From NCBI GenBank assembly GCA_963724325.1, contig CAVRUH010000007.1, positions 192,001 through 256,000 on the forward strand: 64,000 bases of DNA, in the 5' to 3' direction. Both the position numbers and the translations under genes were made by a program. Source of the DNA: Waddliaceae bacterium. GTDB taxonomy: Bacteria; Chlamydiota; Chlamydiia; Chlamydiales; Waddliaceae. The notes beneath the pieces are model-generated. The model was given only the letters and a program-made list of their open reading frames with translations, was not told the DNA's origin and ran no database searches. Positions 1-64,000 of this stretch are shown one piece after another; positions within the stretch are counted from its first letter, which is position 1, and the number at the start of each line of letters is the position of its first letter.

Positions 1-333
1 TTGCCAAGGATGATCTTTCATAAATAGCTTGAGAAATTCGAGATTGTTATGACAGTTATCGTTTACTACGGGAGAGCCGTCTTTGAGTAGCTTATGTATC
101 CACCCCCCGATATTTTTGATTTGTTATCCTTCGTGTATTCTTTTATAGGCAAATTTCACTACATCTACTAAGCGTTGTGAATGGTATTTTCTAGTCCAAT
201 AATTAAGAGTGTCATCATCTACATTAAGCTTTTGCTCCTTTAGCCATAAATATACCCTATTTTGTTCCGCGGTTAATTTGTAGGGTGACTTGCTGTTGAT
301 TTCGTTGGTTTTACTGGTATTATTCAGATGCAT
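1..333 (-). pseudogene. IS passenger gene (about 151 aa when intact), interrupted by a premature TAA at 124-126; 3' end runs off the window
   Basis: GGAGG RBS before the ATG at 333. Copy 1 reads GGA TAA where copy 2 reads GGA AAA, and the frame continues as QIKNIGGWIHKLLKDG after the stop. Confidence 0.75.
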
Positions 334-1533
334 ACTTCTACCTCCAATTTGGCATGCAATATGCATATTTATATCAAGAATTTGTTTTAAAAAAAAGACT
401 TCATTACTAGGATGACCTTCGAGTAAAGGAGGCATCCGTAATGAAGTCAAAACATGAACCAACACCGTACTGTAATATGGTTAACAAAAGAAGTAAAGCA
501 GAACAAGAGGCAATTCGCTTGCAAATGGTGAGATATGCCGAAAAACATGGGAAAAATGCTACCGAAAAGAAATTTGGGTGTAGCAAAAATACTGTTGATC
601 TTTGGGTTGAAAGATATAAAATTGAAGGACGTTCCGGACTAGTTAATCGTAGCCGGGCCCCTAAGAATATTCCACATAAAACATCTCAGGAAGACGAAGA
701 TTATATCGTTAAGTGTCGCAAGGAAGTTCCGTGTTACGGACCGAAACGACTGAAATGGTTTTTTGAGATTAAGGCTTCTGAAGATGCTATAAGAAGGATT
801 CTTAAGTCCAGGGGCTTGGCAAGAAAGCGAAAGAAAAAGCACCATACAAAAAACGATCTCCGAGCAATTAAGGCAAAATATAAAGCACTCACACACCATC
901 AAGAAGATGTTAAGCATCTGAAGGACATTCCGTATTATTGGACACAAATGCAATCACTAGGCCTTCCTAAATATCAATATACGATTAGAGATACGAAAAG
1001 TGGTGGTACAGTTTTAGGATTCGCTGATGAATACAGTGAACAGTATTCAATACTATTCACTTCGTTTTATTTAGATTGGCTAAAGTATTTCAAGGTTGAT
1101 TTGAGTGAAGTAATTGTGCAGACGGACAATGGAAGCGAATTTGGTGGTGGAAGGCAACGCGGTGTAAAGGTGGATGGATTTGTCGATCTTATAGAGAGTC
1201 GGTTTGGTGCCAAGCATAATTATATTCCTCCGAGTATGAGCAATGCGAATGCAGATGTCGAAAGTATACACAATACGATTGAAGTTGAATTTTTTGATTT
1301 AGAGAAGTTCAGTTCAAGGGATGATTTCTTCATAAAGACTCAAATGTATCAAAATTTCTATAATTTTTCGCGACCTAACTTTTCTAAAAAAGCTAAGACA
1401 CCTGTACAAATAATAACAGAAGATAGAAATATTAGCCCGTCCGTGTTATTTACACCTATAGTTGATCTCGATAAATTATATAGAAGTCAGTTTTTCCCTG
1501 GAGAGGGGGGTCAACATGTTCCCAATTTGTCCG
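1..1533 (+). mobile_element. IS481-like insertion sequence, copy 1 (left end lies outside the window)
   Basis: Near-identical reverse complement of 15977-17510. Ends in the terminal IR ggggggtcaacatgttcccaatttgtccg at 1533, after which similarity to copy 2 stops. Confidence 0.9.
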
Positions 1534-1604
1534 TATTTAATATGGTTTTTTTTTGTGTTGCATTCCCTAATATCTCTTGCTATACAACCAGATATAACTT
1601 TTAA
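441..1604 (+). CDS. DDE transposase, IS481-like (HTH plus integrase core)
   Basis: AAGGAGG RBS; N-terminal HTH; DDE motifs HQEDVKHL, VQTDNGSEF and NADVESIHNTIE. The last ~23 aa are encoded by flanking DNA beyond the IR. Confidence 0.9.
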   Translation: MKSKHEPTPYCNMVNKRSKAEQEAIRLQMVRYAEKHGKNATEKKFGCSKNTVDLWVERYKIEGRSGLVNRSRAPKNIPHKTSQEDEDYIVKCRKEVPCYGPKRLKWFFEIKASEDAIRRILKSRGLARKRKKKHHTKNDLRAIKAKYKALTHHQEDVKHLKDIPYYWTQMQSLGLPKYQYTIRDTKSGGTVLGFADEYSEQYSILFTSFYLDWLKYFKVDLSEVIVQTDNGSEFGGGRQRGVKVDGFVDLIESRFGAKHNYIPPSMSNANADVESIHNTIEVEFFDLEKFSSRDDFFIKTQMYQNFYNFSRPNFSKKAKTPVQIITEDRNISPSVLFTPIVDLDKLYRSQFFPGEGGQHVPNLSVFNMVFFCVAFPNISCYTTRYNF

Positions 1605-1631
1605 TTCACCGCTACTTCTTTGGAGACTATT

Positions 1632-2528
1632 ATGTTCGATAAATCCTTGAAAAGACTGATAGCACGCTTTGTCTGGAGTCAGCTTTTCCTTGTCTTTACT
1701 ATCAATAATCCATCACTGTACGCTGACACAATCTTCGTCACTAGCTTCGTAGCGACTATGGAGAGGGTACTCTAGGAGCCGCTATTCTGGCTGCGGGAGA
1801 TGGCGATATTATCGACTGTTCTCCCATTGCTGGACAAACAATCTACCTGTCAGTCTCCTTGCCTGCGATAGGATACAATTTTACATCGTTAACATCATTC
1901 CTCACCATTCTTGGAAATGGCGTGATTATCGATGGTGGAAGCACTTACCAAGCTTTCTCATTAGCCTTAGGGTCTGCAACTATTACAGATCTCACCGTTC
2001 AAAATGCCGTCTCGCATGGTGGTGCAGGTGGTTCAGGACTCACTGGCGGCGGCGGAACCGGGGGCGGAGGCTTTGGCGGCGGCTCTGGAGGCAGTGCAGT
2101 CGAGCTTAAGCTATACCTATGATAACTTTGATTGGAAACATTCTGGCGGCAAAGCAACAATTAACAGCTACTATGGCGGATTCTACGGTCTTTGGAACTG
2201 TGATGGATTTTACATTAATGCGGCTGTTCTCGGCGGACAAAACAGATGTAGAACTTCACGCCATCTTAACTTTGGAACGATAGATAGACATGCCCGCTCG
2301 CACCACACCGGGGATGAATGGCTGACCAATTTCGGGTTTGAAACTGTTCGCATTAATCTGGATATTTCTTGACGAATCTACACAAAATGTGTAGATTCGT
2401 CAAGAAATATCCAGATTTATGCGAACAGTTTCAAACCCCTTATATTAATCTGGATTATGTCCAACTTCATGAACACAGCTTTACTGATCAAGGCTTCTGC
2501 GGTATGTTTGATGCCTCGATCTATTAAG
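1632..2528 (+). pseudogene. Autotransporter relic (signal-like N-terminus, Gly-rich passenger fragment, beta-domain fragments)
   Basis: GGAG RBS and ATG at 1632; frameshift near 1748; GGAGGSG/GGGGFGGG passenger; beta-barrel-type strands YTYDNFDW, SYYGGFYG and PYINLDYVQLHE. Heavily deleted and interrupted by a hairpin. Confidence 0.8.
2334..2438. repeat. 105-bp near-perfect palindrome (51-bp arms, 3-nt loop), MITE-like
   Basis: Arms 2334-2384 and 2388-2438 are reverse complements with one mismatch. Confidence 0.95.
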
Positions 2529-2626
2529 ATACTGAAATAGGTAATAGATACTGGGTACAGGATGTCAGATTCGACGCCAGTCTTCATTTCTAGTACTCTA
2601 TTTAATTGAGAAGGAAGATTTAAGCA

Positions 2627-4798
2627 CTAAGGATATTCTTTTTCCATGTCTTTAAGTCTAAGTTGTAAATTCATAATATCTTGATAGTCAGATCCAAATA
2701 AATTTTGATCTTTAGTTGATATTTTTTTATTAAGGTCATCTTGTTTCGCTTTGATTCTTGATTTTAACGAATCAATAGTTGTTGAATTAGACTTTTCCCT
2801 GCTGAAATGGGGTATGGTAATTCCGATGGCATTGGCATTGTCGGCTTTGCCTTGTCGAACGTGACCCCCTTCGCTAAACTTACTGCGATTTTCCAACCTA
2901 CCAATTTTATCATCTACGCTTGCTGTAACATATGCGTGTTCTTGTAGTGTTTTTAGTGCACTATCCACAGTGTCTGTTCCTTGGGTCAGTTTTAAGACTT
3001 GACTAGCCATGAATTTGCTAATTGCTGACTCGCCCTGCGCATGATCTACTGCATCCCACGATGTGACGTTGCTAAACTGTTGAGGGTCTAACATTTGGGG
3101 TGTGATGCCGAGATTGTCCGGATTCAAGTTGTCGTGAATCCCATCAGACATTAAAATGATCTGGTCACCTGGTTTAACCATTAGTGTTGCAACACTAAGG
3201 CTTCGTAAGTCGTCAGGTTCATTCTCTTTGCCTGATACCCTTCCACCGCTATCAGTTGGGTCGGTAAGGTTGCCTCGACTGCCGACGCTAATCTCTTGGC
3301 ACTTTCTTGGATTCCCATTACTGATAACAAATGCCTTACAGTCACCTATCCATGAAACTACTGCATGTCCCCCAATTATGCTGACCTGTCCCATTGTTGC
3401 CTCACCGCCTGTATTAGCAGCAGTGGCTGCACTTTTTGCTTCCCTTAAAGCCATAAGGTGCTGTTTGGCTACATCGCGCAGGCTTGACACGTTCTCGGGC
3501 TTGATTCCATCTTTGAGGGCTTTAGCTGCTGCATTGGCTGCTTTTTGTGCGCACTGCTGTGATGCCACGCTTTGTCCGCACCCGTCAGCAAAAACCAGAT
3601 TTAGGGAGTGTTGAGATGTACTCGATGTGCAATAGTCGTGGTTCCTCTCAGTGGAGGCATTCTGGAAAATCATGCCATCTGTATGTCGCCAACCCTCATT
3701 GTTTTTATTTTCTATTGTTGTCTCGTGGCCATTTGGGTCTATCGTTACAAATGAAGTTATACGTCCCTCGGCATTTAATAAGACAGAACCTTCTTTAGGT
3801 CGCAAGCCGTAATTGTTGAAAGAGCGTGAGGCAATTGTTTCGTCTTTCGGTATACCACCACCCCCTTTGATGTTGACAGGAGTATCAGGGATTCCTTTTA
3901 GAATTTCATTTTCAATCTGTTCACGTTTATCGGAAAGACTTTTCACGTGCTCTTTCAACTCTGTGCCAATTTTATTTTTTAGCAAACTATCGAGTCCGAA
4001 GACATCTTTTTCGGGATCGGATTTCTCCGTTAAAAGTGTTAAGATCTGAATGGAACCATAAGGTTGTTTATAAGGTATTCCCTTTTCGACATCTTCAGTC
4101 GATGGTTTTTTTGCCTCTGATTCTGCTTGTTGGCGAATTTTCTTCACGTCGCTAGATGAAGCCCAGCCCAATTTAACAACCTCATTTTCCAATGTGGCCA
4201 TGGCATTTTCGTGCTTATTTTTATTTTGATCATCTTTGGCATAATTCTTGCCAGTGGCCAGCCCCAAGAATAGGTCTTTGATAATTTGGGTACTTGATTC
4301 AGCATTTTTACTTTTCCAGTCGATATGGAAATCTTTGGGAACACCGGATGATACAATCTCACCTTTCTGCATTCCCAATTCTTGAGTTTTAGTATCTTTA
4401 GCAAGTTTTAAGATTTCGTAAAATTTTTTAGTTACAGCGTTATTATTAATGTTTCCACTTGAAATGGAGCCTGCGTGTTCATTGACCCATTCTTTTGCAC
4501 TTTTTGATGCTATATTGTCTAACTGGGTATGGAAATCTTTCAATTGTTGAGCTGTTACTTTTTGTACTTTTGCGCTACCGGTTATTAGGTCTATTAGGCC
4601 TTTTCCAATCCCGTTTTTGAATACTTCTTTTGTCGCCTCCATGCGGGTCATAGCTTTAAATTCACCCTCTTGGAGGTAAACGTACTTTTTCCCCGACAAT
4701 GAACCGGCTTTTGGTTCTTTTGCAGCCTCTTTGTATGCATTTTGTAATGATTCTAGATTATGATGAGCTGAGATGGATGAGTTTTTTGAAGCATCCAT
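2627..4798 (-). CDS. PP2C/PPM-type phosphatase-like protein with long N-terminal extension; candidate T3SS effector
   Basis: PPM motifs VFADGCG, WIGDCKAF, ILMSDGIHDNL and GKADNA; GGAGG RBS. Confidence 0.8.
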   Translation of the reverse strand: MDASKNSSISAHHNLESLQNAYKEAAKEPKAGSLSGKKYVYLQEGEFKAMTRMEATKEVFKNGIGKGLIDLITGSAKVQKVTAQQLKDFHTQLDNIASKSAKEWVNEHAGSISSGNINNNAVTKKFYEILKLAKDTKTQELGMQKGEIVSSGVPKDFHIDWKSKNAESSTQIIKDLFLGLATGKNYAKDDQNKNKHENAMATLENEVVKLGWASSSDVKKIRQQAESEAKKPSTEDVEKGIPYKQPYGSIQILTLLTEKSDPEKDVFGLDSLLKNKIGTELKEHVKSLSDKREQIENEILKGIPDTPVNIKGGGGIPKDETIASRSFNNYGLRPKEGSVLLNAEGRITSFVTIDPNGHETTIENKNNEGWRHTDGMIFQNASTERNHDYCTSSTSQHSLNLVFADGCGQSVASQQCAQKAANAAAKALKDGIKPENVSSLRDVAKQHLMALREAKSAATAANTGGEATMGQVSIIGGHAVVSWIGDCKAFVISNGNPRKCQEISVGSRGNLTDPTDSGGRVSGKENEPDDLRSLSVATLMVKPGDQIILMSDGIHDNLNPDNLGITPQMLDPQQFSNVTSWDAVDHAQGESAISKFMASQVLKLTQGTDTVDSALKTLQEHAYVTASVDDKIGRLENRSKFSEGGHVRQGKADNANAIGITIPHFSREKSNSTTIDSLKSRIKAKQDDLNKKISTKDQNLFGSDYQDIMNLQLRLKDMEKEYP

Positions 4799-5146
4799 AA
4801 AAAACCTCCGAGAATATGATTAAATTATAATGTTTTAGCATTTTGATTCAGGTGTCTTGTTTGGTGCATTTTTATTATTAGCAATAGCTTTAGAGTCTTG
4901 GTTAGATTCTGTTTGCATATTCCAATTTCCGTCATGGAAACCTGAAATTCTGTTCATAATTTACCTCATTATTTATAAAAAATATTATAAAAAAATCAAT
5001 TTATTAACAATCACTAAACTACCTAAGCCAATTATATCATTTATTGATATTAATTCAAATATTTTTTAAACAGAAAAAAGGCAATATAAAAACAGCATAA
5101 AGCAGGAGTTATGTTGGGCGGTAAGCTTTCTATTGTTTAATCGTAA

Positions 5147-6174
5147 GGTCTGAACCTTTCATCTTAATGCATTATTAACAATATTTTGAGCGTCAGCTAG
5201 GATTTTTTTTAGGTGATCTTCGCCTAAAAAGCTTTCTGCATAAATTTTATAAATGTCTTCTGTTCCTGAAGGGCGGGCAGCAAACCACCCATTTTTTGTT
5301 ATTACTTTCACTCCGCCGATAGGAGCGCTGTTCCCAGGGGCTTGAGTTAATATAGACTGAATTTTCTCTCCGGCAAGGTCCGAACTTCCCATGTCTGTCG
5401 TGGTCTGTATCACAAGCGAAGGCGATCTCAAAGCGATCCTTCAAATGTATTAAACGTTGCATGGCATAAGGAGAAGAAGGATCCATGCGAATTTGACCGT
5501 CCCAATCGACAGTCATAAAACTAAATGCGGGGTCGACAACTTCGCTGACGACAGTAAGATTCAAATTGTATTGATCAGCAATCTTCTTCCAATAATGAAC
5601 ACCTGCACCTCCAAGAGGATCTACTCCTAGGCTGATTTTGGATTTACTTATGATATCCATATCAATCACGTTGATAAGATCATTAATATATTTTTCTTGA
5701 TAATTATGCCGATGAGTTGTGGGAGCATTTATTGCCTTTTCATATGCAATTCGTTTTACACCAGACAATTTATTTTCAAGATATCCATTAGCTTTCTTTT
5801 CGATCCAGCTTGTGACTGCGAGGTCTGCAGGGCCGCCGTTTGGAGGGTTGTATTTAAATCCACCTTCATGAGGGGGATTATGGGAGGGTGTAATGACAAT
5901 TCCATCGGCAGGGTTTGTTTTTCTGTTAGAGTTGTAGGTAAGAATGGCATGAGAGATCACTGGAGTTGGGGTGTATTCATCACCTTCAGAAAGCATGACT
6001 TGCACACCATTGGCAGCGAGCACTTCCATACTGCTTGCCAGTGCTGGGGTAGAAAGTGCATGTGTATCCATTCCTAGAAATAGGGGACCATTAATTTTTT
6101 GTTGGAGACGATAATCGCATATTGCTTGGGTAATTACCAAGATGTGATTTTCACTAAATGATTTGCTGAAGGAA
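5147..6174 (-). pseudogene. pgm: Truncated, internally deleted duplicate of phosphoglucomutase
   Basis: Nearly identical to 9154-10657. Lacks the first ~50 codons and the segment equivalent to 9395-9871. Confidence 0.95.
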
Positions 6175-6357
6175 TTGCAGGTCCATGAATCCAAGCTTCA
6201 AATCCTTCAGAAAACAAGGGTTTATCAGTTAAAGCTAAAGTCCAGGCCTGTGCATAGTACACCAGTTTTTGCAACTTTTTATTTGAAATGCTTTTTTAGA
6301 AGATTTCAGGCTAAGATAGATAAAATATTCTGCGATGTCTTCAGCGCTTTTGAGCAT
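6175..6357 (-). pseudogene. Panacea/DUF4065 (SocA/GepA-like) antitoxin remnant
   Basis: Manual translation from the ATG at 6357 gives MLKSAEDIAEYFIYLS, then a frameshift in an A6 run, then ISNKKLQKLVYYAQAWTLALTDKPLFSEGFEAWIHGPA, the DUF4065 signature. Not in the ORF track. Confidence 0.85.
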
Positions 6358-6538
6358 AAAAATCCTTATTTATTCGACCATTTGGAAAACCGAAAACGAT
6401 AACTTCAGCCACTTTAGCAGAATAAACCTTTATCAATCAAGGTATAATCTATTTTTCTGCACCCACATAATTGTTATATAAGTCTTTGGTAAAAATCTGG
6501 CAAGAGCTTTTTTTCCAGCAACAGGGTCTAATCTGGTC

Positions 6539-6571
6539 GTGGAAAGCACCGATTTAATCGGTGCTTTCCAC
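6539..6571 (-). terminator. Hairpin with a 16-bp perfect stem, probable terminator of 6583-7836
   Basis: gtggaaagcaccgatt-t-aatcggtgctttccac, 12 bp after the stop codon. No clear U-tract. Confidence 0.55.
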
Positions 6572-6582
6572 AACCCCTTTCT

Positions 6583-7836
6583 CTAACCATTAAGGATGTT
6601 TTTCTTTATCTCTTCGGCATCTTTGATTAATTGCTGTGAGTCCTGTTTGTGAAAATTGAAGGTATCGAGTGCTCTATTTATATGTTTAACTGCCAGATCT
6701 TTTTCTTTTTTTGAAAATTTAACCTTGGCCATTTGCATGTTATACAATCCGAAATATTGATGATCATTTTTGTGGTCAAGGAGCTCGTCAGTTTCGGGAT
6801 TTCGCTCGCTTCTGCAAGCATCTGCGTGTTCTAAACTTTTTGCAATATAGAGTTCTGCTTCATCGAAATTGCTTTCTTTGAGGGCAAAGCCCGATCTTCT
6901 ACAATAGAGATTTGCCACCAAAAATGGATCTTGCTCTTCAATTTTTAAGCTTTCTCGAATTCTTATTGCTTCCATAAGAAATTTCTTTGCCTGCTCTAGG
7001 TTGCCGATCACTGCGTAGTCGCAGGACTTCAAATTGGCAACTCTTGCCAAGAAATGAAGTGAGGGATTAATTTGAGAGGCTTTATCAAGCCATAAATGCG
7101 ATGCATCAACACTTTCCGGATTTTTTCTTCGTTCAATACGGCTTAATCCATTATAATAAAGTTCCGCAAGCTCCAGCTTGGATTTTGGGTTATCTAAACG
7201 ACTTAACAGGCTATCAGCAAGGAAACAGACCTGATCAATTCTTTTATGATTTAAGGCTTGTCTATCTGCATTGTCATCTTTTTCTTGAAAGCCTGCTGTA
7301 TGACCTAAGCCATTACACAGCCAATAAAGCGTGTAACCTAAGGTATGTATTTGATCCTCATCTAGATTGGAATTAAGAATTTGTTCTGAAAATGCTTTAA
7401 TATCAAGACTGAGTAGTAGATTATCAAATGCTGAGAAGGGTCCGTGATCCATAAATTCATTTAACAAGTGAGCTAGGCTGCCTGTTTTTCCATCGATGCA
7501 GCAAAGATTGCACAGTTTGATTGCGTACAGTTGCAGATTTAGAGAAGCGCGCATCATTACCATGCAGTGAGGGTAGCAGTCTTCGTAGCAAAGTCTTCCG
7601 TATTTTGTAAAAATTTCGCTAATTAAGAGCAAGCTTTCAGGGTCCCTGGATTGAATTTCGGAATAAGCCCGCTCGAGAGTTAACTTTGCTTTATCTTTTG
7701 AACTGATGGCATCTTTTTCTTCGCCCTTTACCACAGGAATCGGAATGACTAATTCTCTTACTTTTTCCTTTATTGTGTTTAAAAGGGATGGCTGTTGGTC
7801 AAAATTTGTCTTTGTGCTGGTTAATGATGAAATCAT
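6583..7836 (-). CDS. Hypothetical protein with TPR-like helical repeats
   Basis: 417-aa ORF with TPR-like patterns (GNLEQAKKFLMEAIRI, NFDEAELYIAKSLE). Confidence 0.65.
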   Translation of the reverse strand: MISSLTSTKTNFDQQPSLLNTIKEKVRELVIPIPVVKGEEKDAISSKDKAKLTLERAYSEIQSRDPESLLLISEIFTKYGRLCYEDCYPHCMVMMRASLNLQLYAIKLCNLCCIDGKTGSLAHLLNEFMDHGPFSAFDNLLLSLDIKAFSEQILNSNLDEDQIHTLGYTLYWLCNGLGHTAGFQEKDDNADRQALNHKRIDQVCFLADSLLSRLDNPKSKLELAELYYNGLSRIERRKNPESVDASHLWLDKASQINPSLHFLARVANLKSCDYAVIGNLEQAKKFLMEAIRIRESLKIEEQDPFLVANLYCRRSGFALKESNFDEAELYIAKSLEHADACRSERNPETDELLDHKNDHQYFGLYNMQMAKVKFSKKEKDLAVKHINRALDTFNFHKQDSQQLIKDAEEIKKNILNG

Positions 7837-8049
7837 GAAATTTGTCCCCTGTCTTTTATTTATGGGTTCATATTAAAGGATTTTGATTTAAAAATCAATA
7901 ATTATTATTCATCCCCTCGTCTTACTCTTATTTTTATGCTGTTTATATTTGTTATTATCTTGTTTTTATATATTACTATTTTGACACTTTGTTGACATTT
8001 AATTATTTTTATGTTTTAATAAAAACAGTGATATTGAGGGAGGTACGTT

Positions 8050-9132
8050 ATGCAAATGCCAACTGGAGAGAGTCATAATCTTGGAGTTTGGAAGAGGGCT
8101 GGGGTGGACCCAACCCTGAAGGATGCCAAAGAAGGTTTGCAGCTCCCCAAAATGGGAGTATATCAAGGTAGAAAGATATCACAAAGCGAGGGAAGTTCTA
8201 AGGCAAAAGATGTGTTCGAAGGCTTTAATGAGGCTCTACGTAAAATGCCTGATTGGGGTGTTCGCAGATCACCTCAATCCTTGGACAAGCAGGTAAATCT
8301 CCAATTTACACGATCTAAAAAAAATATAACCCATATAGATGGCCAACAAGAGAAAGGGTCCGATAATGTTAATACAAAATCAATCCTTAAAAAAACAAAT
8401 GCGGTGACCAGAGTTATTGCAAAAGTTAACCCTTTTAAGACAACAAAAGAAGTAAGTCTTGGATTAACAGAAGAAAAATTAGAATTAGAAGATAAAAAAC
8501 CATATAGATTTGGGACAATAAAGGCGCCCGATAAAAATACTGGAGAAATGGTTGACAAAACATATTCATATGAGAGAAAACTAATGATTGATGCAAAGAA
8601 TAGGCCAGTACTTTCGGATTATCTAGATAATTTAATGTCATCTGGAAAATCAGTCACTCCTAATAATCTTACCGATGCTTTTGAAAAACAACTCGTCAAG
8701 CATTACCCAGATAAATTTTCAGATCAAAGAACTGCTATAAATTTTGTTAAGGGAACCATGACAGATGTTTTGTCTGAATTTTATGTGCAAGTAAAAAATA
8801 GACAATTATCATTGAGTGATGCAGTAAACAACTTTAAAGATGAGTTTATTAAACAACTAAAGGCGAAAAATAAAAATGAAGTCGAACTTGATGCTGAGAC
8901 CCTAAAGGATATACTTGGGGAACATATTGGGGGAAAGTCAGCTAATGTGCCAGAAGATTTCCCAGCAGATATTTTCGCACAAAAAAAGGAAGAGTATGCA
9001 GAAACAAATGAAGTTACTTCGGTGATTTATACTGATGAGTTCATCAAGGATTGGGAAAACATGACACCGGCCTTAGAAAAAGTGATGGATAATGCCGCAT
9101 TCAAGAATCTGCTTCAAAAATGCTTTACTTAA
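8050..9132 (+). CDS. Hypothetical protein (effector-like, Lys-rich)
   Basis: 360-aa ORF with a GGAGG RBS after an AT-rich upstream region. Confidence 0.7.
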   Translation: MQMPTGESHNLGVWKRAGVDPTLKDAKEGLQLPKMGVYQGRKISQSEGSSKAKDVFEGFNEALRKMPDWGVRRSPQSLDKQVNLQFTRSKKNITHIDGQQEKGSDNVNTKSILKKTNAVTRVIAKVNPFKTTKEVSLGLTEEKLELEDKKPYRFGTIKAPDKNTGEMVDKTYSYERKLMIDAKNRPVLSDYLDNLMSSGKSVTPNNLTDAFEKQLVKHYPDKFSDQRTAINFVKGTMTDVLSEFYVQVKNRQLSLSDAVNNFKDEFIKQLKAKNKNEVELDAETLKDILGEHIGGKSANVPEDFPADIFAQKKEEYAETNEVTSVIYTDEFIKDWENMTPALEKVMDNAAFKNLLQKCFT

Positions 9133-9165
9133 GCACCCACTTTGACTACAAAGGGTCTGAACCTT

Positions 9166-10806
9166 TCATCTTAATGCATTATTAACAATATTTTGAGCGT
9201 CAGCTAGGATTTTTTTTAGGTGATCTTTGCCTAAAAAGCTTTCTGCATAAATTTTATAAATGTCTTCTGTTCCTGAAGGGCGGGCAGCAAACCACCCATT
9301 TTTTGTTATTACTTTCACTCCGCCGATAGGAGCGCTGTTCCCAGGCGCTTGAGTTAATATAGACTGAATTTTCTCTCCGGCAAGGTCCGAACTTGTGATT
9401 TGTTTAGAAGACAATTTTTTCAATCGCTCTTTTTGTTCTGGCGTAGCTTTGGCTTCTACTCTGTCATATATGGGATTGCCGAGTTCTTGTGTTAATTCTT
9501 TGTATATTTCACCGGGATCTTTGCCTAGGCGTGCCGTCATTTCAGCAGCAAGAAGTGCAAGAATAATTCCATCTTTATCTGTGGACCAAACAGAGCCATT
9601 TTTTCGAGCAAAGGAAGCCCCTGCGCTCTCTTCTCCACCGAATGTAAGTGATCCGTCGAACAATCCGTCAACAAACCACTTAAAGCCAACAGGAACCTCA
9701 TAGAGTTTTCGCTTAAGTTTGTCAGAGACTCGATCGAGCATTTGGCTGCTTACCAAAGTTTTTCCCACCATTGCTTCTTTACTCCATTGTTCCCGATGGG
9801 TGAAGAGATAGAAAACAGCTGCTGAAAGGTAGTGATTTGGCGGCAGCAGGCCCGAACTTCTGCTTACAATTCCATGTCTGTCGTGGTCTGTATCACAAGC
9901 GAAGGCGATCTCAAAGCGATCCTTCAAATGTATTAAACGTTGCATGGCATAAGGAGAAGAAGGATCCATGCGAATTTGACCGTCCCAATCGACAGTCATA
10001 AAACTAAATGTGGGGTCGACAACTTCGCTGACGACAGTAAGATTCAAATTGTATTGATCAGCAATCTTCTTCCAATAATGAACACCTGCACCTCCAAGAG
10101 GATCTACTCCTAGGCTGATTTTGGATTTACTTATGATATCCATATCAATCACGTTGATAAGATCATTAATATATTTTTCTTGATAATTATGCCGATGAGT
10201 TGTGGGAGCATTTATTGCCTTTTCATATGCAATTCGTTTTACACCAGACAATTTATTTTCAAGATATCCATTAGCTTTCTTTTCGATCCAGCTTGTGACT
10301 GCGAGGTCTGCAGGGCCGCCGTTTGGAGGGTTGTATTTAAATCCACCTTCATGAGGGGGATTATGGGAGGGTGTAATGACAATTCCATCGGCAGGGTTTG
10401 TTTTTCTGTTAGAGTTGTAGGTAAGAATGGCATGAGAGATCACTGGAGTTGGGGTGTATTCATCACCTTCAGAAAGCATGACTTGCACACCATTGGCAGC
10501 GAGCACTTCCATACTGCTTGCCAGTGCTGGGGTAGAAAGTGCATGTGTATCCATTCCTAGAAATAGGGGACCATTAATTTTTTGTTGGAGACGATAATCG
10601 CATATTGCTTGGGTAATTGCCAAGATGTGATTTTCATTAAATGATTTGCTGAAGGAAGAGCCACGGTGGCCTGAAGTGCCAAACTGAACCCGTTCTGAGA
10701 GTACTGTTGGATCTGGTTTCTCTACATAATACGCAGTTAAGAGTTTTGGAACATTCACGAGTTGTGATTGTTCCGCCGGTTTTCCGGCTAAAGGGCTTAT
10801 TTTCAT
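9166..10806 (-). CDS. pgm: Phosphoglucomutase (alpha-D-glucose-1,6-bisphosphate-dependent)
   Basis: FGTSGHRG, TPSHNP phosphoserine loop, DTDHDR metal loop, GEESAG, RPSGTE. Confidence 0.97.
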   Translation of the reverse strand: MKISPLAGKPAEQSQLVNVPKLLTAYYVEKPDPTVLSERVQFGTSGHRGSSFSKSFNENHILAITQAICDYRLQQKINGPLFLGMDTHALSTPALASSMEVLAANGVQVMLSEGDEYTPTPVISHAILTYNSNRKTNPADGIVITPSHNPPHEGGFKYNPPNGGPADLAVTSWIEKKANGYLENKLSGVKRIAYEKAINAPTTHRHNYQEKYINDLINVIDMDIISKSKISLGVDPLGGAGVHYWKKIADQYNLNLTVVSEVVDPTFSFMTVDWDGQIRMDPSSPYAMQRLIHLKDRFEIAFACDTDHDRHGIVSRSSGLLPPNHYLSAAVFYLFTHREQWSKEAMVGKTLVSSQMLDRVSDKLKRKLYEVPVGFKWFVDGLFDGSLTFGGEESAGASFARKNGSVWSTDKDGIILALLAAEMTARLGKDPGEIYKELTQELGNPIYDRVEAKATPEQKERLKKLSSKQITSSDLAGEKIQSILTQAPGNSAPIGGVKVITKNGWFAARPSGTEDIYKIYAESFLGKDHLKKILADAQNIVNNALR

Positions 10807-10908
10807 GTTTTTACCTTAATAAATTTCACTTTATCATTTTTTTTCTTTATCCAAAATATTAATAAATAGATATCATGGGATTGAGCATAAATTTTGAGGA
10901 GAGCATGC

Positions 10909-12264
10909 ATGAAATTAAAATTTTTAGGAGCTACTCGAACTGTTACTGGCTCAAAATACCTATTAACGGAAGGTAGCCAACGAGTTTTAATTGATTGCGG
11001 CCTTTTTCAGGGGTTGAAAGAGCTTCGATTAAGGAACTGGGAGCCTTTTCCTGAGGATGTAAACTCAATTAGTGCTATCGTTCTGACCCATGCGCATATT
11101 GATCACACTGGCTATATTCCCTTATTGGTGCGACAAGGTTACAAAGGTCCAATTTATGCTTCGTCCGCAACTGCAGAGCTTTGCAGCATCCTTTTACGTG
11201 ACTGTGGCAGAATACAGGAAGAAGACACGAGGCGAGCCAATAAATATGGCTATACAAAACATAAACCAGCTCTTCCCCTGTACACCGAACAAGATGCCAT
11301 CGAGGCCCTCAAACAATTTAAGACGTATGAGTTTGGCGAAGAATTAAAATTGGGAAGCGACCTTTCGGTTCATATGAGTAGAGCAGGACATATTCTTGGC
11401 TCGGCCATTTTGACCTTCCGCAATGGCGATACTACTCTAGTATTCACCGGAGACCTCGGCAGGCCAAATGATCCTATCATGAAAGAACCTGCCATTATCC
11501 AAAATGCTGACTATTTAGTTATGGAATCAACTTATGGAAATCGGTTGCACTCCACTATTGATCCCAAAAAAGAGTTGGGGGAAATCATTTCATCTACGGT
11601 TCATAAAGGGGGATCAGTAATTATCCCATCATTCGCAGTGGGAAGGACGCAAACAATTCTTTATTTAATTTACTTGCTAAAGCAAGAAAAAGCCATTCCG
11701 GACATCCCAATATATTTGGATAGTCCGATGGCAGAAGATGCTACCGATTTACTACTTAGATTTAAATCGCAACTCCGACTTTCTGAGGAAGTTTGCAAAG
11801 CAGTCCATAATATCGCTCACTATGTGAAAACCTCTGAAGAGTCAAAGCGTTTGAATAATTTAGTCTATCCTGCAGTCATCATTTCTGCAAGCGGGATGGC
11901 AGAAGGGGGAAGGGTGTTGCATCATATTAAGCATTTTGGACCAGATCCTTTAAATGCGATTGTATTTACTGGTTTTCAAGCTTCTATGACACGGGGGGAC
12001 AGGATTCTTCGAGGAGCAAAAGAGGTAAAAATCCATGGGGAAATAGTTCACATACGAGCACGAATAGAAAATTTGAGTAGCCTCTCCAGTCATGCTGACT
12101 ATGAAGAACTAATCACTTGGTTGAGAAACTTTCAAGAACAACCACGCACTGTATTTTTGACTCATGGCGAAGCTGAGGCAAGTGAAGCTTTAAAGAAAAT
12201 CATTGAAGAAAAACTTAAATGGAATGTTAAAATTCCCAATTACCTAGAGGAAATTTCACTATGA
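10909..12264 (+). CDS. MBL-fold metallo-hydrolase, beta-CASP ribonuclease family
   Basis: FLGATRTVTGS, THAHIDH, AGHILGS, MESTYG, SSHAD, LTHGE. Start placed at the ATG at 10909. Confidence 0.92.
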   Translation: MKLKFLGATRTVTGSKYLLTEGSQRVLIDCGLFQGLKELRLRNWEPFPEDVNSISAIVLTHAHIDHTGYIPLLVRQGYKGPIYASSATAELCSILLRDCGRIQEEDTRRANKYGYTKHKPALPLYTEQDAIEALKQFKTYEFGEELKLGSDLSVHMSRAGHILGSAILTFRNGDTTLVFTGDLGRPNDPIMKEPAIIQNADYLVMESTYGNRLHSTIDPKKELGEIISSTVHKGGSVIIPSFAVGRTQTILYLIYLLKQEKAIPDIPIYLDSPMAEDATDLLLRFKSQLRLSEEVCKAVHNIAHYVKTSEESKRLNNLVYPAVIISASGMAEGGRVLHHIKHFGPDPLNAIVFTGFQASMTRGDRILRGAKEVKIHGEIVHIRARIENLSSLSSHADYEELITWLRNFQEQPRTVFLTHGEAEASEALKKIIEEKLKWNVKIPNYLEEISL

Positions 12265-12663
12265 CTCATTTTCCTCTTTTTCTTGGTTTTCCTCTTTTTT
12301 CTTTTTTTTGCGTTTGTCTTTGTCGGACCCTTTTTTCTGTATAGAATCTTTAAGTTTTTTTTCTTCTTCTAGGCGTTTTTCCTCATCTTCAAGGACTTTT
12401 CTTCGTGCTAAGATGGTTTCGGCGTTTTCCATATGAGCAAAGTTGCTTTTCCATGATTTATGCGGCCTTTCTGATTGTTGAATGGTTTGAGTCGCTGCAT
12501 CTTTATGATGACCACCCCCGCCATGGTGATGAACTCCCATTTCGCTTTGATCTTGAGGCATTTGAATAGGTGGCGGTTGACCTGGTTTTCCTACAGCGCC
12601 ACCGGCATTGCGATCATAACTTGGACTGACATGATGAGAATGAGACGGCTCTAACGGACCCAT
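12259..12663 (-). CDS. Hypothetical low-complexity protein (His/Pro/Gly N-terminus, Lys/Glu tail)
   Basis: 134-aa ORF with an AGGAG RBS and a TATAAT upstream. Confidence 0.65.
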   Translation of the reverse strand: MGPLEPSHSHHVSPSYDRNAGGAVGKPGQPPPIQMPQDQSEMGVHHHGGGGHHKDAATQTIQQSERPHKSWKSNFAHMENAETILARRKVLEDEEKRLEEEKKLKDSIQKKGSDKDKRKKKKKEENQEKEENES

Positions 12664-12735
12664 AGCTTAAACTCTCCTATATCTTCATTATATCAAATAA
12701 TTATTATATTGCATAGGAGAAAAAAGTGTGTTTTT

Positions 12736-15342
12736 TTAGAGTTTTTGGATGAGTTTAAAGGGGCTGAAAATTTCCCACGGCTTGAGCCATGAGGACTGTA
12801 TCATGGGCTCAAGAGCGCTTTTGTCATCGCTTGTTGTCCAAATTTCAAGCTTGCCTGTTCCGGGATTGATCACAAAACAAAAATGGAGGTCATTTAGGCC
12901 TTCATTCCAATTACTATCTCCGATATGTACGGCACTGTGATTTAATTTTCGCTTTGTAGCGGGTGATAACTCTTGGTACACAATGCGATCCAAAATCTGA
13001 GCTGATTTTATGGGGTTTTCGATGTATTTGCAGATATGATTCCTAAATTGACATATCGTAGTTGTGTCATTTAAATTGATTAGCTCTTCTATAATTTTTT
13101 TATTTGCCGTTGCTAATAGCTGCTTTTGAACAAGTTCTACTACTTTTTTTCTATAAACCGATTTAGTATTTTTGTTAGCCACATTTTCCCCTGGTTTTAT
13201 GACAAGATCTTTCAGCGTCTTACTAGATTTCCAGAAAGCACAAAATGTAGGATGGCCTAGTATTAAGGTGAAAGCATGTACTCCGGTTATTCGCGCAGCA
13301 ATGGGATAGTTAGGGTTAACTTCAAACCTTTTTCTAACATCTTCAGGGAGACCACGGGTATATGTTACGATTAAGTCGAACAAATCCTCAGTACTGTTAG
13401 GTTTAATAATTTGGGGTTGCAGGGCTTCTGGTAATTCTAAATAGATTTGAGCGACAAGGCTGAAATTATGTCCAGTTTTGGTGATCCATGGCGCATATTT
13501 TATTTTTTTTGGTTCGGATAGTTTTGGTGTTGATTTTGATGTTTTGGGTTTGTACTGATTGATGATATTTTCTAGGAACGCGTCGGAATTGACAAATTCG
13601 TTCAATTCTTTTACGTCGATTTCCGAAAGGATATCCAAAATAAAGGATTTAAATTCTCCTGGAGTATCTACTCGTTTCCATTCGGTCAGGAATGTTCCTG
13701 GTGCACCTGTATGTAAGACAAAGGCCCCTTGAGTGGTGCGGAGGTCTTTTGAGGGCGTTGATCCATTGATAATTGGATCGTACAGCATGTGAATGTGTCC
13801 AATAAGTTTTTGTTCTATTTTTTTAAGTATTTCTTGTTTATCGGGAGATGAGATACTATCCAACTTAGCTTTAAGGACATCGAGGGTTACATTAATGACA
13901 TTGGAGGAGATGTGGCTTCCTTCTTTCACTTCTGCCATTGCGGCGATTGAGTTTTCCCATACACCCAAAAGGGGATTGCAAATCTGACCTTCAAATGCGA
14001 AACAGGTGGCGATGAGAGGTGATTTGGCTCCTTTTTTAAAGGAGTAATCGGCAATGCCTTCGAGGATTTCTATTACTGTTACATTAATCTTTCCTTCAGT
14101 ATTTTGGTGTTTATCGGCAAAAATAGAATTCAAGGTGCCCTGACATGCATCTTTATAATTTTCAATCGCAACAGCTTGGCAAGCTTTAATGAATCCAGGG
14201 ACTTCCCAAAGATCCACGAGAGGCTTGTTTTGGCGGTAAATTTTCCCGACTTTATCAATAGTAATTAGGTGATTTAAGCTCTTATTATTTAATCGCATCA
14301 AAAATGGAATGTCCTTCACCACATTTTTTACTTTTCGTATTAACTTACTTTCTCTTAATATGAGTGCAAAATCGTCCAGACACTGATCAAGTTCTGAAAA
14401 AAGCAGTCCTATCACCAATGGCGTTGCAAAGCATGAACCATCAGTGCCTTGTCGTACGTGTGAAAGTAAAGCTGATAGTGCAGTTTGCTGGGCATGAAGA
14501 TCGGTCGGAATCGTCGTTATTGGAAGATCCAGTACTGCGCGAATCACCCGATTGGATGGAATAAATTCTGTATTTGGCTTTAGTATATTGCCTAATTTTT
14601 GTCTAAGCGCGGGGCATGACAGAAGGGAATTTAGCGTGTATACTATATTGATCTCATAATTGAGTGGATGTTGAGGCTCGTCGACAAAACAGCGGATGAG
14701 GGAGGGGATAATGCCAAAATTAACTCCTCCATTTTTTGTCATTATTAATTGTGCGAGTTCTATTGACAATTGAGTCATTAATGCAATATCAGCTGATTGG
14801 ATCATCGATTTTTTATGAGATAAGTAATGCATTTCTAATTTGTCCAGCACTGCTTTTAGTTCTTCATCAAAAGCTGTGACAATATCATCAATCGTAAGTT
14901 GGAATTTTTTTTCTTTGTCTAATAAAAGAATTAATTTACCAAGTATTTCCATTGCTCCTTTATTGTTTTTAGATAGGTATATGGCAAATTCCAGGATGCT
15001 ATTATTGCAATTTTTCTGCATGGCCAAACAAATCAATAATTCCTGCAAATAAGGCTGTTTGATCTGAGCTAAATCTTTGCTTACGTTGGCAATTATTTTG
15101 AAGTCGTCTCTTAGGCCGATATGATGTTCATCTATAGAAAAATGTGAATCATGATCGTGCAAGGATTTTTGAGAAATAATTTTTCCAACTTCAAGTTTGC
15201 GCGAACTGAGTTCTAATTTACTTTTGAATCGTTTAATAATCCTCTCACCGACAAAATTTACGTTTTGGTCGATTTCATTATTAATTTTGTTTGTATCAAA
15301 TGTTTTTTTGAAAAAAAAGACAGGAGGATTTGGATCGATCAT
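12736..15342 (-). CDS. Hypothetical protein, possibly cysteine-protease-like
   Basis: 868-aa ORF with RQGTDGSCFA, VHAFTL and IGDSNW motifs. Confidence 0.7.
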   Translation of the reverse strand: MIDPNPPVFFFKKTFDTNKINNEIDQNVNFVGERIIKRFKSKLELSSRKLEVGKIISQKSLHDHDSHFSIDEHHIGLRDDFKIIANVSKDLAQIKQPYLQELLICLAMQKNCNNSILEFAIYLSKNNKGAMEILGKLILLLDKEKKFQLTIDDIVTAFDEELKAVLDKLEMHYLSHKKSMIQSADIALMTQLSIELAQLIMTKNGGVNFGIIPSLIRCFVDEPQHPLNYEINIVYTLNSLLSCPALRQKLGNILKPNTEFIPSNRVIRAVLDLPITTIPTDLHAQQTALSALLSHVRQGTDGSCFATPLVIGLLFSELDQCLDDFALILRESKLIRKVKNVVKDIPFLMRLNNKSLNHLITIDKVGKIYRQNKPLVDLWEVPGFIKACQAVAIENYKDACQGTLNSIFADKHQNTEGKINVTVIEILEGIADYSFKKGAKSPLIATCFAFEGQICNPLLGVWENSIAAMAEVKEGSHISSNVINVTLDVLKAKLDSISSPDKQEILKKIEQKLIGHIHMLYDPIINGSTPSKDLRTTQGAFVLHTGAPGTFLTEWKRVDTPGEFKSFILDILSEIDVKELNEFVNSDAFLENIINQYKPKTSKSTPKLSEPKKIKYAPWITKTGHNFSLVAQIYLELPEALQPQIIKPNSTEDLFDLIVTYTRGLPEDVRKRFEVNPNYPIAARITGVHAFTLILGHPTFCAFWKSSKTLKDLVIKPGENVANKNTKSVYRKKVVELVQKQLLATANKKIIEELINLNDTTTICQFRNHICKYIENPIKSAQILDRIVYQELSPATKRKLNHSAVHIGDSNWNEGLNDLHFCFVINPGTGKLEIWTTSDDKSALEPMIQSSWLKPWEIFSPFKLIQKL

Positions 15343-15367
15343 ATGGTACCTCTAAAATGTCAAAAAA

Positions 15368-15919
15368 TTACTTGCTTTTTGGTGCTTCTTCTGCGTGGAC
15401 TTTATCTACGAGAAGATATAGAGGTGGTTCTTTATGCGGTTGGTAGAGAGTCCCTTCAACAATAAAGGTTTTATGTGTTGCCGAATTTTCTTGAATAGAT
15501 TTGAGAATATTGTCATCGAGCTTAAGATACTTGCCGGCGGGTTCCTCTGGTCGGTAGCTTACTAATTCGAAGCTTGTATTGTCCCCTTCAGAAACTAGCT
15601 CGACTCGATCTTTGGTTGCATTGATTCTACCTCGCACCACAACAGCGATGTCATAGAGGCCAACTCCGACCCTTTGCATGGGTCGTTTGATAGCTTTATA
15701 GGAAAAAGGTTGATATTTCTTCCATTTGATATTGATAGTTCCAGAGAGATTACTGACTGTAAATGATTCAATTTCCTTAACTTCTTTGAAGCTGTCGTTG
15801 AGGAGGACGACGCAGTTCTCGTTGCATGACCGTTCTCTCCATCGAACGACGACGGATTGGATCTCCGCCTGTAGCGATCCTAGACAAATCAACGAAGCTA
15901 AAATGAGTAGTTTTTTCAT
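15368..15919 (-). CDS. Exported hypothetical protein with a CxxxC motif (HMA-like N-domain)
   Basis: Signal peptide MKKLLILASLICLGSLQA; SCNENC. Confidence 0.65.
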   Translation of the reverse strand: MKKLLILASLICLGSLQAEIQSVVVRWRERSCNENCVVLLNDSFKEVKEIESFTVSNLSGTINIKWKKYQPFSYKAIKRPMQRVGVGLYDIAVVVRGRINATKDRVELVSEGDNTSFELVSYRPEEPAGKYLKLDDNILKSIQENSATHKTFIVEGTLYQPHKEPPLYLLVDKVHAEEAPKSK

Positions 15920-15953
15920 ATATTCTGATCTATCTCAAAAATGACCAAATTTG

Positions 15954-17069
15954 TCAAATAAATTTTTTATCTTCCACGGACAAATTGGGAACATGTTGAC
16001 CCCCCTCTCCAGGGAAAAACTGACTTCTATATAATTTATCGAGATCAACTATAGGTGTAAATAACACGGACGGGCTAATATTTCTATCTTCTGTTATTAT
16101 TTGTACAGGTGTCTTAGCTTTTTTAGAAAAGTTAGGTCGCGAAAAATTATAGAAATTTTGATACATTCGAGTCTTTATGAAGAAATCATCCCTTGAATCT
16201 GAAATTCTCTAAATCAAAAAATTCAACTTCAATCGTATTGTGTATACTTTCGACATCTGCATTCGCATTGCTCATACTCGGAGGAATATAATTATGCTTG
16301 GCACCAAACTGACTCTCTATAAGATCGACAAATCCATCCACCTTTACACCGCGTTGCCTTCCACCACCAAATTCGCTTCCATTGTCCGTCTGCACAATTA
16401 CTTCACTCAAATCAACCTTGAAATACTTTAGCCAATCTAAATAAAACGAAGTGAATAGTATTGAATACTGTTCACTGTATTCATCAGCGAATCCTAAAAC
16501 TGTACCACCACTTTTCGTATCTCTAATCGTATATTGATATTTAGGAAGGCCTAGTGATTGCATTGTGTCCAATAATACGGAATGTCCTTCAGATGCTTAA
16601 CATCTTCTTGATGGTGTGTGAGTGCTTTATATTTTGCCTTAATTGCTCGGAGATCGTTTTTTGTATGGTGCTTTTTCTTTCGCTTTCTTGCCAAGCCCCT
16701 GGACTTAAGAATCCTTCTTATAGCATCTTCAGAAGCCTTAATCTCAAAAAACCATTTCAGTCGTTTCGGTCCGTAACACGGAACTTCCTTGCGACACTTA
16801 ACGATATAATCTTCGTCTTCCTGAGATGTTTTATGTGGAATATTCTTAGGGGCCCGGCTACGATTAACTAGTCCGGAACGTCCTTCAATTTTATATCTTT
16901 CAACCCAAAGATCAACAGTATTTTTGCTACACCCAAATTTCTTTTCGGTAGCATTTTTCCCATGTTTTTCGGCATATCTCACCATTTGCAAGCGAATTGC
17001 CTCTTGTTCTGCTTTACTTCTTTTGTTAACCATATTACAGTACGGTGTTGGTTCATGTTTTGACTTCAT
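15954..17069 (-). pseudogene. IS481-like transposase, frameshifted twice
   Basis: Relative to copy 1 there is a 1-bp deletion near 16563 and an insertion near 16198, splitting it into three ORFs. Confidence 0.9.
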
Positions 17070-17807
17070 TACGGATGCCTCCTTTACTCGAAGGTCATCC
17101 TAGTAATGAAGTCTTTTTTTTAAAACAAATTCTTGATATAAATATGCATATTGCATGCCAATTTGGAGGTAGAAGTATGCATCTGAATAATACCAGTAAA
17201 ACCAACGAAATCAACAGCAAGTCACCCTACAAATTAACCGCGGAACAAAATAGGGTATATTTATGGCTAAAGGAGCAAAAGCTTAATGTAGATGATGACA
17301 CTCTTAATTATTGGACTAGAAAATACCATTCACAACGCTTAGTAGATGTAGTGAAATTTGCCTATAAAAGAATACACGAAGGAAAACAAATCAAAAATAT
17401 CGGGGGGGTGGATACATAAGCTACTCAAAGACGGCTCTCCCGTAGTAAACGATAACTGTCATAACAATCTCGAATTTCTCAAGCTATTTATGAAAGATCA
17501 TCCTTGGCAAAGCCTGAACGTTTATGAGAAGTATGTGAAAGATAAAATAACAGGGGATGATTTATCGCTAACCATACAACCAGCAGAATTTCGCAGGGCA
17601 GTGGTGGCAATGCACAATCGAAGCCAACTTTAATTTTCATTGCCTTATTATATTCAAATTTTTCTAGGAATGTTTAAAATTATTTTTATATCTTCATAAT
17701 AAACTTTCATTGCATACATTAATTTCTCTTTATATTTGGTTCCTAAACACTTTAATTTAATCTTATCATAGGTGGTAGGGGGGTCAACATGTGCCCCTAC
17801 TTTCCCG
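15977..17807 (-). mobile_element. IS481-like insertion sequence, copy 2 (complete, 1831 bp) with 15-bp target-site duplication
   Basis: Imperfect terminal IRs cggacaaattgggaacatgttgacccccc and ggggggtcaacatgtgcccctactttcccg. Direct repeat attttttatcttcca at 15962-15976 and 17808-17822. Confidence 0.95.
17177..17633 (+). pseudogene. IS passenger gene, frameshifted in a G7 run (G6 in copy 1)
   Basis: ORFs 17045-17419 and 17358-17633 join into one ~151-aa protein if one G at 17402-17408 is removed. Confidence 0.8.
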
Positions 17808-17883
17808 ATTTTTTATCTTCCAAATTAACACAATCTTTACGATACTTAAGTACAGTCAGATGTACAATGATGGAGGTTTTGTC

Positions 17884-19989
17884 ATGAACGCAGTTAATAC
17901 TTTACAACCAGCACTTGGGGGGAATTCCCTCCCTCCAGCAACACCTGCACTTCGAACAAATGTTACTTTAGTAGAGAAAATCAAAGCCGTAGTAATTGCT
18001 ATCTTTATGGTCATCAGAGATTGTTTTCTTAAAATTGGCAGTTGGTTTGTACGTAAACGAGTAAAATTGGCTCCATTAACTGCACAAGAATTACCCCGAC
18101 AGGTTACAAGAATTTTTGATCCTAATGGAAGAGGGGAGGCGAGTGAACAAAATCCATTTGAAGCCCTGACCAGGAGAGCTACAATTACATTACAGGAGGG
18201 GACTAAATCCCTTAAAGAAAAGACAGCGAAGGGGCTCAATATTTCTCTCATTGCAAATACAGTCAAGGATGCTGTTAAAGATAAAATAATATTTGGCTAT
18301 TCATACAATAAATTCATAGATCTTTTAAAACATTATTCTCAATCGAATGGACAGCTGCTGAATATTTTTGATGCGAAAGATCGAAAGTATATAAAGTCAG
18401 ATAAGGTGCGCGAGTGGTCGAGGGATACCACTAAGGATTTCATGCCCTGTTTCAATTTAAATGATTCGGCTATTATCGATGTAGTTTTAAAGAGAACATA
18501 TCTTAAGTTATACAAAAATAAGCTTACCGATTATTTTGAACGATTTACTGAAACATTCAAGAATTTATCAGAAAAAGCTATTGATGAAATGTATGAATCG
18601 AATACCAATATTTTCTTAGAAAAGCCGCTTGGATTGCTTTCCGGAGATATGGTTGTTAAAAAGACAGCAAAAGGATTCACATACTATGAAGAGACAGTGG
18701 ATCAAACGGTTTCTTTGATAAAAGAATTTTTACAGGATTTAGAAACACCTGGAAGTCATGTTCAAGATGATGAGGCATATGAGTTAACTGCAGGTAAATT
18801 ATTAGAACTTCTGCAATTTATTACCAATAAGAATGAATTTAGTACCCCTGTTGAGCTTTTTGAATTGCCTGAAGAATTAACTCCTTTGTTTGAAGAAGGT
18901 TATGCAATTCTTGAAGAGATTAATTGTGACAGTTTGCAAGAAGCAATTACTGAATTGATGAATAGTTTTGAAAAATATAAACCGTTTGTTGAGCAATATA
19001 TTAATCCATTGATAGAGAAGGTACATTCAGGCGTTGATATTACAGTGTTCATTAAGGCAAGTCTTTCTAAGTTGTTCAGTCAATATGCCAATGTTTCCAG
19101 TTTAACTCGCCTGTTAAATGAGTCATTATTGCCACGAATAGAGAACCGGCTTATACGCCTTCTGGCTGGGAATGCCATGGCTAGCCAGAAAAATGTTGGG
19201 AAATATGCCACAGAATTTTTAAAAGTTATTAATGGCGATATAAACTTGCAAAATTTAAGTAATCAACTTCGCCAAACAGTCCATGCTGAGGCGAAGCTAT
19301 CGAAAGCGCTTGTTACTAATGCGGACGATTTTTTTGCCATTGTGAAGCCGACTCTAGAAGAAATCAAGAAACTCATAGAAGATAACACTCAAAGCACAGC
19401 AAATAAGCAAGTCAAGACTATTGAGCTGATTCAAAGATATTTTCTCGGGGCTGAAAGTCAGCATGTGAATCCTGATCTTGGCGTTATTGCCGATGAATTC
19501 ATTAGGTTGGCGGAGGTAGAGTTTAAGGCAAATGGATTTTCTGCTGCTCTGGCAAAATGGTATGTCAGTAGTGACAAGTGCACCGTCTATTTGAGCAAAC
19601 TTTTGAGCGATTCTATTTCCCCATATCGAACCTCTCCAAATATTTTCATTGATGCTGTTGCAGAGGCATATGAGAATAAAACTGATGATGAGGAGGAAGA
19701 GGTGGATGTAGAGTTAAAAGACATTGCCCCGGTAGTATTAGATCAGGCTCGTGTAGTTAATATTGCAAAACTGGTCCACGACCACATTTCAAAATTATCT
19801 GGAACGAAAGATGGATATCTTAATACTGGCAATTTATTTTGGGATACTTTTGGGTCGGATGAGAAGGTGCTTGCTAAAAACATCACTACGTTATTAACAA
19901 AACTTCTTGCAAATGCACCTAAAACCGAAGCTTTATTTGCCCAAATTACCGACGTATTGCTCGACAACATTATCCAGGCTTTAGATTAG
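17884..19989 (+). CDS. Hypothetical protein with an N-terminal hydrophobic segment (effector-like)
   Basis: GGAGG RBS before the ATG at 17884. The ORF-track start (17791) lies inside the IS inverted repeat. Confidence 0.75.
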   Translation: MNAVNTLQPALGGNSLPPATPALRTNVTLVEKIKAVVIAIFMVIRDCFLKIGSWFVRKRVKLAPLTAQELPRQVTRIFDPNGRGEASEQNPFEALTRRATITLQEGTKSLKEKTAKGLNISLIANTVKDAVKDKIIFGYSYNKFIDLLKHYSQSNGQLLNIFDAKDRKYIKSDKVREWSRDTTKDFMPCFNLNDSAIIDVVLKRTYLKLYKNKLTDYFERFTETFKNLSEKAIDEMYESNTNIFLEKPLGLLSGDMVVKKTAKGFTYYEETVDQTVSLIKEFLQDLETPGSHVQDDEAYELTAGKLLELLQFITNKNEFSTPVELFELPEELTPLFEEGYAILEEINCDSLQEAITELMNSFEKYKPFVEQYINPLIEKVHSGVDITVFIKASLSKLFSQYANVSSLTRLLNESLLPRIENRLIRLLAGNAMASQKNVGKYATEFLKVINGDINLQNLSNQLRQTVHAEAKLSKALVTNADDFFAIVKPTLEEIKKLIEDNTQSTANKQVKTIELIQRYFLGAESQHVNPDLGVIADEFIRLAEVEFKANGFSAALAKWYVSSDKCTVYLSKLLSDSISPYRTSPNIFIDAVAEAYENKTDDEEEEVDVELKDIAPVVLDQARVVNIAKLVHDHISKLSGTKDGYLNTGNLFWDTFGSDEKVLAKNITTLLTKLLANAPKTEALFAQITDVLLDNIIQALD

Positions 19990-20058
19990 GGCAGTAAATT
20001 ATGTTTATTTTTATGATTTTAAATGGGGTATGGTGTAGAATGCGGGAGAGAGGTGGTT

Positions 20059-21828
20059 ATGAGAACACGCACTAAAATTATTTGTACCATTGGACCTTCG
20101 TGCAACTCAGTTGAAAAAATGATCGAGCTTATCCAGGCAGGGATGAATGTAGCCAGGCTTAACTTCAGTCATGGCAGCTACGAAGAACATCTGAGCGCTA
20201 TCACAAACCTGAAAATAGCCCGTTCTCAACTCAACACCCCGCTAGCCATTATGCTCGACACGCGAGGCCCTGAAATCCGCATTGGAAATGTAAAGGACAA
20301 TCAAGTCAAACTCACTAAAGGGGACCGCTGGAAGTTAGTAAAAGAAATCATCATCGGCGATAACGAAAAAGTTACCTTAACTCCGCCTAATGTTTTAGAA
20401 AATATCCCTCTAAACACAAAAATACTTTTTGATAATGGATATATTTCCTCACGGATCATTGAAAAGGTTGCCGATGGTGTTATTGTTGAAATAGAAGATG
20501 GAGGTATCATCAGCTCGAAAAAAGGAGTCAATATTCCTAATGTCTCGCTAAATCTTCCTGCAGTAACGGAAAAAGATATTGCCGACATCCGTTTCGGTTG
20601 TGAAAATGGAATCGATATTATTGCGGCTTCCTTTGTCCGTTCGGCTGACAACATCATCACCATAAAAAATCTACTTGCAGAACTTAATGCTGAAAATGTC
20701 ATGGTTATTGCAAAGATCGAAAATAATGAAGGAGTTGAAAATTTTGATAGCACGCTGCAAGTTGCTGATGGTGTTATGATCGCTAGGGGAGATCTGGGTG
20801 TCGAAATCCCTTTGAGCAAGGTGCCTAAGTTGCAAAAGGAGATGATCAGAAAGTGCTATCTCATAGGCAAACCTTCTGTAACTGCCACCCAGATGCTCGA
20901 ATCAATGATGGTAAATCCAAGGCCGACACGCGCAGAAGTTTCCGATGTGGCAAACGCTATCTACGATAGTACCTCAGCTGTGATGTTATCTGGAGAAACC
21001 GCTGTAGGGAAGTACCCGATCGAAACAGTGAAAATGATGAAAAATATTGTTGAAGAAGCAGAATCGGATTTCAAGTATCGTAATTTCTTTGATTTGCACT
21101 CCAAACTTGTTTATCATGATGTGCCCTCGGCTGTAACGCTAGCTACAGTTAAAACGGCCTATAGTTCAGATGCAAAAGCAATTTTAGCATTCACCAAAGG
21201 GGGAGGAACAGGCAGGTTAATTTCCCGTTTAAGGCCTGAAATGCCGATAATTGCAATGACTCCAGATAAAACATGCTTTCATCAAATGAGTATTTTCTGG
21301 GGTGTTACCCCATTTTTCGATGAGGAAACCGAAGACTTGCCTAAGGCATACAAGAGAATTTGCGACTTTGCACTTGAAAATAGGATATTGAGCTATGGAG
21401 ATTTAGTTGTGGTGATTGCTGGATCAACATTTGGCGTCTCAGGCACCACCAATATGATGATTGTTGAAAATATTGGAGATGTACTTATCAGAGGCCTTTC
21501 TGGGTACGGATCTAGAGTTCATGGTAATGTGTTTATGTTATTTTCCACCGAAGGCATCAAACCTTATTCGGTGAGAGGGCATATTGTTGTTATTACTAAA
21601 TTTGACCCCTCATACATCTCCCATATTCATGAGGCTTCTGGTGTGATTCTGCAGAATTCTATTGATGATCAAGCTTCTGAATCGGCTTTATTCGAAGCTG
21701 CACGCAAATTAAATAAGTCCTTCATCATTCGTGCAGATGGAGCGACCCGTATTTTAAAGGAAGGTCAGTTGGTGACGCTAGATCCAGAAAAGTCTTTAGT
21801 TTATAAGGGAGTTGCTACATCCTCTTAA
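20059..21828 (+). CDS. pyk: Pyruvate kinase with C-terminal PEP-utilising swivel-like domain
   Basis: RTKIICTIGP, ARLNFSHG, MIARGDLGVE, ATQMLESM, MLSGETAVG. Confidence 0.97.
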   Translation: MRTRTKIICTIGPSCNSVEKMIELIQAGMNVARLNFSHGSYEEHLSAITNLKIARSQLNTPLAIMLDTRGPEIRIGNVKDNQVKLTKGDRWKLVKEIIIGDNEKVTLTPPNVLENIPLNTKILFDNGYISSRIIEKVADGVIVEIEDGGIISSKKGVNIPNVSLNLPAVTEKDIADIRFGCENGIDIIAASFVRSADNIITIKNLLAELNAENVMVIAKIENNEGVENFDSTLQVADGVMIARGDLGVEIPLSKVPKLQKEMIRKCYLIGKPSVTATQMLESMMVNPRPTRAEVSDVANAIYDSTSAVMLSGETAVGKYPIETVKMMKNIVEEAESDFKYRNFFDLHSKLVYHDVPSAVTLATVKTAYSSDAKAILAFTKGGGTGRLISRLRPEMPIIAMTPDKTCFHQMSIFWGVTPFFDEETEDLPKAYKRICDFALENRILSYGDLVVVIAGSTFGVSGTTNMMIVENIGDVLIRGLSGYGSRVHGNVFMLFSTEGIKPYSVRGHIVVITKFDPSYISHIHEASGVILQNSIDDQASESALFEAARKLNKSFIIRADGATRILKEGQLVTLDPEKSLVYKGVATSS

Positions 21829-22601
21829 AATCCGATTTGTAATAATGCTTGCAGCCCATAAATTCTATATTTAGTCTCAAAGAAATCGTATGGATAATTT
21901 GGCTTCCCGCCAAGGTGTCTAAAGCGATAAAACGGAACAGCCCTTAAACTCACATTTCTACCGTAAACACATGTGATGAACTCAATGGGGATATCCAGCT
22001 CGTACTGCCACATGCACTCTATGTCCAATTTTACATCATCATGCTCATGATCATGTGTGACGCGGTCTTTACCGTTTAACATGTATTTTCCACGAAAATC
22101 AATCCCTACGACAAGACTTTCTCGAATGCTCCAAGTTGTGATCAGACCACACGCGCCATATCGAAAGGAATCTTGTAATTCACAACTGATTGGGGAGGGG
22201 TGGTGGAACCTGTTTGTGCTATAAAATGCCCCGTAGGCTACATAAGGAGTCAAAAACAAACGATTCAAGTATGGAAGATGCCAGGTGAGTCCGAACCGAC
22301 CTTCAACTTGGGAATCGGTAAAAGTGGATTTTAGCTTACTTCCAGAGCCAGTTTTGCCATGGGCGTTACCGGTTGTATAATAGGCATCGAGAGCCCAGTA
22401 AAGTGAGTTGCCCGCCATTCTTTCATAGAGAAAGTGTCCTCCGTACATAAAAGAAGATTGTCTGCTTCCACCTTCTCTCGTTCTCTTCACGTAGGAGAAT
22501 TCAGGCCCAATATAAAAATAATGCGGGCCGAGGGTGAAACTTCCAACTTCCTGAAAGAATCCTAAAGTCAACGCCGCTGTGATAAGTAATCGTTTTATCA
22601 T
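21825..22601 (-). CDS. Outer-membrane beta-barrel protein
   Basis: Signal peptide, alternating aromatic strands and a C-terminal Phe (LLQIGF). Confidence 0.75.
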   Translation of the reverse strand: MIKRLLITAALTLGFFQEVGSFTLGPHYFYIGPEFSYVKRTREGGSRQSSFMYGGHFLYERMAGNSLYWALDAYYTTGNAHGKTGSGSKLKSTFTDSQVEGRFGLTWHLPYLNRLFLTPYVAYGAFYSTNRFHHPSPISCELQDSFRYGACGLITTWSIRESLVVGIDFRGKYMLNGKDRVTHDHEHDDVKLDIECMWQYELDIPIEFITCVYGRNVSLRAVPFYRFRHLGGKPNYPYDFFETKYRIYGLQALLQIGF

Positions 22602-22703
22602 AAGTCCTGAATATACGATGTTTAATTAGGATTGTCAAAATGAAAAAACTTCTTGAATGAATTCAGGCATTTGAAATATAGATTAGACTAAAAAGAGAGT
22701 CCC

Positions 22704-23222
22704 ATGAATCGATTAATGTTGGTCTTAAGTTTGCTCTTTACAATGGTCTGTGTTCAGATGTCACTGAGTGCAGTAACCCGTGATTTTTACGAACCAGTTA
22801 AGCATACCGAGCAGAAGGATATTCTTTTTATTATGAAAACGCTCGCACGAAAGTCGCTTCTTGAGCTCCTTAAATATAAGTCCCAACTTGAAAAAGCGGG
22901 GGATAGAATCGATCACATTCACCCATTTGTATTTTTGTCCCACATTTTCACCGATGAAGAGCTTAAAGCATATATTCATGCCATAAAAAGAAGAGGGAGT
23001 TGGGTATGGGATGAGTTTATCAGCGGTTTAAAGAATACCCTGAATTTCGAGGCAGATAAAGGTAATCTCAACGAAAAAATAACTAGAGAATTTGCTAAGA
23101 ATATTGAGCTTGATTATCAAATTATTGGAACCCACGTTAAAAATCGTGACTGGGAATCATTTTTAAAAGCACTCATTACAAATATACCAAGAGATTCAGA
23201 AGCTGAACGTTATGACATGTAA
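22704..23222 (+). CDS. Exported chlamydia-type hypothetical protein
   Basis: Signal peptide; GDRIDHIHPFVFL motif. Confidence 0.7.
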   Translation: MNRLMLVLSLLFTMVCVQMSLSAVTRDFYEPVKHTEQKDILFIMKTLARKSLLELLKYKSQLEKAGDRIDHIHPFVFLSHIFTDEELKAYIHAIKRRGSWVWDEFISGLKNTLNFEADKGNLNEKITREFAKNIELDYQIIGTHVKNRDWESFLKALITNIPRDSEAERYDM

Positions 23223-24360
23223 AAAAATATTATTAACTGCCGCAAGATCACCAGCTGCCCTTGAAGTTGCTCGCCATTTGCACCATGGAGGCCATGAGGT
23301 ATATGTCGCGGACCCCATATTTCTACATGTTTCTCGGTTTTCCAATGCAGTAAAGAAATCTTTTATAACTCCCATCCCAAGCAAAGAGCCCAATCTCTTT
23401 ATCCAATGTCTTATCGATATCATAAAAAGGGAAAATATTGACCTGCTCATTCCGATTTGGGAAGAAGTTTTCTATATTTCGAAGGCAATCGACCAATTTC
23501 CAAATACATGCAAAGTATTTTGCTCTCCATTTGAATTAATGCATAAGTTACACAATAAATTTTCATTTATTCAAGAATTGGAAAGGCTTGATATAATAAC
23601 ACCAAAAACTGTACTACTCAGAAATCTTGAGGAGCAGGAAAATATTAGATTAAACGGCCCTTATGCTATAAAGGCATGCTATTCTCGAGCTTCAAGAAGT
23701 TTTTTTAAAGTAACCAATGGAGAGCTACCCGAAATTATAGTTCAATCCACAAATCCCTGGATTGCACAAGAGTGGATCGACGGTGAGAGGTTTTGCACCT
23801 ACAGCATTTGCAATCATGGGAAAGTGTCTGCCCATGCGACATACCCAGTTTATTATACCCTGCAAGATAAAAACTCATGTATTGCCTTCGAGGCATTCGA
23901 TCATCCTGAAATCTTGGCATGGATAGAAAAACTAGCGGCAGGTTTAAATTACACAGGACAATTTGCCTTCGATTTTATTCAACGAAAGGACGGGACTCTT
24001 TTCGCTATAGAATGCAACCCACGAGCAACTAGCGGAGTTCATTTATTTACTTTGAAAGACGATCTTAGTAAAGCCTTTTTGAATGAGACATTAGGACCCA
24101 TTATACCTAAGCAGGGTGCCAGCAAGCAAATTGCCACAGGAATGTTGATGTATGGACTGAAATTTGCCTTCACCGAGAATAGATTGGCAGAGTACATCAA
24201 AAAAATCATTACCACACAAGATGTTGTTTTCTCGTGGAAAGACCTTAAACCTTTTATATTTCAGCCATTTGTATTCTTTAACTATTGGCTAATTAGTCTA
24301 AAAAGAGGTTCCACCATTCCAGAGATCTTCACCGACGACTTCGACTGGAACGGATCATAG
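23212..24360 (+). CDS. ATP-grasp domain protein
   Basis: LHNKFSF, WIAQEWIDG, FAFDFI, AIECNPRATSG. Confidence 0.88.
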   Translation: MTCKKILLTAARSPAALEVARHLHHGGHEVYVADPIFLHVSRFSNAVKKSFITPIPSKEPNLFIQCLIDIIKRENIDLLIPIWEEVFYISKAIDQFPNTCKVFCSPFELMHKLHNKFSFIQELERLDIITPKTVLLRNLEEQENIRLNGPYAIKACYSRASRSFFKVTNGELPEIIVQSTNPWIAQEWIDGERFCTYSICNHGKVSAHATYPVYYTLQDKNSCIAFEAFDHPEILAWIEKLAAGLNYTGQFAFDFIQRKDGTLFAIECNPRATSGVHLFTLKDDLSKAFLNETLGPIIPKQGASKQIATGMLMYGLKFAFTENRLAEYIKKIITTQDVVFSWKDLKPFIFQPFVFFNYWLISLKRGSTIPEIFTDDFDWNGS

Positions 24361-24383
24361 ATATCTCGTTACTTCACAAAAAA

Positions 24384-24831
24384 AACAGGATATGCCTCTA
24401 TAATCGCACGCCTTGGAAAAATAACAGGATATGCCTCTATAATCGCACGCCTTGGAAAAATAACAGGATATGCCCCTATAATCGCACGCCTTGGAAAAAT
24501 AACAGGATATGCAGGATCGCAAGGCGGCAGGATATGAAGGATGGGGGAAGAAGGGGGTAACCTTCTTCCTCCCATCCTTCATATCCTGCCGCTTTGCGAT
24601 CCTGCATATCCTGTAGAATATTTCAGGAAATGTAAGATAGGAAGGTACAGGATATGCCCCTATAATCGCACGCCTTGGAAAAATAACAGGATATGCAGGA
24701 TCGCAAGGCGGCAGGATATGAAGGATAGGAGGAAAAAAAGTTAACCCCCCTTCTTCCTCCCATCCTTCATATCCTGCCGCTTTGCGATCCTGCATATCCT
24801 GTAGAATATTTCAGGAAATGTAAGATAGGAA
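24384..24831. repeat. Composite REP/BIME-like cluster: 39-bp tandem units plus two ~115-bp palindromes
   Basis: The unit aacaggatatgcc(t/c)ctataatcgcacgccttggaaaaat starts at 24384, 24423, 24462 and ~24647. Hairpins at 24502-24614 and 24686-24802 have arms acaggatatgcaggatcgcaaggcggcaggatatgaaggat. Confidence 0.95.
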
Positions 24832-24909
24832 TCAACAGGAATTTATCAATGATGATGGAATATCTTGATTGGTATTTCAAAAATTGTGGTAATGTGTTAG
24901 AATTCCTGC

Positions 24910-26163
24910 ATGAATAAGAAATTTAAGGTGGTCACTTTAGGGTGTCGCACGAATCAGTATGAGTCACAAGCGTATCGTGATCAGCTATTGGCCATGGGCT
25001 ATACTTTGGCGAATGAGGATGAAAATGCCGACTTGTGCATAGTCAATACCTGTACAGTAACGGAATCTGCTGACAGCAGCAGCCGTCATGAAATTCGACA
25101 GCTTGCCAAAAAAAATCCATCATCCCGCCTAGTTGTTACCGGATGCTCTGCCGAGCAACATCGAGATGCCATCAAACAAATCCCTGGCGTCACAGATGTC
25201 GTTTCAAATAAGGAAAAAGATAATTTACTTTCCATCGTTTTTCCCGATGAAGAGGTCCCGGAATTTTCAATTAAACATTTTGAGGCCCATACCCGTGCTT
25301 TTGTAAAAGTTCAAGATGGATGCAATTCTTTTTGCACCTATTGCATTATTCCCTATGTAAGGGGACGCTCTCGTTCTCGGACAATTCCAGATGTCATTAA
25401 AGAGGTCGAAGGCCTCATTGCCAATGGTTTCAAAGAAGTTGTCTTAACGGGCATTAATATTGGCGATTTTGATGGAGATGCTTCCGATTGTCTAGCTGAT
25501 TTGGTCAGGGCTGTTGATAACGTTCCAGGCCTTGAAAGGCTTCGAGTGTCCTCAATAGACCCCGATGAGGTCGACGATAACCTCATGGACGCCATCATTA
25601 ATGGTAAAAACACCTGTCACTCAATGCATATTGTGTTACAAGCCGGATCAAATGTCATTCTCAAGCGAATGAACCGCAAATATACCCGCCAGGTTTTCAT
25701 GAATACAGTCGAAAGACTACGAAAAGCCTCTCCCAAATTCACTTTTACCACTGACGTCATTGTGGGATTTCCTGGTGAAACTGAGGAGGATTTCGCAGAG
25801 ACTTTAGATGTGATCCGTGAAGTAAAATTTGCCAAAATACATATGTTTCCCTATTCCGAGAGACCTCGGACTCGAGCTGCTTTGTATGAAAATAAAGTGC
25901 CCCACCAGACCATCCAACGGCGCAAACAAGATGTTCTTAGGGTTTCAGAAGAAGTTGGATATCAGTTGCGTGCCGAATATGTAGGTAAAAAGATGGTTGT
26001 CCTAACGGAGTCTAAGGATGCATCCGGCAGGATGGCTGGACACACCGAAAACTTTCTTCCAGTGATCATTAACGAAGGAGAACTACCTTCGAATTATTTA
26101 ATCGAAGTTGAACTTGTAGAAAATACCCCAGAGGGATTGATGGGAAGGATTTGCTGTGGATAA
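24910..26163 (+). CDS. mtaB: tRNA t6A37 methylthiotransferase (radical SAM)
   Basis: TLGCRTNQYES, NTCTVT, VQDGCNSFCTYC, TDVIVGFPGE and a TRAM-like tail. Confidence 0.93.
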   Translation: MNKKFKVVTLGCRTNQYESQAYRDQLLAMGYTLANEDENADLCIVNTCTVTESADSSSRHEIRQLAKKNPSSRLVVTGCSAEQHRDAIKQIPGVTDVVSNKEKDNLLSIVFPDEEVPEFSIKHFEAHTRAFVKVQDGCNSFCTYCIIPYVRGRSRSRTIPDVIKEVEGLIANGFKEVVLTGINIGDFDGDASDCLADLVRAVDNVPGLERLRVSSIDPDEVDDNLMDAIINGKNTCHSMHIVLQAGSNVILKRMNRKYTRQVFMNTVERLRKASPKFTFTTDVIVGFPGETEEDFAETLDVIREVKFAKIHMFPYSERPRTRAALYENKVPHQTIQRRKQDVLRVSEEVGYQLRAEYVGKKMVVLTESKDASGRMAGHTENFLPVIINEGELPSNYLIEVELVENTPEGLMGRICCG

Positions 26164-27073
26164 AAGAATCATCATCGCTCAGAGGCAACGGCCGTTTTCT
26201 CATCAACCCGGGACAAAAACAGTTTTACCGGGTTCTTTATTGCCTGTTACGGTCTATCCTTGCCTGCTTGAGGTTAATGGAGAACAGTTTCCCATTACCC
26301 TTACTGGTCCAGTAAAAGATTTCACTGTTATGCTCGATCTTGAGGTAGGATGTGTCAAAGTATGGGGACATTATCAAGAGGGATTTTTACGCTATCGAAT
26401 TCATGGTACATTGTCCGGTCGATTTTCCATTGTTATCGAGAAGTCACCAAAAGAGGGTCTGTTTCCTGTTAACGATGATCAGTTATATGTAGTTCCTGCG
26501 ATGGAAAGGCTCTTTTTGGGTTGTAACAAGGCTCAGGATTGGGATATGGTCAAGCGACGTATGGATCCTGCAGAAATTCTCCCTTTTTGGCATAGGCTAG
26601 GACAGCAAGTTCCAACCGATTCCACTCAGATTCCTTCTCTAGTACATGCTTTCCAAGCTCATTTCGACGGTATTATGGCGCCACGCAACACAGATACTGA
26701 TTATCAGGGGCTAGAACTTGTTCAGAATCCCGGAGCCTTGTTGTCGGAAGGATGCAAAACCATTCGTTCGTTATTTTTTAAGCAACAGGGTAATATGATG
26801 GATATTATTCATTCGGAATTTCATTGCGGTCGGATGATTAATATCTCTTGTGGTCCATTGGGAATGCTGGATATGGAATGGACTAAGAGGTCTCTGCGCC
26901 GGATGGTGTTTCATGCAGCAACCTCTGCTGAGATTCAATTTAATTTTCCCAAAGAGCTGAAGCGCTTTCGAGTTTCCCTCAGGAGAAATCAAAAGGGAAA
27001 AAACTTCTCTTGTGGTACACCTATTGTTTTTGAAGCCAATCAATCCTACCTGCTCGACAATTTTGAGAAATAA
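26156..27073 (+). CDS. Conserved hypothetical protein, translationally coupled to mtaB
   Basis: 305-aa ORF overlapping the mtaB stop. Confidence 0.75.
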   Translation: MDKRIIIAQRQRPFSHQPGTKTVLPGSLLPVTVYPCLLEVNGEQFPITLTGPVKDFTVMLDLEVGCVKVWGHYQEGFLRYRIHGTLSGRFSIVIEKSPKEGLFPVNDDQLYVVPAMERLFLGCNKAQDWDMVKRRMDPAEILPFWHRLGQQVPTDSTQIPSLVHAFQAHFDGIMAPRNTDTDYQGLELVQNPGALLSEGCKTIRSLFFKQQGNMMDIIHSEFHCGRMINISCGPLGMLDMEWTKRSLRRMVFHAATSAEIQFNFPKELKRFRVSLRRNQKGKNFSCGTPIVFEANQSYLLDNFEK

Positions 27074-27126
27074 GAGAGTATGGCAGTGGACGAGGGTGTT
27101 TCAAATTAACCGATTGACCATTTCGC

Positions 27127-27420
27127 TCAAAATTGCCGGACAATACCCATAGGTTTTTCGAGGAGAATGGCTATCTTGCTATTACCTATTTCATAAAATG
27201 ATTCCCTGAAGCCATCGATGACGGTGTTCTCTCGGACTGGTACCCACGATCGTTTATGGTCAAATTCCCTTGTCACGAAAGTTTCGCTCAACGCAACTGC
27301 ACTCTTTTTAATGGCCATATTTTGTAACACATTATGTAGAACATGATTATCTTCTAAGTCAAGTTTCGTTAGATCTAATACAGTATAAACTTCGGTTTCA
27401 TCTGAATTATCTGCAAACAC
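27127..27420 (-). pseudogene. C-terminal-domain-only paralog of the 29822/30713 family
   Basis: YTVLDLTKLD...IAILLEKP matches YKVLDLSKLD...TAIILDEP. Confidence 0.55.
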
Positions 27421-27477
27421 TCCTAGTTATATAACCTCATTATATAAATTTTATAATTATATTACAAGTACCAATAT

Positions 27478-28353
27478 CTATTTTCTGTAGGAACGAATTT
27501 TACGGCATGATAATTTAATGATAAGGCTTAAAATAATAATGATGGGCACTGCCATTCTCATGATTCGATAACACACTTCAGGAATTTGATCCGATTGTGC
27601 TTCAGCGCCCTTCTCACAACACCCTTGCGTGATAAGTTCTGTTTCTTTCAATACTGTATTGGATTCCAAATACGCCCAATATAAGAGAATAAATTGTGGT
27701 ACTAAAGTTATAATTCTTTCATTGCCAGCACTCACATATCCAAGAATCTTTTCTAGCATTGGATGCTTATGCTGTTCCTCGAATTGTGGCAATAATGCGG
27801 GTGCCCTATCTTCGAAATCTTCCATGGGTTGATATTTTAAATGAGATGCTTTTTCGATAATAGCTGAAAAAAATTGTGCACAGAAGCCTAAATCAAAGTT
27901 ATTTATTATTAAAGGCAGAAAAACTTTAGGTTTTGGAATTGGAAAATTGCATTGTTTAGCAAAACAAACTGTTAAAAAATCATTAAAATTGTTGTAACCA
28001 ATTTGTTTACAACAATTGATGACTCTTGAGGACATTAATAAATGATCGCTAAATGCATTTAATCCTAAGCATACTAAAGTTGCACATGTAATGTATAATA
28101 TATTCGAATTAGTAAAAACAGAATAACTAATATTACGTTCTTTAATAGTGTTGGCGTAGGCATTTTTGAATTCGTTAAAGTATTCTGAATAATTTAAGAA
28201 CAGTTCTTTGTCATGAATAAGATTATGTAGTTTTTTACATGTTAGTCTAAGCGCTTCTTTGTCAAAAGTGCCTGTTTTATTGATAATGTAGCAAAGTACA
28301 TCAGAAGGTATAGCTAAAAATGGGTGATTATCATTCAAGTTACAATTATTCAT
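27478..28353 (-). CDS. F-box-like protein with hydrophobic segments; candidate effector
   Basis: The N-terminal FLAIPSDVLCYII...LRLTCKKLHNLI fits the F-box consensus. The gene is visibly AT-rich. Confidence 0.75.
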   Translation of the reverse strand: MNNCNLNDNHPFLAIPSDVLCYIINKTGTFDKEALRLTCKKLHNLIHDKELFLNYSEYFNEFKNAYANTIKERNISYSVFTNSNILYITCATLVCLGLNAFSDHLLMSSRVINCCKQIGYNNFNDFLTVCFAKQCNFPIPKPKVFLPLIINNFDLGFCAQFFSAIIEKASHLKYQPMEDFEDRAPALLPQFEEQHKHPMLEKILGYVSAGNERIITLVPQFILLYWAYLESNTVLKETELITQGCCEKGAEAQSDQIPEVCYRIMRMAVPIIIILSLIIKLSCRKIRSYRK

Positions 28354-28357
28354 AGTT

Positions 28358-28645
28358 TCAGTCGATGATAGTCACACTTGGGAAGTGTTCGTTTAGCATT
28401 TTTTTGAAATCGGAGTGGTCGACAACAGGCGCCTTGGGAATAGGATTAACAATGGGTTGCGGGGGAGTTATAGGTTTGGGTTTAGGCTTTATTGTTTGAA
28501 CTGGTGGCAGGGGAGCAACTTTTGGAGATTGTATTTTGAAACAATTGCGAAAATAATCGCAGGTCTTTTTGTCTGAGAATATCCAGTCGCCGCTATCAAA
28601 CTCCTCTAGAATGTACTGCTTTGTCTGTTTGATTAGGTCGTTCAA
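28358..28645 (-). CDS. Hypothetical Pro-rich protein (possibly truncated)
   Basis: 95-aa ORF just downstream of 28655-29371, with a GAGGT RBS. Confidence 0.55.
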   Translation of the reverse strand: MNDLIKQTKQYILEEFDSGDWIFSDKKTCDYFRNCFKIQSPKVAPLPPVQTIKPKPKPITPPQPIVNPIPKAPVVDHSDFKKMLNEHFPSVTIID

Positions 28646-28654
28646 TTTATCACC

Positions 28655-29371
28655 TCAAATTTGAGAAAGATAGCGCTTAATATGCGGGATTTGGTTGTGA
28701 AAGCCTCTTTGGCTATAGCGTCTGCAGATGTAGTATTCAATCGAATTTTTCCCTTTTGGGTACATTTTGTCAAGCAGGCGTTGACAAAACTTTTCACCAT
28801 ATATGCTATCAAGTTGGGAATGAAAACGCAAGATAAAGTAGATGATATTTTCATTTTGCCGATATAGGATGAGAACTTCGGATATTTGCCTGGCAAGACT
28901 GGAGATGCAATGGGACATTTTTTCAATAATGCCCTTTAAAGCGATGAACTCCTGTGGTTTAGGCGCTCCTTGATGGTGCAGTTGATGGATGATGTCTAGG
29001 GCTTGCAGAGAATAGATCCAGCTTCTTTCAGCCGCTTCCATCATGTAGTTGTCAGTTCCGCCGACCTTTTCGACGTAAAAGGCACAGTAGTTTTTTAATT
29101 TGATAAGGATCCCTTGACTAAAGTTTCTTGAGAAGAGTCTCATAGTGTCGTAGTTGTGTGAACCACTAAGTCTGATCATTGATTCAAGGATAGATTTCAC
29201 AGATTTTGCAACTTGAGTTTTATTGCGAGGAGCTTTTTTGAGTTGTGCTAGGATTTCATTGGTTTCATTGACGCTTAAAAGAAGCTCAAAAAGGATAAAT
29301 TGGATGACGAGTCCCACATCTTTGTGGAAGCTTTTTCTATTTGCTGGAGGTTGCTCAACAAGAGTGCGCAT
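28655..29371 (-). CDS. Conserved hypothetical protein
   Basis: 238-aa ORF with ordinary globular composition. Confidence 0.7.
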   Translation of the reverse strand: MRTLVEQPPANRKSFHKDVGLVIQFILFELLLSVNETNEILAQLKKAPRNKTQVAKSVKSILESMIRLSGSHNYDTMRLFSRNFSQGILIKLKNYCAFYVEKVGGTDNYMMEAAERSWIYSLQALDIIHQLHHQGAPKPQEFIALKGIIEKMSHCISSLARQISEVLILYRQNENIIYFILRFHSQLDSIYGEKFCQRLLDKMYPKGKNSIEYYICRRYSQRGFHNQIPHIKRYLSQI

Positions 29372-29424
29372 GCTGTAAACTTATCAAGAAGTGTGAAAAA
29401 ATCGCAATAAAAAAGTGAAAAAAA

Positions 29425-29643
29425 TTAAGCTTTTCTATCTTTAAGTAGATCGACGAACATTTCGTGAAGTTTGTCTGTGCGGGCTGCCTGTTGTCTGCCT
29501 TCTTCGCGAATGCGTTCGGATTCCTCTCGAATGGATTTTGTTTCTTCGCGGATGGATTTTGTTTCTTCTTTAATTTCTCGATAGAGGAATCCGAAGAATG
29601 CGGTCATTGGCACGAGTAGTCCGAAAAATTGTATTAAGTCCAT
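29425..29643 (-). CDS. Small membrane-anchored coiled-coil protein with heptad repeats
   Basis: N-terminal TM segment, then IKEETKS-IREETKS-IREESER-IREEGRQ; AAGGA RBS. Confidence 0.7.
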   Translation of the reverse strand: MDLIQFFGLLVPMTAFFGFLYREIKEETKSIREETKSIREESERIREEGRQQAARTDKLHEMFVDLLKDRKA

Positions 29644-29821
29644 GGTTTTTCCTTATTTTTCCACAGCATAGCATTTTTGGGGTTTTAAATCAAGGAGACC
29701 TTGAAGGTAAAATGTGTTGCTTTTCTCTGTAGAGAATACTAAATTCCATTGTTAAATTATAAAAATAACTACTAATAATATATTTATTTAATTATAATAA
29801 AGTTATGGGGGGGTGTTTTAT

Positions 29822-30688
29822 ATGGATAGTTTACGAAATGGTATGTATAAAGCTTTATTAGCTTTGGATAAAGTTTGTGACTATGTTCCGGTGGTCGGTT
29901 CAATCACTAATGGTATTAATGCAGTTATCAAAAAATATATTGAAAAAAATCCTATTGGTAATAGAGTAGGTGGTCCAGATCCAAAAGAACATTATTTTAA
30001 TTACATCAAGAGTAAAGAAAACTCTCGAATGGCATTAGGGGCTATCCCTCTTGTCGGCAACGTCATACTTGGCGTAAAAGATATTGCTTCTGCTGCAAAA
30101 AAACGCAATGAGTTATTTGCTGATAATCGGGCTCAATCAATATTATCAAAACAAATGGAAACCCCTAAAGAAAAATCGGTTATAATGGACGAAAAGAAAT
30201 CATTATTTAATGAAGTTGTTCTTAGAGGACCGGAAGCTCCGGATAATCTTCATGGGCCTGGGATTCGACAGGATAGTTTTCTAGAGAAAATGTATGTAAT
30301 TGCTTGTAGATTAGATGTAGATAAAAAACCTGAAATTATCAAAGGCAGTCTTTATATTGGCGTAGGTTCAGTTGAAGTCGCACATAGGGTTGTTGTATCT
30401 AAACTTAATCAAATATTGACGATTGATGGAAATAGTGAGCAGAGGTATAAGGTATTAGATTTAAGCAAGTTGGATGTTGATCGTAAGGAAACCTTGCGTA
30501 GCTGGTTGATTGAACGGGGTACAGAACGCAGAGCTACGATAGAAAGTGAAGCAGTTATTTCTAACGATTTAGGAAGTCTGTCTGGAAATCAAAATGAAGA
30601 AGCTGCACCACGACAGGAAGAGACTATCTACGTGTTAAAAGGTGGCACTGCAATTATTTTAGATGAACCAAAGAGACTAGGTGAATAA
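29822..30688 (+). CDS. Hypothetical protein, tandem paralog A
   Basis: Shares MDxxRNGMYxALLALDKVCDYVP and YxLKGGTAIILD with 30713-31498. Confidence 0.8.
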   Translation: MDSLRNGMYKALLALDKVCDYVPVVGSITNGINAVIKKYIEKNPIGNRVGGPDPKEHYFNYIKSKENSRMALGAIPLVGNVILGVKDIASAAKKRNELFADNRAQSILSKQMETPKEKSVIMDEKKSLFNEVVLRGPEAPDNLHGPGIRQDSFLEKMYVIACRLDVDKKPEIIKGSLYIGVGSVEVAHRVVVSKLNQILTIDGNSEQRYKVLDLSKLDVDRKETLRSWLIERGTERRATIESEAVISNDLGSLSGNQNEEAAPRQEETIYVLKGGTAIILDEPKRLGE

Positions 30689-30712
30689 GAGGTAAGTAAC
30701 AGGAGGTATTAA

Positions 30713-31498
30713 ATGGATGGTATACGAAATGGGATGTATAGAGCTTTGTTAGCTTTGGATAAAGTTTGCGACTATGTGCCAATCGTCGGCTCTATTTCTA
30801 ATGGTATTGATGCGCTTATCAAAAAGTATATTGAAAAAAATCCTATAGGTGAAATGCCAAGCGCAGATCCAAAAAATCGATATTTTGAGCACATTAAAAG
30901 CAAAGATAATTCTCGAATGGTGGCAGGAGCAATCCCGCTTGTTGGGAATGCGATATTGGGTGTAAAGGATATTAATGCTGCTATACAAAAACACAAAGAG
31001 TCTAATGCTGTAAAGGAGGTTGCTGCTCCTGTTGTAAATCAAAAAACAACGAAAGATTTTCTGGAGGAGAAGAAATCATTATTTAATACAGTTATTAAAG
31101 AGTCCGAAAGTGGGCGTGTATTAACTCAAAAAATTTACGAAATTGCTTGTGGATTGCATTTAGAGAAAGACATTGATCCAAATGTTTTAGGCTCTGGTCT
31201 GACAGATATGATCCCAGCAAGTATTTTTACTCAAAAGCTAACGATTAATGGTGAAAGTGGTCAAACGTTTCGTGTGCTTGATTTAAGCCAACTGGACGAT
31301 GAGCATAAGGATGTACTGCGTAGTTGGTTGGGTGAAGGAAGCAACGCCGCTATTGAATCTGAACATCAAGATATCACATTCAAAAAAGGAGTGCCCGCAC
31401 GCGAAAATCTAGATCGAATGCCTCGATATGAAGAAAATATATACATTTTAAAGGGTGGCACAGCAATCATCTTAGATCAACCAAAAAGACCTCTGTAA
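30713..31498 (+). CDS. Hypothetical protein, tandem paralog B
   Basis: AGGAGG RBS; clear paralogy with the upstream gene. Confidence 0.8.
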   Translation: MDGIRNGMYRALLALDKVCDYVPIVGSISNGIDALIKKYIEKNPIGEMPSADPKNRYFEHIKSKDNSRMVAGAIPLVGNAILGVKDINAAIQKHKESNAVKEVAAPVVNQKTTKDFLEEKKSLFNTVIKESESGRVLTQKIYEIACGLHLEKDIDPNVLGSGLTDMIPASIFTQKLTINGESGQTFRVLDLSQLDDEHKDVLRSWLGEGSNAAIESEHQDITFKKGVPARENLDRMPRYEENIYILKGGTAIILDQPKRPL

Positions 31499-31582
31499 AA
31501 TTATTATTGTCGATTTCTGGGTGCAAGTGAGCAAGTGATTTGATATAGCAATTTTCGTTGCTGGTATACTATAATCCTGCTT

Positions 31583-34500
31583 ATGATTCCGAACTTGGTG
31601 CCTGTTGCTACATCTAGAGTTAAGCCTCTTATTGAGGTGGGTGGGAAGAAAAAGAATGAAGTGCATATTGCTTCACCTGTATCGCATCGCTCCAGCCTTC
31701 TATCGTCTTTTCTGGATTTACATCTCATTTATCCACCATTCCCTTTTGAAATAAAAAATCAGGCCATTCTCGATAGGCTCGATTCCCTGCCGGGAAGGAA
31801 ATTGCTCGATTGGGTTATCGAAAAAATAGGAAGTGCAGATGTTCTCGAATACCATTTTGTTGGCAGTGCGATCAACGATGCTTGCAAAAATGATTTTTTC
31901 CTAGATTGCCTTGCTCTGCTTAATTTGCCTGCTGAGATGAAAGAGGATATTGCCAAACTGATCGTTAAACGTACAAACGAGTTTAAGGATGTCGATTATA
32001 GAATAAGGGTCGATTCTAATGTTGATCTATTTCAACTTGCCGAGACCTTGAATAAGACGACCTTGATTCAAGCGGTGTATCGTGCTGAGGATAGAAGTTT
32101 ATTAATTATTCCTAGTGAACAAATGGATATTAAAGTTGATATTTGGGTCTACACAGGCGAAATATCCGGCTATGCTTTTTGTACAGATAACCTTCGAATC
32201 AACCTCAAGACTTACAGGATCGAAAGCGATAATCCTTGGGGTTGGTGGAGGGGTCAGGTTTTTCGTGTAATCGATTTGACGAAAAGCGGCAATCGACATC
32301 TCTTCATGAGGCTTGTTGATAAGGAAGTGAACCGTTATACAACGACGAAAGGGACAGAGTTTTTCTTTTATGACCTATGGGATCCAAACGAATATAAACG
32401 GGTTGAGGAGGTATCGGTACAACAGCTTTTCAAAAGATTGACTGTTCAACGCATATGCCTAGAGCATTGTAAAGACCAGTCTCAGTTGCTGTTTCTAATA
32501 AATCAAACCTCCCAAGTAAATGGAAAAATAACGTCGAACCGCTTTCTAAGTACATTTTTTGATGCTTTAAATTCCAAAAATAAGGTGGCCCCTTATTTAC
32601 ATGCGATTGTTAGATTGATAGCCGCAGTGGCTCTGCGTGAAAGATGGAAAAAGCTTCGTGTTAAATTGCTGAAGCATGAAGACGAATGGTATCTACGCAT
32701 GCGCCTTGAGGGTCAAGATTTATTACTCAAATTTCAACCCTATATTGATTTATCTTTGTTATCCGGCTTGGATGAAAAGACTTGGGAGTATTTGAAAAAA
32801 GTGATGCATTCTCTTTGGTTGGACGGGATTGAATTGCGTCCCGTCGACAAAAACTTCCGTTCAGAAATCAATAAATATATAGATAACGATCTTTATAAAA
32901 AGTTAAAGCAGCTGTTTTTACATGGTGTTAAGAGTGTTTCAGTAGATAAATTTATATCATCTCAACAGAAAACCCTTGCTGAATTTTTGATTCAGAATTG
33001 TACTGAGCCTGCCGAACTCCTTTGGCAGGGTTTGGAAGTATTGACAAATTATGATCAACCCGAGATCAAACGGAAACTATGTTGGGAGGCTGTGGAGAAT
33101 TGTTTGCAATATCATGGATATAATCAGGCTGCCGAGCTAGTTAGGGGGCTGCGCATGGAAAATATAGAGCCGGAGTGCGGCTATGAATTATTCTTTAACA
33201 AGCTGCTAGACGGTAATTGTAATGAATCTGTTCTTCAAACATGTAATCCATATGGTTTTGAGCTTGCTTGGGGGGAACTTGCAAAGGCAGATTCGAGAAG
33301 TCGTAAGCAAAAATTGGTTGAATTGGTGGATGCATCAGAGGCGTCTGATGAGGAATATCTTAGGATTCGCGATTTGACAAAAGTTAAGTCAGTGAAGCTT
33401 TCCGAGGCACGGCTGACATCAATCATGGATTCGCAAGAGTTAGCAGTAGTTTGTCCATTGATTGATAGGCATGATAGAATTGAATACAAAAATTTGCAAT
33501 ATTGTGAAAAGTTAAGTGGTATCATTTTGGGGGCGATTGCTTCATTGGGATATTCTTCACTCACACCTACATGGATTGCAGCTTTTTTGAAATCGGGTAG
33601 GTTCATTGGAGAAAAAAAAGATGTTTGTTCGTTTCTGGTCAAGCAGGATATTGACACAGATGTAAAATCTGAGTTGCTGCGAATGTCTGGAATTCATGAT
33701 AAAGACCTTTGGAGACATATTGTAGGGGAATATTTACGAAATAAAGGCGAATGGCCGAATGATTTCACTATTGGTGGTATGCCGTCGGAAACATTAAGCG
33801 CCTGGTGCACGATTATTCAAAATGCGGAGAAAACCGATAAGATTATACCAATTATCTCAAAGTTAGATGATGAATATGGTCTTAAAAAAGTTGTTCTATT
33901 ACATCTTTTGAAGGGATGGGGGAAGAAGCAAATCCATCATTCTGTGTTAACTCTTCTTGATACAACAAAAGATAAGCTTCCCTGGGAAGAGATTGTCAAA
34001 GAGGCAAATAGTCCTCTCGACATTCTGACGAATCTAAAGGAAGCTAATAGAGGTGTGTTTAATGTTTTTCCGGCCCTAATGAGTGTTGTAAATCCTAAAA
34101 ATGCTGAATTTCTTTTTTCGTGGTGGATTACAAAAAAAATGGATCAACTTGAGCATGAGCAGGCTTTGAGATGCTGTGGAGATAAATGGATCAAAGAATG
34201 CCTTATGTTAAATCCTAAGAAGGCTCTCACATTTTTAAAGAAAATCGCTTGTCCTAAAACGATCACATTTGTGATAGAGGTAGCTGGTGCAAGGGATAAT
34301 ATTGATAAAGATTTATTTGAGTTACTTTTGAGGGCATCATTTGATGTAAATGATCACGGTAAAACAACAGATTATGTGCTTGATAACTCACCAGCAAAGA
34401 CCATTCAAAATGTTGAACTCGCTGCACAGGTAGTTATGTATGCCGATCAATTATTGCGAAATCCACAGGGTAACCTGCATGCTATCGGTAGATTATGGGC

Positions 34501-37500
34501 TCTTATTCCAAAAATCTTTATTCCAAAAGATATGCCTCCGCTTGCACCTTCTCATCGATTGCTGGCCTTATCTAAAGCAGGGTATATGCCGATTGTGATT
34601 ATGATGCTTCACGAAAGCAATTCTATGGAAAGAAAAAAAGTTGAGCCGAAACTCTATTGTGAAATCGTGCGCAAACTGCAAGACTCTGAACGGAAAATTG
34701 AGCTCCTCTCAGGTTGTCGGGTTTCATCACCAGCTCTTCAGGACATTTGGTATAATATTGCATTTGCTGGAGAGCCGCGCAGGCCCATTCGCTGTAAATT
34801 AAATTTGGTAACTATTGGCCATCAAGTTGGCATTGCTGCAGATGTCGTTCAATCTTTTGCAGTAGACGTGCTTCAAAACATCCATTTCAATACAGATATT
34901 GAATTGAGCCTTATTGATTCAGTTTATCAATTGCTCGATGTCATTAAGACCCCTGAAATATTTAAACTTTGGGAGGCCCTGGAAAAGACAGGCAAAATTT
35001 CGAAAGGAAAATTATGGAGTTCGGCTCTTTCCATTATCAAAAATAGTCAGAATGCTCCTCAATCTGCATTAGTTTACTGGTTAGCTGATAACATAAATCA
35101 TGGTAGTTCAGAAGAATTTTTTGTATTGATGCAAACTTTATTACCCAAATTACCTGAGGAATTGACTCACAAAATCGCTAATGGATTCCTTAAAGCTCTC
35201 GCTGTATCAGGGCATGCCCAAGCCAAAGAGCTCTTTTGGAAGTACACAAAAGGAACCTCTGTTACTATGGAGGAATTAGAGGCCCTTGACCCAAATTACG
35301 AGCAAACTAAATTGCTTTTGAATGCGATGATTGACCGCTGTAAACCCAATTCAGAAAATGTTAAAAGTATCTTGCTTGTTTGCCGCATATATGCTGCTTG
35401 CTTTACTGAACATCGATACTGGGCCGATGTTCAGAATATGACACGACAGTTGGTTATTCTGCTTATTAAAATTCTACCTTTTGCCCAAGATGAGAATATA
35501 ACTGTTATACTTGATTATGTAGCTTTTCTGTCAACACATGCCTCTTTTCACAAAATGCAAGATGCTGAGCAAATACTTCTCGATAATTTTGAATTTCTTT
35601 CCCATAATTGTCTGTCATTGATAACTACGGCAATTTATGCAGAAAAGTACATGTGGAATAAGCGTTGGGATTTTATTAAACTTCTTATTGATTCAGGTGT
35701 AGAAACAAAAATATTTTTGGCTGTGGTTTTAATTGAGCGAGAACCTGAAACGATTATTCGATTAGATGGAGCCATGTTTCAAAGGTTGTTTGGGATCACT
35801 CTTCTTAAAGAAAAATGTCTTAAAATTATCGATAAGGCTTTAAATCCAAAGCAACAATATATATTTCAACTTATCGTATTTAGGGAAGAACTCAAAATGC
35901 AAAAAGAAAACTCTTTGCCATTTCTTTTAATCTATATACAAAAACTTATTTTTCTGGTGAAGGATGATTCAGTTTTACCTCTTAAACCTTTTCTTCCGCC
36001 TTTGCTGCATTGCATATTTCAGGCCAAAGACGGGAGGGACCTCTTAATATTCGACAAGCTTAAGCAAGGAATTATTGGGAGACAGAATTCTATTGAAACT
36101 TCATTGTTAATGCTAGTAGAAGCCAAGAAGACAGATAATGAAAATATCCGTATTGAAATTTTTGAATATGTTTGTACGACGCTAGAAAGAGAGCGTATTA
36201 CCAAGCCTGAAGACTATAACCTTCTAATTGATATTTACAAAGTCTTAGAGCTGGCATCGATTCTAGTGCATACACATGACTCATTATGTAAATTTATTAA
36301 ACGCCTAAGTAAGGCTAGGAGGAAAATTGAAACATCCCCTTACAATGAAATAGAGATCCAGCGGTTGTTTGTTGCGACTCTTATGCTGAATAGCGAATTT
36401 CATAGATTCTGTCCTTCTATGAAACTTCAGGTACGATTCATTGTGGATATTATTATGGAGTTGAAGAATTATAAAACCCAGTCCACCGTAGATTTCTTGC
36501 AGCATATTATGTTTATTACTGCTGATCATGTGCTCTATCAATTTCCAGATGCATTTTCACTTTGCAATGAGATATTTCTAGAAGCATATTTAAGCTATTA
36601 TAGCACTGATCTGCTAAAACCACGCCTTAGATATCTCTTTAAGCATCTCGTTATTCAGATTCCCAAAGATAGGGCAGCACGCGAAATTAGCATTTGTAGA
36701 TTTAAAGTTGTTTTATCAACAATAACGCGTATCCTTCAGTTGCATCCTCAAATCCTTCCAGACTTAATTGAATATATTCATCAGGATATCGTCACACTGT
36801 ACAAAGAACATGAAGTGGATCCCTGGGATAGGCTCATTGCCATCTTATTTAAGGAATGTTCAGAGCAGGGGAAGGACGACTCGTATAAATCTCTTGCCTA
36901 TCTCCTTCAAACGCGTCCCTCAGGCGTGGTCCGAGTTGAAAGATTTCCGTTGGATTGCCAAGAAATAGTCCGAAACATACCTTTAATAGTTAATTGTGAA
37001 GAAAGAGTACATCATCTTTCTCGAAAAAAAAATGTTGATGTATTTGAGGAACTGAATTCCATATGGGATGAATTCCTCGATACCTTACCTGAAATGGTGA
37101 CTTCATATTTAATGAAAAGATCAATCAGATTTATACGTGAATTATTGAAAATTGTTTCAGAGCAAATTACCTCTAATTCAAAATCTGCTATAGAATTTCT
37201 TTTTAGGATCAGTAGCTCAGTCCAAACACAAAGGACTGATTATGCCTTTGGAGTAATGATGTCCCTAGCAGAAATATATAGGCCTGAAATCACTGGCGTT
37301 CTTTCTTGGCATGGCAAATTAAACCTTGAAGAGGCCAATTTTGTCATAGCGGAATCACAATGCCAGCTAATGAAATATGTGCCCTGGCCACAATATAAAT
37401 TTCCTGTACCATTATTTAAAGTGTTCATCGATTTTTACTTCAAACAATTTCTTCAAGAAAAACATCATGCTCCTGCATATATTGCAGACAGTGTTCGTGT

Positions 37501-38149
37501 CAAATTTACCTATGTTTATATAGGTGCTCTAAATGGCATGCTCATGAATTATAAAGAGCAAAAAGATAAACCGAAGTTTATGAGTAATTTGGGTAAGCTT
37601 GAACAAGTGCGTGGTCTTATAAGCAAAATAAAAATAAAAGTCGTTAATCATTTTGATTTACTTTTGCTTTTAACTTGTAATCATATAGAGTTTTTAAAAG
37701 ACAAGGAATTGGCAGAATTTATTTTAGATTTAATCTATCATAATTTTTCGAATTTTCATCCAACGATAAGCTCTGATATTATTTGTCAAAATCTTGCAAA
37801 ATTCGCAGTCCTTGCCTTTATGTACGGTCCCGATAAAGATACAGATAAGATTCCTAATAAATTTCAAAGAGCTGCATTTTTTAAGTCGGACCAAATTTCT
37901 CAAAAGTCCATACCCTTAGGAAAAGCTCCTGATATTAGCGCCGAATGTATGATCGCAGGAGCTTCTCTGCGGGTGATCACAAATGGTAAATTTGATGATG
38001 ATACGAGTCTTGAAATCAGGAGAGCAAGTTGTCAGAAAATTGAATGGATACTCCAAGATCTAAAAATTGACGAAATGCAAACAAGCGACTGGTATCGATG
38101 TTGGAAAGCTAAATTCAACACCATCAAAGATGCCCTTAAGGGCACCTGA
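31583..38149 (+). CDS. Giant 2188-aa protein; N-terminal nucleotidyltransferase-like motifs followed by a predicted helical solenoid
   Basis: Uninterrupted 6.5-kb ORF with HFVGS...KDVDYR...VDIWV near the N-terminus. Confidence 0.75.
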   Translation: MIPNLVPVATSRVKPLIEVGGKKKNEVHIASPVSHRSSLLSSFLDLHLIYPPFPFEIKNQAILDRLDSLPGRKLLDWVIEKIGSADVLEYHFVGSAINDACKNDFFLDCLALLNLPAEMKEDIAKLIVKRTNEFKDVDYRIRVDSNVDLFQLAETLNKTTLIQAVYRAEDRSLLIIPSEQMDIKVDIWVYTGEISGYAFCTDNLRINLKTYRIESDNPWGWWRGQVFRVIDLTKSGNRHLFMRLVDKEVNRYTTTKGTEFFFYDLWDPNEYKRVEEVSVQQLFKRLTVQRICLEHCKDQSQLLFLINQTSQVNGKITSNRFLSTFFDALNSKNKVAPYLHAIVRLIAAVALRERWKKLRVKLLKHEDEWYLRMRLEGQDLLLKFQPYIDLSLLSGLDEKTWEYLKKVMHSLWLDGIELRPVDKNFRSEINKYIDNDLYKKLKQLFLHGVKSVSVDKFISSQQKTLAEFLIQNCTEPAELLWQGLEVLTNYDQPEIKRKLCWEAVENCLQYHGYNQAAELVRGLRMENIEPECGYELFFNKLLDGNCNESVLQTCNPYGFELAWGELAKADSRSRKQKLVELVDASEASDEEYLRIRDLTKVKSVKLSEARLTSIMDSQELAVVCPLIDRHDRIEYKNLQYCEKLSGIILGAIASLGYSSLTPTWIAAFLKSGRFIGEKKDVCSFLVKQDIDTDVKSELLRMSGIHDKDLWRHIVGEYLRNKGEWPNDFTIGGMPSETLSAWCTIIQNAEKTDKIIPIISKLDDEYGLKKVVLLHLLKGWGKKQIHHSVLTLLDTTKDKLPWEEIVKEANSPLDILTNLKEANRGVFNVFPALMSVVNPKNAEFLFSWWITKKMDQLEHEQALRCCGDKWIKECLMLNPKKALTFLKKIACPKTITFVIEVAGARDNIDKDLFELLLRASFDVNDHGKTTDYVLDNSPAKTIQNVELAAQVVMYADQLLRNPQGNLHAIGRLWALIPKIFIPKDMPPLAPSHRLLALSKAGYMPIVIMMLHESNSMERKKVEPKLYCEIVRKLQDSERKIELLSGCRVSSPALQDIWYNIAFAGEPRRPIRCKLNLVTIGHQVGIAADVVQSFAVDVLQNIHFNTDIELSLIDSVYQLLDVIKTPEIFKLWEALEKTGKISKGKLWSSALSIIKNSQNAPQSALVYWLADNINHGSSEEFFVLMQTLLPKLPEELTHKIANGFLKALAVSGHAQAKELFWKYTKGTSVTMEELEALDPNYEQTKLLLNAMIDRCKPNSENVKSILLVCRIYAACFTEHRYWADVQNMTRQLVILLIKILPFAQDENITVILDYVAFLSTHASFHKMQDAEQILLDNFEFLSHNCLSLITTAIYAEKYMWNKRWDFIKLLIDSGVETKIFLAVVLIEREPETIIRLDGAMFQRLFGITLLKEKCLKIIDKALNPKQQYIFQLIVFREELKMQKENSLPFLLIYIQKLIFLVKDDSVLPLKPFLPPLLHCIFQAKDGRDLLIFDKLKQGIIGRQNSIETSLLMLVEAKKTDNENIRIEIFEYVCTTLERERITKPEDYNLLIDIYKVLELASILVHTHDSLCKFIKRLSKARRKIETSPYNEIEIQRLFVATLMLNSEFHRFCPSMKLQVRFIVDIIMELKNYKTQSTVDFLQHIMFITADHVLYQFPDAFSLCNEIFLEAYLSYYSTDLLKPRLRYLFKHLVIQIPKDRAAREISICRFKVVLSTITRILQLHPQILPDLIEYIHQDIVTLYKEHEVDPWDRLIAILFKECSEQGKDDSYKSLAYLLQTRPSGVVRVERFPLDCQEIVRNIPLIVNCEERVHHLSRKKNVDVFEELNSIWDEFLDTLPEMVTSYLMKRSIRFIRELLKIVSEQITSNSKSAIEFLFRISSSVQTQRTDYAFGVMMSLAEIYRPEITGVLSWHGKLNLEEANFVIAESQCQLMKYVPWPQYKFPVPLFKVFIDFYFKQFLQEKHHAPAYIADSVRVKFTYVYIGALNGMLMNYKEQKDKPKFMSNLGKLEQVRGLISKIKIKVVNHFDLLLLLTCNHIEFLKDKELAEFILDLIYHNFSNFHPTISSDIICQNLAKFAVLAFMYGPDKDTDKIPNKFQRAAFFKSDQISQKSIPLGKAPDISAECMIAGASLRVITNGKFDDDTSLEIRRASCQKIEWILQDLKIDEMQTSDWYRCWKAKFNTIKDALKGT

Positions 38150-38167
38150 CAGCTTATTTTCTTCCTA

Positions 38168-38244
38168 TTTTCTTCCTATCCTTCATATCCTGCCGCTTGC
38201 GATCATGCGTATCCTGTTATTCCCTTCTTATCCTTCGTATCCTG
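38168..38244. repeat. REP-like repeat, left part (one full arm plus half of the interrupted arm)
   Basis: cttcctatccttcatatcctgccgcttgcgatcatgcgtatcctgtt matches the hairpin arms at 24.5-24.8 kb. Confidence 0.9.
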
Positions 38245-39832
38245 CCCCATCACTACTCAATTGGCAATTTTCATAAAGCATTTTCGGTGATATGCAATGC
38301 ATGATTTTTACCTCGCCTTTGGTTATGATAATTTTTTCAACTATTAAACGCACTAGTTTTTGCTTCTCATTGAATGGCAAATCTGGAGCCGATTTTTTAA
38401 CTCTTTCTAAAATACTTTCAAAAGCATGCTCCCAACCGGATCCTATTTCTTTCATAAGTTTTAAATTTAATCGTTCCTTTTTCTCGTTCTCAAGTTCGCC
38501 TCTTCTTTTTTCTAACCCCTGGGCTCTTTGACTTAGAGAAGTTAAATCTAATAAACCACTTTGATATGCATCTAAAAGTCGCTCTCGTTCTTTTATAAGC
38601 TTTTCTAATTCTTTTCTCATCGAAATTTCCTGCCTCTCGATTTCCTCGATATTTCCGCTTTCCTTTTCTCTTCTTTTAAACTCTTCCTGCAACATAAATG
38701 GATTTTGAAGCATTTGAATTATTTCATTATAGACCAAATCATCGAGCTCATCCTGCTGTATATATCCATTAGAACATTTTGGTATTTTATTATCCGAATG
38801 GCTTCGACAATGATAATAATTTTTACTTATTCCCTTATATCTTCTCATTCTTTTATAAAATTGACAACCACATTCGCCGCACGTGATTAATCCTTGAAGC
38901 AAGGAAGGTTCTTTGGTATTTCTTAAGGCTAATTCTTTATTTTTATTTATATATTCCTGTGCTGTTTCAAAATCACTTTCACTAATTATAATTGGAATAT
39001 TTATCTCGTACCAAGAGTCTTCATTAGTTTTTTTTCGTGGATTTTTTGGCTTCAGCCGTCTTAAGCCTTTATAATGCCTTATTTTATCTATACCCTCATA
39101 CTTTTCTGATTTACCATAGGCTGCAGTGCCTATATAAGCCTTATTTTTTAATATCCCTAAGATGGTTGCTGGAAACCAATAGGAATTTCCTTTTGGGCTT
39201 TTAATTTGGACCTCGCTCAACCTTCGACAAATTCCATTTAATGAAAGCCTCTCATGAACATATAAATAAAATATTTTTCTTACAACATTCGCGTCTGTTT
39301 CAACGATTTCAATCACCGTTTGACGTTCATTTTTTATCCTCTGATAGCCATATGGTAGCTTAGGAAGAATAGCTGGATCTCCGCTTTTTGCTTTATGAAT
39401 AGTACCTCGACGAGATCGATCTAATATTAATGCTCTTTCATATTCAGCAAAAATCCCCTGAAAATGAGTAAACATTATTGCTTCAGGAGTGTCACCTTGA
39501 GGAACATTTCTAATGAAAAGAACCTTCACTCCACATCGTCGAAATTCATCTAACAAAATAAGTTGATGAGGATAATTTCTGGCTAACCTATCTGGTGCAT
39601 AGATCAAAATCGCGTCGACAGACTCTGTTCGTATCAAATCTCGTAAATCATCTAAAGCAGGTCTTTGAAGACTTTGACCACTTATACCGTTATCAAGAAA
39701 AAGCCACGTTTCTGGAATTTGATATCCTTCTTTGAGTCCAAATTCTCGAAGAACCAATTCTTGACTTTCGATCGTTTCATCTTCTTTTTGCTTCTGTGAG
39801 GAGACTCTGGCATATATTGCGGCTTTCTTCAT
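38228..39832 (-). CDS. Large serine recombinase (resolvase, recombinase and zinc-ribbon domains)
   Basis: YARVSS catalytic Ser, DRLAR, PYGY, CGECG...YYHC...C zinc ribbon and coiled coil; GGAG RBS. Confidence 0.95.
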   Translation of the reverse strand: MKKAAIYARVSSQKQKEDETIESQELVLREFGLKEGYQIPETWLFLDNGISGQSLQRPALDDLRDLIRTESVDAILIYAPDRLARNYPHQLILLDEFRRCGVKVLFIRNVPQGDTPEAIMFTHFQGIFAEYERALILDRSRRGTIHKAKSGDPAILPKLPYGYQRIKNERQTVIEIVETDANVVRKIFYLYVHERLSLNGICRRLSEVQIKSPKGNSYWFPATILGILKNKAYIGTAAYGKSEKYEGIDKIRHYKGLRRLKPKNPRKKTNEDSWYEINIPIIISESDFETAQEYINKNKELALRNTKEPSLLQGLITCGECGCQFYKRMRRYKGISKNYYHCRSHSDNKIPKCSNGYIQQDELDDLVYNEIIQMLQNPFMLQEEFKRREKESGNIEEIERQEISMRKELEKLIKERERLLDAYQSGLLDLTSLSQRAQGLEKRRGELENEKKERLNLKLMKEIGSGWEHAFESILERVKKSAPDLPFNEKQKLVRLIVEKIIITKGEVKIMHCISPKMLYENCQLSSDGAGYEG

Positions 39833-40068
39833 GATGGAGCTCCTGATTGATGGATGACCGAATTGATATTGTGCTGTTGAGCAATATCGCTAAGCCCTTG
39901 ATTAATTTTGCTCTTTGATTCCTCTGAGGGTGATATTCGAGTACAATTTTTTGGACTTTGATGCATTTTGACAATGTTCTGAGCCTTGTTTCGAGAAGAA
40001 TATTTACCGATTGTACTTCTATCAAACATTTTCTCAAAACAAATTTTGCCAATTGAGTATTGATGGGG
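38245..40068 (-). mobile_element. Minimal large-serine-recombinase mobile element with 23-bp terminal IRs, flanked by a duplicated TG
   Basis: IRs ccccatcactactcaattggcaa (38245-38267) and ttgccaattgagtattgatgggg (40046-40068) match at 22/23. TG at 38243-44 and 40069-70. Removing the element restores atcc-TG-ccgcttgcgatc. Confidence 0.92.
39777..39980 (-). CDS. Small ORF upstream of and overlapping the recombinase start (possible accessory or directionality factor); start uncertain
   Basis: The frame of ORF 39777-40088 inside the element reads KIVLEYHPQRNQRAKLIKGLAILL...HEESRNIC. Its track start lies outside the IR. Confidence 0.4.
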   Translation of the reverse strand, partial: RTLSKCIKVQKIVLEYHPQRNQRAKLIKGLAILLNSTISIRSSINQELHHEESRNICQSLLTEAKRR

Positions 40069-40158
40069 TGCCGCTTGCGATCATGCATATCCTGTTATTC
40101 CCTAGGGAAACAGGATACGCATGATCGCAAGCGGCAGGATATGGAGGATAGGAAGAAA
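40069..40158. repeat. REP-like repeat, right part (remainder of the interrupted arm plus an inverted arm)
   Basis: tgccgcttgcgatcatgcatatcctgttattccct followed by agggaaacaggatacgcatgatcgcaagcggcaggatatggaggataggaagaaa. Confidence 0.9.
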
Positions 40159-40187
40159 GGAGATAGTGATATGTTTAAACTGCTTTT

Positions 40188-41369
40188 TTATATATTTTGA
40201 CCGGCGACTGATGCAAAGGCAACAATGGCATGATCTAGGTCTTCGCGGGAATGAGCCGCAGAAATCTGCGTGCGGATTCTTGCTTTGCCCATGGGAACCA
40301 CAGGATAGCTAAAACTAACCACATATACACCCTCAGCTAACATTTTAGTAGCAAACTCCTTCGCGACCTTGGCATCTCCAAGCATGACCGGAATAATAGG
40401 ATGTTCTCCAGGTACTAGATCGAATCCCAATGCAGTCATTTTTTCTCGGAAATAACTGCTGTTTTCCCGAAGCTTGGTACGCAAGTCGTTAGAAGCATCA
40501 AGCATGTCCAAAACCTTGATGGAGGCACTTGCAATTCCTGGGCAAAGAGTATTAGAAAATAGATAAGGGCGTGAACGCTGACGAAGCCATTCAATGATTT
40601 CCTTTCTCCCAGAAGTGTAACCTCCCGAAGCCCCTCCTAGGGCCTTCCCGAGCGTACCAGTAATGATATCAACGCGGTCAGCAACACCGCAAAATTCGGG
40701 CGTGCCCCGCCCTCTTTTACCGACGAATCCTACCGCATGCGAGTCATCTACCATGACCATGGCGTCATATTTGTCAGCTAGATCGCAAATTGCTTTGAGG
40801 TTAGCTATGATTCCATCCATAGAAAAAACGCCATCTGTAGCGATGAGTCTATAACGGGCATTTTTTGCCTCTTGTAGTTGTTTTTCAAGGTCGGCCATGT
40901 CATTATTTTTGTAGCGGAAGCGGTTAGCTTTGCAGAGTCGTATGCCGTCGATGATGCTGGCGTGGTTGAGTTCGTCACTAATGATGGCATCTTCAGCACC
41001 CAGGAGTGTTTCGAATAGTCCGCCATTCGCATCGAAGCAGGAGGAGTAGAGGATGGTGTCTTCGGTACCTAGGAATTCGGAGATTTTTCGTTCAAGCTGA
41101 TGGTGGATAGTCTGTGTTCCGCAGATAAACCTGACGGAAGAGAGGCCGAAGCCGAATTTTTTGAATCCTTCTTTTGCAGCTTCAATGACTTCGGAGTTGT
41201 TGGCGAGTCCTAGATAATTGTTAGAGCATAGATTAAGGACTTTTTTGCCATTGGTAATGGTGATATTTGCCTGTTGGGGGGAGGTAATTTCTCTTTCCTC
41301 TTTGTAGAGGCCATTGTTTTTGAGCTCATCAATTTGCGCCCTAAGGTATTCACTAAATGGTGTTTTCAT
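40188..41369 (-). CDS. kbl: Glycine C-acetyltransferase (2-amino-3-ketobutyrate CoA ligase)
   Basis: [52 protein letters not shown]. Confidence 0.95.
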
Positions 41370-41492
41370 ATGCGAAATTATAAGGGATAACACTTTTTTC
41401 CGCCAAGGTTTTTATGAAAATTATATTAAAAAATGCTTGCTCTAATTTCTTCTCCTTGGTACCTTTATTTACCTAAATAGAGGAGTTATTTT

Positions 41493-42611
41493 ATGAAATT
41501 TGTGGTCACAACTCAAGAGCTCATTTATCTTATTAATAAATGTCAAAATATCGTCTCGGCAAAACCAACGATGCCTATCCTTGCCAATATTCTCATTAAA
41601 GCATCCGGCAACGAACTGACTGTCACCGCTACCGACTTAACCGTAGGTGTCTGTTGCAGTGTCGAAGCAAAAATTCTCGAAGAGGGGTCGACTACTCTTC
41701 CAGCAAAAAAATTCGCTGCACTAGCAAGAGAGCTCACTTCTCTTAATGTTGAAGTAACCACCAATGAACGCCATGTCACTGAAGTTAATGCCGATGCCTC
41801 CCGGTTTAAACTCAATGGGATGAGCCCTGCGCAATTTCCAGCCCTTCCCGATCTCGAGAGTGCAATGCCCATCAAAATTGCCCAAAAGCAATTGAAGGAA
41901 ATGTTTTACCGAACCGCATTCGCAGTCTCACGTGAAGATAATCGTTATACATTGACCGGCGTCTACCTCCAAATAGGGGGCGGAAAAGCCATTTTTGTAG
42001 GAACCGACGGTAAGCGACTTGCCAAAAATGAGATGACGATTTCATTAGATCCCTCATTTACCGGTTCTTTTATTATTCCACTTAAGGCCGTAGAGGAAAT
42101 TCTGAAAAATTTAGAAGATGAAGGGGATGTGACCTTGTACCTCATGCCTGATAAGATTGCAATTGAGACAGAAAGCACTATTCTTATCACTAAACTTCTT
42201 ACAGGTGAATTCCCGGACTATAATCACTTTATCCCAGAGAAATCTAATGCCATGGTTACTCTCCATCGCGAAGAACTATCGACGCTCCTCCGCCAGGTAG
42301 CTCTCTTTTCCCCTGAGGGTCTTATGTCATCGGTCCGCCTTTCTTTTGCTGATGGAGAACTTAAGCTCGATGCTAATGCGGCTGACGTGGGAGAGGGAAA
42401 GGTAAGCATGCCGGCCAATTATTCAGGCCAAGAGCTGCATATTGCTTTTAACCCGCACTTCTTCTTAGATATTCTTCGTTATACCAAAGGGGAAACGGTG
42501 AATTTGGGGCTAACAGACTCTTTTAATCCCGGCATTATTACCGAAACAGTGGCGGAAGATCAGATTTCCCCTTTGTTTGTGCTCATGCCGATGAGGCTGA
42601 GCGAAGTGTAA
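41493..42611 (+). CDS. dnaN: DNA polymerase III beta sliding clamp
   Basis: ATDL, GTDGKRLA, GEFPDY, AFNPHF, VLMPMRL. Confidence 0.97.
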   Translation: MKFVVTTQELIYLINKCQNIVSAKPTMPILANILIKASGNELTVTATDLTVGVCCSVEAKILEEGSTTLPAKKFAALARELTSLNVEVTTNERHVTEVNADASRFKLNGMSPAQFPALPDLESAMPIKIAQKQLKEMFYRTAFAVSREDNRYTLTGVYLQIGGGKAIFVGTDGKRLAKNEMTISLDPSFTGSFIIPLKAVEEILKNLEDEGDVTLYLMPDKIAIETESTILITKLLTGEFPDYNHFIPEKSNAMVTLHREELSTLLRQVALFSPEGLMSSVRLSFADGELKLDANAADVGEGKVSMPANYSGQELHIAFNPHFFLDILRYTKGETVNLGLTDSFNPGIITETVAEDQISPLFVLMPMRLSEV

Positions 42612-42612
42612 T

Positions 42613-43674
42613 ATGCGTCTGGCTTCACTTAGACTTAGAAATGTCCGTGTTCATTCCGATTCATTGATTCAGTTTGAGCCGGGCATCAATTTGATCCATG
42701 GGCCGAACGCTGCCGGCAAAACCACCATATTAGAAGCCATACACATGCTCATGATTGGCAGGTCATTCCGTACTTCGCAATCAGCTGATTTGATCAGTCA
42801 GGGGACAACAGGGCTCCAAATTGAAGCCAAGTTAACAAAGCATGATGTCGAGCAGGAACTCAAGTTAACTTTCGATGGAAAAGAACGGACGATCTACCAA
42901 AATAATACTCCGATCCGAAAGCTTACAAACTTATTTGGGATCATTCAGGGGGTTGTGATGACACCAGATGATGTTGTATTGATTAAGGGAGGGCCTAGCG
43001 GTCGCAGGGGATATTTGGATGTTCAGTTATCGCAGACCGATCCTGCCTATTTGGCGCATTTAAGCAGGTATGTGAGGGCGACGCGTCAGAGAAATCATTT
43101 GTTGAAGTCTGGTGACATTTCCACCATTGAAAGCTGGGAAACCGAGATGGCTGGTGCAGCTGCTTACATTGTGTGCCAGCGTTACGCAGCTGTTCACGAT
43201 CTTAAAAAGTTAGTCCGAGAGCTATATTATTCTTTGTCGAAAGAAACTAAGGAAATGGATATCAGTTATCATTCAGCGGCACCACAAGATACTGAGGCAG
43301 TAATCCGTCAGCATTATTTGGAGAAATACAACACGCTCCGATCCAAAGAGATTGAACGAGGAATGACCCTTTCAGGGCCGCATCGAGATGATTTAATTGT
43401 GACAATTGGTGGAATGGATGCCCGTCATTTTGCAAGTGAAGGCCAGCAAAGAAGTTCTACGGCAACGCTGAAGCTGGCTGAATGGGAAAGAATGCGTCAA
43501 CTGACGCAAATTATTCCGTTAATGCTCATAGATGACGTTGGTGTGAGCCTTGATGAGTCGCGCCGCAGGCGTCTTTTCGAGCTTATAGGCGGCCTAGGGC
43601 AGGTCTTCCTCACCGGCACCGAAGGTGCTGTGCCTGGGATGAAAACACATAGTCTCAACCTGCAGTGTGGATAA
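42613..43674 (+). CDS. recF: DNA replication/repair protein RecF
   Basis: GPNAAGKTT, GRSFRT, GPHRDD, ASEGQQR, LIDDV; follows dnaN. Confidence 0.96.
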   Translation: MRLASLRLRNVRVHSDSLIQFEPGINLIHGPNAAGKTTILEAIHMLMIGRSFRTSQSADLISQGTTGLQIEAKLTKHDVEQELKLTFDGKERTIYQNNTPIRKLTNLFGIIQGVVMTPDDVVLIKGGPSGRRGYLDVQLSQTDPAYLAHLSRYVRATRQRNHLLKSGDISTIESWETEMAGAAAYIVCQRYAAVHDLKKLVRELYYSLSKETKEMDISYHSAAPQDTEAVIRQHYLEKYNTLRSKEIERGMTLSGPHRDDLIVTIGGMDARHFASEGQQRSSTATLKLAEWERMRQLTQIIPLMLIDDVGVSLDESRRRRLFELIGGLGQVFLTGTEGAVPGMKTHSLNLQCG

Positions 43675-45012
43675 CTATTTTGTCAAAATTGGAAATCGAC
43701 TTGCAAAATACAATGGGTAGCTGTGGACACTATTGCGTTGATCGATTTTAAATGGACGGCCACTCATGATCGTTCGATATTTTGATGAGTATTTTTCCAC
43801 AAATTTTTGTAGGCTTGCAGCATGGGTGACATTACCTGATTTCACTTCTATGGGCAAAATATCGCCGTCAATATTCTCTAACAAATTCCACTTCAGAGCG
43901 TCCGTCTTGCCAGGTATATAGTTCCTTGCAGTTCGTACTGAAAAATTCTTGTGCAATAAAATTCTCTGCAAAATAGCCTTTATAGGTTCCATATTGATAT
44001 TCTAAAATAGTCTTAGGGGCAAGACCGCTTAAAGCCCCAAGCATCCCAACATCAAAAACAAATAATTTAAAACGACCTTCCTCAGTATAAGCGGAAAGGG
44101 GATGTTCAGCGGTTTGGATGATTGGTATTTTGAATATTAGTCCAGCATTTTCAAGCCAATCAAAAACATTTGCAAGCCTGCTGTAGCGATCTATTCCTTC
44201 AATACAATGCCATAAATTGATATCTTTTTGATGAACCATCAACAGTGCTTGCCAATTGATTCGGGATGGAACGCCAAATTCGATCGATATGCATGGCATT
44301 GACTTTTCCGGAGTGTTTAGCAATATCGGCATAATAATCAGAGAGCAATTGAGTTTGTTTTTCACGAACTTTTTCGAAAGCTACAAATAAATTTTCTTTA
44401 TTATCAATAAAGATCTGAACAGCTTCGGGCAAACCCCCGACAATAAAATACCATTTCAAACGTTCCCAAATGCGATCATGCACTAAGAGTTGGGATAACA
44501 GTGTCTAGTCTCGCAGGATTCAATTAAATCAGCGGATAAATTCTCATCGATAGCTCGCAAAAATTCGACAAAAGTTAAGTGGATATAAATAACCTGTTTG
44601 AATTTTTCCAACGGGATACGATTCATGATTGAGTCAAACCCCAAGTAGCGATCCGGCACAACAAAGTGCTAGTTCGGGCATGTCTTCTTGAAAATATTTC
44701 AAGCTTGTTAAGGCTCTTGGGATAGCTTGAATTTCATCAAATATGACCAGATCATTTTTCACATCAATTGGGTCTGTTCTGATGAAAGCTGAGTTGATCG
44801 ATAAGATGATGTGGATCCAAATTCGATTCAAATATCTTGGCAAGTTCAGGCTCTTTCTCAAAATTAAAATAGTGTATATTTGGGAATTCGTTCGCGCCAA
44901 AATGTTTGAGTAAGTAGGTTTTTCCGCATTGGCGAACTCCACGTAGCATCAATGGCTTTTTGTGACCACTTGCTTTCCATTCTTGCAGACTTTGATAAAA
45001 TTGTCTCTTCAT
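43675..45012 (-). pseudogene. AAA_14/DUF4143 ATP-binding protein, multiply frameshifted
   Basis: Five fragments carrying GVRQCGKT, IFDEIQ, GGLPEAV, FDVGML/ENFIAQE and PIEVKSG in the expected order. Confidence 0.9.
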
Positions 45013-45013
45013 A

Positions 45014-45084
45014 CTTGCAATTATCGTCAATTTTGACGGAAATTGCAAGCAAAAATCGTCAATTTATGACGGAAATTGCAAGCA
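45014..45084. promoter_or_regulatory. Duplicated dyad motif immediately upstream of the AAA pseudogene (operator-like)
   Basis: atcgtcaattt(a)tgacggaaattgcaagca occurs twice. The first copy forms the dyad cttgcaatt..cgtcaa/ttgacg..aattgcaag. Confidence 0.5.
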
Positions 45085-45096
45085 GCCCGGGTATTG

Positions 45097-46440
45097 TTAA
45101 TCCAGGGAGCTTATGCCAAAGGGGGTGAGGGAGAAGCAGAGTTTATCGTTATGCTTGCCGGTTTTTACCATCCCACACTGAAATAACCTGTTAAATATCG
45201 TGTTTCGAACCACTTCGATGTCCCTATCAGTATATTTAGGCAAAATGTATCTCCATCTTTTCCCAGTACATTGCAAAAATACAGGTTGAGCATCGCCTAT
45301 CGGTGAGGTAAAACCCTTCATAAAATCGTCAAAGTAAATCCAACCGCTCTTCATCACTTGTTTCAAACTTTTTTCTGTAGATCGAACATCTTTATCCTGA
45401 ATATGTGATCCGGAAAACCTATAGAGATACATCGCCTGCTCCTTCAGAGGTTTTTTTATCCATTCGTCCGAAGCATCTGTAGGGAGCAATCTATTTTTAT
45501 CTACCGAAGCAAGCCCCATTGTCACAAGCATGTCGATAAGGTCTTGTATGTAGCGAGGTTCTTTTTCGTGGGGTATATACTTCCCTACCATGGTCATTTG
45601 CAAATTTTCCACATCTTGAGCTGCAAGAAGGGCACGCGTCATATCCTCAACGAAACCAAATTCCTCGGAATGAGTTTGTACGATTTTCTCCACATCCTTA
45701 ATTTGTACAGGTGTGGTCTCGTTTTGAAATTGCAGATACTTTTTCCATTCATAGAATGGAGTAATTACTTCTTCCCATTTACCTGCATTTTGGTTGTAAC
45801 TTAAGCAACATACGAAATTGAATTCTAAAATGAGTAGATACTCCTCAAGTTCTATTCTTGACAGTGAATATTTCTCCAAAAGAGAGTGGCACCAAAGTTT
45901 TAAATCGGGAGATTGATACAAATCATCCATAATTTGACGGAGAATGGGTTCGTCAAACGTCAGGTCGTCTAAATACCTTTGATAGATTTTAGGGGTTTGA
46001 AAAAATTTTTCGACGATCGAGCTAAATATGTCATTTGAGGTTTTTGAAATGGGATACCACTGAGGAAGTACGTGTATTGGAACTTTGTTTAAAAGGCTGC
46101 GGAGGAATTCGAAATCGGCATGGAAGTCGTCATCAAATTTTTCAATTTGGAATTCGTAGTATTTTCGCATTTCCTTGTTAACATCAATAATGTCTTTATT
46201 GACTGTAAGAAGGTTCATTTTATTGAGTTTTTCGAGGGCGGGATCTAACTTTTTTCTGGTTGTATTTAAGTTATCCAGAAGATGATCAACTTCAATTCTT
46301 ACTGAGCTAAGGAGTATTTCTTTTATTACATCGACTTCAAATACAGATAAATCTGCCATAAGTAGCCTATTCTCAATATCTTGCACATAAGGGTAATCGG
46401 CTAGTAGAACCCGATTTTTTTTAATAATGCTCTGATTCAT
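45097..46440 (-). CDS. Conserved hypothetical protein
   Basis: 447-aa ORF; no motif recognised. Confidence 0.75.
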   Translation of the reverse strand: MNQSIIKKNRVLLADYPYVQDIENRLLMADLSVFEVDVIKEILLSSVRIEVDHLLDNLNTTRKKLDPALEKLNKMNLLTVNKDIIDVNKEMRKYYEFQIEKFDDDFHADFEFLRSLLNKVPIHVLPQWYPISKTSNDIFSSIVEKFFQTPKIYQRYLDDLTFDEPILRQIMDDLYQSPDLKLWCHSLLEKYSLSRIELEEYLLILEFNFVCCLSYNQNAGKWEEVITPFYEWKKYLQFQNETTPVQIKDVEKIVQTHSEEFGFVEDMTRALLAAQDVENLQMTMVGKYIPHEKEPRYIQDLIDMLVTMGLASVDKNRLLPTDASDEWIKKPLKEQAMYLYRFSGSHIQDKDVRSTEKSLKQVMKSGWIYFDDFMKGFTSPIGDAQPVFLQCTGKRWRYILPKYTDRDIEVVRNTIFNRLFQCGMVKTGKHNDKLCFSLTPFGISSLD

Positions 46441-46606
46441 AACATTTTCCCCTGGTATTTTTAAAATTACATTACCTATTCATTGCTGATTATAATATGA
46501 AGTTGTCATTTTTGTCTATTTTAAACGTTCAACTGCATAAAAATATTATTTTATAAATATTATAAAATAATTTATAATGAGGCTAACAAGGGAAGGAGGT
46601 ATTTAG

Positions 46607-46978
46607 ATGAAGGTGAATAGTCAAGGTGGGTTCGAGCCTATATTACCTGATCGCAATAAAGAGATTAAGATGGTGCAACCAGAGGTACATCAATTGCCAG
46701 CTTCTTCTGGCGCTGAAAACAGAAGCATCGAACTGCCGCAATGGGTAGTAAAAGATTTAGAAAATTTGGCTCTAGCCATTGCAGAAAATGCAAAAACATC
46801 CTCTGAAAGTAAACTAGAACCATACGAAGCATATGCTGCAGGTGTCAAAGAACAAATATTTTCAAAAACACCAGGAAGGTTCGAAAAGGGTTATCAAGCT
46901 CTTATGGAGCAGATTCAGAAAGAAGAAATGGCTCGTTCGGACGAGGATAAACCTCCACCCGGAGCGGTAATCATATAA
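46607..46978 (+). CDS. Hypothetical protein upstream of a SycD-like chaperone (candidate T3SS substrate)
   Basis: AGGAGG RBS; 123 aa. Confidence 0.7.
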   Translation: MKVNSQGGFEPILPDRNKEIKMVQPEVHQLPASSGAENRSIELPQWVVKDLENLALAIAENAKTSSESKLEPYEAYAAGVKEQIFSKTPGRFEKGYQALMEQIQKEEMARSDEDKPPPGAVII

Positions 46979-47023
46979 TTCGTAGCCCGTTTTTTCCCAA
47001 AGCAGGGGAGCGTTGGAGTATTT

Positions 47024-47515
47024 ATGGAATATATGGAAGGATTTGAAATCCCAAAAGAGGCCTTTGAAAAGCTAAAGGATCCTGATCTAGTAAAACGACA
47101 GGTTAGCGAAGGACGAACGTTCCAAGAAATCCTGGAGTATACGCAGGAAAAAATGGATAAGTTTTATGAGATTGCCCGTAATTTATTTGCAGTGGAAGAG
47201 TACGAGAAGGCCTCGGATGCATTTATTTTTCTTACTACATTGAATCCCTACATGCACAGTTATTGGTTGGGATTGGGGATGACAGAACAACTTAAGGGTG
47301 ACTATCAAGGAGCGTTGTTGGCCTATTCTATGGCTATTTTAACGGAGTTGGATAGTCCTTTGCCGCACTATCATTCAGCTTCGTGTTATATCGCTTTGAA
47401 CGACAAAGCGAGTGCAATGAATTCTCTTAAAGCAGCATTAGAGTTTGCAGAACGCGATGATAAGCACCGCGACCTCTACAAACATGTCCAAGTGGCCTTG
47501 CAAAGGCTAACATAA
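47024..47515 (+). CDS. SycD/LcrH-family TPR type III secretion chaperone
   Basis: FIFLTTLNP..YWLGLG..YQGALLAYSMA..PLPHYHSASCY pattern. Confidence 0.8.
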   Translation: MEYMEGFEIPKEAFEKLKDPDLVKRQVSEGRTFQEILEYTQEKMDKFYEIARNLFAVEEYEKASDAFIFLTTLNPYMHSYWLGLGMTEQLKGDYQGALLAYSMAILTELDSPLPHYHSASCYIALNDKASAMNSLKAALEFAERDDKHRDLYKHVQVALQRLT

Positions 47516-47658
47516 AGGTATTATATTATCTCTGCGATATCAATCATACGGAAAAAATAGCGACTATTTAATAGCGCGTCAGAGGCTGGCCCAATGACTT
47601 CGATGCCTAATTCACGCCGGCGCATCTTGACTTCGCAGATATAAAGTGTATTCGACCG

Positions 47659-47704
47659 TTTATCCTGCTCAAAATGAGAATTTCACCATCTTGAGCAGGA
47701 TAAA
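47659..47704. terminator. Intergenic hairpin (14-bp perfect outer stem)
   Basis: tttatcctgctcaa ... ttgagcaggataaa. Confidence 0.4.
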
Positions 47705-47778
47705 TAAATGTATTATAAATTTCCTTGAGGATATTTTTGGTCAATGCTAATATGTATATGTTTAACAAAGGTGTATAT

Positions 47779-48705
47779 ATGTTTGCAAGCAACGATCAAC
47801 CAGCATTTGACAAAACAGCATGGAATAAATTCCCCGAGAAATTCCAAGATGATTTAAACACCATCTACTTTGACAAAGACTTATATGAGGGAGAGGACTG
47901 GGAAATACCTCGGACGAATTCTGGGATGTGTTTTTTCCCAAAGTATTATGAACAACAATTGCAAGTGGACATTCAAGCATTGGGAAATATTTATCCACCA
48001 CTTCTTGAAAGGATAACTACATACTATCGACATATCATTCGCGCATCAGCTTCCAGTTATTGTATTGGATATACTCTTGCTGATGCAACAAGCCTTTATG
48101 TACGAATGAATCCTCTTTTAGTTAAAGAGCAGAATGCAGAAATTTATATAAAACCCCTTATGAAATTAATTTGTCCTGATGACCCTTTGGAAGTGGCTGG
48201 TAAAATTCTTGTTGAATTTAATGCTTATCACAATAAGTTTAATTTTGCCTGTCCTAACGAAAATCTCATTTTGGAACTTGGTGCTCTTGCCAAAGAAACT
48301 ATCAATTGCCTCAAGAAAAATCCCAGTGTAATATACGTTGAGAAATTGCTTACTGCAATGCATGTATGTAAGAAGGATGGCAACCCTCTAATCACAGATA
48401 ATGCGCGCAATAAATTCATTTATCACATCTTAAAATCAGAAGGACAGCCCAGTCTTCAAAAAGAAAGAGAGTTTATAAAAAAATGGGTTGTGCACCAAGA
48501 GTGTAGAACCCCCTTTATAAGGACGCTTAGATCAGTGGCACGCTTAGCTTTAGATTTTCTGATGCGTAAAAAACTTGATGACAATGAGGCTGAATCCGAA
48601 GATACACAGAAAATTTTGATGAAGCATCTTAGCACCCGTGGGAGAGCAATATATCAAGGAATGGATGATTGCGAAGAGGAGATCGATAATGAAAAAACTT
48701 TATAA
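47779..48705 (+). CDS. Hypothetical protein
   Basis: About 308-aa ORF overlapping the ppa start. Confidence 0.65.
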   Translation: MFASNDQPAFDKTAWNKFPEKFQDDLNTIYFDKDLYEGEDWEIPRTNSGMCFFPKYYEQQLQVDIQALGNIYPPLLERITTYYRHIIRASASSYCIGYTLADATSLYVRMNPLLVKEQNAEIYIKPLMKLICPDDPLEVAGKILVEFNAYHNKFNFACPNENLILELGALAKETINCLKKNPSVIYVEKLLTAMHVCKKDGNPLITDNARNKFIYHILKSEGQPSLQKEREFIKKWVVHQECRTPFIRTLRSVARLALDFLMRKKLDDNEAESEDTQKILMKHLSTRGRAIYQGMDDCEEEIDNEKTL

Positions 48706-49351
48706 AAACGATGAAAAACTGCCTAATGGCAAGACAGATAAGGTGCAATATCGCTCGCATCCTTGGCATGGATTGATCTTAGGCGAGGAATCTCCTGAAG
48801 TTGTCAATTGTTATATCGAAATGGTACCTACGGACACTGTTAAATATGAGCTGGACAAAACTACGGGACTTTTAAAAGTGGATAGACCGCAAAAATATTC
48901 GAGCCTCTGTCCTACATTGTATGGATTTTTGCCTCAAACGCACTGCGGAGACCTTGTCGCCGGCCACTGCATTAAAAAGACTGGGAAAAAAGATGTTGTG
49001 GGTGATAATGACCCTATGGATATCTGTGTTTTGACGGAAAATGTCATCCCTCGTGGTGACATCTTTTTGAGGGCGCATCCTATTGGGGGATTTCGCCTGA
49101 TAGACGGGGGTGAAGCAGATGATAAGATCATTGCGGTGTTATTAGGCGATTTTGTTTATGGAAAGATTCGGGATATTCAGGGGCTCCACGAAGGTTTAGT
49201 GGAACGGCTGCGCCATTACTTTTTGACCTACAAGGATGCACCTGAGAGGATAAATAGCAAAGTTCAAATCACACACATTTATGGCGCTGAAGAAGCTCAT
49301 GAGGTAATCCGTCTTTCACATCAGGATTACCTCAATAAGTTTACCAGTTAA
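48689..49351 (+). CDS. ppa: Inorganic pyrophosphatase (family I)
   Basis: [43 protein letters not shown] before 48689. Confidence 0.95.
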
Positions 49352-50363
49352 GAATGACTTTTCCGCAGCTGCCGGATAGCATGGCTTGGAAACCTTTTTC
49401 AAAGTCGTCAATGTCGTAATGATGCGTGATCAATGGTTTTAAATCCAAACCAGCTTCGATCAAATGGACCATCTGATACCAGGTTGAAAATATCTCTCTT
49501 CCGTAAATTCCTTTAATATTGAGCATCTTGAAGATAACCAGATCCCAATCAATTGAGGTATTTGGCGGCAAGATTCCAAGGAGGGCAATTTTTGCTCCGG
49601 GCTGGGCCATTTCAAGCATAGAATTAAAGGCTTCGGCATTACCAGACATTTCCAGTCCAACAGTAAAACCTTCATGGATGCCTAGAGTCTTCATTACCTC
49701 TTTTAATGACGTTTTTGCTACGTTTACTGTGGTTTTGGCTCCCATAGTTTTAGCTAACTCTAAGCGGTAGTCATTGACATCGGTAATAACCACGTTACGG
49801 GCTCCGGCTTTCTTGGCGATTGCAGCTGCCATCATCCCAATAGGGCCAGCACCTGTGATAAGGACGTCTTCCCCCGTCAGAGGAAATGATAGGGCTGTAT
49901 GGACAGCGTTGCCGTACGGATCAAAGATAGCAGCGAGATCGTCTTCAATTTGAGGGGGGATAAGAAATGCATTTTCTGCCGGAAGGCTTAGATATTCGGC
50001 AAATGAGCCGTTTGTTTTGACTCCTACGCCAATTGTATTGGGACAGAGATGTTTTAGTCCTTTTCTGCAGTTAATGCAGGTGTTGCAGACCAGGTGGCCT
50101 TCGCCGCTGACTCGGTCGCCAACCTTGAAATCTTTGACGTTTTTGCCTACTTTTTCGATGACACCGACGAATTCGTGACCTATTGTTGTGTTCAGCGGTA
50201 CCATTTTTTGAGCCCATGGGCCCCATTTGTAGATGTTTATGTCGGTTCCGCAGATAGAGGATTTTTTAATTTTGATGAGAACGTCATTATCGGAAATGGT
50301 AGGCATGGGGACGTCTTGCATCCAAATACCTTGAGTTGCTTCTTTTTTTACTAGTGCTTTCAT
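49341..50363 (-). CDS. tdh: L-threonine 3-dehydrogenase
   Basis: ICGTD, GHEFVG, RVSGEGH, CxxCxxC, GAGPIG, KGIYGRE, GKVILNW. Confidence 0.95.
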
Positions 50364-50475
50364 TTTTTTGCCTCCAAATTATTATTTATGGAAGACCATT
50401 ATACAGAATTGTAGAATTTAAATCAATGTCATTGACCTGTAGTCATGCCGGGTCCATGACAAAACTATAAAAACA

Positions 50476-50700
50476 AGGCGCGAATCGCATTTCAAAAAAC
50501 TTTTTACAACGCAAAGGAGCAAAAGGAGCGAAGGCGCAAAGGAAGAAAGAATGGATGCTTTAACCTACAATGTCATTATTGAAAAAAAAAATTATTGCAA
50601 AACCAGAGCTTAGGTAAAACATCCGTCCTTTCTTACTTTGCGCCATTGCGCCTTTTGCTCCTTTGCGTTGTAAATAATTTTTGAAATGCGACTCGAGCCT
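50476..50700. repeat. 225-bp MITE-like element with ~90-bp imperfect inverted arms
   Basis: aggcgcgaatcgcatttcaaaaa...caacgcaaaggagcaaaagg pairs with ccttttgctcctttgcgttg...tttttgaaatgcgactcgagcct. Confidence 0.85.
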
Positions 50701-50724
50701 GCATTAGAAAAGTTTGGATGAACT

Positions 50725-50749
50725 TATGGCCACTCTTGCGGTGGCCATA
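50725..50749 (-). terminator. Hairpin directly after the sctD stop
   Basis: tatggccac-7nt-gtggccata. Confidence 0.5.
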
Positions 50750-50752
50750 CTG

Positions 50753-52228
50753 TTATTGATTATAATCGATTCTGTAGCGGACACCGTCTTTCTCAAGGAG
50801 GATTGTGTTGGATTTGATAGCAGTGATAGTCATGCCATCAAGGACATCTCCTTTAGATAGAATCTTGCCATTAATCACAACATTTAGGTTAAATTCGCCT
50901 TGTTGCGAATAACCAGTCACTTGATATTTGCCGGTTAGGTTAATCATCGATTCCTCAGCAGCCGATTCAGTGACGAAATTCTTGAGATTGCGTATTCCGG
51001 GAATTTGTTTGAATTTAGTTACAAGGGAATCAAAGGTTTGGAGTTGGTCTTTATTGACTCCGCCGGTGAGGGAAACTTCACCGTTATCCATTTCAATACG
51101 GATATTAGCAATTCCAACGTTTTGGAGTTCGCTTTGTATTTGTTGTTTGATATCTTCTTCAACAATAATATTCCAGGTGAGTAAGTCGACATAGGCAAAG
51201 TTGGAAGTTACATAATTATTGAGCGCTTCGGCTTGAGTTCTTGTTTGAAGGTATCCAGATATTATAAATTTACCTGGTTTTGGCGAGTGAACATTGATTG
51301 ATTTCCATTGTGGACGTTTTGAAAGGAGGAGGTTGATTTCTCTCCAAACGTTTTCATCGATGATGATAGAGGTGCTATCGATACTTTTTATGAAGGGGAG
51401 TCCTTGCAGTGTATAAAGTAATTGATTTTTATCAATATCGGTCAAAACGTGCCCGCCGACGAGAAGGCTGCCTGTTTTTCTGTTATAGGTGGCGTGGATG
51501 GTGGGGAAGTTTTTGATGATTGCATTGATTTCAGGAGTATGGTCTGCTTCTTCTTTCACTATTGGAACGCTTTGGAAGAGAGTAGCGACGCTGAGGCCGA
51601 CGACGACGAAGACGCCAGTGATGATTCCAATGAGAATAAAGGCTCCTAGGGCATTGTGAGGCTTTTGTTCAACTTGAATAGGTTCAGGAGTGGACTCTGC
51701 AGCGGTTTGTTCAGTAGGTTGTTGATCTTCTCCGTCTTCCTTCTGCAATGTTTTGACGATTGAAGGGAGGAGAGGGGAGATGATTGTTTGCATTTCTCCT
51801 TCGCGGTCAAAGATGATAAATGAGGTTGTGCCCATGCTGACGAGGGTATTTGTTTCCAGAGGCTGCGATCCTTTAATGGCATTGCCGTCGACGAGGGTGC
51901 CATTGCGACTTCCGAGGTCTTCGATGGTGATTTTTTCATCCTGAGCTATGGTAATTCTTCCATGTTGACGCGAGACGCTGTTGTCGTGAAAGATGATGTC
52001 TGCGGAATTTGGATCAGTTCCCACAAGATAGCTATGGCCGGGAAGCATCGAAAATTCGGCGCCGTTATTAGGGCCGCCGATAACCTTAAGAAGCCATCTA
52101 CCGGTCTCTCTCAGGTCGAAATCGATCTCTGCCAACACCCCTTTATCCCCTTTGGGGGCCTCTTCGAATATCGAAGGGTGTGGTGTTTCATCTTTGTCAA
52201 CTATTTCGTCGTTAGGTTCCTGCTCCAT
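50753..52228 (-). CDS. sctD: Type III secretion inner-membrane ring protein SctD/CdsD (FHA, TM, BON-like domains)
   Basis: FHA (LKVIGGPNNGAEF..SVSRQHGRI..DLGSRNGT), one TM, periplasmic domains and the chlamydial C-terminus LEKDGVRYRIDYN. Confidence 0.88.
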   Translation of the reverse strand: MEQEPNDEIVDKDETPHPSIFEEAPKGDKGVLAEIDFDLRETGRWLLKVIGGPNNGAEFSMLPGHSYLVGTDPNSADIIFHDNSVSRQHGRITIAQDEKITIEDLGSRNGTLVDGNAIKGSQPLETNTLVSMGTTSFIIFDREGEMQTIISPLLPSIVKTLQKEDGEDQQPTEQTAAESTPEPIQVEQKPHNALGAFILIGIITGVFVVVGLSVATLFQSVPIVKEEADHTPEINAIIKNFPTIHATYNRKTGSLLVGGHVLTDIDKNQLLYTLQGLPFIKSIDSTSIIIDENVWREINLLLSKRPQWKSINVHSPKPGKFIISGYLQTRTQAEALNNYVTSNFAYVDLLTWNIIVEEDIKQQIQSELQNVGIANIRIEMDNGEVSLTGGVNKDQLQTFDSLVTKFKQIPGIRNLKNFVTESAAEESMINLTGKYQVTGYSQQGEFNLNVVINGKILSKGDVLDGMTITAIKSNTILLEKDGVRYRIDYNQ

Positions 52229-52277
52229 GATATCCCTTTTTCTTTAATATATATCAAATTCATAACAGTTTCGGCAA

Positions 52278-52673
52278 TTATTTACCATAGGTTACTGTTT
52301 CTTCGCGCCAGAAGTCAATCTGATTGAAGAAATCTTCAAGGATAAAGCTGAAATCCTTGTAGTTGACTTCGTGGATGACATCACGAGTAAGGATAACTGT
52401 ATCTCCTTCTTCGTTAAGGGCTAAGATGTTGCCGTGGGTTTCTTTTCCTAACAGATTTGCATTCATGAGTTCGGCAAAGAAGTCTCCTTGCCCGGTTTTG
52501 GGACATTCAACAATATTGGCCTTGAGTAAAAATCCCTGGGGAATTTCGGTCACATAGACATTTACTCCTTCGTCGATGGGGATTTGGAAGACCCCGGGAA
52601 CCTCGGTAGCAAAGGTCCCGTCGATCTCCAAATCCTTAGCGAACTGTTCCATATATTTGTTTATCATAATCAC
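52278..52673 (-). CDS. CesT-family class I T3SS chaperone (Scc4/CT663-like)
   Basis: Acidic 131 aa with LMNANLLGKETHG and F..LEDFFNQIDFW. Directly upstream of sctD as in Chlamydia. Confidence 0.85.
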   Translation of the reverse strand: MIMINKYMEQFAKDLEIDGTFATEVPGVFQIPIDEGVNVYVTEIPQGFLLKANIVECPKTGQGDFFAELMNANLLGKETHGNILALNEEGDTVILTRDVIHEVNYKDFSFILEDFFNQIDFWREETVTYGK

Positions 52674-53825
52674 CTATATTTTTTGCATGCCAGGTTGCAT
52701 GCTTGTCAACATTTGCGTCCAGGTAGAATATAATTGCTGTATGTTTTGTTCCTGACTATTGTAGTCTTGGTCGATTCTGCCTTTGAATGATTGTGTCAAT
52801 TGTATCAAGGCATCAATTAAGGCCTTTTCTGCTTGTAAGGCACCTATATTGGCTTGCGTTACTGCCTGGCCAATGTTTGTTCCCATGCCGGTCAAACTTT
52901 GAACCATAGTATTAAACTGTGACGTTTGGTTTTGTATGTTGGTCACTAACCTATTAGTTCTTTCTGAGACCTTTTGGTCGAAAGCTTCATGTGCTTCAAC
53001 TTTTGCCTTGATGGTAGCGTTCATCAATGGTGGTTCTGTTGGTTGAGGTGGAATAGATCCATGACTATCTGTAAAGTTGCCATGACTATCCAGTTGAGGA
53101 TCCAAAACTTTCATTGCCTCATCTTGCCTTGCTTTATTTTCTGTCAGCCATTTGTTATTTTGGGCCTTGTACTCTATGTACTCTTTAGCAACATCTTCTT
53201 CTGTTTTGCCGCTCGGACTACCATCATGATTATTGAGTTTAGTATCATTATTATATTCTTGATCGTTTTTTAGGCCGTGCCTCTCACTTATGAGTTCATT
53301 TTTTGCTTTGGTATCTACTCCCTTCATCATCTTTGCTGAAACGCCCATGCCAGCAATGGAGGCGCCAAGTCCGACACCGGCCATGACGGCTGAGGTGATG
53401 TATTGGGCTACTTGTTGGTTGGTTGTGGCCATGATATTGGCCGCTTGATCTTTGGCCATGGACATGATCATTTTTGTTAAGTTTGGAGAGATTTTTGTAC
53501 CTTCGAGAAGTTTCATTGAACGCATGACTGTCGACATTGCTGCTAAGGCTATAACTAAGGTAACAGCGACGTTCGCTCCGAGCCATGGGTTGCCTGCATG
53601 TAGCAATTCTTGGTTCGGTGCTGGAATGCCCGGACTGCTTGATTGTGGGACACCTGTCAGCACGATGCTGCCCTGTGACTGCGCAACGCTATCCTTGACG
53701 TTTTGAACCATTGCTTTGGCTTGAGCAGGCGACACGTTTGCAATTTTCGCTAATTGATTCGCCGCAGCTTGTTGTACTGTATCTGGGGTTATTGGAACTC
53801 CCCCTTGGGTTGCATCTATTGGCAT
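52674..53825 (-). CDS. Putative minor translocator, CopD/SctB-like
   Basis: Hydrophobic segments (AVTLVIALAAM, AVMAGVGLGASIAG), C-terminal amphipathic coil, and position downstream of SycD and the CopB-like gene. Confidence 0.6.
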   Translation of the reverse strand: MPIDATQGGVPITPDTVQQAAANQLAKIANVSPAQAKAMVQNVKDSVAQSQGSIVLTGVPQSSSPGIPAPNQELLHAGNPWLGANVAVTLVIALAAMSTVMRSMKLLEGTKISPNLTKMIMSMAKDQAANIMATTNQQVAQYITSAVMAGVGLGASIAGMGVSAKMMKGVDTKAKNELISERHGLKNDQEYNNDTKLNNHDGSPSGKTEEDVAKEYIEYKAQNNKWLTENKARQDEAMKVLDPQLDSHGNFTDSHGSIPPQPTEPPLMNATIKAKVEAHEAFDQKVSERTNRLVTNIQNQTSQFNTMVQSLTGMGTNIGQAVTQANIGALQAEKALIDALIQLTQSFKGRIDQDYNSQEQNIQQLYSTWTQMLTSMQPGMQKI

Positions 53826-53850
53826 AAAATACCTCCTTATTCCTAACTTG

Positions 53851-54639
53851 TTACAATGCCCGGGCTATAGACGTGACGCTTTCGTGTTTTGCGGTCATCG
53901 CGTCTTCTAGGATTCGGGTCATATTGGTCATATCTTTTAAGCCCTTTTCTAGGAGATCGGGGCTGATATTTAAGAGAGCAAGGGTTTCTTTGCATGCATT
54001 TAAAAACGTGTTTATATCGCCCTTCTCGAGGGCAATTTTCCCTTTTTGGATGTCGAGAGTAATTTTATCGGCGTTTCCTTTGGGGACGTGTTGCATTTCA
54101 TTAAGGAATGAGCCTAGAATATTGAGACTTTTGTCGATATAGCCTGAAAAGTCTTCGATAAGTCTTCCATCGTCTTTTGAGATTGTTTGTATCATCAGCA
54201 AAAGGGCGGTGAGTTTGAGGGTTTCTGCGATAATTTTCTGGTTCTTTTCGTTGGTGTCTGTTGTTTTGGCGACTTCATTGAATACGATGGATAGCAAATC
54301 GGTGGAAATCAGCATGTGCATGGCGACATCAAAAGAGAATTTCTTTGCTCGCATTTTTTCGTTTTCTTCTTTTCCTGGGAAATTTCCTAGCCCATGTTCC
54401 AATAGGACCAGTGCTGAGGCAACTGCAGTGAAGATAGCTTTGATGGCCACGTTTGAAAAGAGCATTCGGCTTCCGTAGTTGGGGACTCCTAGGCGCCCCT
54501 TTCTCTTTTTCTCTATGCAGGCATCTACTTTTTTGATGAGATCGTTGATATCATTTTTTGTGCATTCATTTTTGGGAGCATCAATTCCATATTTCTTAAG
54601 CAGTCTCAATAGATCTGGTGCTAGTTTCTTTGTTTTCAT
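53851..54639 (-). CDS. Hypothetical protein in the translocon locus
   Basis: 262 aa; ATGA overlap with the upstream gene. Confidence 0.7.
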   Translation of the reverse strand: MKTKKLAPDLLRLLKKYGIDAPKNECTKNDINDLIKKVDACIEKKRKGRLGVPNYGSRMLFSNVAIKAIFTAVASALVLLEHGLGNFPGKEENEKMRAKKFSFDVAMHMLISTDLLSIVFNEVAKTTDTNEKNQKIIAETLKLTALLLMIQTISKDDGRLIEDFSGYIDKSLNILGSFLNEMQHVPKGNADKITLDIQKGKIALEKGDINTFLNACKETLALLNISPDLLEKGLKDMTNMTRILEDAMTAKHESVTSIARAL

Positions 54640-55571
54640 GAGTTCCCCATTGCCTGCAATCGGCCTTTGAGATCATTAAGTTCATTTAATTCTGTTCTTG
54701 TTCCAAATTCCATTGATTGATTGAGTCCATCGACGATGCTTTTTCCGATGGTATTGAATGTGCCGCTTTGGGCGGTATTAGCAATTTCAGTCCCTAAAAG
54801 CAGGCTAGGATTCGGGCTAGTCATCGAAGCGGTGACGACAGCCAGCATGTGGGACATATCGGTGACGATGTTGAATTCTTTTCGGTTTTCGTCTTTTTTA
54901 ACTGATTCTAGAATTTGTTGGGCAGAGTTCGAAATTTCTTTAAATCCTTCCGTAACACCTTTGTTGAGCTGTGAAACTAGGTCGTTGAGTTGTTTAATGG
55001 CGCTTGAGACTTCATCATTACGAGCAGAGAAGCTTGTAAGGGACTGCAAAGCGTTGGCGGTTGTTTCGATGCCCGATTTTAGGGCCACTTGAGGTAGGAG
55101 TTGGTTCATTCGATTTTGAATTGTTGCCGGTGTTCCGGGGGCGGGTGGAACGGCGGCGCTTTCGGCCCAGTCGATGAATTTTGCCGTTGTCGATAGGGCT
55201 TCATTGAGGACTACGTAATTGGGATTTCTGGAGAGGAGCGGCTTGTTGTTTTCGCTTGCGAGCTGATCTTTGATAATAGATGGCAGGCTTTTGACAAGTT
55301 CTTCATATATTGGGATGGATGTATTGCCTGAAGCGGCTTGACCTAGTTCTCCCATTCTATCATGCGCCATAGGCTTAAGGAGCGGGTCTTTCGGCGCTGA
55401 TTTGTAGACATCCTTTTCCTCTTGTTTGATGAATGGCAAAATTTCATAGGTCTCTTGAGGTACAATATTGATCTCGGCCTTTGTCGTTTGGACAAAAGCA
55501 GTCGTCTCCATCTCCCTAATTTGGGGAGGTACTGAAGATCCTGCAATGCCTGGTCCTGCGCCGATTCCCAT
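54636..55571 (-). CDS. Hypothetical protein in the translocon locus (candidate T3SS substrate)
   Basis: 311 aa; Gly/Pro/Ser N-terminus; follows SycD by 3 bp. Confidence 0.7.
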   Translation of the reverse strand: MGIGAGPGIAGSSVPPQIREMETTAFVQTTKAEINIVPQETYEILPFIKQEEKDVYKSAPKDPLLKPMAHDRMGELGQAASGNTSIPIYEELVKSLPSIIKDQLASENNKPLLSRNPNYVVLNEALSTTAKFIDWAESAAVPPAPGTPATIQNRMNQLLPQVALKSGIETTANALQSLTSFSARNDEVSSAIKQLNDLVSQLNKGVTEGFKEISNSAQQILESVKKDENRKEFNIVTDMSHMLAVVTASMTSPNPSLLLGTEIANTAQSGTFNTIGKSIVDGLNQSMEFGTRTELNELNDLKGRLQAMGNS

Positions 55572-55574
55572 ATT

Positions 55575-56141
55575 TTATTTTTTCACCTTTTCTGTTTTTT
55601 TAAGGTCTTTTTCTAATTTTTTAAGTTCTGCAGATGCTCGCTCCTTAAGCATGGAATATTCCTTCCTATTACCACAGCGTTCAATGGACACTTTGAGCAT
55701 CATAGTAGCTGCAAGAGGTTGATTGAGCTTCATATAGCAATCTGAGCTATAGTAGTGTGGAAGTGGGTCCTTCATCTCTAACATCGCCCAAGTCATGTAG
55801 TAAACAATTGCAAGATCGTAATCTTTAAGGTGGTGGGTCGTTGCTGCAACGGCTGCGAGAAATCTATGGTCTTCGGGTTCGAAAGAGGAGAGGGCTACGA
55901 AAATGTTTTTTGCTTCCTTGTATTTACCTGCCTTGAATAGTATATGACCCTGGTTATAGATCTTTTCTAAGTGATGCTTTTCGAGTCCTATAGCTGAAGC
56001 CATTGATTTTTCTTTAAGAGCAACTTGCACGAGAAGCTCCTCGTATTTTTTCTTTTCTGCATTCGAAAATTTTGACATGTGTTCTGCCACGGCATCTTTA
56101 GCTACTTTTTTTAATTCTTCTTTTATTTCCGCATCATTCAT
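55575..56141 (-). CDS. SycD/LcrH-family translocator chaperone
   Basis: LEKIYNQGHILFKAGKYKEAKNIF..PLPHYYSSDCY TPR pattern. Confidence 0.88.
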   Translation of the reverse strand: MNDAEIKEELKKVAKDAVAEHMSKFSNAEKKKYEELLVQVALKEKSMASAIGLEKHHLEKIYNQGHILFKAGKYKEAKNIFVALSSFEPEDHRFLAAVAATTHHLKDYDLAIVYYMTWAMLEMKDPLPHYYSSDCYMKLNQPLAATMMLKVSIERCGNRKEYSMLKERASAELKKLEKDLKKTEKVKK

Positions 56142-56156
56142 TTTTTTTCTCCTATT

Positions 56157-59021
56157 TTATGCTGCATTTGCAATACTTGTAGCTGCTTGAGACAAACCTT
56201 GCCAGTATTTGTTCTGTGAATCACTGATGTTTTTCATCCAATTTGCATCGTTGTTAAGACCTGACAGCAGTTTGTCTAAAACGTTTTGTAAAACTTGAAG
56301 CATAGCTTCCAACTTTGCCACATAGGCTTCCATTTCACCCTTCTGTTGAGCGGCTTGCGCTTCACCTACGTTTTGAATTATTGAACCGACGGATGAAGCA
56401 GCCTGTGCCACTGTGCCTGCTACGTTTACAACCAGTTGTACCTTAGTGAATTTGGACATTCCTTCAGCACTATCACGTGTTGCGCCTTGTACAGTGTCGA
56501 AATATCCTTGGACAACCTTTGCAAATTTTGGCCCAATTTTTTCAGCGGCTTTGACGATTGTATCCATCATCTTCTGAGCAACTTCTGTGATTTTATCCAA
56601 AATTTTCGATACTGTGCCTACTATTTTTGGTAAAAGCTGTGCAACTTTGGCGGCCATTTCTGCCATGACGCCAGCTAAAGCACCGCCACCTGATAATATG
56701 ATCTGTACGGCCAAAATAACAGCTTGGAAGGCTAATCCCATAGCCATATTGGCTATTTGAGCCGCGCTATCTGTTGCTCCGCACGCTGTTAGGAAGTTCG
56801 TAAGGCAATTAGAGTCCGAAAATAATAATTTACTAAATACCATGACGTTGCCTGTCATTGAGATAGCAGTAACGAGCATAAATTTGAGGGCGGAGGCTAT
56901 TCCATCAGCCACTGATTTGGGTTTGATGCTGTTTTCAAGGCCTGTTGTAATTGCATTAAACATTTGTTGAAATAAGCCTTGTCCCTGATTGTTGGTGGCT
57001 GCCACGATGTCGTCTGCAACCAATACCGGAAGCAGGAAGGGAAGCATTGCTCCGCCAGTGAAGACAATCATCAGGGCTTCAAAAACTTTACCCAAAGGAC
57101 CCAAAGCCGCAAGTTGTGCCATTTTTTTCTCATTAGCTCTGTTTGTAAGCATTTCTTGCTTTTGTTTGGCAACTTCATCGAGCTTCATCGCGAGTTTTGC
57201 TTTACTTTGGACCTGGGCGTTTTGAGAGTCTTGAACTTCCATTGAGCTAATTTGGCTCTTTAATTCCGAAATGGCTTCTGAAACTATTTTGATTGCATTC
57301 ATGTAGGATGTCCCTTGAGCATTAGGATGTGTTGCAGCATATTGGGCAGCTAGTTGATTGACGATATCTTTTGCTGTGTCTAGGCCCGCAAACATCGTCG
57401 TGTAGGTATTGAGTGTTGCAGGTGCAACATTTGGGGTCCAATTTGCTGGAAGGCCAAAGGTGCTTTGTACTGAGCTAAGCGCTTGCCCAAATGTAGAATC
57501 GATAACTTTTGCCATGGCTGGATCAAGAGTAGCCATTTGATTTGGGTCAGCAAGGGCTCCTTTAATTTGAGCAAATTGCGGGGTCGTTAAAGGAAGAGAA
57601 CGCAGATTGCTTTGGAAATCTTGAACAAAGTTGCCTTGTAGTTTGGAGTCATTCATAAACTGACCTGAGACAATAGGGAAACCTTGAGGAATGTTCATCT
57701 GTTGTGTTGTCAAGGTGGTTGCTGCATCGACAACGGATTTTACTTGAGGGTTAGTAACAGCGCCAGGATGGTTGAAGAGAAAGACGGCGCCCTGAATTTG
57801 CGGCGGGGTCATTCCTGCCTTGGCTCCCAAGGTTGCAATGTGGGCTTCGACTGCAGAGTTGAACTTATTGCTTATACCTACCTGAAAGGCATGGCTATCC
57901 ACAGGAGGCTTAGCGCCATTGGGGGGCATATCAAGGAGCTTGCCAAATTTTCCGAGTGCGGAAGCATCAGTTTTTTGAAGCAAATCACTCACTGCAGGAT
58001 CGGCAAACTGAGGAAAATAGTGGGCCATTTGGAGTTTGGCAACAGTTTCTGGGCTCTCTTTTAATTGTCCTACGGCATCTTCAAAGGCTGAATCATAGGA
58101 AGCTGACAGGGTTTTAATTTGATCTAAAGTGTCTTTTAAGGGGACTTTAAGGTCGCCCGTTTTGGGGCTAAATTCGAAATTGGTAATCTGTCCGGAACTA
58201 ATGGCTACAGGGACCATGCCATCTTGGGCGCTTAGCATGTCATTGATTTGATTACTCATTTTCTGAGCTAATCCGGGCAAGTCGACACCGGTATCTTTCA
58301 TCATTTGAAGCATCTTTTGCGAATCTTGAGCTGGAGTTGTTCCAATATTTGCTCCGATAGGGTTTCCTTTTGCCAAGTTATCCAATTGGGCCTGCAGGTC
58401 GTTTAGGTTTCCTTTGGTTAACTGTTCTTTTAAAGCTTGAATGGCTTCTTTTTGCTTTCCTTGGGGCATTTTAGAGGCTATATCATCTAAAGCAGCACCT
58501 GCGGTATTGGCATCTTGACCGAATTTTTTTGAGCTCTCATCCGCTTTTTTTAGGACGCTGCCCCATGTTGGTATATTTGGAAATTTTGCTTTGAGTTGAT
58601 CGGACATCTTTTTAGTGAATGCTTCCGCAAGTTTCCTAATGGAAGGATCGCCCCCTGGGGCATCAGGATTATGGATCACATACAATAATTCATTTTTTTC
58701 CGTATCTGTAAGCCCGGCGCTGACATCTTGATAATTTAGGGAAAAATTCTGGCTATAGACATCATTATAGGACGGAGGCAGAACGAGCGGCTGATGAGGA
58801 ATATCACTGGCATCTCGATCAGGTTTAGGAAGAACAGGCTGGCTGGGGTTTAAATTCTCGGTGCCAGTAAGTAAAACATCCGTTGTCGTAATAGTATCAA
58901 CAATGGTTCCATTGACTTTTTCCAGCCGAAGAGCTGCCTGAGGGTCGGTCGTAGAATCAGTTCCTTGTAAAGGCAGCTGCGTCTGATTTGGACTTATATT
59001 ACTATTTATAGCGCCCATCAT
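56157..59021 (-). CDS. Putative major translocator, CopB/SctE-like, with long N-terminal extension
   Basis: The C-terminal third has a coiled coil, hydrophobic stretches (ALMIVFTGGAMLPFLLPVLVA; AVILAVQIILSGGGALAG) and an IpaB/SseC-type amphipathic tail. Lies between two SycD genes. Confidence 0.75.
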   Translation of the reverse strand: MMGAINSNISPNQTQLPLQGTDSTTDPQAALRLEKVNGTIVDTITTTDVLLTGTENLNPSQPVLPKPDRDASDIPHQPLVLPPSYNDVYSQNFSLNYQDVSAGLTDTEKNELLYVIHNPDAPGGDPSIRKLAEAFTKKMSDQLKAKFPNIPTWGSVLKKADESSKKFGQDANTAGAALDDIASKMPQGKQKEAIQALKEQLTKGNLNDLQAQLDNLAKGNPIGANIGTTPAQDSQKMLQMMKDTGVDLPGLAQKMSNQINDMLSAQDGMVPVAISSGQITNFEFSPKTGDLKVPLKDTLDQIKTLSASYDSAFEDAVGQLKESPETVAKLQMAHYFPQFADPAVSDLLQKTDASALGKFGKLLDMPPNGAKPPVDSHAFQVGISNKFNSAVEAHIATLGAKAGMTPPQIQGAVFLFNHPGAVTNPQVKSVVDAATTLTTQQMNIPQGFPIVSGQFMNDSKLQGNFVQDFQSNLRSLPLTTPQFAQIKGALADPNQMATLDPAMAKVIDSTFGQALSSVQSTFGLPANWTPNVAPATLNTYTTMFAGLDTAKDIVNQLAAQYAATHPNAQGTSYMNAIKIVSEAISELKSQISSMEVQDSQNAQVQSKAKLAMKLDEVAKQKQEMLTNRANEKKMAQLAALGPLGKVFEALMIVFTGGAMLPFLLPVLVADDIVAATNNQGQGLFQQMFNAITTGLENSIKPKSVADGIASALKFMLVTAISMTGNVMVFSKLLFSDSNCLTNFLTACGATDSAAQIANMAMGLAFQAVILAVQIILSGGGALAGVMAEMAAKVAQLLPKIVGTVSKILDKITEVAQKMMDTIVKAAEKIGPKFAKVVQGYFDTVQGATRDSAEGMSKFTKVQLVVNVAGTVAQAASSVGSIIQNVGEAQAAQQKGEMEAYVAKLEAMLQVLQNVLDKLLSGLNNDANWMKNISDSQNKYWQGLSQAATSIANAA

Positions 59022-59083
59022 TTAACTCCGAGCTTATAAAATTTTATTAACAACAAACAAAATTTAACTAAACAATTTCAAAT

Positions 59084-59656
59084 TTATTTCTTTTTATGTT
59101 TTGCTTTAATTTCATTCTTTTTTGCATCTTCTTTATTCATCTCTTTTTTTAGGCTTTCAATTGTAAGAAGGGCACGGTCCTTTAATGCCTGATATTCGCC
59201 TTTGATCCCTGCACGCTTCACAGCCATTTCCAATGCGACAATCGATGATGTAATATCTTTCATCTCCAGGTAGCAATCCGAAGCATGGTAAAAGGGGACT
59301 GGACTCTCAGGGTCCATCACCCCGCACAACGTATAAGTGCTTACCGCCGCCTGGTATTCCTTCATCATGTGGAAGCATGCTGCTAATCCCATCGTATATT
59401 TCGCCTGGGTTGAATCCATCATGATAAGCAAACGAAACAACTCCGAAGCTTCCTTGTACTTTCCTGTGTTATATAAACGATAGGCCTGGCCATATACACC
59501 CTCGACCATAGCATCGCTCATTCCGAGCGCATTCTTTGGCAAGAATTCCTTGGACATAACGTCCTCAGTAACCCTGCCAAAGCTTTTTTCAATTCGACTC
59601 GATGCACCCGCTCCAACAGCGGCCACTGCCCGTTTGATTTCTTTCTCTTCTGACAT
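59084..59656 (-). CDS. SycD/LcrH-family translocator chaperone
   Basis: EGVYGQAYRLYNTGKYKEA..FRLL..YTMGLAAC..PVPFYHASDCY. Confidence 0.92.
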   Translation of the reverse strand: MSEEKEIKRAVAAVGAGASSRIEKSFGRVTEDVMSKEFLPKNALGMSDAMVEGVYGQAYRLYNTGKYKEASELFRLLIMMDSTQAKYTMGLAACFHMMKEYQAAVSTYTLCGVMDPESPVPFYHASDCYLEMKDITSSIVALEMAVKRAGIKGEYQALKDRALLTIESLKKEMNKEDAKKNEIKAKHKKK

Positions 59657-59676
59657 CTGCTACCTCCGATCTCATC

Positions 59677-60837
59677 CTAATGGAATAACGATGATGTTAT
59701 TGTTCCCAACTCTTGCAAGATCGTTGTCGCGATCGTTGTCTGCTGGTTGGCAATGTTCTGGCTTTGGTTAACAACTGACTGCATAGCTTGTGCCTGGTCG
59801 CCAACGTCACTGCGCAACGCTTGTACCGTTTCAGATATTGATTGCATTCTTGTCGTTAAGTCTTGACGAGCACTAGTTTTCTGACCCTGGTTTCCACTAC
59901 CCGAACCCACTTCAGTACCGTCACCTTGTGTAAAGGTAGGTATCTGTGATAACAGGTTCGTGTATGCCGATTGCCATTGGGTTAAGAAGTTAAGTCTCTG
60001 TGCTTGTGATGCTGATATATTCTGTGTAATACCTATCAGCTGCACTAACAATGATAATATCTGGTTGATGACTGCTACTTTATTCGTATTTGCAGTTGTA
60101 ACTGATGTGGCATTCGCAGCTGCATATTGTGATGTGACAGCTGTAGCCCAATCATTAAACATCTGGCTTGGAATAAAATATCCATTTGCTGGATTGCCGC
60201 TGCCAGTTTTTGTCAGTTCTGCGGTGTAAAACTGATTAAACGCTGCCTGAAACTGAGCAGGCGTGCTGTTAGGGAAATAGGCCTGATAAATTTCCTGGTA
60301 TGATGGCACAGATGTGCTTGAGGACGATTGCACAACAGCAGTTTGCGTCATGAAATTGGTCCAATTAGTGACAAATTGCGCAGGCGTTCCCAAAGTGGGC
60401 TGTGCTTTATTGGAGTAAGGATAACTCGCCAAAAAGGCACTCATCGAGGACTCAAATTGTGCTTGCATCTGCGCATCTGTAGGAGGTGGGGTTACTAAAT
60501 CAGCAAAGTCTCCTGTGTCATTAGGACTGCCGGTTGTGATTCCCAAAGTCTGTTGATAGGAAGCGTAAAACGTATTTATAAAGGCATTATAATTGGCGGT
60601 TCCATTGGTTGGGTCTTGTGTTAGGAAAGAGTAAAGCATACCGTTTAACGAAGTTGGTACATAATTTCCGAATGTCTGATATGAACTAGTTTGATTGCTT
60701 GCGATATTATTGATAACTGTTGCTAAGACCGGACTCACCGTAGGTACAGCCGCGGCGACCTGCTCATTAAGATTGGATAGGTTTGCCACAAAAGGGTAAG
60801 CCTGACCGTTGATTACTACTGGGGTTGGACTAGACAT
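59677..60837 (-). CDS. Gln/Thr/Ser/Ala-rich putative T3SS-secreted protein with C-terminal helical hairpin
   Basis: AGGAGG RBS; very few charged residues; coiled-coil C-terminus. Confidence 0.75.
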   Translation of the reverse strand: MSSPTPVVINGQAYPFVANLSNLNEQVAAAVPTVSPVLATVINNIASNQTSSYQTFGNYVPTSLNGMLYSFLTQDPTNGTANYNAFINTFYASYQQTLGITTGSPNDTGDFADLVTPPPTDAQMQAQFESSMSAFLASYPYSNKAQPTLGTPAQFVTNWTNFMTQTAVVQSSSSTSVPSYQEIYQAYFPNSTPAQFQAAFNQFYTAELTKTGSGNPANGYFIPSQMFNDWATAVTSQYAAANATSVTTANTNKVAVINQILSLLVQLIGITQNISASQAQRLNFLTQWQSAYTNLLSQIPTFTQGDGTEVGSGSGNQGQKTSARQDLTTRMQSISETVQALRSDVGDQAQAMQSVVNQSQNIANQQTTIATTILQELGTITSSLFH

Positions 60838-60864
60838 ATTGCCTCCTGATTACTAAAATTGTTA

Positions 60865-62325
60865 CTATTTCTGCGATATTCCCTGTGCGAAATGTTGGAT
60901 GAGTTGAGTTAAACTTGTCAATATCGCAGCTGCTGACTGATAAAACTGTTGGAACACGAACAAATACTGCTGTGTCTGCTGTTGCTGTTGGTTATTCAAG
61001 TTTTCGCCAGAAGTTATCGCATTGTTAATTCCCGTCTGTATAGTACCTGCAGCTCCTGTGGCAGCATTTGGAGAATTGCTATAGTTATCCAACAACCAGA
61101 TTTTAACCGCATTTGGCAGTACATTACGTTGGATAGGCACAACTACGAATGATACATTATATGCTGCCGAAATCTGATTCGGAAATAATTTAAGACCATT
61201 AAGTGCAGGGTTTCCTTGTTGAGTTCCATAAAGGTTAGCATAATATAACGCTAAATTATACTGGCTAAACGTTAATGAAGCCGGTGCACCTGAAAGGGCA
61301 CCGGAAATCAAATTGTAAACACTCGATTGTGTCATCGTTGGTCCGGCTGCCGCTGCATTTAATGCTGTATTCATTCCGCTATAAACAACTCTTAATTGAC
61401 CTAGCAGTGACTGAGAGTTACTTAGAGCTCCCACTGAAGTTTGGCCAGCTAATGTTGAAATCTCAAGACGTATTTGGTCGCGTAACTGCAAAAATTGAAC
61501 TACGGCCGGCGTATAGGCACCCGTTGCCGCAAGCGCTGAGGTCATAGATGGGGTCAATTCAGGAGTAATTGCACTAAAGTGTGCTGAAGCAATGCCTTGG
61601 ATCTGTTCCAAGAACAGTGACACACCGCCGATTTGCGACTTAGTCCAGAAGACACCTGCAGCTTTATGCGCACTCAAAGACAATGCAAGACGGCCAGAAA
61701 TACCCGTAATTATGTTCACGGCTGAAGGAAAGGTGTTTTTATTAACAACGGTAATTTGGTTGTGCAAAGTTTGCAATTGATTCAACGTAGTCAACACGCT
61801 TGAAGTAGCACTCAAAGCACTTTGCAATTGACCAAGATTATCGGAAATGATTTCATTTCCAGTATTGACGTATACGAGTTCCACAAGGGCCTGCAACGAC
61901 TGGTTTCCTGCCGTACCTGAATAGTTGGCTCCTGTCAAAGCTGTTCCAGTAACTGAACTCGTCGCAAAGGCTTGGTCCTGCCATGCTTGTAATTGTGCTT
62001 GTGTAACGGTTACTGCACCTGGACCCGAAGGTTGAATGCCGGCTGCTGTAAACGTGGCGTATACCTGACTTAACGCCTGTCCCATCGGCAGGCTCATTTG
62101 CCCTGATGCAGCTAAAGAGTTCAATCCATTAATACTAGCAGAAACATTCGCAGCATCTGCGCTAGTTGGCGTATACGTTCCTCCATTATTGAGAAAGTTA
62201 ATAAACGTACCAATATAAGCTGTGTAACTTGCTGCGGCCGCCGCTGCTGCCACTTCAGGTTGTGCCTGATACTGCACTCCACCGATAGTTACATTAACTA
62301 GGTCGACTGGTGTTGGGGTTGACAT
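60865..62325 (-). CDS. Ala/Thr/Gln-rich putative T3SS-secreted protein
   Basis: AGGAGG RBS; start MSTPTPV resembles MSSPTPV of the next gene; amphipathic C-terminal helix. Confidence 0.75.
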   Translation of the reverse strand: MSTPTPVDLVNVTIGGVQYQAQPEVAAAAAAASYTAYIGTFINFLNNGGTYTPTSADAANVSASINGLNSLAASGQMSLPMGQALSQVYATFTAAGIQPSGPGAVTVTQAQLQAWQDQAFATSSVTGTALTGANYSGTAGNQSLQALVELVYVNTGNEIISDNLGQLQSALSATSSVLTTLNQLQTLHNQITVVNKNTFPSAVNIITGISGRLALSLSAHKAAGVFWTKSQIGGVSLFLEQIQGIASAHFSAITPELTPSMTSALAATGAYTPAVVQFLQLRDQIRLEISTLAGQTSVGALSNSQSLLGQLRVVYSGMNTALNAAAAGPTMTQSSVYNLISGALSGAPASLTFSQYNLALYYANLYGTQQGNPALNGLKLFPNQISAAYNVSFVVVPIQRNVLPNAVKIWLLDNYSNSPNAATGAAGTIQTGINNAITSGENLNNQQQQQTQQYLFVFQQFYQSAAAILTSLTQLIQHFAQGISQK

Positions 62326-62351
62326 ATATTGCCTCCTATACCTCTATTCTC

Positions 62352-62380
62352 ATTATACATAATTTTTATTTTAATTGCAA
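62352..62380 (-). promoter_or_regulatory. Sigma66/70-type promoter for 60865-62325 and downstream genes
   Basis: Minus strand reads TTGCAA-17 bp-TATAAT, then AGGAGG and the ATG. Confidence 0.7.
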
Positions 62381-62399
62381 CCATGGAACTAACATTTCC

Positions 62400-64000
62400 T
62401 TATACAGGGGAAGAAACTCCCAATGTATCACCCGACATATGAGCTCCCATTGCACCTCGTAAACTACTGGTTGTGTTAATAGCCATATCGCCAATTCCGG
62501 TGCTGATATGCTGAGATATTCCCAAGGGTTGGCTGACTTTAGCTAAATAATTGTTAATTGTATCCTGTTCATTGTTAATATTCAGATCTATGGCATTTTG
62601 TTTTATAGTTGCAATCTGATTCCCAATCTGCTTAGTTGTATCCTGTATCGTATTCAAAATGCTCTGTTTGACCACCTGAGCCTTAACAGGCCCCAAATCT
62701 GCCAAGAGATTGTCTAAATGATCGGAAATTTGTGTATGAACATCCACAGTTTGTGTAGGTCCTGTCTGATTAAGTACTAATTTAGGTGTATTTATTTGAG
62801 CCTGATTTATTGAAAATGCAAGGTCGTTATGGACATTTAAGGAATTCTGTACAGCGCGTTCTAACTGATCCTTTTTAGCGGCCTCATCGACAATTTGCGA
62901 CAGGTTTTTAGTGTCCTGTCCAATCTGATTCACAATAAACTCTTTGATACTTTCGGTAGAGAATAGCGATGCCAGTACCGCAGGGTTGCTTTGAGTCGGC
63001 TCATTTACTGCTGCCGTCGTAACTGCGCTCGTCTCTGGAGCAGCCACTGGATTGGTCGCAGGAGCACCAGCTGGCACTGTTTCTTGTACTTGTGCTTGAG
63101 CTTGAATTTGTGCTTGTGCTTGTGATGAGACTATTAGCTTTTCACTCGGAGTCAATCCTTCAACGCTAGATAACACCTGATTGCTTAAATTTGTGATACC
63201 CAATGATTTCTCTAACAGATTCAAACCTACTCCTAATAGCGCGAGATTCAAATGTGGAGTCACCGCATTAGCTACAGCAGCGATCTGTCCTGTTGACGCA
63301 ACAGTACCTAGGTCCTTTTTCAGCTGGGCATTCGCTACTAATTTTAATGCGTCAGTGTTAACCACGTTGTTAATTTGATGCCCAACAGCCGCTCCAACAA
63401 CAGCAGCGCCTGCCGGACTGTTTGTGGGCACACCCTCGACTTCATTTCCGAGCGTTTGCGCCGCACTAACTCCTGCTTGAACACCAGAACTTTCCAGTGC
63501 CCCAAAAACAGTGAGCTGTAACTTCTTTTTTGCCGGATCAAGTGATCCAAAATCATTAGGTATATTTATACTTGACGTAACAGTAGCTAGATTACCAGTT
63601 GCAGCAAGTAAAGTTGCGTCCGATGATACTGCACCGCCAAGCTGCAATGGGCCAGTCGAGCCCTGCTGTGAAACCTCTGGCTTTTGTTTCTTTTCGACAA
63701 AAGACTTCGGTAAGATTCCCCCCGATTGATTGGGCTTCTGACTGTCCAATAGTGATTTGACATCACTTCGATAATTTGTAGTAAAAATATTAAGCAAAGT
63801 TCCCTGCGCATGAAGTGCTGCTGTTAGATCTAGAAAGTCATAGGACGCAAACACATCTGTGGGCGTGGGAGGACTGCTAAAGGTCGAACCAATGAGGCTT
63901 GATAGTGAACCAACGCTCGCGACGTTGCCATTCTTATCAAGCGAAACAACAGACCCAACTCCAGGCAGCAGCGGTATAGAAGGAATTGACGGCCCCGATC
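62400..64000 (-). CDS. Hypothetical Ala/Gln/Thr-rich protein, 5' end beyond the window
   Basis: The frame stays open from the track start (63854) to the window edge (SGPSIPSIPLLPGVGS...PTPTDVFASY). Confidence 0.75.
   Translation of the reverse strand, partial: SGPSIPSIPLLPGVGSVVSLDKNGNVASVGSLSSLIGSTFSSPPTPTDVFASYDFLDLTAALHAQGTLLNIFTTNYRSDVKSLLDSQKPNQSGGILPKSFVEKKQKPEVSQQGSTGPLQLGGAVSSDATLLAATGNLATVTSSINIPNDFGSLDPAKKKLQLTVFGALESSGVQAGVSAAQTLGNEVEGVPTNSPAGAAVVGAAVGHQINNVVNTDALKLVANAQLKKDLGTVASTGQIAAVANAVTPHLNLALLGVGLNLLEKSLGITNLSNQVLSSVEGLTPSEKLIVSSQAQAQIQAQAQVQETVPAGAPATNPVAAPETSAVTTAAVNEPTQSNPAVLASLFSTESIKEFIVNQIGQDTKNLSQIVDEAAKKDQLERAVQNSLNVHNDLAFSINQAQINTPKLVLNQTGPTQTVDVHTQISDHLDNLLADLGPVKAQVVKQSILNTIQDTTKQIGNQIATIKQNAIDLNINNEQDTINNYLAKVSQPLGISQHISTGIGDMAINTTSSLRGAMGAHMSGDTLGVSSPV

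What the first reader, a model, noticed from the sequence alone, without database searches (positions are those of the whole stretch)
38168..40158. Minimal serine-recombinase element that targets a dispersed REP-like palindrome
Seen: a 1824-bp unit with 23-bp terminal IRs, encoding little besides a large serine recombinase, sits between two TG dinucleotides. Removing it restores ttatccttcgtatcc-TG-ccgcttgcgatc, an intact arm of the repeat family also found at 24.5-24.8 kb. The predicted attP (ttgccaattgagtattgatgggg-TG-ccccatcactactcaattggcaa) is an almost perfect palindrome unrelated to attB. Established: serine integrases exchange strands across a 2-bp core, and REP targeting is known for IS110- and IS3-family elements (IS621, IS1397). 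Inference: this is an IS-like LSR that uses a multicopy intergenic repeat as a safe harbour. I am not aware of that pairing being described, and it could serve as a defined-target integration tool.
Basis: partly seen in the sequence, partly recalled or inferred. Interest (0 to 1): 0.92.

Follow-up and report, generated by a model that had tools for sequence, protein, structure and literature searches.

The report
Repeat-hopping recombinase with a split tail
A 1.8-kb mobile element carrying a large serine recombinase and one small partner gene sits seven times in this bacterial genome at the same two bases of a roughly 240-copy intergenic repeat, and its recombinase gene has no stop codon of its own, so the enzyme would gain a conserved tail only when the element is cut out as a circle, which likely switches it between excision and insertion.

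Summary
Observation confirmed and extended. The 1824-bp unit (38245-40068, 22/23-bp inverted ends, TG each side) has 7 near-identical copies; 7 of 7 sit at the same TG, same orientation, in a repeat arm with about 240 empty, intergenic copies. Short relatives (38-53% identity) sit in other dispersed repeats; longer relatives (32-41%) in many phyla sit in one motif of group II intron reverse-transcriptase genes (61 of 64). (1) A conserved 65-aa gene overlaps the recombinase start; it is predicted to bind the recombinase's last beta-strand (score 0.63, best control 0.00), where excision factors (RDFs) bind. (2) attP lies inside the recombinase gene: no stop inside the element (70 of 70 relatives), and the opposite end encodes, in frame, a peptide conserved with synonymous codon changes. 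Likely model: excision by tail-less recombinase plus RDF; the circle makes a tailed, integrating form. No circle junction, no orthologous empty allele and no activity were seen. I found no description in ten literature searches. Earlier notes of this scan reported the same element (other copies), its tail, and the RT-targeting kin on other DNA.

The parts
38245..40068 (-). IS-like element, 1824 bp; 7 copies in the genome
   Evidence: 5 identical copies, 2 with the same 3 substitutions
38243..38244 (.). 2-bp crossover core TG, left junction
   Evidence: TG at both junctions in 7 of 7 copies
40069..40070 (.). 2-bp crossover core TG, right junction
38245..38267 (.). Terminal inverted repeat (one attP half); also the last 7 codons of the recombinase inside the element
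40046..40068 (.). Terminal inverted repeat (other attP half); first 7 codons of the circle-only tail
38228..39832 (-). Large serine recombinase gene, 534 aa in this copy (533-550 aa among the 7 copies); last 4-5 codons and stop come from the target repeat
   Evidence: four Zn-ribbon Cys invariant, S11 nearly invariant; model
39777..39974 (-). orfB, conserved 65-aa gene (TTG start inferred) overlapping the recombinase start; candidate recombination directionality factor
   Evidence: family motif; no Pfam family; predicted complex
39829..40068 (-). 79-codon frame that continues the recombinase across attP in the predicted circle; only about its first 20 codons are conserved
40024..40050 (-). Conserved part of the tail (G/D-x-F-x-F-E/D-K/R motif, predicted beta-strand pattern)
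39997..40037 (-). Two sigma-70-like promoter matches overlapping the tail codons (3 found in the region, 1.2 +/- 1.1 expected)
38222..38242 (+). Left half of the interrupted repeat arm (attB left); supplies the recombinase stop
40071..40098 (+). Right half of the interrupted repeat arm (attB right)
38169..38218 (+). Neighbouring empty arm of the same repeat
   Evidence: D1, D2, I1
40109..40158 (-). Neighbouring empty arm in inverted orientation (REPIN/BIME-like pair)
   Evidence: I1, I2
24500..24805 (.). Second, empty cluster of the same repeat (alternating arms)

Best explanation
This is an insertion-sequence-sized element present seven times at one TG of a dispersed intergenic repeat, which likely moves by serine-recombinase excision into a 1826-bp circle and re-insertion at another repeat arm, with direction likely set by a recombinase tail that would exist only in the circle. 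Shown: anatomy, copy number, target site, absence of a stop inside the element, and codon-level conservation of the peptide encoded at the far end. Inferred: (a) in the chromosome the recombinase ends in a few target-derived residues, leaving the edge strand of its Zn-ribbon domain free for orfB, an RDF, so attL x attR excision can occur; (b) in the circle the gene reads through attP and gains a conserved beta-strand that would occupy or alter the RDF site, giving an attP x attB integrating enzyme; (c) the asymmetric TG core fixes orientation. Confidence by step: site-specific targeting of the repeat by this recombinase about 0.9; circle intermediate about 0.8; tail is translated and matters about 0.75; orfB is an RDF about 0.6; tail works by blocking the RDF site about 0.4.
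For: 7 of 7 copies at the same TG and orientation; 240 empty arms, 3 in long ORFs. Of 12 insertions of short relatives outside this genome with flanks, 10 have the same 2 bp on both sides, with cores TC, AT, GA, TG, CT, CG; empty copies of their different target repeats were seen in 5 of 7 genomes searched. No stop inside the element in 70 of 70 long relatives with defined ends. In the recombinase frame the far end stays open for at least 17 codons in 61 of 63 distinct long elements (the other 2 look mis-anchored) and at least 20 in 9 of 9 short ones; median first stop in the other frames at 12 and 6 (long), 5 and 10 (short) codons. For 9 codons that begin at the edge of the inverted repeat, in 59 of 63 anchored long elements, 59% of single-base codon differences are synonymous against 16% and 11% in shifted frames; stops 0, 24, 42 of 59; short clade 33% vs 22%, 15%, stops 0, 4, 10 of 10. 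Short- and long-clade tails are homologous (probability 91%, E 1e-6). orfB complex: score 0.63, best of 3 controls 0.00; the mark was reached by 116 of 157 solved and 2 of 215 mismatched pairs; runs agree in at least 78% of contacts, partner pLDDT at least 59; orfB residues 9-14 lie along recombinase 507-513 and its helix on 493-497, the last strand and helix of the model, after which residues 515-534 are unstructured. PMC12286644 (passages): most RDFs add a beta-strand to DBD2, and C-terminal beta extensions may block that site. The repeat supplies a stop within 5 codons at 191 of 240 arms.
Against: No circle junction in contigs of 8 runs (depth mostly about 2-7), in 271 loci or in viral contigs, and no natural circle-form protein (weak search). 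No orthologous empty allele: the region next to kbl differs in G001 and G006. The tailed protein was not modelled; tail and orfB resemble each other only weakly (probability 3%, 6 columns). In this element the tail codons overlap promoter-like matches, so part of the short-clade conservation may be DNA-level. In long relatives left and right cores are equal in only 37 of 64, and 2 of 12 short insertions have unequal cores, which a strict serine integrase would not give without later rearrangement. Long relatives often carry long target-derived tails (stops up to 1382 nt beyond the end), so the chromosomal form is not always tidy. The complex score may partly reflect solved integrase-RDF structures (SPbeta entries match the recombinase). 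Nothing was tested at the bench.
Confidence: 0.65

Rival explanations
1. Same element and target, but bidirectional like TnpX: the chromosomal (tail-less) recombinase does both excision and insertion; the tail only completes or stabilises the protein (or tags it for turnover), and orfB is a regulator or stimulator rather than an RDF.
For: Tn4451's serine recombinase is reported to do both reactions without an RDF (PMC5704250 passages); tail and orfB are only weakly alike; attP is nearly perfectly symmetric.
Against: orfB is predicted to bind at the DBD2/coiled-coil junction typical of RDFs; the tail is conserved across 32-100% identity.
Confidence: 0.22
2. Suicidal-integrase logic: the tail-less chromosomal enzyme is weak or inactive and only the circle (or a head-to-tail dimer) makes active enzyme, so spread comes in bursts seeded by a rare circle.
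For: Archaeal tyrosine integrases with attP in their gene are split and inactive after integration (PMC8371274 passages); the 7 copies are nearly identical, and three lie within 6 kb, as after a burst.
Against: The chromosomal protein keeps all domains, catalytic Ser and Zn ligands; only about 20 conserved residues are missing; an intact orfB is kept in the integrated state.
Confidence: 0.08
3. The in-frame tail is a by-product of DNA constraints (inverted repeat, promoter) and targeting of the repeat reflects DNA structure (hairpin or cruciform) rather than sequence read-out by the recombinase.
For: Promoter-like sites overlap the tail here; different short relatives use unrelated repeats; one G407 copy sits in a hairpin loop with unequal cores; a second frame (orfB's) is also open through this element's leader.
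Against: Synonymous excess and varied stop codons (TGA 36, TAG 14, TAA 9) in 59 long elements; exact base position kept in 7 of 7 copies in a weakly folding arm; long relatives target a coding motif.
Confidence: 0.05

Closest known systems
Tn4451/Tn4453 (TnpX) and related elements moved by a large serine recombinase (PMC5704250, passages)
   Same: Large serine recombinase, 2-bp identical cores, excision as a circle (circle inferred here).
   Different: Those are cargo-carrying mobilisable elements with low target specificity and no RDF; this is 1.8 kb, cargo-free, inserts at one base of a repeat, has terminal inverted repeats, a candidate RDF and attP inside the gene.
Multi-targeting LSRs (Cp36, Pc01, Enc9; PMC10083194 passages and supplement searches)
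   Same: One LSR, many sites per genome; the paper allows that some evolved to target sequences occurring at several sites.
   Different: That clade often has DUF4368 and relaxed motifs; Pfam found no DUF4368 here. Family motifs and 'Chlamydi' were not found in supplementary file 3 apart from one unrelated phage row; no RT or repeat target terms in the 8 files held.
Phage large serine integrase + RDF pairs (SPbeta SprA/SprB, A118, phiC31; PMC12286644 passages; PDB matches)
   Same: Domain order, asymmetric attB vs symmetric attP, predicted small partner adding a strand at the DBD2/coiled-coil junction.
   Different: No phage genes; multicopy target; integrase C-terminus changes with the integration state.
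REP-targeting insertion sequences (ISPsy8, ISPa11, ISPpu9, ISPpu10, ISRm22, ISRm19; PMC1525189 abstract; IS621 and IS1397 recalled)
   Same: Small multicopy element using extragenic repeats as a safe target at a fixed position.
   Different: Those named in later listings (ISPpu9, ISPpu10) are IS110-family, RNA-guided enzymes; this uses a large serine recombinase.
Suicidal (SSV1-type) archaeal tyrosine integrases (PMC8371274 passages); phage Mx8 int (recalled); integration-dependent immunity with attP in the repressor gene (PMC4557955, abstract start)
   Same: attP inside a gene, so integration rewrites a protein.
   Different: Tyrosine enzymes split into two large parts, said there to be archaeal only; here a bacterial serine recombinase loses only a short C-terminal tail and keeps all domains.
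IS607 family
   Same: IS-sized element with a serine recombinase.
   Different: IS607 TnpA is a small enzyme with N-terminal HTH and little target specificity (PMC4058570 abstract start); this protein scores 37 bits against the 110 cut-off.

Membership tests
Large serine recombinase | N-terminal resolvase domain with catalytic Ser, recombinase domain, Zn-ribbon with coiled coil | tested here: met
Large serine recombinase | Crossover across a 2-bp core shared by attB and attP, no target duplication beyond it | tested here: met
   7 of 7 TG/TG; 10 of 12 short kin equal; but 37 of 64 in long kin
Large serine recombinase | Catalyses attP x attB recombination | not testable with these tools
   needs plasmid or in vitro assay
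Phage-type integrase + RDF system | Small cognate protein binding the DBD2/coiled-coil junction | tested here: inconclusive
   prediction supports binding (0.63 vs 0.00); function not shown
Tn4451/TndX-like and DUF4368 multi-targeting clade | Relaxed target, cargo or mobilisation genes, often DUF4368 | tested here: not met
   one fixed site; no cargo; no DUF4368
Tn4451-like | Circular intermediate | tested here: inconclusive
   not seen in low-depth contigs; implied by the split reading frame
IS607 | Small serine transposase with N-terminal HTH, usually with tnpB | tested here: not met
IS110/IS1111 or DDE REP-targeting IS | DEDD or DDE transposase | tested here: not met
   only serine recombinase domains found
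REP/REPIN (target) | Short, high-copy, extragenic, in inverted pairs or clusters | tested here: met
   228 arms in 80 clusters, mostly alternating orientation; 3 of 240 in long ORFs
REP/REPIN (target) | Each unit a hairpin with a GTAG/CGTC-type tag | tested here: not met
   arm folds at -3.2 kcal/mol; no such tag in the consensus; tags from PMC3733652 title and abstract start
REP/REPIN (target) | Flanks a Y1 (RAYT) transposase gene | tested here: not met
   0 of 6 Y1 loci in G000, G001, G006 carry arms; a PF13366 gene is flanked instead in G000 and G001; G000 is 85% complete
Suicidal integrase | attP within the recombinase gene | tested here: met
Suicidal integrase | Tyrosine recombinase split into two inactive halves | tested here: not met
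   serine enzyme, all domains intact in the integrated form
Named ISfinder family | Listed element with this transposase and ends | not testable with these tools
   ISfinder is not among the libraries

The most novel reading that the evidence does not exclude
A widespread, undescribed family of two- or three-gene serine-recombinase insertion sequences that live inside other selfish DNA (group II intron RT genes in many phyla, assorted REP-like repeats in chlamydiae), retarget easily between unrelated attB sequences, and carry a built-in direction switch: attP sits inside the recombinase gene, so the circle encodes an enzyme whose own C-terminal strand fills the RDF site (insertion), while the integrated copy encodes a tail-less enzyme open to the small RDF (excision).
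Probability: 0.4. Interest if true: 0.92.

Novelty: new variant of a known kind. Interest (0 to 1): 0.82.

Why it matters
It would add a third way for an insertion sequence to use REP-like repeats as a safe harbour, with an enzyme class that needs no host factors and leaves no double-strand break. It gives a testable answer to how a phage-free serine recombinase element can both excise and re-insert: the DNA state rewrites the enzyme. The family offers many natural recombinase/attP/attB/RDF sets read directly from sequence, with sister enzymes aimed at unrelated targets, which is good material for studying and engineering LSR specificity and for multicopy integration. A practical point: the annotated (chromosomal) proteins of this family are probably the truncated form, so screens that clone them as annotated may miss their integrase activity.

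Tried and rejected
Circle junction: none in Logan contigs of 8 of the 19 listed runs, in 271 loci, or in viral contigs by one degenerate pattern; all are low-power. The one joint that skips the element in run X1 (38197 to 40075, 20-nt side, loose ends both sides) is another repeat arm, not an empty allele. Natural circle-form protein: none scored among 7989 candidates. Orthologous empty site: kbl orthologues in G001 and G006 have other neighbours; G001 has a different repeat there. 'Whole circle is one ORF' (609 aa ending in ATGA on its own start): true here and nearly so in 3 other short lineages, but tails end after 20-60 codons in others and 17-31 in long kin, and only the first 20 or so codons align, so I do not treat the wrap-around as essential. 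Tail mimics orfB: only a 6-column match, probability 3%. The 66-aa ORF 40029-39829 as a separate gene: rejected in favour of the tail frame; the conserved small gene is in the next frame. RAYT as mobiliser of the repeat: not supported. Direction of target switch (RT to repeat or reverse): the quick tree makes the two groups sisters (support 99 and 87; 31 of 63 long rows dropped at random for time; outgroups on very long branches), so undecided. Close relatives in viral contigs: only 22-28% identity. One search used a mis-chosen flank and was uninformative. orfB has no Pfam family (1 of 51 members with a weak DUF2911 hit). PMC4853749 and the SPLASH preprint (passages) and PMC13137831 (passages) do not describe this element.

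Full report
1. The observation. Window 38245-40068 is 1824 bp with TG on both sides and 23-nt inverted ends with one mismatch. It lies between two convergent genes, a 2188-aa ORF without Pfam match and a glycine C-acetyltransferase gene. Its long ORF is a large serine recombinase (LSR): Resolvase, Recombinase and Zn-ribbon domains; in 60 aligned homologues the four Zn cysteines are invariant and Ser11 nearly so. It is below the cut-off of every named NCBIfam family (XisF, CcrA/B/C, IS607).

2. Copies and target. The genome (2.37 Mb, 85% complete) holds 7 full copies, 5 identical and 2 with the same 3 substitutions. All 7 are at the same TG of the same repeat arm and in the same orientation, with different sequence further out. 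The arm (about 40 bp) occurs empty 228 times in 80 clusters by one pattern and 240 times with up to 2 substitutions, against 1 hit in two shuffled genomes; 3 of 240 lie in ORFs of 150 aa or more, which cover 80% of the genome. Arms mostly alternate in orientation. A same-genus genome, G001, has 225 arms but no match to the LSR, so the repeat does not depend on the element; 5 of 61 genomes had any arm match. attB is asymmetric and unlike attP. An asymmetric core explains the fixed orientation (established serine recombinase chemistry, my knowledge). Related record titles are Chlamydiae/Chlamydiales and the runs holding the element best are soil metagenomes, so the host is likely an environmental chlamydia. 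The repeat is REP-like in distribution but a single arm folds weakly and none of 6 Y1 transposase loci carries it.

3. The family. 2371 of 8000 scored proteins match at E <= 1e-20; many of the best come from contigs of about 1.9 kb. In the phylum sample close relatives are patchy (4 of 401 genomes at E <= 1e-60, counting this one). From the loci fetched, 138 elements had definable ends (110 unique; 33 near-full loci missed). Short elements (1.80-1.87 kb, 17 unique insertions, 3 of them from this genome) lie in repeat-like flanks that differ between lineages, with cores TC, AT, GA, TG, CT, CG; of 12 non-self insertions with flanks, 10 repeat the core on both sides. Flank patterns found further copies with reversed-pattern controls at 0, and empty versions of the target were visible in G407, G427, G421, G249 and G056, not in G151 or G586. 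G407 has 6 intact matches and a broken one. Long elements (2.0-2.3 kb, 32-41% identity; Acidobacteria, Actinobacteria, Proteobacteria, Nitrospirota, Bacteroidota and others) target something else: of 135 near-full loci examined, 70 had both ends defined by motif and 64 had 30 nt of both flanks; 61 of 64 have a reverse-transcriptase PQG or SPxLxN motif in a flank, and 51 give the PQG-x-x-x-SP pattern on removal (33 same direction, 18 opposite; in 4 of the 33 the same RT half stands on both sides); the half-motif test fired in 9 of 1460 control window pairs. RefSeq plasmids confirm the layout RT half, CopG-type gene, recombinase, RT half. Two intact RT motifs in this genome are unoccupied. A quick tree (60 rows, 31 long rows dropped at random) makes long (99) and short (87) elements sister groups, so which target is ancestral is open.

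4. The LSR has no stop within the element; the 7 copies give proteins of 533-550 aa with target-derived ends. The 120 listed homologues nearly all end at the same motif plus a variable few residues, and 70 of 70 long elements lack an internal stop. Joining the ends through one core keeps the frame. That frame is open at the far end for at least 17 codons in 61 of 63 distinct long and at least 20 in 9 of 9 short elements, unlike the other frames. Beyond the inverted repeat the peptide F-x-F-E/D-R-x-L/V-x-Y-R is conserved with mixed synonymous codons: in 59 anchored elements (4 dropped) the synonymous share is 0.59 against 0.16 and 0.11 in shifted frames, stops 0 against 24 and 42, and all three stop codons end the tail. 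These are pairwise counts among related sequences, not independent events. The short clade shows the homologous motif with a weaker signal (0.33 vs 0.22, 0.15), and in this element it overlaps promoter-like matches. The simplest reading is that the tail is protein made from a circle, which is indirect evidence that circles exist. Here the frame runs 79 codons and ends in ATGA on the LSR start, but only the first 20 or so codons are conserved.

5. The partner gene. A small ORF overlapping the LSR start is conserved in both groups (consensus L-E-Y-x-F-D-R-L, K-L-x-Q-A-Y-x-L-L-V-P); here it is 39974-39777. It has no Pfam family. Folded with LSR residues 300-529 it scored 0.63 against a best control of 0.00 (mark reached by 116 of 157 solved and 2 of 215 mismatched pairs; own alignments, so counts hold roughly; runs agree in at least 78% of contacts; partner pLDDT at least 59). 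Its strand lies along LSR 507-513 and its helix on 493-497. In the monomer model 507-512 is the last strand and 515-534 is unstructured (mean pLDDT 76.5). PMC12286644 (passages) reports that RDFs bind at this junction, mostly adding a strand, and that C-terminal extensions may block the site. Solved SPbeta integrase-RDF entries match this LSR, so the pass may partly be likeness.

6. Mechanism. Shown: anatomy, site specificity, split frame, codon-level conservation. Inferred: tail-less LSR plus orfB excises; the circle expresses a tailed LSR that integrates at another arm; the repeat conveniently supplies a stop within 5 codons at 191 of 240 arms. Weak points: no junction seen, no orthologous empty allele, the tailed protein was not modelled, tail-orfB likeness is slight, and unequal cores in 27 of 64 long kin suggest rearrangement between copies or a tolerant ligation step. 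Copy number must rise by excision after replication or by re-entry of circles, which is not shown.

7. Known and new. Known: LSR-moved elements with 2-bp cores (Tn4451, PMC5704250 passages), multi-targeting LSRs (PMC10083194 passages; family motifs not found in its table), REP-targeting IS of other enzyme classes (PMC1525189 abstract), attP inside archaeal tyrosine integrase genes (PMC8371274 passages). Ten searches of the open-access library (listings read, seven of them aimed at this element, its targets or attP-in-gene) showed no IS-sized LSR element in REP-like repeats or intron RT genes and no serine integrase whose tail is supplied across attP. ISfinder, subscription papers and bioRxiv supplements were out of reach. 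Earlier notes of this scan, read after my analysis, describe the same element from its other copies, the circle tail, and RT-targeting kin in other genomes; they are not independent support.

8. Verdict. Real, active-looking and site-specific; a new variant built from known parts, with a family-wide and directly testable direction switch. Interest 0.82.

Noticed in passing
G000:C1:338309-338717 (L274) and G001:C4:120501-120839 (L280): A PF13366 (PD-(D/E)XK, GxxExxY-type; label recalled) gene is flanked on both sides by arms of the target repeat in both genomes; only 2 of 2154 ORFs of 110 aa or more in G000 have arms on both sides; 2 of 9 PF13366 loci and 0 of 6 Y1 loci carry arms. Candidate mobiliser of the repeat, in the place a RAYT holds for REPINs.
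   Followed up: partly
G000:C1:24026-29732: Three copies of the element in one repeat cluster, two of them head-to-head 70 bp apart; suggests local hopping and offers substrates for inversion or deletion.
   Followed up: no
L048, L067, L148, L173 and L150/L155: Long relatives with the same RT half on both sides, and one RT site assembled with the element in both orientations, point to inversions between or within copies; left and right cores differ in 27 of 64.
   Followed up: partly
L192 (G407:C15): One copy of the G407 relative sits in the loop of a different hairpin with unequal cores (TG/GT), an off-consensus insertion.
   Followed up: no
window 31583-38149: 2188-aa ORF with no Pfam match, ending 20 bp from the repeat cluster.
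   Followed up: no
L237 (G001:C3, after kbl): The same-genus genome has a different palindromic repeat family after kbl, resembling the repeats targeted by the G407 relative.
   Followed up: no
L196 (G000:C5:207478-207774): A Y1 transposase-like gene with its own tandem upstream repeat, unrelated to the target arm.
   Followed up: partly
long relatives, e.g. L236:2085-2360: Long elements carry an extra ribbon-helix-helix (CopG-type) gene and a strong internal promoter-like site that the short chlamydial elements lack.
   Followed up: no
window 24380-24500: Tandem 37-bp variants of the arm without the target core lie beside the 24.5-kb cluster.
   Followed up: no

Follow-up and report, generated by a model that had tools for sequence, protein, structure and literature searches.

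In a small mobile element of a Waddliaceae bacterium, the attachment (att) site falls within the 3' end of the element's large serine recombinase gene, and joining the element's ends into a circle extends that gene in frame by 79 codons. We see an even chance that this circle-only tail biases the enzyme towards insertion, and that read-through in the circle suppresses a second gene, orfA, which overlaps the tail in another frame. The DNA analyzed, here called the window, is a stretch of 64,000 nucleotides.

The element, which is of insertion sequence size, lies on the reverse strand at 38243 to 40070, both 2-bp cores included, and the excised circle rebuilt by joining its ends at the core has 1,826 bp. 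Its ends are fixed at a TG core, at 38243 to 38244 on the recombinase 3' side, where a codon boundary falls at the core end, and at 40069 to 40070 on the leader side. They are set by seven copies in the genome (G000), which are 99.8 to 100% identical, have identical cores, and differ in their flanks. Next to the cores are the terminal inverted repeats that make up the attP arms (I3; 23 nt, 96%), one at 38245 to 38267, within the last recombinase codons, and one at 40046 to 40068, at the leader end. Every copy in this genome is inserted at one site of a REP-like palindromic repeat, parts of which flank the window copy at 40071 to 40158 on the leader side (I1, I2) and at 38169 to 38242 on the recombinase-end side (D1, D2, I1). 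The empty-site 22-mer has 144 matches in the genome at 2 mismatches and 191 at 3. A search of Rfam with the repeat gave only subthreshold hairpin matches, and no sense-strand terminator-like site was found within the element. Three copies lie within 6 kb of each other (G000:C1:24024-29734); the last two of them are inverted, 66 bp apart, and have three common substitutions that are missing from the other five copies. In the neighborhood of the window copy, an ORF of 2,188 aa without a Pfam match (31583 to 38149, forward strand) ends just short of the target repeat, and several short ORFs at 43675 to 45048 (reverse strand) resemble what we take to be pieces of one frameshifted gene for an ATP-binding protein.

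In its integrated form, the recombinase ORF (38228 to 39832, reverse strand) encodes 534 aa, and 530 of its codons are internal to the element. Three Pfam families, PF00239, PF07508, and PF13408, match above the cut-off, all within these 530 codons; they are the only families found, and DUF4368 is not among them. PF00239 (111 bits, residues 4 to 152) marks the N-terminal resolvase catalytic domain; Y7, R9, and S11 are invariant in 117 recombinase sequences, and the zinc-ribbon cysteines C318, C321, C342, and C353 are also invariant. Helices 395 to 424 and 430 to 484 of the structure model correspond to the inserted coiled coil that accompanies PF07508 and PF13408. The best fold matches of the model are serine integrase structures, some of them with a directionality factor (RDF). 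In the predicted integrated enzyme, the last strand spans residues 507 to 512, and residues 515 to 534 are disordered.

There is no stop codon for the recombinase inside the element. The ORF crosses the inverted repeat, ends its internal part with ...CQLSSDGA, and takes GYEG and a stop from the target repeat (38228 to 38242, reverse strand), just as the initial annotation had read it. That annotation gave the integrated tail as four residues, which is correct for the window copy and does not hold as a fixed value. The recombinases of the seven copies have 533, 533, 533, 534, 534, 548, and 550 aa, of which 3, 3, 3, 4, 4, 18, and 20 residues, respectively, are added by the host; a fixed tail of 4 aa is rejected because these host-added tails differ. 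Integrated tails range from 0 to 38 aa across a close group of relatives, and the C-termini of 120 database homologues fall mostly at the same end point.

When the ends are joined at the core, the ORF passes through PHQYSIGKICFEK into a read-through frame of 79 codons (39829 to 40068, reverse strand), whose TGA overlaps the ATG of the recombinase, and the protein grows from 534 to 609 aa. This wrap-around ORF had been predicted from the integrated sequence and is present in the rebuilt circle. Part of the same frame, 39829 to 40029, had also been listed as a Met-started ORF (MFDRSTIGK...). Of 29 aligned ends, the window alone has Met at this codon, so this is not a separate gene; we reject the Met-started 66-aa ORF both as a gene of its own and as an RDF, since the Met is not conserved. 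As no conserved start codon opens the tail frame, read-through in the circle is the simplest route to its translation.

The frame was followed in relatives at increasing distance. The close group comprised 45 sequences, the window and 44 loci, at about 39% identity or more. Leaving out three without readable ends, one partial sequence, L115 (truncated), L138 (unresolved and not in frame), and 10 redundant ones gave 29 nonredundant elements at 39 to 64% identity, window included. Their ends were called from the inverted repeats, with no reading frame required, and were set by hand for the window, L048, L031, and L130, in which target palindromes lengthen the repeat. In all 29 rebuilt circles, a recombinase codon is complete at the end of the core and the reading frame runs on across the junction, giving tails of 19 to 99 aa (60 to 99 aa in 23, 42 to 48 aa in two, and 19 to 20 aa in four); of the other two frames, one reaches at least 60 aa in 5 of the 29 and the other in none. 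Circle length equals 2 modulo 3 in 27 of these elements. The cores are equal at both ends in 27 of the 29, and in 8 of 15 elements of a more distant clade. Long tails occur throughout the close-group tree, and short ones appear here and there; in one sister pair, tail codon 20 is TTG in one member and TAG in the other. In 18 of the 29 elements, the stop of the tail shares bases with a recombinase start codon, an ATGA overlap that is partly a consequence of the frame offset alone.

The distant clade, at 31 to 34% identity, was drawn from 52 loci at 31 to 37% identity, of which 30 gave ends and 15 were nonredundant. Fourteen of its 15 tails have 48 to 82 aa and one has 34 aa, and nine residues are invariant among 14 aligned tails. 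These tails end about 50 nt inside orfA and about 150 nt short of the recombinase start. In a further group of 2.2-kb elements, tails of 20 to 34 aa end hundreds of bases ahead of orfA. Among eight named plasmid copies, drawn from 51 records, six rebuild in frame with tails of 30 to 127 aa, one is without ends, and one (L156) is one base out of frame. Named relatives are mostly in Chlamydiota assemblies; a search of genome contigs with a single recombinase protein gave no related loci, and the recombinase alignment had no matches among viral contigs. Homologues with stops right after the junction, which the initial annotation had named as the outcome that would speak against it, were not encountered among the rebuilt relatives.

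Several other features of these relatives deserve mention. In the distant clade (L064 to L123), 13 of 15 elements have a circle length divisible by 3, and tail and recombinase share a frame with stops between them; in P0154, the tail and then the recombinase N-terminus stand in one chain. In some members of the distant clade (L065, L068, and L156), an A-run immediately precedes the inverted repeat at the recombinase end, and near it the recombinase frame is shifted in L068 and L156, through sequencing error, decay, or slippage. Distant relatives (L155, L158, L162, and others) are often found inside group II intron reverse transcriptase genes. The leader of the 2.2-kb group holds an additional gene, with the annotation CopG-family ribbon-helix-helix.

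The circle described here is an in silico reconstruction carried out across relatives. The 30-mer of the circle junction occurs 0 times in G000, which is a weak negative. Go-back joints were likewise absent from 8 Logan contig sets (of 19 listed runs), a weak negative given that contigs drop rare forms, and 0 of 100 longer proteins matching the distant-clade tail profile have recombinase sequence before the tail, also a weak negative. One contig of run X1 joins the flanks without the element at 38197/40075; it probably represents a further repeat copy that is empty.

Substitution patterns set the start of the tail apart. As uncorrected pairwise values on related, nonindependent sequences, which holds for all pN/pS ratios given here, pN/pS over codons 9 to 36, outside the inverted repeat and ahead of orfA, is 0.41 in 13 ungapped members of the distant clade, versus a column-shuffle mean of 0.94 (0 of 300 shuffles as low); in the two remaining forward frames, the ratios are 1.13 and 1.93. 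For codons 9 to 20, 28 close-group sequences give a ratio of 0.68 (6 of 200 shuffles as low) and 8 sequences of the 2.2-kb group give 0.66 (5 of 500 as low). The conserved first 20 tail codons of the window (40009 to 40068, reverse strand) encode hydrophobic residues at positions 9, 11, and 15. When 61 ends were pooled (29 close, 15 distant, and 17 more chosen by the same register), the first 19 codons were free of stops in 61 of 61, compared with 17 and 16 for the two alternative frames, and position 9 was hydrophobic in 55, position 11 in 59, and position 15 in 48; the pool leaves out L068, L094, L138, and L160 as unresolved and L066 as redundant, and keeps L156 although it is one base out of frame. 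The profiles of close and distant tails gave no significant alignment with each other. At the level of sequence, these patterns demonstrate amino-acid constraint on the tail start, that is, on its first 20 to 36 residues.

Downstream of its conserved start, the tail frame crosses orfA, a gene absent from the initial annotation and in a different frame from the tail. In the window, orfA (39777 to 39974, reverse strand) has 65 codons for amino acids and a probable TTG start, is in frame +1 to the circle junction, and overlaps both the tail frame and the recombinase 5' end. The same frame relative to the junction is seen in 27 of the 28 close elements with an identified orfA and in 14 of 15 elements of the distant clade, with 11 distinct start offsets. 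In the distant clade, orfA has a GGAGG-type site and a GTG or ATG start, and its stop is at or near the recombinase start. The conserved core has a pN/pS of 0.30 (15 sequences), and 0.46 in the distant clade; orfA is a small protein gene on the element, conserved along with the recombinase. Its product matches no Pfam or NCBIfam family and no Atlas cluster (best, 0.84), and the OrfA model is one helix, with a best fold-match Z of 5.2 and no distinctive fold. Position and conservation make OrfA a candidate excision or directionality factor. Four of the 29 close elements (the window, at 39777 to 40088 on the reverse strand, L031, L044, and L052) have an orfA frame without interruption from the junction onwards, over 96 to 107 codons.

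Over the orfA core, the distal tail has a pN/pS of 2.22 (15 sequences), and 1.54 in the distant clade. This part of the tail is without amino-acid constraint, so the 79 codons do not make up a functional domain, and the contrast between 2.22 in the tail frame and 0.30 in orfA identifies the likeness among distal tails as a shadow of orfA. The tail frame over orfA is nevertheless kept open far beyond expectation. Under a null with recombinase codon usage, it is open in 21 of 27 elements versus 1.6 expected; under the more conservative null with pooled orfA usage, it is open in 23 of 27 versus 6.0 expected, and the same synonymous resampling predicts 38.9 stops where 10 are observed. No comparable loss is seen in four control frames (observed/expected stops of 84/75, 38/38, 66/46, and 31/44). 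Selection on the distal tail thus appears to act on the passage of ribosomes and not on the sequence they translate. Two expectations of the initial annotation can be judged from these data: a read-through frame conserved and under purifying selection in relatives is found for the tail start (codons 9 to 36 and 9 to 20), and the view that so long an open frame exceeds chance is upheld by the in-frame tails of relatives, by purifying selection, and by stop depletion.

In the switch that we propose, excision would extend the recombinase by a tail encoded only in the circle, and this would act in two layers. In the first, the conserved tail start would form a strand on the last DNA-binding domain (DBD2); this strand would complete the enzyme and mask the binding site for directionality factors. 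According to the available text of PMC12286644, the majority of RDFs contribute a strand to DBD2, at a site that C-terminal extensions have been suggested to block. In the second layer, transcription in the circle would pass attP, and ribosomes finishing the recombinase would cross the orfA start in the wrong frame; in the close group, these read-through ribosomes would stop on the recombinase start codon. The outcome would be less OrfA and more recombinase in the circle. After insertion, the tail would be cut off and orfA freely translated, and if OrfA is a directionality factor, excision would become possible. The second layer is not universal, as 4 of 29 close tails (19 to 20 aa) and the whole 2.2-kb group end before orfA. 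We regard as possible, if doubtful, the reading in which one DNA stretch serves in two frames, the fused strand filling the enzyme's own RDF site and the read-through both silencing an overlapping RDF gene and restarting the recombinase. If true, it would give widespread minimal serine-recombinase insertion elements a self-sensing integrate-or-excise switch that works without a separate regulator.

Alternatively, the tail may tune activity as in Mx8, with no link to orfA: about 20 tail residues would complete the enzyme, the circle form would be more active in both directions, and the remaining frame would couple translation to the recombinase start. At least 19 open codons in all 61 pooled ends, shortest tails of about 20 aa, and, for 18 of the 29 close-group elements, a tail stop lying on a start codon are what this account predicts, and the integrated form of the Mx8 integrase is reported as less active in the available text of PMC4701971. 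Coupling, however, leaves unexplained why the distant tail covers the ribosome-binding site and start of orfA and then ends about 150 nt short of the recombinase, and the orfA frame offset is the same in close and distant groups. We consider this account rather unlikely.

Conservation might instead reside in the DNA itself, in the att arm, a promoter, AT-rich tracts, and the shadow of orfA, with the tail functionless as a protein or a ribosome track. Codons 1 to 8 are indeed the inverted repeat, with a pN/pS of 0.82 to 0.86, and the distal tail has ratios above 1. A putative sigma-70-like promoter signal matching the consensus (TTGAGA-16-TACAAT; 40010 to 40037, reverse strand) overlaps tail codons 11 to 20; such a signal is present at nt 30 to 31 in most close-group leaders and can account for part of the conservation in that group. 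In GC-rich clades, on the other hand, third positions vary while the residues stay conserved (entropy by codon position, 0.58/0.40/1.16), and the depletion of stops goes well beyond control frames under two nulls. An explanation at the DNA level only is already disfavored, and we hold it to be improbable.

The proposed switch must also be set against one acting on stability, in which the tail or the host-supplied end would determine half-life, as in gp33 of mycobacteriophage BPs. The distal tail is basic and Ser/Lys-rich, and BPs provides a precedent in the available part of PMC4557955. Against this, inspection of the four C-terminal residues in 44 rebuilt tails shows no common motif, tail ends are set by overlapping start signals, and integrated ends vary even inside one genome. 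A degron at the tail end is rejected on account of the missing motif. The initial annotation had offered a switch of directionality or stability: a state switch is plausible, with no early stops and a tail start under purifying selection, and its stability version we judge distinctly improbable. It is very improbable that the tail is a tethered excision-type factor that blocks reintegration or resolves multimers, since, even though engineered integrase-RDF fusions reverse directionality (PMC5737554, in the part available) and the tail strand resembles an orfA strand by eye, orfA is outside the read-through frame, which also rejects a natural integrase-RDF fusion, the tail and OrfA profiles give no significant alignment, and seven recent insertions argue for ready integration of the circle.

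For serine recombinase elements that lack an obvious regulator, it is an open question what decides between insertion and excision, and in the available text of PMC12286644 a block of the RDF site by C-terminal extensions is only suggested. The elements studied here offer the same enzyme with and without an extension, together with a candidate RDF, in 1.8 to 2.3 kb and with members in culturable hosts; this natural enzyme pair makes the idea directly testable. The proteins found in databases for this family carry host-encoded tails, as in the integrated state, so a screen built on cloned copies of the annotated ORF would use an enzyme without its conserved end.

Among known systems, Tn4451 with TnpX and Tn5397 with TndX use serine recombinases and many sites with a 2-bp core; these elements are larger and have junction-promoter control. 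Multi-targeting large serine recombinases (LSRs) resemble the window element in using many sites through a 2-bp core, in elements that are larger, as described in the available part of PMC10083194. The same source reports DUF4368 in 63% of the multi-targeting LSR clade of Durrant et al. (PMC10083194); the domain is absent from the window recombinase but is not universal in that clade, to which the recombinase may belong all the same. Serine integrase-RDF systems such as SPbeta have the same domain set, and their small RDFs bind DBD2, as OrfA, a candidate RDF, might; unlike the window enzyme, their integrases have one fixed C-terminus in the portions available of PMC12286644 and PMC11722253. 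The archaeal suicidal integrases of SSV1 and pTN3 also have att within the recombinase gene, but they are tyrosine enzymes whose catalytic part is split off, whereas the window recombinase keeps all three domains (PMC8371274, from the text available). In the main texts of the open-access literature searched, we found no description of an IS-sized family of this kind or of a circle-only frame over a second gene; the available part of PMC5357655 held nothing relevant.

The initial annotation compared the element to mycobacteriophages with attP in the repressor gene. In BPs, the longer repressor form has an ssrA-like tag, and integration shortens a protein's C-terminus, as in the window (PMC4557955, in the part available); there the split gene is the repressor, whereas here it is the recombinase, and inspection of 44 tails showed no ssrA-like tag. 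An att site inside an integrase gene with a swapped C-terminus is already known from Mx8, DsiB, and rumA integrative and conjugative elements (ICEs). The Mx8 integrase gene contains attP, and integration exchanges a 112-aa C-terminus for one of 13 aa, so that, as in the window element, the C-terminus is shortened (PMC4701971, in the text available). Mx8 differs as a phage with a tyrosine recombinase for which that text describes no overlapping second gene, whereas the window holds a multicopy serine element on the one-kilobase scale. In DsiB of the Dehalococcoides ssrA islands (PMC3146451) and in the streptococcal rumA ICEs (PMC4701971), a large serine recombinase gene overlaps att without a stop of its own; as in the window, the att core lies in the recombinase 3' end, and the authors suggest, in the parts available, that full function of the enzyme may be confined to the circle. 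Those systems are large islands with single-copy targets, whereas the window element targets a dispersed repeat and its tail runs over orfA and wraps around to the recombinase start. The att-inside-integrase systems, Mx8, DsiB, and the rumA ICEs, are closer precedents for the element than BPs.
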